A DNA stretch of 33,383 bases, from NCBI GenBank assembly GCA_037441295.1, contig JBBISK010000002.1:1-33383 (forward strand). Direction: 5' to 3'. Within the stretch, counting starts at the first letter, position 1, and every line of letters starts with the position of its first letter. This document shows, piece after piece, positions 1-33,383 of this stretch. Both the position numbers and the translations under genes were made by a program. Under the pieces are notes generated by a model, which worked only from the letters and a program-made list of their open reading frames with translations, searched no databases and was not told the origin of the DNA. Source of the stretch: Candidatus Aminicenantes bacterium (GTDB lineage Bacteria > Acidobacteriota > Aminicenantia > Aminicenantales > Saccharicenantaceae).

Positions 1-185
1 GGCTCCGGGACCTTGAGCGTCGCGACCTGGTTGACCGGCGTGGGCACGCCGTAGTAGCTGACCTTGATCTCCTCGAAGATGGCGATGTTGGCCCGCCCCG
101 TCCGGAGCATGCCCAGCTCCTTGCGGAAATGGTCGGTCGAAGCCTTCATCTTCTTTTCGAGGTCCTTGAGCACGTCCTTGACCAT
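1..185 (-). CDS. frr: Ribosome recycling factor (3' part runs off window)
   Basis: ATG at 185 after GGAGGGGAAGG; translates MVKDVLKDLEKKMKASTDHFRKELGMLRTGRAN...YYGVPTPVNQVA, with the RRF RTGRA and YYG motifs; directly downstream of pyrH. Confidence 0.95.
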   Translation of the reverse strand, partial: MVKDVLKDLEKKMKASTDHFRKELGMLRTGRANIAIFEEIKVSYYGVPTPVNQVATLKVPE

Positions 186-201
186 GGCCTTCCCCTCCCG
201 T

Positions 202-915
202 TCAGTAGACCTTGGTGCCGATGGCCTCGCCGCAAACGGCACGGCGGAGGGCGTCCTTGCCGTTGAGGTCGAAGACGACGATCGGCATGGCGTTGTCCCG
301 GCAGAGGGAGATGGCCGTCGCGTCCATGACCTTCAGCCCCTTCTTGAGGACGTCGAGGTAGCGGATGGACTTGAACCGGCGGGCCTTCGGGTCGACCATC
401 GGGTCGGCCGTGTAGACGCCGTCGACCTTGGTCGCCTTGAGGATGACGTCGGCGTGGATCTCCAGGGCCCGCTGGGCGGCGGCCGTGTCGGTCGTGAAGA
501 AGGGGCTGCCGATGCCGGCCGAGAAGATGATGACCCGGCCCTTCTCGAGGTGGCGGATGACGCGCCGCCGGATGAAGGGCTCGGCGAGCGAGCGGATCTC
601 GATGGCCGAGACGTGGCGGGTGTCGACGCCCTCCTTCTCCAGGGCCGCCTGGAGGGCGATGCCGTTGATGACCGTGGCCAGCATCCCCATCTGGTCGGCC
701 GAGGCCTGGTCGATGCCGACCTTGGTCCCCCGGACGCCGCGGAAGATGTTGCCGCCGCCGATCATGACGGCAATGCCGACCCCCAGGTCGCGGACGGCCT
801 TGAGGTCCCGGGCGATGGCCAGGGCCCGGTCGAAGTCGATGCCGTAGGACTGGTCGCCGAGGAGGGACTCGCCGGAGAGCTTCAGGAGGATCCTCTTGTA
901 CACCGGCTTAGCCAT
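202..915 (-). CDS. pyrH: UMP kinase
   Basis: True start ATG at 915 ([16 protein letters not shown]) with AGGAGG upstream; [16 protein letters not shown] and [10 protein letters not shown] motifs; C-terminal part of the 520-aa track ORF. Confidence 0.97.
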
Positions 916-956
916 GGGCGCGGCCCTCCTCTCAGTCCCGGTCGCGGGACCGGCGG

Positions 957-1553
957 TCATTCCTGTCCGATCTCGAAGCGCGCGAACCGTCCGACCTTGA
1001 TGTTCTCGCCCATCTTGGCGACAAGCTGGGTGATGAGGTCGCGGACCTTGATCTTGTCCTCGCGGATGTACGGCTGTTCGAGGAGGCAGACCTCCTCGAA
1101 GAACTTGAGCAGCTTGCCGTTGACGATCTTCTCCATGATCTCGGGCGGCTTCTTCATGTCGCCGAGCTGGGCCTGGATGATCTCCTTCTCCTTGGCGACG
1201 ATGTGCGGCGGGACGTCGACGGCGGCGATCCAGCGCGGCTTGGCCGCCGCGATCTGCATGGAGATCTCCTTGACCAGCTCCTGGAACTGGGCGTTCCGGG
1301 CGACGAAGTCCGATTCGCAGTTGACCTCGACCAGGACACCGATCCGGCCGTTCATATGGATGTAGGAGCCGACCAGGCCTTCCTTGGCCGCCCGGATGGA
1401 CTTGGCCTCGGCCCGGGCGTAGCCCTTCTTGCGCAGGATCTCGATGGCCTTGTCCATGTCGCAACCGGACTCGGCCAGGGCGGCCTTGCATTCCATCATG
1501 CCGATGCCGGTCCGTTCGCGCAGCTCTTTGACTTTTTCCGCCGTGACTTCCAT
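957..1553 (-). CDS. tsf: Translation elongation factor Ts (short, 198-aa form)
   Basis: [19 protein letters not shown] and [12 protein letters not shown] motifs; lies between rpsB and pyrH. Confidence 0.97.
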
Positions 1554-1588
1554 AGCTCACTCCTCGACCGCCGGGCGCGCCGGACGGC

Positions 1589-2377
1589 CTATTTCTCCTT
1601 GTCCGCCGCCGTGCCCATTCCGGCCTCCTCTGCGGAGGCGTTCTCCGCGGCCGGGGCCCCGCCCTTCTTCTGGTCGAGCAGCTCCTTGCTGATCCGGCTC
1701 TTCTTGCCCTCGACGACCGACTCCGCGACCTTGGAGACGAACAGCTCGATGGCCCGGACGGCATCGTCGTTCCCCGGGATGGGGTAGGCGACGGCCTCGG
1801 GGTCGCCGTTGGTGTCGACCACGGCCACGATCGGGATGCCCATCTTCTGGGCCTCCTTGATGGCGATGTCCTCCTTCGAGGAGTCGATGATGAAGAGGGC
1901 GCCCGGCAGCTCGCTCATCGTCTTGAGGCCGCCGAGGTTCTTCTGGAGCTTGCGGTAGACCTTCTCGAGCTTGGACTGCTCCTTCTTGGCCAGGAGGTCC
2001 CACCGCCCGTCCTCCTTCATCTCCTCGAGCTCCTTGAGCTTGTCGACGCTCGTCCGGACGACGGCGAAGTTCGTCAGCAGCCCGCCCAGCCAGCGCTGGT
2101 TGACGTAGGACGACTCGCACTTCATGGCGTAGTCACGGACGATGTCCTGGGCCTGCTTCTTCGTCCCGACGAAGAGGATGGTCTTGCCCTCCTCGGCCAG
2201 GCCGCGGATGAAGGCCAGGGCCTCCTTGAAGTTCTTGATCGTCTTCTGCAGGTCGACGATATAGATGCCGTTGCGCTGCCCGAAGATGTATTCCTTCATC
2301 TTGGGGTTCCAGCGCTTCGTCTGGTGGCCGAAATGGACACCCGCCTCCAATAGTTCCTTCATTGTCACTGAAACCAA
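1589..2377 (-). CDS. rpsB: 30S ribosomal protein S2
   Basis: [32 protein letters not shown] and [10 protein letters not shown] motifs; TTG start with GGGAGG upstream. Confidence 0.98.
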
Positions 2378-2409
2378 CTCGAGCCTCCCCTTCTTCCTTC
2401 TCCGCGATG

Positions 2410-2814
2410 TTAACGCTTATGGTACTGCGGAGCCTTGCGGGCGCCCAGCAACCCATACTTCTTGCGTTCCTTGACCCGGGCGTCCCGCGTCAGCAGGCTG
2501 GCCTGCTTGAGGACGGGCCTGAGCTCCCGGTTGAACTCGATCAGGGCCCGGGCGATGCCGAGCCGGATGGCCTCGGCCTGCCCCTTGGCGCCCCCGCCGC
2601 TGACCCGGAGGAAGATGTCGAACTTGTTGTCCGTCTCCGTGAGGAGCAGCGGCTGCCGGATGATGTTCCGGTGGGGTTCCAGGCGGAAGTAATCGGCGAA
2701 CGGCCGCGGCCGCTTGTTGACGTAGAGAGTGATGTCGCCCTTTCCGGAGCGCAGGAAGACGCGGGCGATCGACGATTTCCGTTTTCCCGTGCCGTAGTAC
2801 TGGATGAGACTCAT
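2410..2814 (-). CDS. rpsI: 30S ribosomal protein S9
   Basis: ATG at 2814 ([19 protein letters not shown]) after AGGAGG; [15 protein letters not shown]...[11 protein letters not shown]-terminus. Confidence 0.97.
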
Positions 2815-2822
2815 GGGGCCTC

Positions 2823-3251
2823 CTAGATCGGGTATTGCCGGGGATTCTGGGCCTCGTGGGGGTGGTTGGGCCCGCGATAGACCTTGAGCTTCTGGTAAAT
2901 GGACCGGCCGAGCTTGCCCTTGGGGATCATCCCCCAGACCGCCCTCTTGATGACCTCCTCCGGCCGGCGGGCGAGGAGGTCCTTGAGCGTCTCCTCCTTG
3001 AGGCCGCCGGGGTACTGGGAGTGGCGGTAGTAGGTCTTCTGGTCGAGCTTGCGGCCCGTGACCCTGACCTTCTCGGCGTTGATGACGACGACGAAGTCGC
3101 CCGTGTCGAGGTGGCTCGTGAACTGGGGCTTCTTCTTGCCCCGGATGAGCTCGGCGACCTGGGTCGCCAGGCGGCCCAGGACCTTGCCGTCGGCGTCGAC
3201 GAGCCACCAGGTCTTCTCGATATCGTCCTTTTTTGGAATAAACGTCCTCAT
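2823..3251 (-). CDS. rplM: 50S ribosomal protein L13
   Basis: [28 protein letters not shown] and HPHEAQNP motifs. Confidence 0.98.
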
Positions 3252-3289
3252 GGGTCTCTAACCTTTAAGCAGAGATTGAGTGATTCAAT

Positions 3290-3318
3290 AAAATACTAAA
3301 TTGGGAGGGAATTGTCAA
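3290..3318 (-). promoter_or_regulatory. sigma70-type promoter of rplM operon
   Basis: TTGACA (3318-3313), 17-nt spacer, TATTTT (3295-3290), in an AT-rich patch upstream of rplM. Confidence 0.7.
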
Positions 3319-3319
3319 C

Positions 3320-3976
3320 TTAGGCGGCCCTCGGCGACCGCCTGCGGAGGGCGGGCAGGATCAAGCCGATGCCGGCCAGGAACCCCCCGATATGGGCGAA
3401 CCAGGCGACGCCCCCGCCCATGCCGGCGCTCAGGAGCTGGGTCAGGAACCACACTCCGAGGACGATCCCGGCCGGCACGGGGACGATGAAGATGAGGATC
3501 AGCGTCAGGACGCGCGCCCGGGGGAAAAGGACCCAGTAGGCGCCGAGGACCCCGGCGATGGCCCCGCTCGCCCCGACCATCGGCAGCCGCGACCCCGGCC
3601 CGGCCACGACCTGGGCCAGCTCCGCCGCGAGACCGCAGGCAAAATAGAACAGGATGAAGCGGAACGGCCCCAGAGTGTCCTCGATGTTGTTGCCGAAGAT
3701 CCAGAGATAGAGCATGTTCCCGAGGAGGTGGAGCAGGCCGGCGTGGACGAACATGCTCGTCAGCAGGGTCAGGAGCGGCGGGACGGGGACAGCCGGGGCC
3801 TGCGACAGGAAGTGAGTGATGGCGTAGGGGACGGCGCCGAACTTGAGGACGCTCCCCTGGATCCCGCCCGGCGACAGGACGCCCATCGCGAAAACGCCGA
3901 CGTTCGCGGCGATGAGGAGGATGGTGACGAGCGGGAAGTGCCGGGTGGGGTTCTCGTCATGCAGCGGGATGAACAT
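3320..3976 (-). CDS. Rhomboid family intramembrane serine protease
   Basis: HLLGNMLYLWIFG, catalytic GASGAIAG and AHIGGF motifs; several TM helices. Confidence 0.93.
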   Translation of the reverse strand: MFIPLHDENPTRHFPLVTILLIAANVGVFAMGVLSPGGIQGSVLKFGAVPYAITHFLSQAPAVPVPPLLTLLTSMFVHAGLLHLLGNMLYLWIFGNNIEDTLGPFRFILFYFACGLAAELAQVVAGPGSRLPMVGASGAIAGVLGAYWVLFPRARVLTLILIFIVPVPAGIVLGVWFLTQLLSAGMGGGVAWFAHIGGFLAGIGLILPALRRRSPRAA

Positions 3977-4000
3977 CGGCTCCTGCTCTCCTCCCCGGCC

Positions 4001-4040
4001 AAAAAAAAATCGCGCCCCGCCCGGACAGACGGGGCGCGAT
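4001..4040 (-). terminator. Rho-independent terminator after TPR lipoprotein gene
   Basis: Minus strand reads ATCGCGCCCCG-TCTGTCCGGG-CGGGGCGCGAT followed by a T run. Confidence 0.85.
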
Positions 4041-4060
4041 AGCCGGCCGTTCGCTCGGGA

Positions 4061-5065
4061 TCAGGTCGTTTTTTTCAGCTCTTCCTCGAGCTTCTTGCGC
4101 GCGGCGATCCTCTTTCTGAGGTCGTTGAACTTATCGATGGCCTTGTCGGCCTCGGCGATGTACCGGGCCTCTTTTTCCTCCTCGAGCTTCGAAAGCGTGC
4201 TTCGGTAGAGGACGCTCAGGTAGGCGTACGGCTCGGGATAGTTCGGGTCGATCGAAATGGCCTTCTGCAGGGTTTTCATGCATTCGTTGGCCGTGGCCAG
4301 CCGGGCTTCCTTCGGCAGGAACTGGAAGCGGTACGACCGGGACCACTGATTGATGCCCAGGGCCAGCCAGGCCTCGGCGGAGTTGGGCTGCAGGGCGATG
4401 ATCCGGTTCCGGTACTCGGCGGCCGTCTCGAAATACTTCAGCAGAGTGTTCGGCTCGGAGGACTGGAGGGACTCGAGATAGCTGGCCATATAGGCGTAGC
4501 CCTGGGGGTTCTCCGGGTCGGCCTCGATGCGGCGGAGGTACATGGACTCGGCCTTCTGGGCGATCTCCTTCTTCTCCCCGGCATAGCGCTTGTAGAACTC
4601 GGCCAGGACGTAGTAGTTGCTCATGTTGGCCGGCTCGAGCTCGAGGATGCGCAGGTAGAGCTTCTCGGCCCTGGGGAAGTCCCGGAGCTTGTCGTACATG
4701 TCGCCGAGCGAGTAGATGATGTCCTTATTATTGGGCTCGATCTCGAGGGCCTTGTTGAGGGCCTCGATGGCCTTGTTCTTCTTGTCCAGGTTCTCGGCGG
4801 CGTTGACGCCGGGCTTATAGAGCTGCTTGTAGCTCTCTCCGAGGAAGCGGTAGGCCTGGGTCATCATCGGGTTGTTCTTGAGCGTCAGCTCGTACTCGGT
4901 GATGGCCTTGCGGTACTGGTTCTCGGTGAAGAACCGGTTGGCCTTGGAGAAATGGTAGTTCGCGGAGAGCTTCGAAACGCTCAGGTCCCCGCAGGCGGCG
5001 GCCGTCAGCACCAGGGCGACCGCGGTCACGGCGAGGACGCCACCGTTTATCCTTTGACGAAACAT
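4061..5065 (-). CDS. Tetratricopeptide-repeat lipoprotein
   Basis: Signal peptide with lipobox-like TAAAC; repeated TPR-like helix pairs (KAIEALNKALEIEPNN, AEKLYLRILELEPAN, LQKAISIDPNY); AAGGAGG RBS. Confidence 0.85.
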   Translation of the reverse strand: MFRQRINGGVLAVTAVALVLTAAACGDLSVSKLSANYHFSKANRFFTENQYRKAITEYELTLKNNPMMTQAYRFLGESYKQLYKPGVNAAENLDKKNKAIEALNKALEIEPNNKDIIYSLGDMYDKLRDFPRAEKLYLRILELEPANMSNYYVLAEFYKRYAGEKKEIAQKAESMYLRRIEADPENPQGYAYMASYLESLQSSEPNTLLKYFETAAEYRNRIIALQPNSAEAWLALGINQWSRSYRFQFLPKEARLATANECMKTLQKAISIDPNYPEPYAYLSVLYRSTLSKLEEEKEARYIAEADKAIDKFNDLRKRIAARKKLEEELKKTT

Positions 5066-5123
5066 CCTGACCTCCTTAAGTTCTCGGCATCAGTCCGTGG
5101 TGGCGAGAGAGGACTAAAGAGAA

Positions 5124-5152
5124 TTTATAAACGAACAGCCGGTTAAAGTCAA
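5124..5152 (-). promoter_or_regulatory. Putative sigma70 promoter of TPR gene
   Basis: TTGACT (5152-5147), 17-nt spacer, TATAAA (5129-5124). Confidence 0.55.
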
Positions 5153-5276
5153 CCCCGTTCATGGAAGTCCACGAACGGTGCCGTCGCTCCGAAGCCCGCT
5201 AAAGCCGGGCTCTCTGGGCAACTGCAGGGTTCAAGCGTCGGGACCCCCGACCGTCCGCTGGCGGAGCTCCAGGGAC
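5130..5276 (-). ncRNA. Candidate structured RNA (possibly 6S-like or cis-regulatory)
   Basis: Several helices whose mismatches become G-U pairs on the minus strand: long stem-loop 5226-5179, hairpin 5178-5155, and a 13-bp long-range pairing 5259-5247 with 5142-5130; family not identified. Confidence 0.35.
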
Positions 5277-5295
5277 AAAGCGGCTTACGGCTTCC

Positions 5296-6612
5296 TCAGC
5301 GCGAGCGGACGAAGAGGCGGAGCGGGGTCCCTTCGAAGCCGAAGGCCCGTCGCAGCTCCTCGAGGAAATGCTTCTCGTAGGACGGGGAGAGCGGCCCGCC
5401 GCTGCCGGTGAAGAGGACGAACGTCGGCGGCAGGACGCCCTTTTGGGTCATGTAGCGGAGCTTGGCCCTGGCCCCGCTCTTCAGCCGGGGGGGATGGGCC
5501 TCCGCGACGCGGGCCAGGAAGTCGTTGAGCTTGGAGGTTTCGACCCGGCGCGAGGCATTGGCGTAGACCTTCTCGGCCAGGTCGAGGATCTTCACCACCC
5601 GCTGGCCGGTCGCCGCCGACGTGAAGACGAGAGGGGCGTAGCTGACGAAGGAGAGCTTCCGGTAGACGGCCTCGCGGAAGACGTCCGGCTCGACGGCCCT
5701 CGTGTCCACCAGGTCCCACTTGTTGAGGGCCAGGACCAGGGGCTTGCCGGAGTCTTGGGCCAGCTGGGCGATGTGGGCGTCCTGGCGGGTCGGGAACTCG
5801 CGGACGTCGAGGACCAGGCAGATGACGTCCGCATCGCGGATATTCGCCCGGGCCCGGATGATGCCGGCCTTCTCCCGGCTGTCCCGCGTCGCGGCGAGCT
5901 TGCGGATGCCGGCCGTGTCGACCAGGCAGAACACCTTTCCGTCGCGGACGACGAGGGTGTCGGTGCTGTCGCGGGTCGTGCCCGGGACCTCGTCGACCAG
6001 GAGCCGCTCCTCGCCGACGAGGCGGTTGACGATCGAGGACTTGCCGACGTTGGCCCGGCCGACGATGGCCACCCGCAGCGGCGACGAGGCCTCGGCCCCC
6101 GCACCCGTCTCAGGCAGGACCGAGGCCAGGGCCTCTTCGAGGAGCCCGATGTTGCGCTTGTGCTCGGCCGAGACGAAGAGGACGTCCTTCTCCCCCAGCC
6201 GGTAATACTCGGCCGTGCCCCTCTCCTCCTGGAGCGGCGAGTCGAACTTGTTGACGACGAGAAGGACGGGCTTGCCGAGCTTCTTGAGCGAGCGGAAGAG
6301 CTCTTCCTCGGCCGGGGCGACGTCGCGCTTGCCGTCGAGGACGAACAGGATGACGTCCGCCGCCTCGGCCTCCCGCCAGGCCCGGGCCCGGACCTTCTCG
6401 CTCAGCGGCTCGTCGGCGACGCCGAAGAGCCCGCCCGTGTCGATGAGGAGGAAGCTCCGGCCGGCGACCGTGCAGGGCGCGGTCAGGCTGTCCCGCGTCA
6501 TGCCGGGCTCGGCATGGACAAGGGACCTCTTCCGGCCCAGGATGCGGTTGAAAAGAGTGGATTTGCCGACGTTCGGGAAGCCGACGATGGCGACCCGGGG
6601 GAGGTTCTTCAC
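5296..6612 (-). CDS. der: Ribosome biogenesis GTPase Der (EngA)
   Basis: Two tandem G domains (GFPNVGKS/DTGG/NKFD and GRANVGKS/DTAG/NKWD) plus a C-terminal KH-like domain (PPTFVLF...FGFEGTP). Confidence 0.96.
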   Translation of the reverse strand: MKNLPRVAIVGFPNVGKSTLFNRILGRKRSLVHAEPGMTRDSLTAPCTVAGRSFLLIDTGGLFGVADEPLSEKVRARAWREAEAADVILFVLDGKRDVAPAEEELFRSLKKLGKPVLLVVNKFDSPLQEERGTAEYYRLGEKDVLFVSAEHKRNIGLLEEALASVLPETGAGAEASSPLRVAIVGRANVGKSSIVNRLVGEERLLVDEVPGTTRDSTDTLVVRDGKVFCLVDTAGIRKLAATRDSREKAGIIRARANIRDADVICLVLDVREFPTRQDAHIAQLAQDSGKPLVLALNKWDLVDTRAVEPDVFREAVYRKLSFVSYAPLVFTSAATGQRVVKILDLAEKVYANASRRVETSKLNDFLARVAEAHPPRLKSGARAKLRYMTQKGVLPPTFVLFTGSGGPLSPSYEKHFLEELRRAFGFEGTPLRLFVRSR

Positions 6613-6623
6613 GGCCCCCCGCT

Positions 6624-7241
6624 CTACTTCGCCACGATGGAATAGTCGGGGGCGAAGGCCTGGGTGAGGTCGATGTGGCCGCCGAGCGTCTCCTTCTCCG
6701 CGCCCTCGACCAGGATGGCCACCTTCCTGACCGTCTTGAAATTGGCGGCCAGCGTGTCGACCACGGCGAAGACGGCGGCGAGCTCGGAGGTCGAGCCGTA
6801 GGAGAATTTCTCCATGATCTCGCGGCCGAAGTCGACGTAGGCCGTGCCCTCCTTGGTGATGAAGACCTGGCGGACGCGCGTCTCCGGCGGGAGGGGCGAG
6901 ACGAGCCCGGCCGTCGAGCCCTTGACGAGCTCGGCCAGGGCCCGCTCGGCCTCGTCGGCGGCCGAGGGCCCGGCGGCGATCTCGCGCGACTCGGCGTGGA
7001 GAAGGTCGTCGGCGTCGGAGAGGAAGTAGAGGGTCACCGTCCGGCGGGCGGACGGCTCGGCGGCTGGCGGGGGAGCCGGCGCCTTGGCCTCGGCGACCTC
7101 GGCCCGCCGGCGGACCTTCTCCCGCTCTCCGCCCGTGAAGAAGACGATGGCCAGGACGGCCAGGACGACAAGGAGCCCGGCCAGGACGAGGATCGGCCCC
7201 CAGCTCCTATTAGGCGTCTTTCCTTCGGCTTCCTTGACCAT
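6624..7241 (-). CDS. GerMN domain membrane protein
   Basis: N-terminal TM anchor, Pro/Ala linker, then VTLYF...LAELVKG...PLP..TRV...AYVDF...VVDTL...VAILVEG...TLGGHIDL; typical position after an amidase gene. Confidence 0.85.
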   Translation of the reverse strand: MVKEAEGKTPNRSWGPILVLAGLLVVLAVLAIVFFTGGEREKVRRRAEVAEAKAPAPPPAAEPSARRTVTLYFLSDADDLLHAESREIAAGPSAADEAERALAELVKGSTAGLVSPLPPETRVRQVFITKEGTAYVDFGREIMEKFSYGSTSELAAVFAVVDTLAANFKTVRKVAILVEGAEKETLGGHIDLTQAFAPDYSIVAK

Positions 7242-7247
7242 GGAGGT

Positions 7248-8057
7248 TCACGGGTAGAGCTGGAGGTATTTCGAGAGGCCCCGGTAGATGGCCTCGGCGA
7301 CGCTCGCCTGGAACTCGTCGGTCGCCAGCTTCTTCTCGTCGGGGTTGGAGATGAAGGCGGCCTCGATGAGGACGGCCGGGCAGGCGACGCCGGTCAGGAC
7401 CTTGAACGGCGCCTGCTTGATGCCGCGGTTCCGGGTGCCGAGGAGCGAGTTCAGCTCGGCCTGGATGAGGTCGGCCAGCTGGCTGCTCTGCCGGATGTAG
7501 GCGGTCTGGGCCATGTCCCAGAGGATCATCTTGACGTCGTCCTCGCTCTTGCGGTCGGCGTGCTCCTCGATCCGGGAGCCGTTGTTCTCGAGATAGGCCA
7601 GCCGCCGCGTCTCCTCGTCCGGCGTCGGCCCGCTGCTCAGGAAGAAGGTCTCCGAGCCTTCGGCGGCCTTCTGCCTGGAGCCGTTCGTGTGGATGCTGAT
7701 GAAGAGGTCGGCCTTGACGTTGTTGGCCACCGCCGCCCGGCTCTCGACGGGGACGTCGATGTCCTTGTCCCGGGTCAGGACGACCTGGAAGGCCATGTTC
7801 TTCTCGATGAGGGTCTTGAGCTTAAGGGCGATGGACAGGGTGATGTCCTTCTCGACGTGGCCGAGCTTGCCCTTGGCCCCGATCTCCATGCCGCCGTGGC
7901 CGGGGTCGATGACGACGGTGCGGAGCTTCTTCGCTTCGGCCCGCGGCGGCGCGCCGGGGGCCTCCGGGCCTCGTGCCGTCCGGCCGGAGACGAGGGCGGC
8001 GAGAAGGAGGAGGACGAGGAGGGAGGCGGCGGGCGTGCCGCGGCGCTTTCTATCCAT
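7248..8057 (-). CDS. N-acetylmuramoyl-L-alanine amidase (Amidase_3)
   Basis: ATG at 8057 after GGAAAGGA; signal peptide; zinc/catalytic motifs IDPGHGG, EKDITL, FISIHTN and VLIEAAFISN. Confidence 0.92.
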   Translation of the reverse strand: MDRKRRGTPAASLLVLLLLAALVSGRTARGPEAPGAPPRAEAKKLRTVVIDPGHGGMEIGAKGKLGHVEKDITLSIALKLKTLIEKNMAFQVVLTRDKDIDVPVESRAAVANNVKADLFISIHTNGSRQKAAEGSETFFLSSGPTPDEETRRLAYLENNGSRIEEHADRKSEDDVKMILWDMAQTAYIRQSSQLADLIQAELNSLLGTRNRGIKQAPFKVLTGVACPAVLIEAAFISNPDEKKLATDEFQASVAEAIYRGLSKYLQLYP

Positions 8058-8080
8058 CTGTCCTTTCCGCAATGTCAAAA

Positions 8081-8432
8081 TGGTGGAGGCGGCGGGAATC
8101 GAACCCGCGTCCTAAGGCATTCGACAGCGAGTGCCTACATGCTTATCCTCTTCGGACGTCTCGTCCCGCGGCTCCCGAAGAGGAAGAGGACCGCGGGACC
8201 AACCCCGAAGTTTTTTCGCTCGCCGGCCTCAGGGTCTGACCGGTCCGCTATCCTGCTGGGTCGACGCTCCCGAAACCCCGCAGGAGAGGGCGCCGGGAAC
8301 GGCGTGCCTTTCTATCAGGCCGCGACTGCTAAAGGTTCTGCAGTTAATTGTTTCCACCGGTTTTACGAGGATGGGTGGGACCTCGGCATGCCACTCGTGC
8401 CTCATTACCTCCGTCGAGACCAATTCGCCCCC
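8081..8432 (-). ncRNA. ssrA: tmRNA; tag peptide (A)AEPLAVAA encoded at 8341-8315
   Basis: 5' GGGGGCGAATTGGTCTCGAC; 3' T-arm GCGGGTTCGATTCCCGC and acceptor CGCCTCCACCA; resume context TAACT-GCA; tag ends in AA followed by TGA TAG; 352 nt. Confidence 0.97.
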
Positions 8433-8466
8433 ACGCTCCTTTATGATCGGCTTGGGAGCCGCCTTC

Positions 8467-8495
8467 ATTATAGGAGGGGCCCGCCGGGGTGTCAA
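8467..8495 (-). promoter_or_regulatory. Consensus sigma70 promoter of ssrA
   Basis: TTGACA (8495-8490), 17-nt spacer, TATAAT (8472-8467): perfect consensus. Confidence 0.92.
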
Positions 8496-8510
8496 CCTGG
8501 CCGGGGAGGG

Positions 8511-9308
8511 TCAGGGGTCCGCCTTCCGGCGGAAATACGGGAGGGAGGCCAGGCGGCGGATGACCCAGGCCGTCGGGGCGCACCGCTCGGGGGCCGCGAT
8601 GAGGCGGTTCTTCCAGCCGGGGATGCAGATGACCCTCCCCCGGCCGAGAGCCCTGAGCGAAGCCCTGACGACGTCGGGGGCGTCCATCCACATGAAGCCC
8701 GGAATGCGGGACGTGTCCATCTTAATGACGTCGTGGAACTCGGTGTGGGTCATGCCCGGGCAGAGGGCCTGGACCCGGACGCCGGTCCCAGCCAGTTCCG
8801 CCTGGAGATTCATGGAGAAGGCGACCAGGAAGGCCTTATTGGCGCCGTAGACCGGTCCGGAGAGGGGCGAAAAGGCGGCCATGGACGCGACGTTGACGAC
8901 GTCGCCGCGGCCCCGGGCGATCATGCCCGGCAGGGCCGCCCGGGCCAGGCTGACCGCGGCGCTGGCATGGACCTGGACCATTCCCCGCAGGTAGGCGGCG
9001 TCGCTTTCCACGAACGCGGCGGGGCTGCCGGTGCCGGCGTTGTTGACGAGGAGGTCGAGCGTCGCGCAGGAGGCGGCACGGGCCTCGACCAGCCCGACCC
9101 CGTCGGGGGTCAGGAGGTCCGCCGGCAGGACCTCGACTGCGACCCCATAACGGCCGCTCAATTCGACGGCCAGGGCCTCCAGCCTGTCCTTCCGCCGGGC
9201 GACGAGGATGAGGCCGCTCCCGCCCGCGGCGAGCTGCCGCGCGAATTCAGCCCCCAGCCCGGCCGAGGCGCCGGTGACGAGGGCTGTGCGGATGTCGGGT
9301 CTCATCAT
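8511..9308 (-). CDS. Short-chain dehydrogenase/reductase (DltE-like)
   Basis: TGASAGLG, LVNNAG, VNVAS and catalytic YGANK motifs. Confidence 0.92.
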   Translation of the reverse strand: MMRPDIRTALVTGASAGLGAEFARQLAAGGSGLILVARRKDRLEALAVELSGRYGVAVEVLPADLLTPDGVGLVEARAASCATLDLLVNNAGTGSPAAFVESDAAYLRGMVQVHASAAVSLARAALPGMIARGRGDVVNVASMAAFSPLSGPVYGANKAFLVAFSMNLQAELAGTGVRVQALCPGMTHTEFHDVIKMDTSRIPGFMWMDAPDVVRASLRALGRGRVICIPGWKNRLIAAPERCAPTAWVIRRLASLPYFRRKADP

Positions 9309-9311
9309 GTG

Positions 9312-10106
9312 TCACCTCCGCGGTTCGCTCCGCAGCCTTCGCTCATTGCCGCTCCCCTCCGGGCCCCAAGTCCAGTAATACGCCACGTAAGCGAAAACCC
9401 GGTCCGGCCCATGAAGGTCCCGGCCGGCGGAGGCTATCAGGACCTGCCCCTTCCCCACGGAAATGAGCGCGCCCAGGTTGACGCCCGTCTCGCCCGACCC
9501 TCCGACCGTCGACCGGGAATGGCCCACGAGCTCGGCGCCCACGGTCAGCGACTTGGAAAGGTCGCGCTCCGCTTCCCAGCCGAACATCCAATAATTCCTG
9601 TTGCCCGCGCCCGGGTTGATCCAGTAGCCGCCGCCGCCGTAGGTCGTCCAGGCCCCCCAGCTCTTCTGCAGCCAGACCGGCAGGAAAGCCTGGACATGGC
9701 CGGCGCCGAGGCCGCGGCCGGGGTTGCCCGCCGGCAGCTCGAGATGGGGGAAGATCCCGACCTGGGGCCGGGACGGGGTTTCAGCCACGAAGCGGAACTT
9801 GACCCCGAGCTCGATGTCGCCGGGGCCGTATTGAAAGGGCATCCCCTTCGGCTTGGCATAGGCCATGGGCAGGATCAGGTGGAGTTGGACGTTCGAGGCC
9901 GCCCCGTAATTGGCCTCGGCGTGCGGCAGCGTTCCGGAAAGAGAGCCGGCGGTGACGGAATGCTGGGAGGCGAGGTAGAACTCCCAATGGTAGAGGTCCA
10001 CGGGAACGGGGTCGTCGGTGAAGAAGGGCGGGCCGCTCCATGAGGCCGGCGCGGAAAGCACGAGCCCGAGAGCCAGCGTGAGGAGGAGGCGGGCATTCCC
10101 CTTCAT
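9312..10106 (-). CDS. Exported protein, probable outer-membrane beta-barrel/transporter
   Basis: Likely start ATG at 10106 (MKGNARLLL signal peptide); GPPFFTDDP N-terminus, GDIELGVKFRF, and alternating aromatic beta-strand pattern ending YVAYYWTW. Confidence 0.65.
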   Translation of the reverse strand: MKGNARLLLTLALGLVLSAPASWSGPPFFTDDPVPVDLYHWEFYLASQHSVTAGSLSGTLPHAEANYGAASNVQLHLILPMAYAKPKGMPFQYGPGDIELGVKFRFVAETPSRPQVGIFPHLELPAGNPGRGLGAGHVQAFLPVWLQKSWGAWTTYGGGGYWINPGAGNRNYWMFGWEAERDLSKSLTVGAELVGHSRSTVGGSGETGVNLGALISVGKGQVLIASAGRDLHGPDRVFAYVAYYWTWGPEGSGNERRLRSEPRR

Positions 10107-10127
10107 TGCGGAAGATCCGTCGGAAAA

Positions 10128-10156
10128 AGTATAGTCCCCGTGGTCCACAGGGTCAA
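10128..10156 (-). promoter_or_regulatory. Promoter with dyad between -35 and -10
   Basis: TTGACC (10156-10151), 17-nt spacer, TATACT (10133-10128); imperfect inverted repeat CCCTGTGG-A-CCACGGGG at 10152-10136. Confidence 0.65.
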
Positions 10157-10194
10157 ACACGGGCGCGGGGGGTTCGGCCGGTGTCGCCTGACCG

Positions 10195-13100
10195 TCAGGC
10201 CGGGGCGCCGTCCTTCGGCTGTTCCGCGGCACGCCTGTTCGCAACCTCCACGGACGTCAGGAGGAGGGGCATGATCACTAGGATGAGCGTCATGCCCACG
10301 GACATGCCCGCGACCACGACGATGGCAAGCGGCCTCTGGATCTGGCTTCCGACACCCCGCGCCAGCGACGCCGGGAGAAGGCCCAGCGCCCCGACGATCC
10401 CACCCATGAGGACCGGGCGGAACTTGTCGCGGGCCGTGAGCAGGACCGCTTCCCGTGAGCCGAGGCCTCGCCGACGCTTCGCGAGATAGTAGGTCACGAG
10501 GATCGAGGAGTTGAGGACGGAAACGCCGATGATGGAGATGAACCCGACCATGGAGGACACACTTAGGGATTCCCGGGCCACGAGGAGGCCCATCAGGCCG
10601 GAGAAGACGGCCAGCAGCGGCGCGACCATGGTGATGACGACGTTCCGGACGGACTGGAAAAGGACATAGAGAACGACGAGGATCAGGACGAACGACAGGG
10701 GCAGGGAGACGAAGAGGCGTTTGAACGACTCCTTCATCTCGCGGAAGACCCCGCTCCATTCCATGAAGTAGCCCCCGGGGAGCTTGATCCGGGAGACCTT
10801 CTCCTGGGCGCGCTTGACCGTTCCGCCCATGTCCTTCGAGGTCACTGTGAACTTGACGGGGATGTAGCGGCGGTAATTCCCGCGGTAGATGAACGAGGCC
10901 CCCGTATCGTAATGCACGCGGGCCACCCGCGACAGGGGGATGACGCCGCCGCCCGGCAGGACAATCGGGCTTGACGCGATCTTCTCGGGTTCCTTGCCGT
11001 AGGAAGTCGGATACCGGACGAGCAGGGAAAAGTTCCTGGCCCCTTCGATAACCCGGCTGATCTCCTTCCCGCCGAGGGCGGCCGAGACCGTGTCCAAGAC
11101 GTCCTCCATGGTCAATCCCATGGCGGCGGCGTTCTCGCGGACGACGTCAATGAGGAGATTGGGCTGTCCCAGCTCCTTGAGGACGCCGACGTCCTCGATC
11201 CCGGGCGTGGCCGCCAGCTTCTCGCTGACGGCGCCTGCGAGGCTCTCGAGGACGCCCAGGTCCTCGCCGAAGATCTTGACGGAATTCTCGCCCTTGACCC
11301 CGGACATCGTTTCGTGGAGCTGGTCCTCGCTGTACTGAGTGATGGTGATGTCGGCGTTGGGGAACATGGCTTTCAGTCCGCCGCGGACCTGCTCCTCGAG
11401 GTCCGCCTTGTGCCGCCCCGCCGGCCACTGCCGGTAGGGCTTGAGGATGAGGCAGTATTCTGTGTTGAAGGGTCCGCTCGGGTCCGTCCCGTCCTCGGGG
11501 CGGCCCGTCTGCGATTCCACCGTCTCGACCTCGGAGAGGCCGGCCAGGTATCTCCTGACCTGGTTGGCGTACTCGTTGCTCTTTTTGAGGGAAATCGTAT
11601 AGGGGAACATGATGCGGATGTAGACGTTGCCCTCGTCCATGACCGGCAGGAACTGGGTGCCGATCGAGCGGAATCCGAGGGCAAGGCCCGCTGCCACGAT
11701 GAGGGCCGCGACGGCGACGGTCCTCCTGCGACGGGCGGCGAGCCAATCCACGAGCCCGACGTACTTTTCCCGGACCGCGGCAAGGACCCTCGTCTCACGG
11801 TCGCGGGCCCGGCCGAGGAACGCAGCCTTGCCGGCGATAAGGTAGGTGAAGGTCAGGGACAGGGTCAGGAGGATCGTATAGAAATAGGTCTTCGCCATCG
11901 GCGAGAAGACCTGCGCCTCCGCGCCCTTCATCAGGAAGATCGGGATGAAAGCCAGGAAAATGATGCCGACTGAAAAGACCATGGGCCGGGCGACCTCTTC
12001 GGTCGCGGCCTGGACGGAGGCGGCCCCCGGCCCCCGCGTCTTCGAGATCCGGAAATAATCTTCGATGAGGATCAGGGGGATGTCGACGATGATTCCGAAG
12101 TCGATGGCGCCGATGGACAGGAGGTTGGCGGATTCCCCTCGGAGCGCCATCAGGGCCAGGGTGATGGCCAGGGACACGGGGATGACGAGGGCGGTGATGA
12201 CCGCGGCCCGGGCGTTGCCCAGGAAGAAGAGGAGGGCCACGGCGACGAGGAAGATCCCGCCCGCCGCCGTTTCGATGACCTTCCGGACGACGGTGTTGAT
12301 CAGGTCCCAACGCTCGTAGAACGGGATGACCTTGATCCCGGCCGGCAGGATCCGGGTGTTGAGCTCCGCCATCTTCTCGTGGAGGGACCGGATCGAGGGG
12401 ATGCTCTTGGCGTCCTTCTTCAGCAGCACGATGCCCATGACGACGTCGTCCTCCGCGCCGAGGCCGACGATCCCGGTCCGCGGGATGTTGGCGATGTTCA
12501 CCTCTCCGACGTTCCGGACAAGAATCGCCTGGCCGTTCCGGGAGGCGACGAGGGTGTTCTCGACGTCCTCGACGCTCCGGATCAGCCCCAAGCCCCGGAC
12601 CATGTAATACTGGTCCCCCATCTCGACGACGCGGCCGCCGACGTTCAGGTTGGACTTTTCCATGGAGTCGATGACCTGGGACAGGGAGATGTCGTACTTG
12701 ATCAGGTTCTCGGGGCGGACGGTGACGACGTAGGCCTTGATGTATCCCCCCCAGCTGCCCACGTCCTCGACGCCGCTGGCCGTCTTGAGATGGCGGGCCA
12801 CGGTCCAGTCCTCGAGCGTCCGCAGCTCCATGAGGTTGTTCGACCCCTCGACGCGGTACCGCATGACCTCCCCGACCATGCTGGGGATGATGTCCGGCCG
12901 GGCGTTCTCGGGCAGACTGACGCCGGAGATCCTGTTGATGACCTGCTGCTTGGCGTCCTTGTAGCTCGTGCCGTAGGTGAAGTTGCACTTGATGTCGGAG
13001 AGCCCGTAGAGCGAGATGGAATTGACCCCGCTCTGTTCCTGCATTCCGGCCAGGGTGATCTCCAGAGGGACGGTGATCTGCCGCTCGACCTCCTCCGCGG

Positions 13101-13266
13101 ACTTGCCCTCGTAGATCGTGACGACCTCGACGATGGCCGGCGAGGGATCGGGGAAGGCCTCGACGTTCAGGTCCTTAACGAAGAAGAACGACAGGGCGAA
13201 CAGGGCGGTGGCGAACAGCAGGAAGAGGGCCTTGTGCGTCAGGACGAACGCGACCCAACGTTTCAT
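10195..13266 (-). CDS. czcA: Heavy-metal efflux RND permease, CzcA/CusA family
   Basis: True start ATG at 13266 (MKRWVAF; overlaps the czcB stop); 1023 aa; VEAFPD, SAEEVERQIT, ANLLSIGAIDFGIIVD, GRPEDGTDP, RPVLM and QRPLAIVV motifs. Confidence 0.9.
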   Translation of the reverse strand: MKRWVAFVLTHKALFLLFATALFALSFFFVKDLNVEAFPDPSPAIVEVVTIYEGKSAEEVERQITVPLEITLAGMQEQSGVNSISLYGLSDIKCNFTYGTSYKDAKQQVINRISGVSLPENARPDIIPSMVGEVMRYRVEGSNNLMELRTLEDWTVARHLKTASGVEDVGSWGGYIKAYVVTVRPENLIKYDISLSQVIDSMEKSNLNVGGRVVEMGDQYYMVRGLGLIRSVEDVENTLVASRNGQAILVRNVGEVNIANIPRTGIVGLGAEDDVVMGIVLLKKDAKSIPSIRSLHEKMAELNTRILPAGIKVIPFYERWDLINTVVRKVIETAAGGIFLVAVALLFFLGNARAAVITALVIPVSLAITLALMALRGESANLLSIGAIDFGIIVDIPLILIEDYFRISKTRGPGAASVQAATEEVARPMVFSVGIIFLAFIPIFLMKGAEAQVFSPMAKTYFYTILLTLSLTFTYLIAGKAAFLGRARDRETRVLAAVREKYVGLVDWLAARRRRTVAVAALIVAAGLALGFRSIGTQFLPVMDEGNVYIRIMFPYTISLKKSNEYANQVRRYLAGLSEVETVESQTGRPEDGTDPSGPFNTEYCLILKPYRQWPAGRHKADLEEQVRGGLKAMFPNADITITQYSEDQLHETMSGVKGENSVKIFGEDLGVLESLAGAVSEKLAATPGIEDVGVLKELGQPNLLIDVVRENAAAMGLTMEDVLDTVSAALGGKEISRVIEGARNFSLLVRYPTSYGKEPEKIASSPIVLPGGGVIPLSRVARVHYDTGASFIYRGNYRRYIPVKFTVTSKDMGGTVKRAQEKVSRIKLPGGYFMEWSGVFREMKESFKRLFVSLPLSFVLILVVLYVLFQSVRNVVITMVAPLLAVFSGLMGLLVARESLSVSSMVGFISIIGVSVLNSSILVTYYLAKRRRGLGSREAVLLTARDKFRPVLMGGIVGALGLLPASLARGVGSQIQRPLAIVVVAGMSVGMTLILVIMPLLLTSVEVANRRAAEQPKDGAPA

Positions 13267-14327
13267 CAGGATTTCTCCAGGTCGATGGCGGACGTGGCGA
13301 TCTCCTCCCCCTCCCGGAGCCCGGCCACGGCCACCTCGGTCTCGGAGACTTCGTGGAGCAGGCTTACCGCCTGACGCTCGAAGACGCCGTTCCGGCGGAC
13401 GAAGACGGAGAACTGGCCGTCTTTGTAGAGCAGGCACGCCTTGGGCACGACGGGCATCATCCGCTCCGATTCGAGGATCTTGATCTTCAGGAACATGTTC
13501 TGCTTGAAGATGTCCTGGCGGCGCGAGGGACGGATGAAGGTCTTGATCGTCCTGGCATCTGGGTCCTCCGCCCCGCTGACGTAACTGACACGCCCCTCGA
13601 ACGCGACGCCGGGGGCCACGTCGGTCGTGAACGTGACGTCCTGTCCGGTCCGGATCCTCCCGCTGTCGGTGTCGTAGAGGTTGGCCACGATGACGACCCT
13701 GTCCGGGCACAGGACGTAGGCCACGGAGGCCGAGGCTTGGAGGCGGTCCCCGATATGGGCCGAGATGTCCGCCGCGCAGCCGTCGATGGGGGACCGGAGG
13801 ACCATCTCGTCGGTGAAGCCGTCCGACGGGGCGACGCCGTAGAGCTCGAGCCTGCGCCTCCATCCTTCGGCCGAGGCCTTGAGCTGCTCGTAGGACGCCT
13901 CGCTCGCCAGAAGGTCGTTCCTGGTAACGGCGCCGACATCGATGAGCTTCTCATTGAGCCGGTAGATCCGCTCGGCCTGCAGCATTTGGGCCGTCGTCGA
14001 GAGGCAACTCGCGTACGCGTCGCTGATCTCGGGGCTGCGGACCGTCATCAGCGCCTGGCCCTTGCGGACCGGGTCGCCGATCCTGACCAGGATCCGGCTC
14101 ACGGCACCGGCCACGGGCGCGAGGATCTTCGCGCCGCCGTCGAGGTCCGCCTGGACGGCGCCCGTCGCCTCGATATAGACCGGGACTTTCCGCGAAACGA
14201 CCCTGGCGACCGGGATGGCCTTTTCCCGGGCCGCGGCGGGGTCGTTCGGGGCGGCCCCGCTCCTGGAGCAGGCCGCCGCCCAAAGGACAACGAGGCCCAA
14301 GGCCCCGACCCTGAACTTTTCTTTCAT
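13266..14327 (-). CDS. czcB: RND efflux periplasmic adaptor (MFP), CzcB-like
   Basis: Likely start ATG at 14327 after GGGAGGGA (overlaps the czcC stop); lipobox-like WAAAC; APVAG..GDPVRKGQ and LRSPIDG lipoyl motifs; GLREGEEI. Confidence 0.85.
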   Translation of the reverse strand: MKEKFRVGALGLVVLWAAACSRSGAAPNDPAAAREKAIPVARVVSRKVPVYIEATGAVQADLDGGAKILAPVAGAVSRILVRIGDPVRKGQALMTVRSPEISDAYASCLSTTAQMLQAERIYRLNEKLIDVGAVTRNDLLASEASYEQLKASAEGWRRRLELYGVAPSDGFTDEMVLRSPIDGCAADISAHIGDRLQASASVAYVLCPDRVVIVANLYDTDSGRIRTGQDVTFTTDVAPGVAFEGRVSYVSGAEDPDARTIKTFIRPSRRQDIFKQNMFLKIKILESERMMPVVPKACLLYKDGQFSVFVRRNGVFERQAVSLLHEVSETEVAVAGLREGEEIATSAIDLEKS

Positions 14328-15562
14328 GGGATCCCTCCCGTATAGACTTTCAGAAGCTCCTGGTCCAGCCGGCACTGGACGAGGGCCTGGTGGTACTTGA
14401 GCATGAAATCCCGGTAGGTCCTCTCCGTGTCCATGAGGTCGAGGACGGTGATGCCCCCCATGGCAAAGGCCTGTCGGCTTTTTTCTAGGAGATCGTTCAG
14501 CTCTCGCTCCCTCGTCCGGTAGGAATCGAAGACCTTGAAGGCCGACCGGTAGTTGTTGAGCCCCTGGCGGACATCGGCGTCGATCTGCCGCCGCGTCTTC
14601 TCGACCTGGGCCTGGAGCTGGCCGAGCTGGGACTTCGAGATTAGGATGTCCTTTTGGTTCCGGTTGAAGACGGGCAGGTCCAGGCCGACGCCGACGCCGA
14701 ACGCGGGGTCGTGACCGGGCCCGAGGGAATCGTACTCGACCCCGACGGTGAGGTCGGGGATGGCGCCGGCCTTGGCCAGCCGGACGGCGCTCCGGGCCGC
14801 GTCGACCTGTTTTGCCAGGGCCAGGAGGTCGTAGCGGTTCTGGTTCGCGGCCCGGAGGAGCGTCTCCGCGTCATAGTCGACGAAGTCCGGCCTCAGGGGC
14901 GGCTCGAACGGCATGAGCGGCTCGGAACTCCCCAGGAGGACCTGGAAAAGCTCCAGGTCGTTCGCGGACTGGTTCTCCAGGCGCGCCAGCTCGTTCTCGA
15001 GCTCGACCCGTGAAAGCCTCAGCTTCTCGTGCTCGATCAGGGTCAGGAATCCCGCAGCGTACCGCCTGTCGGAAACGGCCAGGACCTTGTCGAGGTTCCC
15101 GACCTCCTCGCGGACGAAGCCGACGTTCAGGTCGTCGAGGACGAGGTCGTTGAAGAGCGAATAGAAGCCGACCAGGAGATTGCGGATGACCTCCTGGTGC
15201 CCGAGGCGGGAGGCTTCGAGGTTCGAAGCGGCCAGACCTTTCCGGAGCCCGCGCTTGCCCCCGATCTCGATGAGCTGGTCCAGCCGGGCCGTCCACTGAG
15301 TGTTGTCGCCGATAAAGACCCCGCCCCGGCCGAACTGGATGTCCGTGTAGTCGAAGGACAGGCTCGGGTTCGGCAGCAGCCGGGCCCCCACGGCTTCGGC
15401 GGTCGCCTTGTCGAGCTCGTACCTGTGAATGATGATGTCGATATTGTTTCGATAGAAGAGCTCAAGAGCCCGGTCCAGGGTGATCTCTCGGGCCCCGGCC
15501 AGGGCGGTCGCCGCCAGGAGCGGGACCATCAGGAACGCGGAGAACTTCCTCAATCGCGCCAT
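14324..15562 (-). CDS. czcC: TolC-family outer membrane efflux protein, CzcC-like
   Basis: ATG at 15562 after GGAGG; signal peptide; ARLLPNPSL, IEIGGKRGLR, PDLTVG and LPVFNRNQ motifs. Confidence 0.88.
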   Translation of the reverse strand: MARLRKFSAFLMVPLLAATALAGAREITLDRALELFYRNNIDIIIHRYELDKATAEAVGARLLPNPSLSFDYTDIQFGRGGVFIGDNTQWTARLDQLIEIGGKRGLRKGLAASNLEASRLGHQEVIRNLLVGFYSLFNDLVLDDLNVGFVREEVGNLDKVLAVSDRRYAAGFLTLIEHEKLRLSRVELENELARLENQSANDLELFQVLLGSSEPLMPFEPPLRPDFVDYDAETLLRAANQNRYDLLALAKQVDAARSAVRLAKAGAIPDLTVGVEYDSLGPGHDPAFGVGVGLDLPVFNRNQKDILISKSQLGQLQAQVEKTRRQIDADVRQGLNNYRSAFKVFDSYRTRERELNDLLEKSRQAFAMGGITVLDLMDTERTYRDFMLKYHQALVQCRLDQELLKVYTGGIP

Positions 15563-15640
15563 GCCTAACCTCCGTCTCCATGCGCCTGCGCGCACACCCA
15601 TAGTGACAAGGGAGCCGACGGGACGACGAAGAGGTCAGGC
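15563..15640 (-). promoter_or_regulatory. Stem sequestering the czcC Shine-Dalgarno
   Basis: GCCUGACCUC (15640-15631) pairs with GAGGUUAGGC (15572-15563): 10 bp with 1 G-U; extended after a 2-nt bulge by CGUC/GACG (15628-15625 with 15576-15573). Confidence 0.7.
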
Positions 15641-15913
15641 CGAGGGGGGGGACCTCGAGGAAAGGCGGGGAATGAAGGGGAAATCGAAGTCCGGGACCCG
15701 GCACGGCTTCCGGGAGAGCAGGACAACGAAGAGCGGCAGGAAGAGGACTGCGGCGATGATCGAGCCGAGGACGGATTGCTGGAGTTGGCAGGCGGGGCAC
15801 CGGACGTCCCCCGCGGGGCCCTTCTCGATGTGGGTGAAGTTGACCAGGGCGACGACGGCGAAAAAGAGAATGACGAACGTCAGTCGAAGGGTCCGGAGCG
15901 AGCGTTGGTTCAT
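15635..15913 (-). CDS. DUF2946/CutF/CruR-like leader peptide (92 aa)
   Basis: ATG at 15913; basic N-terminus, TM/signal helix, H-x10-CPAC, C-terminal SSRSPPSA; immediately upstream of metal efflux genes. Confidence 0.75.
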   Translation of the reverse strand: MNQRSLRTLRLTFVILFFAVVALVNFTHIEKGPAGDVRCPACQLQQSVLGSIIAAVLFLPLFVVLLSRKPCRVPDFDFPFIPRLSSRSPPSA

Positions 15914-15925
15914 GGCTTTGTCGCG

Positions 15926-15934
15926 ATTATAGCA
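15926..15934 (-). promoter_or_regulatory. Extended -10 promoter of leader-czcCBA operon
   Basis: TGCTATAAT, with the -10 hexamer ending 12 nt before the leader ATG. Confidence 0.7.
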
Positions 15935-16000
15935 CAACGCGGCCGCCAGATGATACCGCCGCAACGGACGGCCGCGCGACGCCCACCGGGCCGGGCAGCC

Positions 16001-17158
16001 TTAGCGATAATCCTCGCCCTCGCCCAGGACGGCGTGGACCCTGGGCATCCATTCGCTGATGCGGATCTCCTGCGGGCACTTCGGCTCGCACTCGCCGCAC
16101 TGGACGCAGGCGGAGGCGCGCTCGCCTTCGGCGACGAACCGGGCGTAGAGCAGGCGGCTCGTCGCCGGGTCCTCGTGGATGCGGCCGTTGTTGTAGAGCT
16201 CGAAGACGCGCGGGATGGCGACGCCGTTCGGACAGGGCAGGCAGTAGCCGCACTGGGTGCATGGGATGGGCGTCGTGGCGAGGTAGGCCCGGCGGACGCG
16301 GGCGATGAGCTCGTGCTCGGCGGGCCCCATGGACCCGGCTGCGGCCCCTTCGGCGGCGCGCAGGTTCGCCTCGACCTCGCTCATCCGGCCCATGCCGCTC
16401 AGGACGACGGCGACCTCCGGCCGGTCCCAGACCCAGCGCAGGGCCCATTCGGCCGGCGTCCGGTTCGGTTCGAAGGCGTCGAAGAGCTCCCGGACGGCGC
16501 GGGGCGGCCGGGCCAGCCGGCCCCCGAAAAGGGGTTCCATGACGACGACGGCCAGGCCTCTCGCCGCAGCGTACTTCACGCCCTCGGTCCCGGCCTGGTT
16601 CTCGGTGTCCATGTAGTTGTACTGGACCTGGCAGAACGTCCAGCCGCCGTAGCCGTCGACGATCGCCTTGAACACGTCGAACTTGTCGTGGAAGGAGAAG
16701 CCCAGGGCGCCGACGCGGCCGTCCCTGATCGCGGCCTCGGCCCGGGCGAGGACGCCCAGGTCGAGGACCGAGCGCCATCTCTCGGCGTTCAGGGCGTGGA
16801 GGAGGTACAGCTCGACCCGGTCCGTGCCGAGCCGCTTCAGCTGCTGGTCGAGATAGACGTCGAAATCACCGGCCTGCTTGAGGAGCCAGACGGGGGATTT
16901 CGTGGCCAGGCGGACCTTAGCCCGGTAGCCATCCCCGAGGGCCTCGCCGACGACGGCCTCGCTCGCGCCGTTGTGGTAGGGATAGGCCGTATCGACGTAA
17001 TTGACGCCGCGGTCGATCGCCGTCCGGATCATCCGTACGGTCGCCTGCCGGTCCACCTTATCGCTCTGCGGCATCCCGTCGAGCGTCGGCAGCCGCATGC
17101 AGCCGAAGCCGAGGACGGAAGCGCGCCAGTCGAGCCGGCCGAATTTCCGATAGACCAT
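16001..17158 (-). CDS. Aldo/keto reductase with C-terminal 4Fe-4S dicluster
   Basis: ATG at 17158 after AGGAGG; LGFGCMRLP, YVDTAYPY, LATK and GFSFH motifs; CTQCGYCLPCP and CVQCGECEPKCP. Confidence 0.93.
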   Translation of the reverse strand: MVYRKFGRLDWRASVLGFGCMRLPTLDGMPQSDKVDRQATVRMIRTAIDRGVNYVDTAYPYHNGASEAVVGEALGDGYRAKVRLATKSPVWLLKQAGDFDVYLDQQLKRLGTDRVELYLLHALNAERWRSVLDLGVLARAEAAIRDGRVGALGFSFHDKFDVFKAIVDGYGGWTFCQVQYNYMDTENQAGTEGVKYAAARGLAVVVMEPLFGGRLARPPRAVRELFDAFEPNRTPAEWALRWVWDRPEVAVVLSGMGRMSEVEANLRAAEGAAAGSMGPAEHELIARVRRAYLATTPIPCTQCGYCLPCPNGVAIPRVFELYNNGRIHEDPATSRLLYARFVAEGERASACVQCGECEPKCPQEIRISEWMPRVHAVLGEGEDYR

Positions 17159-17215
17159 GCGTCGACCTCCTCGCTCCATTATACAGGAGGGCGTTCAAAG
17201 CGGGCCCGCCGCGGC

Positions 17216-19405
17216 CTAGCGCCCCGGGCCCGGGCGGCCGTCGAGCCGGCCGCGGAGGACGGTGATCGAGGCCCGCGGCAGCGCGTACTCCCGCCCCGGC
17301 CCGCCGGAGAGCCGCGTCCGGACCTCCGGGCCGTCGGGGTCCGCCCGGCCGTTCGCCCCGTCGGCGTGCCACTCGTATTGGCCGAGGCCGAAGGTCACGA
17401 AGTCCACGGTCCCCGAAAAGTGGCGGTCCGCCCCCGACCCTTCGTCCCGGAAGACGACGCGGACAGGCCGGGCGTTCTCCCGGTCCTTGTTGACGAGGAG
17501 GAGCGACCACTGGCCGTCGGGCCGCTCCAGGGCATAGGCGGTGACCAGGACGTTCCCCGAAGCGTCGCGCGCGTCGCTCTCCGCCCGGAAGACGCGGTGC
17601 GGCGCGTCCACCGGCTGGACCCACTCGCGGGTGAGGAGGCGCGAGGCGAAGTACTGCGCATAATACCCCCGGACCCGGAAGTCCGCGTCGACGTTGAGAA
17701 GGCCGAACGAACCCCAGGAGGCATTGCAGCCGGGATGGAGCGCCGACGGGACGTCATGGAAGAAATAGCTCGCGCTCCCGCCGGCGGCGAAGAAGGCCCC
17801 GGTGTAGTCGGCGAGCCAGAGGCCGCCCATGATATCGACGAACGTTTCCCCCGTCTGCCAGGACAGGTTGAGCTCGGTGACGTACATCGGTACGTCGGGC
17901 GGCAGCCCGTCCTCGCGCCACACCCGGACGATGTCCGTGATCAGCCGGGGCTCGTTGTAGAGGTCGCTCCACGAGGTGTGGCACGGGTCGTACGGGTAAT
18001 GCTCGAAGGAGAAGAAGGCCAGGTCCGAGAGACGGCCGCGGATCTTGAGATAGTCGATGAAGCGCCCCAGCCAGGAGACGCGACCCGTCTCGTCCGGCCA
18101 GACCTCGATGTCGCTGTTGACGCCCTGGAAGGCCGGCCCGCCCAGCTTCAGCCGCGGGTCGACGCGGTGGATGGCGTCGGCGAACTGGACGTAGAGCGCG
18201 CCGTAATCCTCGGGGAGCATGTACTGGCCGTCGGCCTCCTCGCCCATCTCGACGCAGGCGATGGGATAGCCGCGCTTCTCGACGTAGGCGATCTCCGCCG
18301 CGGCGTCCTCGGGCGTCGAGTAGATCATGGCCACCGGGATCATGGCCGGCAGGCCCCGCGTCACGCCGCTCGTGTAGAAGAAGTCGAGGCCGACCTGGTC
18401 GCCGAGCTTCTCGTCGAGGTCGGAGGCCTCGTGCCACGGGTCGACCGAGGAGCAGAGGGTGGGCGTCTGCGAGCCGTCCGGCGCGTGGCGGACGAGGTCC
18501 TGAAAGCGGCCGTCGGCGGCCAGCGTCCCCGCCTCGACCTCGCGGATGGCGTAGCCGGCGCAGTTGCGGCGGTCGGCCGCGCCGTGCGTGTCGCAGGTCC
18601 CCGACGACGCCGTCATCCAAACGCGGACGTACCTCGCCGCGACCGGCGCCGTCGCGAGGCGCAGGGTGGCCTGGCCGCCGCGGCCGTCGGTGACGCTGCC
18701 GAGCGGGAAGGTCTGCCAGACGCCCTTGGTCGGGGCGCCGACCGGGCTCGCCTCGCCCGTCCAGAACTGGACCCGGTAAACGCGCGCGTAGGGCTCGGCC
18801 CAGGCGATGCGGACGGCGTCGAGCGAGCGCTTTTCGCCGAGGTCGATTATGACCCATTGGGGATGGAGGGCGTCGTCCTCGCCGGTGAAGGCCCTCGTCA
18901 GGTAGGGGTTGCTCTTCCAATAGGTGGCGATGTCGCCGTCGGTCAGCCGGGAATAGCCGCGCTCGGTGCCGCTGTTCCGGGTGAAGCCGCGGTGCGGCAG
19001 CGGGCAGGCGTAAGAATGGCGGATCGGCTCCGGCCCGGGCTGGGCGTCGCCGACGAAATAGCCGCGTCCGGCCGGGTCGCTCCAAGTCCCCCGCGGGTTC
19101 CAGTGCCAGGCCTCGACGAAGAGCTCGGTGTTCTGGCGGTAGGTCACGGGCTGCCAGCCCGCCGAGAGGATCTGCTGCAGGAAGGGCCCGGCGAGGACCT
19201 TGTCGGCGACGCCGTTCCTCAGCCGGTCGACGCCGGCGCCGAGGGCCCGCACCGGGCTGAAGGTGTTGACGGCGCGCGACGGCGCGGCATCGACGACGAC
19301 GGTCGCGACGCCCTCGCGGGGGGCCGGGGAGCCGCCTGCGGCAGAGAGGAGCACGGCCGCGCCGCAAAGGACGATGGTCTTGAGGATGCGGGGGCTCGGG
19401 GGCAT
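17216..19405 (-). CDS. Secreted discoidin (F5/8 type C) domain glycoside hydrolase-like protein
   Basis: Signal peptide; LTDGDIATYWKS...PQWVIIDLG...ARYVRVWMT discoidin motifs; GH-A-like EMGEEAD, FSFEHYPY and YVTELN; C-terminal beta-sandwich (LLLVNKD, LPRASITV). Confidence 0.7.
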   Translation of the reverse strand: MPPSPRILKTIVLCGAAVLLSAAGGSPAPREGVATVVVDAAPSRAVNTFSPVRALGAGVDRLRNGVADKVLAGPFLQQILSAGWQPVTYRQNTELFVEAWHWNPRGTWSDPAGRGYFVGDAQPGPEPIRHSYACPLPHRGFTRNSGTERGYSRLTDGDIATYWKSNPYLTRAFTGEDDALHPQWVIIDLGEKRSLDAVRIAWAEPYARVYRVQFWTGEASPVGAPTKGVWQTFPLGSVTDGRGGQATLRLATAPVAARYVRVWMTASSGTCDTHGAADRRNCAGYAIREVEAGTLAADGRFQDLVRHAPDGSQTPTLCSSVDPWHEASDLDEKLGDQVGLDFFYTSGVTRGLPAMIPVAMIYSTPEDAAAEIAYVEKRGYPIACVEMGEEADGQYMLPEDYGALYVQFADAIHRVDPRLKLGGPAFQGVNSDIEVWPDETGRVSWLGRFIDYLKIRGRLSDLAFFSFEHYPYDPCHTSWSDLYNEPRLITDIVRVWREDGLPPDVPMYVTELNLSWQTGETFVDIMGGLWLADYTGAFFAAGGSASYFFHDVPSALHPGCNASWGSFGLLNVDADFRVRGYYAQYFASRLLTREWVQPVDAPHRVFRAESDARDASGNVLVTAYALERPDGQWSLLLVNKDRENARPVRVVFRDEGSGADRHFSGTVDFVTFGLGQYEWHADGANGRADPDGPEVRTRLSGGPGREYALPRASITVLRGRLDGRPGPGR

Positions 19406-19440
19406 GGGACCTCCTCGGGACGCGGGGATGGAACGGAGCG

Positions 19441-19494
19441 ATAGTAGGACAGCCCGGCGAAGCTTGTCAAACTGCTTGGACCGTTTGCTACAAT
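19441..19494. promoter_or_regulatory. Overlapping divergent promoters
   Basis: Minus: TTGACA (19470-19465), 18 nt, TACTAT (19446-19441). Plus: extended -10 TGCTACAAT (19486-19494), with TTGTCA at 19464-19469. Confidence 0.6.
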
Positions 19495-19509
19495 GGATGC
19501 AGAGCCATC

Positions 19510-21117
19510 ATGGATCTTCTTCATCTTCGGACGCGCCTCTCGATCGCCGTCGCCGCGGCGGCCGCCCTGGTGTTCCTCGCCGCCTGCGGAGGCAAGGCCC
19601 CGTCGGGGAACCGCGCGCAGAGCCCGGCGACGGCGGACCGGCAGGCGGCCCTTGCCGGGCGAGACGGCGGCGGCCGGTCTCACTGGGTGACGGCCGAGGG
19701 CCCGAACGCGAACGCCGGCGTCCTCCGCGCCGTGCTCGCCGCCGCCGACACGCACGGCCTGGACCCGAAGGACTACGCCGTGGGCGAGATCGGCCGCCTC
19801 TGGGAGATGAAGGACCCCGAGAGCCTGGCCCGCCTGGAGTCACTCCTCACGACCGCGCTCGGGAACTACGCCTCCGACATGACCGAGGGCCGCCACCAGC
19901 CGAGGGACTTCGATCCCGAGGCCTTCCCCACGGCTTGCGATTGCGAGGTCGACCGGCCTGCCCTGCTCGAGCGGGCGCTGGCCGCTCGCGACCTCAGGGC
20001 CTTCCTCGAGGACCTGGCCCCCCCCTTCGACGAGTACCGGGCGCTCCGTGAGAAGCTGGCCGAGTACCGGGCCCTGGCCGCCCGCGGCGGCTGGCCTGCC
20101 GTGCCGCCGGGCGGAAAGCTCAAGCCCGGCGACAGGGACCCGCGTGTGGACGCGGTCCGCCGGCGGCTGGCCGCGACGGGCGAATGGCCGGCCGCCGATC
20201 CCGCGGACAGCGAGACCTACGACGGGAGCCTGGCCGCGGCGGTCACGCGCTTCCAGCGGCATCATGGCCTCGAGGCGGACGGGATCATCGGGCCGGGGAC
20301 CCTCGCCGCCCTCGACGTTCCGGTCGAGAGCCGCATCCGCCAGCTTATCGTCAACATGGAGACATGGCGCTGGGTCGGACGCGACCGCGGCGACTGGTGG
20401 GTCACCGTCAACATCCCGAGCTTCCGCCTGACGGCGGTGAGAGCGGGCAAGGTCGAGCTCTCCATGGCCGTCGTCGTCGGCGACGAGGCCCACATGACCC
20501 CGGTCTTCAGCGACCGGGTCCGCTACGTCGAGTTCAACCCATTCTGGAACGTGCCCGTCAGCATCGCCAGGAAGGAATTCCTGCCCAAGCTGCAGAAGGA
20601 TCCGGCCTTCCTCAAGAAGCAGCACATCCGGATGTTCGAGGGCTGGGACGCGGGGGCCGACGAGGCCGATTCCACGTCCGTCGATTGGGCGTCGGTCTCG
20701 GCCGGCGACATGGGGCGCTATCGCCTGAGGCAGGACCCTGGGCAGGACAACGCCCTGGGACATTTCGCCTTCGCCTTCCCGAACGCCTTCGGCGTCTACC
20801 TCCACGACACGCCGGCCCTCGGCCTGTTCGAGCGCCCCAAGCGGACCTTCAGCCACGGCTGCATCCGCGTCGCCCGGGCCCACGACCTCGCGGCCTATGT
20901 CCTCGGAGGAGAAGAGAAGGGCTGGACCCAGGAGAAGCTCGACGAGACGCTCGCGACCGGCGAGAACCGCATCGTCAACCTGGAGCGGCCGCTCCCCATC
21001 TACATCCTCTACAACACGGCCGTCGTCGACCGCGAGAGCCGCGACGCCTATTTCTTCGATGATGTCTACGGCCGGGACGCCCTGCTCGAGAAAGCGATCT
21101 TCCTGCCGAAGCGCTGA
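19510..21117 (+). CDS. ldtD: L,D-transpeptidase, YcbB/LdtD-like lipoprotein
   Basis: Lipobox FLAAC; scaffold domain; PG-binding motif AVTRFQRHHGLEADGIIG; VNIPSF; catalytic YLHDTP and SHGCIRV. Confidence 0.88.
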   Translation: MDLLHLRTRLSIAVAAAAALVFLAACGGKAPSGNRAQSPATADRQAALAGRDGGGRSHWVTAEGPNANAGVLRAVLAAADTHGLDPKDYAVGEIGRLWEMKDPESLARLESLLTTALGNYASDMTEGRHQPRDFDPEAFPTACDCEVDRPALLERALAARDLRAFLEDLAPPFDEYRALREKLAEYRALAARGGWPAVPPGGKLKPGDRDPRVDAVRRRLAATGEWPAADPADSETYDGSLAAAVTRFQRHHGLEADGIIGPGTLAALDVPVESRIRQLIVNMETWRWVGRDRGDWWVTVNIPSFRLTAVRAGKVELSMAVVVGDEAHMTPVFSDRVRYVEFNPFWNVPVSIARKEFLPKLQKDPAFLKKQHIRMFEGWDAGADEADSTSVDWASVSAGDMGRYRLRQDPGQDNALGHFAFAFPNAFGVYLHDTPALGLFERPKRTFSHGCIRVARAHDLAAYVLGGEEKGWTQEKLDETLATGENRIVNLERPLPIYILYNTAVVDRESRDAYFFDDVYGRDALLEKAIFLPKR

Positions 21118-21130
21118 CGGACGACAAAAG

Positions 21131-21703
21131 GTGAGAGTGAGAAAAAGGACGGTGGGAGCGAGAGGCGCGGCGCCTGGGGCGATCGTCCTCGCCCTGGCCG
21201 CGGCACTGGCCCTGGCCCCGGCCGCCGCGGCCCAGACCGTGATCACCGCGGCTCCCGAGCCGGTGCGGACGCTCGCCTTCTACAACACCCACAACGGGGA
21301 GCACCTGAGCGTCGTCTACAAGCGCGGGGATAACTACCTCCGGCCCGCCCTGGACGATATCAAGCACGTCCTTCGCGACCCGTTCACGGCCGAAGAGGTC
21401 CCGATCGACCCGGCCCTGCTGGATTTCCTCTACGACCTCCTCCAAAAGGTCGGCTACCGGGGCGAGGTCGAGGTCGTCTGCGGGTACCGGTGCGTCGAAA
21501 CGAACACGCGCCTCCACAACCAGTCGGGCAGCGTCGTCCTCGGCAGCCAGCATACCAAGGGCCGGGCCCTGGATTTCCGGCTGCGCGGGGTCAGCACCCG
21601 GAAGCTCTACGAGACGGCCAAGGCCATGAAGCGCGGCGGGACCGGTTACTACAAGGACTCGGATTTCATCCACATCGACACGGGGCCCGTCCGCTTCTGG
21701 TGA
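21131..21703 (+). CDS. mepK: YcbK/MepK family (DUF882, peptidase M15) murein endopeptidase
   Basis: GTG start at 21131 or 21137 (uncertain); signal peptide; RTLAFYNTHNGE, IDPALLD, GYR..TN, SQHTKGRALD and FIHIDTGPVRFW motifs; follows ycbB homolog. Confidence 0.85.
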   Translation: MRVRKRTVGARGAAPGAIVLALAAALALAPAAAAQTVITAAPEPVRTLAFYNTHNGEHLSVVYKRGDNYLRPALDDIKHVLRDPFTAEEVPIDPALLDFLYDLLQKVGYRGEVEVVCGYRCVETNTRLHNQSGSVVLGSQHTKGRALDFRLRGVSTRKLYETAKAMKRGGTGYYKDSDFIHIDTGPVRFW

Positions 21704-21709
21704 CGGCGC

Positions 21710-22816
21710 TCAGCGCGGGTAACGGCCGTAGCGTTCGACCAGCTCGGCGACGCGGCGGACGCGCCGCTCGAGCCCGTCGGGGGGGACCTGGTCGGCGACG
21801 CCCAGCACGTATCGCGGCTCGGAGGTCATGACACGCAGGACGGCCCGGACGTGGCGGTCGAACTCGTCGTCCGGCACCTTGTCCGTAAAATAAACCCCGG
21901 GCAGACCGCCCCAGAGGACGGTCGAAGGGTTTCCGCTCGACGCCGCCCAGCGGCCGACCTCGAGGTCGCCGAGCGGCGCCGGCGTCATGGCCTCGATGAA
22001 GGTGAAACCGGCGGCCGAGACCTGCTTGAGCAACCCCCTGAGCGTGCCGTCGAGGTGGACGCAGGAGAGTTTGCCCGCCTCACGGATGCGCGCCGCCCAG
22101 GCCTCGTGGTAATCGCGCATGAACCTCTCGTAGAAGCGCGGCCCGACGACCTCGGAGGAGAGGTTCTCGGGGATCATCAGGACCTCAGCCGGGCTGTCGA
22201 CGGCGATCCGGGCGGCCCGGTCGTGCGCCCGGCGCGCCGCGGCCAGCGTCTCCGCCAGTCCGTCGGGGGCGTCCGTGAAGATCTCCGTCACGGCCACGAT
22301 CCCGGCGTCGAGGGCGACCATCTGCATGAACGGGCTCTTGGGAAGGTAGCAGAGGACGACGCCCGCGCCGCCGACCTGGCGCCGCCTCGTTCCGGCGAAG
22401 GCGTAGTCGGGCTCGCAGCGCGTGTTCTCGAAGAGCCAGCGGTAGGCGTCGAGGTCGGCCGCGGACTTGACCAGACGCTCGGTCGGGGCCTCGGAAAAGG
22501 ACTCGGGAAGCCACGTCCAGGCCTCGGTCAGCGCGCCCCGCGGCGTCTCGATCTTCCGGCGGCGGACATTCCCCTCGCGCCACTCGGAGACGCTGCAGTT
22601 CTCGACGACCGTCCGGAAAGGGAAATACCCCTGCAGGTAGAAGCCGACGCCGAGGTCGCGGTGCCACTCGATGTAGGCATCGCTCTCCTTGAAGCCGGCC
22701 GGCTTGAGGCCGCGGCCGATGAGCGAAGTCGCCCAGTAGTCCAGGTCGCCGAACCAGGGCACGCGGTCGGGCTTGCCGCCGGCTAGGAGGGTCAGGACGC
22801 GGTCGCGCTCGGTCAT
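21710..22816 (-). CDS. Uroporphyrinogen decarboxylase-like / corrinoid methyltransferase family protein
   Basis: ERDRVL..L.GGKPDRVP start, TPRGAL, LVKSAADL, CVHLDG, LWGGLP and YVLGVADQVPPD: URO-D/CIMS TIM barrel pattern. Confidence 0.75.
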   Translation of the reverse strand: MTERDRVLTLLAGGKPDRVPWFGDLDYWATSLIGRGLKPAGFKESDAYIEWHRDLGVGFYLQGYFPFRTVVENCSVSEWREGNVRRRKIETPRGALTEAWTWLPESFSEAPTERLVKSAADLDAYRWLFENTRCEPDYAFAGTRRRQVGGAGVVLCYLPKSPFMQMVALDAGIVAVTEIFTDAPDGLAETLAAARRAHDRAARIAVDSPAEVLMIPENLSSEVVGPRFYERFMRDYHEAWAARIREAGKLSCVHLDGTLRGLLKQVSAAGFTFIEAMTPAPLGDLEVGRWAASSGNPSTVLWGGLPGVYFTDKVPDDEFDRHVRAVLRVMTSEPRYVLGVADQVPPDGLERRVRRVAELVERYGRYPR

Positions 22817-22843
22817 CGCGCTCCGTCCGGGACGCCCCCGGCT

Positions 22844-24277
22844 CTACTTCGCGCCCTCGAAGAGCGTCCAGGCGTGGCCTTTCATGTCCTTGAGGTATTT
22901 CTCCTGCCAGCGGTACTCGGGGTGCCTGGCCAGGAACGGCGCCGCGAGGAAGTCCTCACCGCAGGGATGGCCCATCCGGCCCCAGAATTTCATCTCCCCG
23001 GCCAGGGCCGCGCTCGTCACTTTGCCCTGGACGGCGCCGGCCGGGCAATAGGGGCCCCAGGCGACCGGCCAGCCCTTGGGGTCGTTCTCGATGTGACCGC
23101 AGAGGACGTTGGCGTTGGCGGCCTTGGCCCCCGTGCTCGCGTCGACGTGGTCCGCCTCGAACGCCTTGCCCAGCTCGACGTCGATGCGGCCCTTATTCAC
23201 GGCCATGAGCTTCTCCCAGCGCGCCTTGCGAACGAGGGTGCCCTGGGTCGCGTCCGTGGGGTCGAAGGTCGTCTCCTCGGCGATGAGCTTCGCGTCGAGC
23301 GGGAAGTTCGAGCCAATGAAATAACCGTCTGACGTCCGCCAGACGCGATGGTTCTTGAGGCCGAGCTCGAGGCGGGCGATCTCGTTCGTCTTGATGTCGC
23401 CGACGAGCCAGTCGTTGGCGTAGGCCCCGTTGCCGTCCGTGGTCATGATGCGGACGAAGTCGTCGATGGAAGCGGCGTACTGGGCGGCCTTGCGGGCGCG
23501 GGCGAACTCCGGCACGCCGTCCTCGCGGAAGCCCTTGAACTTGTCGATCGTCGTCTCGGTGTAGACGAGGCCCGCCCCGTTGACGACGAAATCGTCGCCG
23601 CTGTGGATGTAGCCGGGGAGGGCGTCCATCATCACCCGGAAGCCTTTCTCCGGGCGGATGTCGAGGACGACGTTCCAGCGCTCGCCGACGATGTAGTCGA
23701 CCCAGTTGTTGTGGCCCATGACGATCCGGCCGTCCGCGGTGAAGCCGCCGGTGGCGATGAAGGCGCTGCAGCTGCCGGGAGCGCGGCTGACTCCGGGGCT
23801 GGTCTTGAGCTTGTCCTCGAGATAGGGGACGTAGTAGGAGGCGAGCTCGAGCCAGCCGTTGAGGGCGGCGAGGTCGGTCCGGTCGAAGCGGCTCGACGGA
23901 AGGCGGGCGCGGAGCCCCTCGGCGATGCCCTCGATCTCGTCACGATACTCGGGGTCGAGCTTGGGCCAGAACATGCGGCCGGCGGCCTCGCGGAAGAAGG
24001 CCCAGTCGTGCTTCGTCGAGCCCTTGAGGAGGACGGCCAGGGCCCGGAGTGTTTCGTCGATCTCGGGGGCGAGGAGCCAGCCGTGCTGGAAGCCGATGTC
24101 CCTCGGCTTTCCCTCGAGCCGGACGTGGACCCAGCCGTTCGCGTCCTCGCGCGTCGCGTTCCCGAGGCGGGGGTTGCGGGGGGCGCTCCGGCCGGGGACC
24201 GGGACGCCGGCCATGGCGATGAGGACGACCGCCGCGGCCAGGACGGCGGCCGCCGCGGACCTGCTGCGCTTGTTCAT
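22844..24277 (-). CDS. C45 family / phospholipase B-like Ntn hydrolase, secreted
   Basis: Likely ATG at 24277 with signal peptide; G.P.DIGFQHG, internal nucleophile site GS|CSAFIA, GHNNW, SGDDF, ETTI and GAYANDW motifs. Confidence 0.8.
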   Translation of the reverse strand: MNKRSRSAAAAVLAAAVVLIAMAGVPVPGRSAPRNPRLGNATREDANGWVHVRLEGKPRDIGFQHGWLLAPEIDETLRALAVLLKGSTKHDWAFFREAAGRMFWPKLDPEYRDEIEGIAEGLRARLPSSRFDRTDLAALNGWLELASYYVPYLEDKLKTSPGVSRAPGSCSAFIATGGFTADGRIVMGHNNWVDYIVGERWNVVLDIRPEKGFRVMMDALPGYIHSGDDFVVNGAGLVYTETTIDKFKGFREDGVPEFARARKAAQYAASIDDFVRIMTTDGNGAYANDWLVGDIKTNEIARLELGLKNHRVWRTSDGYFIGSNFPLDAKLIAEETTFDPTDATQGTLVRKARWEKLMAVNKGRIDVELGKAFEADHVDASTGAKAANANVLCGHIENDPKGWPVAWGPYCPAGAVQGKVTSAALAGEMKFWGRMGHPCGEDFLAAPFLARHPEYRWQEKYLKDMKGHAWTLFEGAK

Positions 24278-24320
24278 TTTTCCACTCCCGTCTTTTTTGT
24301 TGGGCACACGCCCGTCGCCC

Positions 24321-24349
24321 ATTCTAATGTTTTATCCGGGCCGCGGCAA
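24321..24349 (-). promoter_or_regulatory. Putative sigma70 promoter of C45 gene
   Basis: TTGCCG (24349-24344), 17-nt spacer, TAGAAT (24326-24321). Confidence 0.55.
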
Positions 24350-24410
24350 CGCCTCGGCCAAGGCACCCCGGCAGGAAACCTTTCCGCCCGCCACCGCGTC
24401 TGATTCTCAA

Positions 24411-24469
24411 GAAGGGGTCAGGTCTACTTTCTTGCAGTTTTTCTGCAAGAAAGTAGACCTGACCCCTTC
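24411..24469. repeat. Perfect palindrome with 27-bp arms and 5-nt loop (REP/REPIN- or MITE-like)
   Basis: GAAGGGGTCAGGTCTACTTTCTTGCAG-TTTTT-CTGCAAGAAAGTAGACCTGACCCCTTC, no mismatches, in a divergent intergenic region. Confidence 0.9.
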
Positions 24470-24571
24470 CGGAGCTTGGCCAATCGCACGTTTGACCCCG
24501 GCCGCCGGGCGGGGGTAGGATAACACCCGGATGACGACGGGCCGAGAGACGCGCCCGCCAAGGAGGTTTCG

Positions 24572-26635
24572 ATGAAAAGGAATCGCACCCTGACCCTTAT
24601 CGCGATGGCGGCGCTCGTCGCCTTCGCGCTCGTCATGCCGGCCCCCGCGGGCCCGGGCCAGGCGAAGGCGTCGCCGGCCGCGGCCAAGCATGTGCCGACG
24701 GTCGAGGACCTCATGGCCCTCAAGTCGGCCGGCTCGCCCCGGATCTCCCCGGACGGGACCAAGGTGGCCTACTCCGTCACGGAAACGGATTTCGACCAGG
24801 ACGCCTATGTGACTCAAATCTGGCTGGCCGACGTCGCCACGGGCCAGTGCCTCCAGCTCACCCGCGGCAAGAAGTCCTCCTCCGGTCCCGACTGGTCGCC
24901 CGACGGCCGCTGGCTGGCCTTCACTTCGAGCCGCGTCGACGACAAATCCCAGCTCTTCGTCATCAACCCCAGTGCCGGCGAGGCCATCCAGTTGACGAAA
25001 AGCGAGACCGGCGTCAACGGCTACGCCTGGTCGCCCGACGGCAGGACGATCGCCTTCACCGCGACCGACCCCGAGGCCAAGGAGACGAAGGACCGCCGCG
25101 ACTTTTACGGGGATTTCGAAGTCGTGCGTGAGGAATACCGGTTCACGCATCTCTGGACGGTCGACGTCGCGGAAGCCCTCAAGGCGCCACAGGCGGGAAA
25201 ACGCCGCACCTCCGGCAAGGACTGGACGGTCGGCGGTTTCGACTGGTCGCCCGACGGCGCGAAGATCGGCTTCACCGCGACCCTCAACTCCGACCTCATC
25301 AACGGCGCCACGGCCGACGTCTACGTTCTCGACCTGGCCACGGACACGGTCAAGAAGATCGTCTCTCAGCCGGGTCCGGACTTCTTCACGGCCTGGTCGC
25401 CGGACGGCCGCTCGATCCTCATCACGACGACCATGGGCAAAGCCGACTATTTCGCGAGGAACAGGCGCCTGGCCGTCGTCCCGGCCGAGGGAGGGGCCGT
25501 CCGCTCCCTGACCGACGCCTTCGACGAGAACGCGGCCGCGAATAAATGGACGGCCGACGGGATCTATTTCTCCGCGGCGCAAAAAACGGCCGGGCATCTC
25601 TTCCGACTCGACCCGGCTACCCTCAAGATCGAGCGCGTCACTTCCCCTGATGACGCCATGGTCTCCTCGTTCACCTTTTCCCGCGACGGCAAGCGGATGG
25701 CCTTCATGTCCGCCTCGCCAACGGCACTGGGCGAGGTCTGCGTATCGGATTTCCCCTTCAAGCCCCGCGTCCTGACGCGGATGACGGAGCAGGCCGCCCC
25801 GTTCATCCTGGGGACGCGCGAGGTCATCTCCTGGAAGAGCCAGGACGGGACGACGATCGAGGGCGTTCTCATCAAGCCGGCGGATTTCGACCCGGCGAAA
25901 AAGTGCGCCCTGCTCTGCGTCATCCACGGCGGGCCGACAGGAACGGATCGCCCGCTCCTCCTCTCGCCCGACTCGAGCTACTACCCGGCGGACATCTGGG
26001 CGGCGCGCGGCGCCCTCGTCCTCAAGGTCAACTACCGCGGCAGCGCCGGCTACGGCGAGAAGTTCCGCATGCTCAACGTCCGCAACCTCGGCGTCGGCGA
26101 CGCCTGGGATGTCCTTTCGGGCGTCGACTTCCTGGCCAAGAAGGGCTGGGTCGACCCGGCCCGCGTCGGCTGCATGGGCTGGAGCCAGGGTGGCTACATC
26201 TCGGCCTTCCTGACGACCTCGAGCCGGGCCTTCAAGGCCATTTCCGTCGGGGCCGGGATCTCGGACTGGGCCACCTATTACTACAACACCGACATCACGC
26301 CGTTCACGATCAACTACCTGGGCGCCGACCCGGTCACGGACCCGCAGATTTACGCCAAGACCTCGCCCATGACCTACATCAAGAAGGCGGCGACGCCGAC
26401 CCTCATCCAGCACGGCGAGAACGACAGGCGCGTCCCGATCCCCAACGCCTACGAGCTGCGCCAGGGGCTGACCGACCGGGGCGTGCCCGTCGAGATGGTC
26501 GTCTACAAGGGCTTCGGCCACGGCATTTCCAAGCCCAAGGCCATGCGGGCCGTCATGGAGCACAACCTGGCCTGGTTCGGCCACTACATCTTCGGCGACC
26601 CGAAGCCCGACCTAACCGCCCCGCCGCTCAAATAA
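24572..26635 (+). CDS. S9 family (dipeptidyl/acylaminoacyl) peptidase, secreted
   Basis: AAGGAGG RBS; signal peptide; WSPDG propeller repeats; IHGGP, NYRGS, nucleophile GWSQGG, D in GENDRRVP, H in GHG. Confidence 0.93.
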   Translation: MKRNRTLTLIAMAALVAFALVMPAPAGPGQAKASPAAAKHVPTVEDLMALKSAGSPRISPDGTKVAYSVTETDFDQDAYVTQIWLADVATGQCLQLTRGKKSSSGPDWSPDGRWLAFTSSRVDDKSQLFVINPSAGEAIQLTKSETGVNGYAWSPDGRTIAFTATDPEAKETKDRRDFYGDFEVVREEYRFTHLWTVDVAEALKAPQAGKRRTSGKDWTVGGFDWSPDGAKIGFTATLNSDLINGATADVYVLDLATDTVKKIVSQPGPDFFTAWSPDGRSILITTTMGKADYFARNRRLAVVPAEGGAVRSLTDAFDENAAANKWTADGIYFSAAQKTAGHLFRLDPATLKIERVTSPDDAMVSSFTFSRDGKRMAFMSASPTALGEVCVSDFPFKPRVLTRMTEQAAPFILGTREVISWKSQDGTTIEGVLIKPADFDPAKKCALLCVIHGGPTGTDRPLLLSPDSSYYPADIWAARGALVLKVNYRGSAGYGEKFRMLNVRNLGVGDAWDVLSGVDFLAKKGWVDPARVGCMGWSQGGYISAFLTTSSRAFKAISVGAGISDWATYYYNTDITPFTINYLGADPVTDPQIYAKTSPMTYIKKAATPTLIQHGENDRRVPIPNAYELRQGLTDRGVPVEMVVYKGFGHGISKPKAMRAVMEHNLAWFGHYIFGDPKPDLTAPPLK

Positions 26636-26777
26636 TGAAGGCCAAGCCGACCTGGGCGCTGAGGAGGTTCGTCGTCGATTCCCTGTTGAGGCAGGTGAAC
26701 GTCCCCCGATCGTAGACGACGGAATCCTCCCTCAAATACTGGGCCCGGCCGCCGGGGGGAGAGCGCTCCCGACCTTG

Positions 26778-26786
26778 TGCTATACT
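26778..26786 (+). promoter_or_regulatory. Extended -10 element upstream of amidohydrolase
   Basis: TGCTATACT, 25 nt before the ATG at 26812, followed by a GGAGG RBS. Confidence 0.55.
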
Positions 26787-26811
26787 TGGGGCCGTTCAGG
26801 GAGGAAGGGAA

Positions 26812-28242
26812 ATGAAGCACGACATTGATATCTTCGGACGAAAAGGAAGATCCGCGCTTATCGTCTTGGCCTGGGCCGCGCTCACGGCCATCGTCGCCGG
26901 CCCGGGTGTCGGCGCCGCGTTGCTGACCGCCCGCTCCGAAGCCAGTGGCCGGGCCGGCGACAATCCCCGGGCCGCCCGCGACCAGAACACGCCGGCCGTC
27001 CTCATCCGCCCGGCGCGCGTCTTTGACGCCGAGGACGGCAAGACCCACGAGGGCTGGGCCGTCCTCGTCAAGGGTGAAAGGATCGCCGCCGTCGGGCCCC
27101 CGGTGGGGATCGCCGTGCCCGCCGGCGCCCGGATGATCGACCTCCCCGGCATGACCCTCCTGCCCGGGCTCATGGACATCCACTCCCATATCTTCCTCCA
27201 TCCGTATAACGAGACGCTTTGGAACGACCAGGTCCTGAAGGAGCCCCTGGCCTACCGGACGATCGAGGCCGTCCGCCACTGCGAAAGCACGCTCATGGCG
27301 GGCTTCACGCTCCTCCGCGACCTCGGCACCGAGGGCGCGGGCTACGCCGACGTCTCGGTCCAGCGCGCCATCCGCGAGGGTCTCATCCCCGGCCCGCGTC
27401 TGCTCGTGGCGACGCTGGCCATCGTCGCCACCGCGAGCTACGGGCCCGGGCCGGCCGGCTTCGCCCCGGATCTCGTCCTGCCGAAGGGCGGCCAGGAAGC
27501 GAGCGGCACGGCCGAGGTCATCAAGGCCGTGCGCGAGCAGGTCGGCCGCGGCGCCGACTGGGTCAAGGTCTACGCCGATTATCACCACGGCGTCGGCGGG
27601 ACCGTGCCGACCTTCAGCGAAGAGGAACTGCGGGCGCTCGTGGCCGAGGCCCGGTCCGCGGGCCGTCCCGTGTCGGCCCACGCCACGACTGCGGAAGGGA
27701 TGCGTCGGGCGGCGGTGGCCGGCGTCGACACCATCGAACACGGCTACGGCGGCACGGCGGACGTCTTCCGGCTGATGGCCCAGCAGGGTGTCGCCTTCCT
27801 GCCGACCCTGACGGCCGAGGAGGCCTACGCGGAATACTTCGAGGGATACAAGCCGGGCCAGCCGCCGACGGCCGGGATGGAGCGGGCCCTCAACGCCTTC
27901 AAGCTCGCCCGGGCGGCCGGGGTGACCATCGGCCTCGGCAGCGACGTGGGCGTCTTCGCCCACGGCACGAACTACCGCGAGCTCGAGTGGATGGTCCGCG
28001 GCGGCATGACGCCCTCCGAGGCCCTCCTGGCCGCGACGGCCGTGAACGCCAAGATCATCCGCATGCAGGACGAGCTCGGCCGGGTCCGGGCCGGCCTCCT
28101 GGCCGACCTCGTCGCCGTGCCGGGCGACCCCACGGCGGACATCCAGGCCGTCCGCGACGTCCGCTTCGTCATGAAGGGCGGCGTCGTCTACAAGTCTCCT
28201 TCGGGGACGGAGGCGCGAACGGCCGCCTCCCGGCCCCGTTGA
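26812..28242 (+). CDS. Metal-dependent amidohydrolase (Xaa-Pro dipeptidase-like)
   Basis: [43 protein letters not shown] and ADLVAV.GDP motifs; N-terminal signal-like segment. Confidence 0.9.
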
Positions 28243-28256
28243 AAGGCGGAAACCCG

Positions 28257-31571
<3,315 letters not shown>

Positions 31572-31607
31572 CCGCTGGAGGGCCGGCGCCCGGCCGGGGC
31601 CGAGCCG

Positions 31608-33383
31608 TCAGTCGAGGACCAAGACGCGAATGCGGGAGCCGTCCGGGCCGCCGAGGTAGACGCGCTCGACGGCCTTCTCGAAGTCCGAGGCCTTCGCCTT
31701 GGGGATGTCCACGAACTTCTGCGGGTTGCGGTCCGTCAGCGGGAACCACGAGCTCTGGACCTGGACCATGATGCGGTGTCCGGCCCGGAAGGAATGAAAG
31801 ACGTCTGGCATGGCGAACTCGACCTTCTCGCGCCGTCCGGGCACGAAGGGCTCCGGTTTCTCAGGGCTGCGGCGGAACTTGCCGCGGAACGGCTCGCCGC
31901 GGACGAGCTGCTGGTAGCCGGCCATGGGCGCGGCGGCCGGGCCCGGCTCCGGGTTCGGGTAATCGTCCGGGTAGACGTCGATGAGCTTGACGTCGAAATC
32001 CGAGTCCGTGCCCGAAGTCGAGACGGCGAGCGCCGGCGACACGGGTCCGGCGAGAGTGACATCGTGGTCGAGCGGCTCGGTCTGGTAGACGAGGACGTCG
32101 GTGCGGCGCGAGGCGAAGCGCTGGTCCTCGCTCATGTAGTCCCCCGGCATGCCCGGACCGATGCGGCCGATGACGGGCACCGGCTTGGCCGGGTCGCTGA
32201 CGTACTCGTCGAAGGCGCCCGCCGCGGCCGGCTCCGGCTCGAAGGCGAGCTTGCCGCCGGGGCAGAAATAAAGGGACTTCTCCCGGGCCTCGCGGGGCGG
32301 CCAGGCGTCGAGCCGCCGCCATTCGTTGACGCCGGTGGCGAAGAGCCAGGCCTTGGGGACCGTCCCGTCCTTCGTCCGCCTCAGGCCGTCGCCGCGGCCC
32401 TTGAGATGCTCGACGAAGAAGGGGAGCTCGATCGACTCGCGGAAGAACTCGCCGGTCTTCGAGCCGAAGCTCAGGTTCCCGAGCCGGTCGCCGTCCATGC
32501 CCGCCCATCCGCCGTGCGGCCAGGGCCCCATGACGAGCGTGTCCGGCGCGACCGGGCCGTTCTTCTCCAGGGTCTTGAAGAGCTTGAGCGGCCCGGCGAG
32601 GTCCTCGGCGTCGAACCAGCCGCCGACGAAGAGAACGGCCGGCTTGACGTCTTTCATATACGGCGCGAGGGCGCGGGACTGCCAGAACTCGTCGTAGTTC
32701 GGGTGGTCGAGGTTGACGTCCCAGTACGGGTTCTTCCCCTTGAAGTACTTCTCGTTGCTCGTCGAGAGTGGCCCCATCCGTAGGTAGAAGGCGTAGGCGT
32801 CGGGCGTGCCGAAGTCGAAGCGGCTCGACCACACGGGGAGGGCGGGGCCGCCCTCGCGGGGCCAGAACATCCTGTAGAAGCCGAAGTTCGCGGCCAGATA
32901 GAAGGCGCCGTTGTGGAAGGCGTCGTCGCCGTTCCCGACGTCGCCCATGGGCGCCTGCGGCGAGACGGCCTTGAGGGCTGGGTGGGCGCCGATCAGGGCG
33001 AAGGCGGCGTAGAAGCCCGGGTAGGAGATGCCCCAGATGCCGACCCGGCCGTTGTTCCCAGCGACGTGCTTGACGAGCCAGTCGACGGTGTCGTAGGTGT
33101 CCGTGCTCTCGTCGGCGTCCTTGGGGCCGGAAAAATGCGTCTTGTGGAACGGGACGTCGACGAACTCACCTTCGGACATGCAGCGGCCGCGGACGTCCTG
33201 GTAGACGAAGATGAAGCCCTCCTTCTCCGCCGCCTCGGAGGGGCCGATGACGGAACGGTAGTTGTCGATGCCGTAGGGCGCGACGGAATAGGGCGTGCGC
33301 TCCATCAGGATGGGATAGGCCTGGCTCGTGTCTTTCGGCACGTAGACCGTGGTGAAGAGCTTGACCCCGTCGCGCATGGGGAT
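31608..33383 (-). CDS. CocE/NonD family hydrolase (alpha-amino acid ester hydrolase-like); 5' end outside window
   Basis: IPMRDGVKL, RTPY, QDVRGR, nucleophile GISYPG, GGWFDAED, GPWPHG and QVQSSWFP motifs; frame open to the window edge. Confidence 0.92.
   Translation of the reverse strand: MPMRDGVKLFTTVYVPKDTSQAYPILMERTPYSVAPYGIDNYRSVIGPSEAAEKEGFIFVYQDVRGRCMSEGEFVDVPFHKTHFSGPKDADESTDTYDTVDWLVKHVAGNNGRVGIWGISYPGFYAAFALIGAHPALKAVSPQAPMGDVGNGDDAFHNGAFYLAANFGFYRMFWPREGGPALPVWSSRFDFGTPDAYAFYLRMGPLSTSNEKYFKGKNPYWDVNLDHPNYDEFWQSRALAPYMKDVKPAVLFVGGWFDAEDLAGPLKLFKTLEKNGPVAPDTLVMGPWPHGGWAGMDGDRLGNLSFGSKTGEFFRESIELPFFVEHLKGRGDGLRRTKDGTVPKAWLFATGVNEWRRLDAWPPREAREKSLYFCPGGKLAFEPEPAAAGAFDEYVSDPAKPVPVIGRIGPGMPGDYMSEDQRFASRRTDVLVYQTEPLDHDVTLAGPVSPALAVSTSGTDSDFDVKLIDVYPDDYPNPEPGPAAAPMAGYQQLVRGEPFRGKFRRSPEKPEPFVPGRREKVEFAMPDVFHSFRAGHRIMVQVQSSWFPLTDRNPQKFVDIPKAKASDFEKAVERVYLGGPDGSRIRVLVLD

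What the first reader, a model, noticed from the sequence alone, without database searches (positions are those of the whole stretch)
15562..15655. Anti-SD stem couples the leader stop codon to czcC initiation: candidate ribosome-stalling switch
The last codon and stop of the leader plus 4 nt (GCC UGA CCUC) pair with GAGGUUAGGC. This sequence contains the czcC SD and ends at the base before the AUG, 72 nt downstream. A further 4 bp follow a 2-nt bulge. A ribosome paused on RSPP (15655-15644) would cover the 5' arm and free the SD. This matches the mechanism described for CutF-cutO (Rhodobacter multicopper oxidase) and resembles CruR-bfrG (Bordetella TonB transporter). Here the controlled output is a tripartite RND efflux pump, apparently in a distant lineage.
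Basis: partly seen in the sequence, partly recalled or inferred. Interest (0 to 1): 0.82.

Follow-up and report, generated by a model that had tools for sequence, protein, structure and literature searches.

The report
Arrest-type leader peptide gating a metal pump
A 92-residue leader gene ending in a ribosome-stalling motif sits before a heavy-metal efflux pump operon, and its stop-codon region pairs with the pump's ribosome-binding site; this looks like an unannotated branch of the known copper-sensing CruR/CutF leader family, not a new kind of switch.

Summary
On the minus strand, GCCUGACCUC (15640-15631) pairs with GAGGUUAGGC (15572-15563), and CGUC/GACG follows a UU bulge. Pair probabilities are 0.91-0.99. 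The pump's ribosome-binding site is among the most closed 1.3% of 377 comparable sites in this genome.

The leader (15913-15635) has no Pfam hit. It belongs to a family of at least 90 members, apparently Aminicenantes (Acidobacteriota). All have a hydrophobic N-terminus, CPAC, a 44-residue linker, R-x-P-P (mostly RSPP), two residues, then stop. These are the hallmarks published for DUF2946 (CruR: CXXC, 45 residues, RAPP). Profile comparison with a bona fide DUF2946 protein gives 83% probability.

Among family leaders, 48 precede outer-membrane efflux proteins and 38 precede TonB-dependent receptors.

- Efflux-pump proteins are already reported as the commonest neighbours of CutF-like leaders, so that output is not new.
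- I found no covariation, and a 67%-identical relative moves the anti-SD into the proline codons.
- A ribosome arrested at RSP/P would cover only the basal 6-7 nt of the arm.
- A C>G bubble and a rho gene leave CruR-like attenuation open.

Verdict: new member of a known kind; moderate interest.

The parts
15635..15913 (-). Leader ORF: 92 codons plus the UGA stop. Start ATG 15913; the protein ends ...SSRSPPSA.
   Evidence: ORF list. Gapless alignment with 21 homologues from related genomes. A profile of the family finds 309 cluster representatives at E<=1e-3. No Pfam or NCBIfam hit.
15788..15799 (-). CPAC motif (residues 39-42), the putative metal-binding CXXC.
   Evidence: C39 is invariant and P40/A41 nearly invariant in A1. 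CPAC occurs in 85 of 96 regex hits. It aligns with the CVAC of a bona fide DUF2946 protein.
15644..15655 (-). RSPP arrest-like motif (residues 87-90). It lies 44 residues after CPAC and two codons before the stop.
   Evidence: R87, P89 and P90 are invariant. The spacing is 44 in 22 of 22 and in 91 of 96 regex hits. RSPP is reported as arrest-permissive (PMC12992588, passages).
15635..15637 (-). Leader stop codon UGA, located inside the 5' arm.
15625..15640 (-). 5' arm (anti-SD side): GCCUGACCUC (15640-15631), UU bulge, CGUC (15628-15625).
15597..15622 (-). First hairpin predicted inside the loop of the main helix.
   Evidence: MFE structure; coordinates derived.
15580..15595 (-). GC-rich hairpin (GUGCGCGCAGGCGCAU) inside the loop, just 5' of the SD. 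A hairpin of this kind is predicted at the same place in L002, L124, L003 and L123.
   Evidence: MFE structures; sequence.
15563..15576 (-). 3' arm: GACG (15576-15573) plus GAGGUUAGGC (15572-15563). It contains the SD GGAGG (15573-15569) and the whole SD-to-AUG spacer.
14324..15562 (-). Outer-membrane efflux protein (OEP/TolC-like, 'czcC'), 412 aa with a signal-peptide-like N-terminus.
   Evidence: Pfam PF02321, E 3.8e-46.
13266..14327 (-). Periplasmic adaptor (membrane fusion protein). Its ATG overlaps the OEP stop (ATGA).
   Evidence: Pfam HlyD_D23, E 7.3e-25. TIGR01730, 118 bits, over its cut-off. Overlap shown.
10195..13266 (-). RND permease of the CusA/CzcA heavy-metal type. Its ATG overlaps the adaptor's stop (TGATG).
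   Evidence: Pfam ACR_tran, E 1.4e-199. TIGR00914, 674.5 bits against a cut-off of 701.45, far above the multidrug RND models. Start located.
15620..15780 (-). C>G bubble on the mRNA strand: C 40-51% and G 17-29% in 78-nt windows. This is rut-like composition.

Best explanation
The 92-codon ORF is a cis-acting regulatory leader peptide. It belongs to a divergent, Pfam-unrecognised branch of the DUF2946 (CruR/CutF-like) metal-sensing arrest peptides.

Proposed mechanism:
1. The N-terminal hydrophobic segment targets the nascent chain to the membrane.
2. The CPAC motif then lies a fixed 44 residues from the arrest motif, so it has just left the ribosome when the ribosome reaches R-S-P/P.
3. [quoted passage not shown] Whether it occurs, or how long it lasts, depends on whether CPAC holds a metal ion.
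4. In free mRNA, a 10+4 bp helix joins the leader's stop-codon region to the SD and spacer of the outer-membrane efflux gene, and keeps that RBS closed.
5. A ribosome dwelling at the arrest site or at the stop codon holds the 5' arm single-stranded and partly opens the RBS.
6. The adaptor and RND genes follow through overlapping stop/start codons (ATGA, TGATG), so this one RBS gates the whole pump.

Shown here: the anatomy, the family, the fixed spacings, the unusually closed RBS and the gene neighbourhood.

Inferred, not shown: arrest at RSPP, metal binding, the sign of the response (metal increasing the dwell time, as in CutF) and which metal.
For: Helix and RBS:
- The helix is present and stable.
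- The RBS opening energy of 18.1 kcal/mol is in the top 1.3% (5 of 377) of comparable RBSs in this genome.
- Modelled opening energy falls to 10.7 with nt -12..+14 held single-stranded, and to 11.3 with a terminating ribosome.

Family:
- 22 of 22 relatives align without gaps from the hydrophobic segment to the C-terminal motif. F17, H28, C39, R87, P89 and P90 are invariant.
- Of 96 regex hits, the CxxC-to-RxPP spacing is 44 in 91, and exactly 2 residues follow PP in 93.
- The same hallmarks define DUF2946: CXXC, RAPP, 45 residues with spacing kept within 1-2, and RAPP three residues from the end (Roy 2022, PMC9426467, passages).

Link to DUF2946:
- hhalign of the family alignment against a bona fide DUF2946 protein (L122) gives 83% probability, E 8.8e-6, over 63 gapless columns from CXXC to RxPP.
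- PF11162 is the commonest weak Pfam hit, in 16 of 132 members.

Neighbourhood and family-wide RNA features:
- Of 91 family leaders, 48 precede OEP genes and 38 precede TonB-dependent receptors. These are the two commonest neighbour types of CutF-like proteins (PMC9973294, section 11).
- The RBS after the leader is more closed than other RBSs in the same loci. Medians are 13.3 vs 8.5 and 10.9 vs 5.9 kcal/mol.
- The tail-versus-SD duplex beats the null median in 85% (OEP) and 100% (TBDT) of loci.
- The first Pro codon is CCU in 32 of 48 and 29 of 38 leaders, against 23% and 34% of Pro codons in the downstream genes. CCU followed by the next Pro codon creates CCUCC.

Literature:
- RSPP and RDPP are partially permissive for arrest and are under-represented in proteomes (PMC12992588, passages).
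Against: - The leader itself has no DUF2946 hit at E<=1. No relative's genome has a hit over the Pfam cut-off (0 of 61).
- Whole-region fold energy is ordinary: z = -0.62.
- For this locus the duplex is only at rank 0.063 of its null.
- No covariation was found: 1 double change in 14 pairs, and 385 of 500 shuffles are as good.
- In L123 (67% identical leader) and L125 the stop-spanning helix is replaced by pairing of the SD with the Pro codons.
- The SD core's partners lie at +16..+22, mostly outside an arrested ribosome's footprint: 0.20 inside and 0.79 in the next 9 nt.
- A -14.4 kcal/mol alternative duplex remains after the 5' arm is covered through +16.
- Across the OEP class the median modelled gain from arrest is only 1.2 kcal/mol.
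- The family statistics are not corrected for relatedness.
- No expression or ribosome-occupancy data exist. No RNA run was listed (see Tried and rejected).
Confidence: 0.6

Rival explanations
1. CruR-like transcription attenuation is the main control. The C-rich, G-poor end of the leader and the spacer form a Rho loading site. A ribosome arrested at RSPP blocks Rho and lets transcription run into the pump genes. Release of the arrest exposes the site and terminates transcription. The SD helix would be secondary.
For: - A C>G bubble (C 40-51%, G 17-29%) runs from about 15780 to 15620.
- Family-wide, the tail plus spacer has C 0.36 / G 0.15 (OEP class) and C 0.26 / G 0.12 (TBDT class).
- The genome has rho at 638.9 bits, over its cut-off.
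- The motif set (CXXC, RxPP, fixed spacing) is the CruR one, and CruR works through Rho (PMC9426467, passages).
- No intrinsic terminator was found.
Against: - The spacer is 72 nt and strongly structured. CruR's is 162 nt, and lack of structure mattered there.
- The RBS is exceptionally closed, which Rho control alone does not require.
- C-richness partly follows from Pro/Ser codons and anti-SD elements.
- The two mechanisms are not exclusive.
Confidence: 0.17
2. Plain translational coupling with no ligand sensing. Any ribosome that finishes the leader unzips the stop-spanning helix, so pump translation simply follows leader translation. The RSPP motif only slows the ribosome near the stop.
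For: - The SD core's partners sit in the zone covered by a terminating rather than an arrested ribosome: 0.79 against 0.20.
- The modelled opening energy is similar for arrested and terminating ribosomes, 10.7 against 11.3.
Against: - It does not explain the invariant Cys and His, nor the exact 44-residue spacing across about 90 members at 20-40% identity.
- It does not explain why the same leader also heads TonB-receptor genes.
Confidence: 0.1
3. The small protein works in trans as a membrane or periplasmic metal-binding accessory or regulator of the pump, in the manner suggested for CzcI. The helix is an incidental feature of a GC- and C-rich spacer.
For: - CzcI, upstream of czcCBA, is grouped with CutF-like proteins and is thought to be a metal-sensing regulator (PMC9973294 discussion passage).
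- In the window's subfamily the leader has two hydrophobic stretches.
- The region's fold z-score is ordinary.
Against: - In the 44-residue linker only the length is conserved, not the sequence. That fits a nascent-chain ruler better than a folded domain.
- R-x-P-P plus two residues plus stop is kept in 93 of 96, whereas CzcI lacks the proline motif.
- The RBS is in the top 1.3% for closure.
Confidence: 0.08

Closest known systems
CruR (Bp2923) of Bordetella pertussis, a DUF2946 upstream ORF before the TonB-dependent transporter bfrG (Roy et al. 2022, PMC9426467; abstract and passages read)
   Same: - CXXC motif, and a C-terminal R-x-P-P arrest-type motif a few residues before the stop.
- Fixed spacing between the two motifs: 45 there, 44 here.
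- N-terminal hydrophobic segment.
- First gene of a metal-transport operon.
- C>G bubble at the 3' end of the leader.
- 38 members of the present family also precede TonB-dependent receptors.
   Different: - RSPP here instead of RAPP; two residues after PP instead of three.
- The spacer is 72 nt and structured, with the SD buried, against 162 nt and unstructured.
- The output is an efflux pump, not an importer.
- There is no Pfam-level match.
CutF-cutO of Rhodobacter capsulatus (Ozturk et al. 2023, PMC9973294, sections 10-12 and passages; 2025 preprint 10.1101/2025.02.05.636593, abstract, introduction and discussion read)
   Same: - Short spacer with a stem-loop that shields the SD of the next gene.
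- The leader is needed in cis.
- Detoxification output.
- In the model, a dwelling ribosome melts the stem.
   Different: - CutF has CXXXC and a PPP motif, and depends on EF-P.
[quoted passage not shown]
- Its output is a Tat-exported multicopper oxidase.
- Here the motifs are CXXC and RSPP, and the output is a Sec-type OEP followed by the adaptor and RND genes.
CutF-like proteins upstream of RND efflux genes (list D of Ozturk et al. 2023: 5,334 proteins, bioinformatic only)
   Same: A small protein with a PP motif in its last 15 residues and a signal peptide, less than 100 nt upstream of an OEP/CusC/CzcC gene. OEP is stated to be the most frequent neighbour class.
   Different: - No member of that class has been tested experimentally, as far as the text I read shows.
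[quoted passage not shown]
- The supplementary lists, which might already include Aminicenantes members, could not be opened.
RAPP-type arrest peptides ApdA/ApdP/ApcA and SecM (Morici et al. 2024, PMC10951233; Fujiwara et al., EMBO J 2025, PMC12992588; passages read)
   Same: - An invariant Arg, a small residue, then Pro-Pro near the C-terminus of a small membrane-targeted protein encoded upstream of the regulated gene.
- SecM-type logic, in which arrest opens a downstream RBS.
   Different: - Those peptides monitor Sec/YidC activity, not a metal.
- RSPP is only 'partially permissive' in the ApdA/ApdP context.
- The 2025 survey covered RAPP and RGPP upstream ORFs, so an RSPP family would largely escape it.
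CzcI of Cupriavidus metallidurans, upstream of czcCBA (as cited in PMC9973294, discussion passage)
   Same: A small protein encoded immediately upstream of a czcCBA-type RND operon and grouped with CutF-like proteins.
   Different: CzcI lacks the C-terminal proline motif. It is thought to act as a protein regulator.

Membership tests
Pfam DUF2946 (PF11162) | Match to the Pfam HMM over the gathering score (23.7 bits) | tested here: not met
   - The window protein has no PF11162 hit at E<=1 or E<=0.1.
- 16 of 132 family members have weak hits, best E 3.4e-4.
- 0 of 61 related genomes have a six-frame hit over the cut-off, and none of the listed sub-threshold hits lies at a locus of this family.
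DUF2946 / CruR-CutF-like leader superfamily | Remote homology to a bona fide member by profile comparison | tested here: inconclusive
   hhalign of A3 (132 sequences) against L122 (PF11162, 26.6 bits, over the cut-off) gives probability 83%, E 8.8e-6, over 63 gapless columns. Against L121 (29.3 bits) it gives 57%, E 1e-4. An ESM Atlas cluster with PF11162 on 54% of its members ranks 24th at score 0.91.
DUF2946 / CruR-CutF-like leader superfamily | Conserved CXXC (or CXXXC) metal-binding motif | tested here: met
   CPAC at residues 39-42. C39 is invariant in 22 of 22 and in 132 of 132. Three relatives have CPAG.
DUF2946 / CruR-CutF-like leader superfamily | C-terminal RAPP-like or proline-rich motif within a few residues of the stop | tested here: met
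   RSPP at residues 87-90 of 92. Motif counts over 96 regex hits: RSPP 81, RAPP 10, RDPP 2, RGPP 2, RRPP 1. Exactly two residues follow PP in 93 of 96.
DUF2946 / CruR-CutF-like leader superfamily | Spacing between the two motifs conserved to within 1-2 residues (45 in CruR) | tested here: met
   44 residues in 22 of 22 and in 91 of 96 regex hits. The exceptions are three members of a second family (45), one regex artefact and one with 43. The bona fide DUF2946 protein L122 also has 44, by my count on the sequence printed.
DUF2946 / CruR-CutF-like leader superfamily | N-terminal signal peptide or membrane anchor | tested here: inconclusive
   A basic N-terminus followed by a roughly 14-residue hydrophobic stretch is seen in all 22 aligned members. 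No signal-peptide or topology predictor was available.
DUF2946 / CruR-CutF-like leader superfamily | First gene of an operon for metal homeostasis (OEP/RND, TonB-dependent transporters) | tested here: met
   OEP, adaptor and CusA/CzcA-type RND follow in the window. Of 91 family leaders, 48 precede OEP and 38 precede TBDT genes.
CutF-type SD-unmasking switch | Stem-loop in a short (<100 nt) spacer that shields the SD of the next gene | tested here: met
   The spacer is 72 nt. The helix covers the SD and its spacer with pair probability 0.91-0.99. The RBS is in the top 1.3% for closure. This is prediction only.
CutF-type SD-unmasking switch | PPP motif with EF-P dependence, and metal-induced stalling | tested here: not met
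   The motif is R-S-P-P-S-A, with no PPP. An efp gene is present at 238.8 bits. EF-P dependence and metal-induced stalling cannot be tested with these tools.
CruR-type Rho-dependent attenuator | Long unstructured spacer, a C>G bubble (rut) and Rho | tested here: inconclusive
   The C>G bubble is present and so is rho. But the spacer is short (72 nt) and highly structured.
RAPP-type ribosome arrest peptides | [quoted passage not shown] | not testable with these tools
   Only the motif is shown. Arg is invariant here and irreplaceable in ApdA/ApdP. Ser at position x is 'partially permissive' (PMC12992588; PMC10951233).

The most novel reading that the evidence does not exclude
One sensor module (hydrophobic anchor, CPAC, 44-residue ruler, RxPP, two codons, stop) may drive opposite outputs. 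The sign would be set by where the anti-SD sits relative to the arrested ribosome.

Before importers (TonB receptors), the anti-SD lies in the Pro codons, inside the arrested ribosome. Arrest then means ON, and metal-triggered release means OFF.

Before exporters such as this pump, the anti-SD often lies just 3' of the stop codon, outside the arrested ribosome but under a terminating one. Metal-triggered release of the arrest would then let ribosomes run to the stop and open the pump's RBS.

For: the most probable partner of the central SD base lies within -11..+15 in 31 of 36 TBDT loci, against 16 of 48 OEP loci (Fisher 1.7e-6).

Against:
- Only 3 phylogenetically independent pairs exist, giving median p = 1.
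- A third of OEP loci have the anti-SD inside the footprint.
- The modelled opening energies for arrested and terminating ribosomes are alike in the window.
Probability: 0.15. Interest if true: 0.75.

Novelty: new member of a known kind. Interest (0 to 1): 0.45.

Why it matters
If correct, this extends the copper/metal-sensing arrest-leader mechanism beyond its two tested cases. Those are a Bordetella importer and a Rhodobacter oxidase. The extension would cover a heavy-metal RND pump in an uncultured phylum-level lineage (Aminicenantes), through a clade that Pfam does not annotate and that RAPP/RGPP-based surveys would largely miss.

The family also offers a clean natural data set for open questions about these leaders. 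It has about 90 members with an exact 44-residue ruler, exactly two codons after the arrest site, and two output classes (importer and exporter). That data set bears on two questions:
- why the distance between the sensor motif and the arrest motif is fixed;
- how the same module can switch importers off and exporters on.

For genome annotation, it shows that the 'hypothetical' small ORF and the 72-nt spacer are probably the regulator of this pump. No two-component or other regulator gene was seen among the neighbours I annotated.

Tried and rejected
Searches and tests that gave nothing:
- Pfam and NCBIfam on the leader gave nothing usable.
- The consensus promoter/terminator scan of 15400-16150 found 0 sites of either kind.
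- The covariation test on the five closest loci had no signal.
- The search for related loci with the single leader found no relative in genome contigs or in metagenome contigs. The degenerate alignments A2 and A5 then worked.
- The look-up of sequencing runs listed no RNA holder. One DNA run holds the stretch and may be its source. I did not lay reads.
- The independent-pairs test of the importer/exporter difference in anti-SD placement had no power: 3 pairs.
- GC content does not explain anti-SD placement within the OEP class: medians 0.50 and 0.49.
- A scan of the window's own genome for other small hydrophobic ORFs ending R[ASGD]PP plus at most 4 residues found only this leader and one unconvincing hit.

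Considered and rejected:
- The in-frame ATG at 15601 as the OEP start. It has no SD, and the signal-peptide-like sequence begins at 15562. The upstream frame is closed in L003 and L123, by my reading of the sequences printed.
- An intrinsic terminator in the spacer. The GC hairpin has no U tract.

Not done or not available:
- Supplementary files of PMC9973294 (list D, File S1) were not opened. They may already contain members of this family.
- Literature searches: CutF/cutO/stalling, RAPP/arrest peptide/ApdA, DUF2946 (16 papers), and Aminicenantes plus 'arrest peptide' (0 papers). I did not search for RSPP as a term across the library.
Full report
WHAT IS THERE

All features are on the minus strand. 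A 92-codon ORF starts at ATG 15913 and ends ...SSRSPPSA, with stop UGA at 15637-15635. A 72-nt spacer follows, then a gene whose product is an outer-membrane efflux protein (ATG 15562; Pfam OEP, E 3.8e-46). Next come a periplasmic adaptor (HlyD_D23, E 7.3e-25) and an RND permease (ACR_tran, E 1.4e-199).

The permease scores 674.5 bits on the CusA/CzcA heavy-metal model TIGR00914 (cut-off 701.45). It scores at most 389 bits on multidrug RND models. The adaptor's ATG overlaps the OEP stop (ATGA), and the permease's ATG overlaps the adaptor's stop (TGATG). The OEP ribosome-binding site is therefore the one free-standing entry point for ribosomes into the pump genes.

THE OBSERVATION

- RSPP at 15655-15644.
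- GCCUGACCUC (15640-15631) pairing with GAGGUUAGGC (15572-15563), which ends one base before the AUG.
- After a UU bulge, CGUC (15628-15625) pairing with GACG (15576-15573).
- The SD GGAGG (15573-15569) inside the 3' arm.

The helix is in the MFE and centroid folds. Its ten outer pairs have probabilities of 0.91-0.99 whether 116, 261 or 451 nt are folded.

IS IT MORE THAN CHANCE?

The total fold energy of the region is unremarkable for this 65% G+C sequence: z = -0.62.

Against a null that recodes the last codons synonymously and shuffles the 12 nt after the stop, the tail-versus-SD duplex (-22.6 kcal/mol) ranks 0.063.

A genome-level control is clearer. The free energy needed to open the RBS (SD through AUG) is 18.1 kcal/mol. 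Among 377 other crudely called genes of the same genome with a GGAGG SD, the median is 7.9 and the 95th percentile is 16.1. Only 5 reach 18.1.

THE LEADER IS A REAL, CONSERVED GENE

A six-frame search of 60 related genomes gave 21 further full-length homologues. They align with the window's protein without a single gap from the hydrophobic N-terminal segment to the C-terminal motif, at 19-72% identity. F17, H28, C39, R87, P89 and P90 are invariant.

A profile of these 22 sequences finds 309 cluster representatives at E<=1e-3 among 1.84 billion proteins. A degenerate-pattern scan of species-representative genomes returned 78 loci. Of these records, 38 are titled Candidatus Aminicenantes, Aminicenantales or Aminicenantaceae, and 37 carry the generic title 'uncultured Eubacteriales bacterium'. 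The remaining three are titled 'Acidobacteriota bacterium', 'Bacterium isolate' and 'uncultured bacterium'. The ESM Atlas's nearest clusters are also mostly Acidobacteriota. I infer that the window comes from an Aminicenantes-type acidobacterium.

FAMILY SIGNATURE

A regular expression run over all loci gave 96 distinct hits.

Spacing between CxxC and RxPP: 44 residues in 91 of 96. The other five are:
- three members of a second family (45 residues, see below);
- one artefact (L074, where the expression caught an earlier CNFC; its CPAC is at 44 by my count);
- one true 43 (L091).
One of the 91 (L086) is a spurious frame.

Residues after PP: exactly two in 93 of 96.

Motif: RSPP 81, RAPP 10, RDPP 2, RGPP 2, RRPP 1.

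In the 44-residue linker the length is conserved but the sequence is not.

RELATION TO DUF2946

Roy et al. 2022 (PMC9426467; abstract and passages) define DUF2946 by four features:
- a CXXC motif;
- a C-terminal RAPP motif, three residues from the end in CruR;
- a regulatory role for that spacing.
The present family has the same architecture.

By sequence the link is weak:
- The window's protein has no PF11162 hit.
- 16 of 132 members have weak hits, best E 3.4e-4. PF11162 is still by far the commonest family hit.
- No related genome has a hit over the cut-off: 0 of 61.

Bona fide DUF2946 is rare in the phylum sample: 2 of 201 genomes. Profile comparison of the family with those two proteins gives 83% (E 8.8e-6, 63 gapless columns from CXXC to RxPP) and 57% probability. 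One of them (L122) reads CVACHF, then 44 residues, then RAPP (my count).

I therefore treat the family as a divergent branch of the CruR/CutF-like superfamily, below Pfam's reach. I do not treat it as a Pfam-level member.

NEIGHBOURS

I dropped the spurious hit and the three second-family members, which leaves 91 distinct leaders:
- 48 precede OEP genes, with spacers of 50-77 nt;
- 38 precede TonB-dependent receptors (Plug plus CarboxypepD_reg), with spacers of 54-121 nt (pooled median 98 over the 40 receptor-linked spacers, which still include two second-family loci);
- 2 precede something else;
- 3 have no callable downstream gene.
Pfam labelled 20 of these downstream genes. The rest were classed by BLASTP against the labelled ones.

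Ozturk et al. 2023 (PMC9973294; sections 10-12 read) already state two things. OEP proteins of RND systems are the most frequent downstream neighbours of their 5,334 'CutF-like' proteins, followed by TonB-like proteins. Most of the spacers are under 100 nt. An RND pump as output is thus in print at the bioinformatic level. No experiment on such a case appears in the text I read. [quoted passage not shown] The supplementary lists could not be opened.

IS SD MASKING A FAMILY TRAIT?

Yes, but the exact helix is not.

The RBS after the leader is more closed than other SD-bearing RBSs in the same loci. Medians are 13.3 vs 8.5 kcal/mol for the OEP class (n = 48 vs 52) and 10.9 vs 5.9 for the TBDT class (n = 38 vs 22). 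Mann-Whitney p values are 1e-8 and 2e-5, not corrected for relatedness.

The leader tail is more complementary to the SD region than the recoding/shuffling null. Mean z is -0.93 for OEP and -1.52 for TBDT. The share of loci within the null's best 5% is 21% and 42%.

The first Pro codon is CCU in 32 of 48 and 29 of 38 leaders. CCU makes up 23% and 34% of Pro codons in the downstream genes. CCU followed by the next Pro codon gives CCUCC, the SD complement.

Among the window's closest relatives:
- L002 and L124 keep the stop-spanning helix.
- L003 keeps a shifted version. Its UAG stop still pairs, through a wobble swap.
- L123 (67% identical leader) and L125 pair the SD with the Pro codons instead.
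On the five-sequence alignment, 81.4% of cells pair, against 31-51% with slid partners. There is one double change, and 385 of 500 shuffles do as well, so covariation gives no support.

GEOMETRY

[quoted passage not shown] 2024, PMC10951233, passages). Take 15649, the first base of the first Pro codon, as +1. Then:
- the stop codon is +13 to +15;
- the 5' arm is +10 to +19;
- the inner CGUC is +22 to +25.

An arrested ribosome should cover mRNA to about +13 to +16. That figure is recalled from toeprinting and helicase work and was not checked here. It would therefore open the basal 6-7 pairs. It would not open the CCUC (+16 to +19) that pairs with the SD core.

In the partition function, 0.20 of the SD core's pairing is with bases up to +16, and 0.79 is with the next nine bases, which only a terminating ribosome would cover.

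Modelled opening energy falls from 18.1 kcal/mol to 10.7 with -12..+14 held open, and to 11.3 with a terminating ribosome. Other C/U-rich segments of the spacer can re-pair with the SD.

A CLASS DIFFERENCE WORTH NOTING

The central SD base's most probable partner lies inside the arrested footprint (-11..+15) in 31 of 36 TonB-receptor loci, mostly in the Pro codons. The same is true of only 16 of 48 OEP loci. Another 16 OEP loci, including the window, place it at +16..+25 (Fisher p = 1.7e-6).

G+C content does not explain this within the OEP class.

On a tree of the leaders there are only 3 independent contrasts on supported branches, and the sign test is uninformative. The difference could therefore reflect a few historical events. 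This observation underlies the 'novel case'.

RIVAL MECHANISM

The last ~160 nt before the spacer hairpins form a marked C>G bubble, with C 40-51% and G 17-29%. The genome encodes Rho at 638.9 bits and EF-P at 238.8 bits. CruR acts by blocking Rho loading at such a bubble.

A CruR-like transcriptional layer cannot be excluded, and it may coexist with SD masking. Against it as the main mechanism: the spacer is short and highly structured, and the RBS is exceptionally closed.

VERDICT

The interpretation points at the right family and the right general mechanism. Three things remain unshown or weaker than claimed:
- the claimed novelty (RND output) is already published as a genomic association;
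- the specific helix is a lineage-local solution, not a conserved structure;
- arrest, metal sensing and the sign of regulation are all inferred.

The finding is a new, unannotated member (indeed a whole Aminicenantes clade) of a known kind of regulatory leader.

Noticed in passing
L031, L034, L036 (genomes G005, G004, G002, same genus as the window): A second small-ORF family occurs in the same genus. It reads HHHED..C-x-L-C, then 45 residues, then D-R-A-P-P, two residues and stop. It has sub-threshold PF11162 hits (E 0.002-0.008, 18-20 bits). It looks like a bridge between canonical DUF2946 and the RSPP family. It was not found in the window's own genome with PF11162.
   Followed up: partly
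family loci L004-L120: Leaders before TonB-dependent receptors differ from those before OEP genes in three ways. Their spacers are longer (pooled median 98 nt against a 50-77 nt range). Their stop codon is TAA in 31 of 38, whereas TGA is commonest in the OEP class (24 of 48). Their anti-SD lies mostly in the Pro codons.
   Followed up: partly
window 15647-15649 and the same codon in family loci: There is a strong preference for CCU at the first Pro codon of RxPP: 61 of 86 leaders, against 23-34% of Pro codons in the downstream genes. This creates CCUCC. The window itself uses CCC CCC and places its anti-SD after the stop instead.
   Followed up: yes
window 15599-15601, minus strand: An ATG in frame with the OEP gene lies 39 nt upstream of its likely start, inside the loop of the helix and without an SD. 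L002 has an in-frame ATG at the same place. In L003 and L123 the frame is closed (my reading).
   Followed up: partly
window 15580-15595, minus strand: A GC-rich hairpin lies just 5' of the SD. A similar hairpin is predicted at this position in all four close relatives folded (L002, L124, L003, L123). It could be a pause or folding-nucleation element.
   Followed up: no
window 15914-15964, minus strand; L002, L124, L123: The in-frame translation upstream of the leader's ATG reads ..LCYN.. in the window, L002, L124 and L123. This suggests a conserved 5' UTR or promoter sequence, or an earlier start. No sigma-70-like promoter was found by the simple scan.
   Followed up: no
window 9312-10244, minus strand: A 310-residue ORF with a signal-like N-terminus lies directly after the RND gene. 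It has no Pfam hit at E<=1e-5. It may be a fourth operon member.
   Followed up: no
L122 (G227) and L121 (G159): These are the only two over-threshold DUF2946 genes in a sample of 201 genomes of the phylum. Both have CXXC and R-[AG]-P-P. The gene after L122's looks like a secreted TonB-receptor-type protein, but that is by eye only.
   Followed up: no
L043-L112 record titles: 37 of the 78 named records that carry this Aminicenantes-type leader are titled 'uncultured Eubacteriales bacterium'. All 37 are third-party (TPA) assemblies. This is probably a placeholder taxonomy rather than a real occurrence in Firmicutes.
   Followed up: no

Follow-up and report, generated by a model that had tools for sequence, protein, structure and literature searches.

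How is a heavy-metal efflux operon controlled when no regulator gene is visible beside it? The question is raised by a contig of an uncultured Candidatus Aminicenantes bacterium (JBBISK010000002.1, assembly GCA_037441295.1), the first 33,383 nucleotides of which form the stretch analysed here, 'the window'. On its reverse strand, a small ORF (P0001, the leader) precedes genes for an outer-membrane efflux protein, a periplasmic adaptor and an RND permease (Table 1). A first-pass annotation of the sequence took this ORF for a metal-sensing leader peptide. It now seems fairly probable, from its sequence and by analogy with known systems, that the leader is a translated regulatory peptide that senses metal and arrests its own ribosome, that it belongs to a remote and unannotated branch of the CutF/CruR (DUF2946-like) peptides, and that it gates the pump operon.

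The leader ORF and its family

The leader runs from an ATG at 15913-15911 to a TGA at 15637-15635, and its translation agrees in every element with the architecture first proposed for it: a signal or transmembrane helix, a histidine separated by ten residues from CPAC (15799-15788), a second hydrophobic stretch, and RSPP followed by two residues. The order is membrane helix, H28-x-E30 (H28 codon, 15832-15830; 10 residues separate H28 from C39), C39-P-A-C42, 45 residues, R87-S-P-P90, S-A and the stop. The distance from C42 to R87, first put at about 45 residues, is exactly 45. The best 19-residue Kyte-Doolittle means of the peptide are 2.2 in the first helix and 2.9 in the second. AlphaFold2, run on the family alignment, predicts helices at residues 3-27 and 40-67 (mean pLDDT 83); the two form a confidently predicted hairpin, with the ligand loop joining them and the CxxC where a helix begins.

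Table 1. Coordinates of the leader, its parts and its neighbours in the window
Feature	Position	Strand	Basis
Promoter-like extended -10 box, TG-n-TATAAT	15926..15934	-	Sequence; ends 12 nt before ATG
Leader ORF P0001, 92 codons + stop	15635..15913	-	Translation, homology, conservation
N-terminal membrane anchor, about residues 9-27, basic residues ahead	15833..15889	-	Hydropathy; AlphaFold2 helix 3-27
Candidate ligand loop, H28-x-E30-x8-C39-P-A-C42 (CPAC, 15799-15788)	15788..15832	-	Conservation
Second hydrophobic helix, about residues 47-67	15713..15775	-	AlphaFold2 and hydropathy; strong here, unconserved in family
R87-S-P-P90, predicted arrest motif	15644..15655	-	Conservation; stall position by analogy with RAPP
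Putative anti-Shine-Dalgarno arm: last sense codon, stop and 4 following bases	15631..15640	-	Minimum-free-energy fold; pairs with 15572-15563
Shine-Dalgarno GGAGG and spacer of efflux-protein gene, helix 3' arm	15563..15573	-	Sequence, fold
Outer-membrane efflux protein, TolC/CzcC-like	14324..15562	-	PF02321, E 4e-46; likely start 15562 chosen by Shine-Dalgarno
Periplasmic adaptor (membrane-fusion protein)	13266..14327	-	HlyD_D23, E 8e-25; TIGR01730, 118 bits
RND permease, heavy-metal type	10195..13266	-	ACR_tran, E 1e-199

DNA of 68% G+C yields many long spurious frames, and the leader could on that ground be a chance ORF with coincidental motifs. The comparative data argue strongly against this. 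The window's own genome contains 19,210 stop-to-stop frames of at least 60 amino acids. Of these, 11 close with R[SAGD]PP and two further residues, and only the leader ORF among the 11 also has a CxxC 44-48 residues upstream of that ending. A phmmer search of 1.84 billion representatives found 33 clusters (50% identity) at E<=1e-3, 29 of them of 87-101 amino acids, and a profile search with the family extended this to 222 clusters at 90% identity. The named organisms carrying relatives are Candidatus Aminicenantes and other Acidobacteriota. No Pfam domain is present on the 120 listed of the 222 clusters, and Pfam and NCBIfam scans of the leader peptide itself assigned no family.

Length and motifs are kept among relatives down to about 30% identity. 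In an alignment of 36 sequences with a mean column identity of 29%, H28, C39, C42, P89 and P90 are invariant, and F26, E30, P40, A41 and R87 are at least 90% conserved. Among 149 family proteins, CPAC is found in 144, an H-to-C distance of 11 in 135, a Cys-to-Arg distance of 45 in 146, a tail of two residues after R-x-P-P in 140 and a length of 92 in 100. The arrest motif is RSPP in 128 of these proteins, RAPP in 15, RGPP in 5 and KSPP in 1; one sub-group has Gly in place of the second Cys and H-N-H in place of H-T-E. Nucleotide differences between close family pairs fall mostly at third codon positions (17, 13 and 36 at positions 1, 2 and 3 for loci L001 and L002). With hundreds of homologues of fixed length and motifs, third-position variation and no other such frame in the genome, the chance reading is rejected as vanishingly improbable, and sequence conservation confirms the leader ORF as a genuine gene.

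The two helices differ in their conservation. An N-terminal anchor (best 19-residue hydropathy at least 1.6) is present in 148 of the 149 proteins, whereas the second helix is membrane-like at the same threshold in only 27. The earlier suggestion that this extra hydrophobic segment acts as a pulling-force element therefore does not describe a family feature, and as a general proposal it is rejected.

Relation to CruR and DUF2946

The likeness to DUF2946 proposed in the first-pass annotation survives in part. The HMM search recommended there does not detect the leader: PF11162 gives no match to P0001 at E<=1, its gathering score of 23.7 bits not being reached, and the same model gives only weak matches in 9 of 36 relatives (best E 0.0085). 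A six-frame search of the window's own genome with PF11162 gave no match at E<=10. Four of 301 genomes of the phylum have matches, and there is none in the same-class genomes among those listed, though eight of these carry the leader family. Profile-profile comparison, however, brings the two families together. With hhalign, the leader family matches 4 DUF2946 proteins of other Acidobacteriota at 91.5% (E 8.8e-7) and 26 such proteins at 92.7% (E 4.2e-7), a score to which the short motifs contribute much. The match is ungapped over 58-62 columns, from just ahead of the CxxC to the C terminus, and so concerns the C-terminal module only. Both motifs are present in 118 of 120 DUF2946 proteins of other Acidobacteriota, with a Cys-to-Arg spacing of 44 (26 proteins) or 45 (92 proteins). 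Thus the profile match, the spacing and the positions of the motifs uphold a DUF2946-like leader, and detection by PF11162 at E<=1 does not. Apart from unnamed Acidobacteriota clusters, a protein atlas returned a single cluster, at rank 24 (score 0.91), with DUF2946 on 54% of its members, a lead only.

Published systems are compared here as they appear in excerpts of the sources cited. In CruR (Bp2923 of Bordetella pertussis; Roy et al., mBio 2022, PMC9426467), the CXXC and RAPP motifs are both required, the spacing between them matters (46 by the quoted residue numbers, against 45 in the leader), and the stall keeps the downstream genes on. Like the leader, CruR has an N-terminal export signal or anchor, stands first in a metal operon and has its R-x-P-P close to the stop codon, only a few residues away; genes for TonB-dependent receptors often follow in both families. 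The differences are considerable. RAPP, given in PMC9426467 as the conserved C-terminal motif of DUF2946, is replaced in the leader by RSPP at the right place, with the CXXC and the spacing of DUF2946 kept. CruR and DUF2946 proteins have RAPP or RGPP, a tail of three or more residues and a length of 120-145 amino acids; the leader has a two-residue tail and, at 92 amino acids, lacks the long His-rich N-terminal part. RSPP occurs in none of the 118 DUF2946 proteins of the neighbouring clades, against 128 of the 149 leader-family proteins. Further, Rho mediates the action of CruR, whose stall is relieved by copper (PMC9426467); an exporter would call for the opposite response.

CutF and other arrest peptides

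CutF of Rhodobacter capsulatus (Ozturk et al., mBio 2023, PMC9973294) is likewise a small leader peptide, exported or membrane-anchored, that combines a Cys motif with a proline stall motif at its C terminus and opens a metal operon. The intergenic gap to the next gene is short in both; in CutF it folds over the next Shine-Dalgarno, and a similar shielding may occur in the leader family. Copper-induced stalling is reported to melt a stem-loop over that ribosome-binding site, with disulfide formation as part of the switch in the model (bioRxiv 10.1101/2025.02.05.636593). The commonest downstream neighbours of CutF-like proteins are RND outer-membrane efflux proteins, followed by TonB-like proteins (PMC9973294), and efflux-protein and TonB-dependent-receptor contexts both occur in the leader family. 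By the filters used in that study the leader would itself be taken for CutF-like: it has 92 amino acids (below 150), a PP two residues from its end (within the last 15), a hydrophobic N-terminal helix and a same-strand gene 72 nt downstream (limit, 1000 nt). CutF differs in having CxxxC, a PPP motif, a cleavable signal peptide and EF-P dependence, in place of the H-x-E-x8-CPAC, RSPP, apparently uncleaved anchor, fixed 92 amino acids and near-leaderless start of the leader family. CutF-like peptides before RND operons are thus already published, and the leader family adds the RSPP variant; the main text of PMC9973294 does not mention Acidobacteria.

CzcI of Cupriavidus metallidurans, compared here by description only, is likewise a small gene directly before a pump operon, czcCBA, and has been suggested to be a metal-sensing regulator; it is grouped with the CutF-like proteins although, as described in PMC9973294, it has no C-terminal proline motif.

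The C-terminal R-x-P-P near the stop, the small membrane or secretory leader ORF and an expected stall with Pro codons in the P and A sites are shared with ApdA, ApdP, ApcA and SecM (Sakiyama 2021, Fujiwara 2024 and Morici 2024, through citing papers; PMC12992588). These peptides instead monitor Sec or YidC and precede protein-localisation genes, and no Cys/His ligand motif is part of their description. The 2025 survey, as excerpted, covered RAPP and RGPP proteins and not RSPP. RSPP was 'partially permissive' for arrest when introduced into ApdA/ApdP and has been recovered from random stalling screens (PMC12992588). A literature search for an RSPP-type metal leader ORF surfaced only the work on CruR, on CutF and CutF-like proteins, and on RAPP/RGPP peptides. 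Taken by sequence, then, the leader family is an unannotated one, distantly related to the copper-sensing CruR and CutF peptides.

Promoter and RNA structure

The layout of the window shows the leader ORF to be the first cistron behind a promoter-like site of its own. Its 5' region would be very short because the -10 box lies so close to the ATG, and no Shine-Dalgarno is present between the two. A custom promoter score is 8 of 12 here, with a weak -35; 34 of 58 family loci but only 1 of 53 controls reach at least 9 of 12, with the -10 ending 2-16 nt ahead of the start. Since a stricter scan of 15400-16200 gave no promoter-like and no terminator-like site, the promoter call in the window comes only from the extended -10 box and the looser family scoring.

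At the other end of the leader, pairing of the downstream Shine-Dalgarno tends to fall close to the predicted stall site. In the window, 57% of its pairing probability lies at +17..+30 from the predicted stalled P site. At 33 of 48 family loci the interval of -12..+30 nt around the predicted P site takes up at least half of this probability; among control gene pairs of the same genome, 2 of 27 show this. The loci in this comparison are relatives, and so non-independent samples, and the controls come from one genome with crude gene calls. At 15 of the 48 loci the Shine-Dalgarno does not find its main pairing near the stall site. Opening the Shine-Dalgarno costs 7.2-7.7 kcal/mol on average when the ribosome stands 30-120 nt upstream, and about 2 kcal/mol less (5.3) once it is at the stall site. 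In the window, the cost is 3.6 kcal/mol for the free RNA and 5.2 with a -12..+16 footprint at the stall; only when the P site has advanced another 6 nt does it fall to 0.5.

The window's leader-end and intergenic region folds no better than its shuffles (z -0.66). RNAalifold, applied to 29 aligned regions that extend from the arrest motif to the next gene start, predicts no consensus pairs and so gives no covariation support; the position of the anti-Shine-Dalgarno varies by locus, over the Pro-Pro codons or just 3' of the stop. The first Pro codon of the motif is CCU in 37 of 61 family members (background 22%), the second is CCG in 3 of 61 (background 30%), and the Ser codon is UCN in 41 of 42. 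Codon choice at the stall site favours an anti-Shine-Dalgarno, and the anti-Shine-Dalgarno-like sequence is partly a by-product of the Pro-Pro codons. The intergenic regions that follow are mostly 55-120 nt long (72 nt in the window) and, without the Shine-Dalgarno, 63% pyrimidine, with C at 0.30 and G at 0.16.

The pump operon and other downstream genes

The downstream genes agree with the first-pass description: Pfam identifies an efflux protein, an adaptor and an RND permease on the same strand. Against TIGR00914 (CusA/CzcA) the permease scores 674.5 bits, just below the cut-off of 701.45, with multidrug models at 389 bits and less; among solved structures it comes nearest to ZneA (587 bits), with CusA at 338 bits. 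The codons at the gene junctions show the three pump genes to be translationally coupled: the adaptor ATG overlaps the efflux-protein stop, and the permease ATG shares one base with the adaptor stop. As first noted, there is no adjacent regulator; none of nine scanned neighbouring ORFs has a regulator domain, and four of the nine are without any Pfam match. The leader may therefore be the main regulator, a suggestion that comes only from the absence of a visible regulator gene nearby.

The same design is found ahead of other genes. Among 61 distinct family ORFs, 56 have a downstream ORF, encoding an outer-membrane efflux protein in 33 cases, a TonB-dependent receptor in 16 and a protein of no family in 7; Pfam scans of six downstream proteins in this last class found no family. 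Leader copies before exporters and before TonB-dependent receptors sometimes occur within one cluster, and where exporter and receptor units share a cluster, each is preceded by a separate copy. Peptides of the two contexts show no difference by eye or in motif and hydropathy tallies.

Proposed mechanism and alternatives

Most likely, the leader would switch the pump on by pausing its own ribosome. By analogy with RAPP toeprints (PMC12992588), the ribosome is predicted to pause when its P and A sites hold Pro89 and Pro90, respectively. Some 30-35 C-terminal residues would then occupy the exit tunnel, the anchor would already be engaged with the membrane, and the His/Glu/Cys/Cys loop would be just clear of the ribosome, close to or at the translocon. 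Stalled there, the ribosome would cover or abut the bases with which the first pump gene's Shine-Dalgarno is otherwise paired; a longer pause would therefore give more initiation there, and the overlapping stop and start codons would pass the increase on to the adaptor and permease genes. The duration of the pause would be set by metal occupancy of the ligand loop. A metal that lengthens the pause would be a sensible logic for an exporter, as reported for CutF. A pump resembling ZneA and a Cys2-His-Glu set of ligands make a divalent ion the better guess for the sensed metal; for Zn, Co, Cd or Ni in particular, the likeness of the pump to ZneA is the only indication. Since the same design also precedes TonB-dependent receptors, 'metal turns the exporter on' would fail as a rule for every member unless the members differ in some further respect.

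The same peptide and the same stall could be read out in transcription, the paused ribosome keeping Rho off a C-rich intergenic loading site and release of the pause leading to termination before the pump genes; this could combine with unmasking of the Shine-Dalgarno. CruR provides the precedent (PMC9426467), and the intergenic regions are pyrimidine-rich, with C at least twice G in 25 of 53 family regions against 1 of 27 control regions. The window's own region, in which C (0.35) and G (0.32) are nearly equal, does not follow this pattern, the regions are short in comparison with the 162 nt of cruR (PMC9426467), and repeated anti-Shine-Dalgarno elements would also give a pyrimidine bias, so that a Rho read-out seems unlikely. 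A slightly lower probability is given to a stable two-helix membrane protein with a metal site, CzcI-like or AcrZ-like, that serves as an accessory subunit of the pump or receptor or as a partner in metal hand-over, with RSPP as a binding or processing motif. The predicted hairpin, with its ligand loop between the helices, would suit such a protein, as would the standing of CzcI, without a proline motif, among the CutF-like proteins (PMC9973294). Conservation, however, is limited to the motifs, the spacer length and the tail length, with the second helix seldom membrane-like, and neither a fixed 45-residue spacer with a two-residue tail nor a synonymous-codon bias at Ser-Pro-Pro with pairing to the next Shine-Dalgarno is expected of a structural subunit; proteomes, moreover, avoid RSPP (PMC12992588).

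An arrest peptide need not sense metal. CPAC could report the periplasmic thiol-disulfide state, or the anchor could report insertion or secretion capacity, for which the SecM, MifM and ApdA/ApdP class is a precedent. A CxxC at a helix start doubles as a redox motif, DsbA and thioredoxin genes are reported behind RAPP/RGPP leader ORFs that carry paired cysteines (PMC12992588), the CutF model includes disulfide formation (bioRxiv 10.1101/2025.02.05.636593), and nearly all genes downstream of the leader family encode exported outer-membrane proteins. Yet the genes conserved beside the family encode a heavy-metal-type RND system or TonB-dependent receptors and are not Sec, YidC or Dsb genes, conservation extends from the cysteines to His28 and Glu30, and the sub-group with Gly for Cys and H-N-H for H-T-E fits a changed ligand set better than a redox pair. 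Sensing of something other than metal is accordingly judged quite improbable, and metal-dependent pausing of the leader's own ribosome remains the preferred reading.

Wider significance

Metal-sensing arrest peptides are a recent class with, to our knowledge, two studied examples, CruR and CutF, both responding to copper and both from Proteobacteria. The leader family would add a compact group that is invisible to annotation ('hypothetical protein', no Pfam domain) in uncultured Aminicenantes and other Acidobacteriota, and would make RSPP, hitherto known only from mutants and random screens, a natural, if predicted, stall motif. The equality of the CxxC-to-arrest distance with that of DUF2946 points to a geometric rule, by which the ligand site lies a fixed length outside the tunnel at stalling. 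In its 92 amino acids the leader offers a minimal model in which sensor, spacer, predicted stall codons and anti-Shine-Dalgarno are all legible in the sequence.

A broader reading, for the present doubtful, is that one peptide design gates both exporter units (efflux protein, adaptor and RND permease) and importer-type units (TonB-dependent receptors), with the anti-Shine-Dalgarno placed within the Ser-Pro-Pro stall codons. If all copies respond alike, the 'Czc-like' pump and the receptors would come on together, and such joint induction, if true, would fit export and recapture of a metal carrier under metal shortage, not detoxification. If the responses are opposite, a few residues of a 92-residue peptide would decide whether metal lengthens or shortens the pause. 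Standing ahead of a ZneA-like exporter as well as of TonB-dependent receptors, the family could show how one design yields opposite responses, and it could also show whether metals besides copper are sensed by arrest peptides. For annotation, pump operons of this kind may be regulated without any protein regulator.

A small gene family ahead of efflux operons

The leader ORF upstream of the pump operon has the layout proposed in the first-pass annotation, and each element listed there lies where it was placed. A basic N terminus leads into a hydrophobic helix and the H28 and CPAC motifs, and a second hydrophobic stretch separates CPAC from the RSPP near the stop codon. The predicted spacing of about 45 residues between CxxC and RSPP also holds, C42 to R87 being 45 residues. 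The window's own genome contains 19,210 frames of 60 aa or longer; R[SAGD]PP followed by two residues closes 11 of them, and the leader ORF is the only one of these with a CxxC at the right distance. The observation is confirmed.

Features of the leader ORF and its surroundings
Feature	Position	Strand	Basis
Leader ORF, 92 codons	15913-15635	-	ATG-to-TGA frame
H28, ten residues, CPAC	CPAC 15799-15788	-	Translation of leader ORF
RSPP, then two residues and stop	15655-15644	-	Translation of leader ORF
TG-n-TATAAT, 12 nt before leader ATG; poor -35 (8/12)	15934-15926	-	
Last sense codon, stop and four bases, complementary to Shine-Dalgarno and spacer of efflux-protein gene	15640-15631 with 15572-15563	-	
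Efflux-protein TGA/adaptor ATG overlap (ATGA)	14324-14327	-	Sequence
Adaptor TGA and permease ATG, one base in common	13264-13268	-	Sequence
Aldo/keto reductase fused to C-terminal 4Fe-4S dicluster domain	16001-17179	-	Pfam

The leader ORF is a gene and belongs to a family. Searches of related genomes returned ORFs of ~90-100 codons with the same layout; phmmer, run on 1.84 billion representative proteins, yielded 33 clusters at E<=1e-3, of which 29 are 87-101 aa long, and a profile search of a set of 5.8 billion proteins found 222 clusters in the 8000 candidates that it scored. Among the matches listed from the profile search, none of 120 family clusters carries a Pfam domain, and all family cluster names given among the matches listed are 'hypothetical protein'. 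Relatives that bear a name come from MAGs with the label Candidatus Aminicenantes, Acidobacteriota or Terriglobales. Of 401 genomes sampled across the phylum, 29 matched the family profile, and these matches cluster in the order and class of the window.

An alignment of 36 sequences, whose columns average 29% identity, has H28, C39, C42, P89 and P90 invariant and F26, E30, P40, A41 and R87 conserved at 90% or more. Across 149 family proteins, CPAC is present in 144, the last Cys lies exactly 45 residues from the Arg in 146, the tail after Pro-Pro is exactly two residues in 140 and the total length is 92 aa in 100; the arrest motif is RSPP in 128, RAPP in 15, RGPP in five and KSPP in one. Close pairs of peptide genes differ mainly at third codon positions (17, 13 and 36 differences at positions 1, 2 and 3 between loci L001 and L002). 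The second helix is membrane-like in just 27 of the 149 and so is not conserved; the pulling-force element suggested for it is therefore not a general one.

In the peptides of three loci (L019, L020 and L058), H-T-E has become H-N-H and CPAC has become CPAG, with loss of the second cysteine. The first peptide of locus L075 (15608-15405) also has CPAG, with H-T-E kept. All four retain the spacer and RSPP and have an efflux-protein gene downstream; the altered ligand set may serve a different metal.

Gene context

On the same strand, the leader ORF is followed by genes for an outer-membrane efflux protein (PF02321), a membrane-fusion adaptor and an RND permease. The permease narrowly misses the CusA/CzcA cut-off (674.5 against 701.45 bits); its score on this model far exceeds that on every multidrug model. 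Of the solved relatives, the zinc pump ZneA comes closest to it (587 bits; CusA, 338 bits). The stop-start overlaps of the pump genes fit an operon whose translation is coupled throughout to the first Shine-Dalgarno. The aldo/keto reductase ORF lies directly upstream of the leader ORF, and a counterpart with 88% identity adjoins the peptide gene in the nearest relative, L002. Nine further neighbouring ORFs comprise five with enzyme or carbohydrate-binding domains and four without a Pfam match; none has a regulator domain, in keeping with the claim that no regulator is adjacent.

After duplicates were dropped by their last 60 residues, 70 loci gave 61 distinct family ORFs, 56 of which are followed on the same strand, no more than about 330 nt away, by an ORF of 100 codons or longer. 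Classed by local HMMs built from 17 Pfam-confirmed downstream proteins, these encode an outer-membrane efflux protein at 33 loci, a TonB-dependent receptor at 16 and neither at seven, six of the latter being long proteins without a Pfam family. Four of the other five family ORFs reach the end of the DNA analysed, and at L054 the next gene, 344 nt downstream, encodes a TonB-dependent receptor. The downstream proteins at L030, L050, L060, L064, L068 and L069 are about 420-456 aa, lack a Pfam match and have a signal-like hydrophobic N terminus in most cases, not all; they could be a further outer-membrane class under the same control. At L003 (G004:C19), a close relative with 62% identity, a 138-aa protein without a Pfam match takes the place of the efflux-protein gene, directly followed by adaptor and RND permease.

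Units can also be strung together. L075 (G105:C8:74000-92000, minus strand) has an exporter unit of peptide, efflux protein, adaptor and RND, then two successive units of peptide and TonB-dependent receptor; L024 has peptide and receptor, then peptide, efflux protein and adaptor. L032 likewise has several sensor-peptide units in a row. Exporter and importer-type receptors thus occur in one locus, each with its own peptide copy, and no sequence feature was found that separates exporter-linked from receptor-linked peptides.

A sigma-70-like promoter (at least 9/12 matches) lies within 60 nt upstream of the peptide start at 34 of 58 loci. At these loci 2-16 nt separate the end of the -10 box from the start codon, with no Shine-Dalgarno between, and promoter scoring of the 60 nt before downstream genes gave one hit in 53. 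A stricter promoter scan at the leader ORF itself found none. This pattern suggests an mRNA with little or no leader on which the peptide gene comes first, the pump genes having no promoter of their own.

RNA from the predicted stall site to the next gene

The helix between the end of the leader ORF and the next Shine-Dalgarno has ten pairs, one of them G-U, and is present in the minimum-free-energy fold, which is no better than shuffles (z -0.66). In the window, opening the Shine-Dalgarno costs 3.6 kcal/mol in free RNA, 5.2 with the ribosome footprint at the stall and 0.5 with it 6 nt further on. Among 48 family loci with a clear Shine-Dalgarno, which are relatives and not independent samples, at least half of its pairing probability falls within -12..+30 nt of the predicted P site (Pro89) at 33 and inside the -12..+16 footprint at 22; 15 do not fit such pairing. 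The corresponding counts are 2/27 and 1/27 for control same-strand gene pairs with intergenic regions of 50-130 nt, taken from the window's genome alone with crude gene calls. Over the 48 loci, opening costs 7.2-7.7 kcal/mol on average when a ribosome sits 30-120 nt upstream, and 5.3 when it sits at the stall site. RNAalifold gave no consensus pairs for the family intergenic regions.

The first Pro codon is CCU in 37 of 61 ORFs against a background of 22% in downstream genes (32 observed, 12.0 expected, in the 55 loci with enough background), the second is CCG in 3 of 61 (background 30%), and the Ser of the motif is UCN in 41 of 42. Codon use at Ser-Pro-Pro favours anti-Shine-Dalgarno sequence, although Pro-Pro codons are by nature anti-Shine-Dalgarno-like.

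The stall could possibly be read out through Rho instead. The family intergenic regions (53 loci) are 63% pyrimidine, with C at 0.30 and G at 0.16, and C reaches twice G or more in 25 of them but in just 1 of 27 control regions; such C-rich, G-poor sequence looks like a site for Rho loading. Each region holds several CCUCC-like elements.

Relation to known stall peptides

An HMM search against DUF2946 had been proposed as a check, and it fails: PF11162 does not match the leader peptide at E<=1, and gives only weak matches in 9 of 36 relatives (best E 0.0085) and none in a six-frame search of the window's own genome. Of 301 genomes from the phylum, 4 contain a match; among the genomes listed, those of the window's class have none, although eight of these same-class genomes carry the leader family. 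The four true DUF2946 ORFs so found, together with 120 relatives retrieved alongside, measure 102-201 aa, mostly 120-140 aa. Both motifs are present in 118 of the 120 relatives, with RAPP in 91, RGPP in 27 and RSPP in none; the tail is mostly at least three residues (two in 6/118) and the last-Cys-to-Arg spacing is 44 (26 proteins) or 45 (92). Profile-profile comparison of the two families gave probabilities of 91.5% and 92.7% (E 8.8e-7, 4.2e-7), ungapped from just before CxxC through the C terminus, whereas the N-terminal parts are unlike. We conclude that the two share a sensor-spacer-arrest module, through either remote homology or a very strict common constraint.

In CruR (Bp2923), CXXC 90-93 and RAPP 139-142 are reported to be both required and their spacing to matter; the stall holds off Rho, keeping downstream genes on, and copper relieves it (PMC9426467). 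In CutF, copper is described as prolonging a stall at a C-terminal proline motif, in the course of co-translational export, and the paused ribosome as melting a stem-loop that covers the ribosome-binding site of the following gene (bioRxiv 10.1101/2025.02.05.636593). Among 2,540 CutF-like proteins surveyed, the downstream genes are reported to encode RND outer-membrane efflux proteins most often, then TonB-like proteins (PMC9973294). RSPP is reported as 'partially permissive' in ApdA/ApdP, as recovered by random stalling screens and as under-represented in proteomes (PMC12992588). The leader family falls within the published CutF/CruR class, as a variant of RSPP type that is new and unannotated; the kind of system itself is not new. 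CutF-like peptides have already been published in front of RND operons, and some family members may be in the supplementary tables of PMC9973294 and PMC9426467. The first-pass interpretation was largely right.

A model for the leader

The anatomy, conservation pattern, context and RNA complementarity are observed; the most likely mechanism behind them is a stall that would expose the next Shine-Dalgarno. The ribosome would pause at Pro89/Pro90 with about 30-35 residues in the tunnel; the anchor would therefore have emerged, and the H-x-E...CPAC loop would lie 13-27 residues past the end of the tunnel, probably at the membrane or translocon, with the second helix of the leader peptide still partly within the tunnel. 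The pause would expose the Shine-Dalgarno of the next gene, and coupling would carry translation along the operon. Its length would be set by metal occupancy of the loop: in exporter units metal is expected to lengthen the pause, as in CutF, and in receptor units the opposite response is expected, as in CruR. That the metal is divalent is suggested only by the likeness of the pump to ZneA and by a ligand set of Cys2-His-Glu. The value of the family lies in a minimal, highly regular design with a shared 45-residue rule, whose stall codons may double as anti-Shine-Dalgarno and which is in use before exporters and receptors alike.
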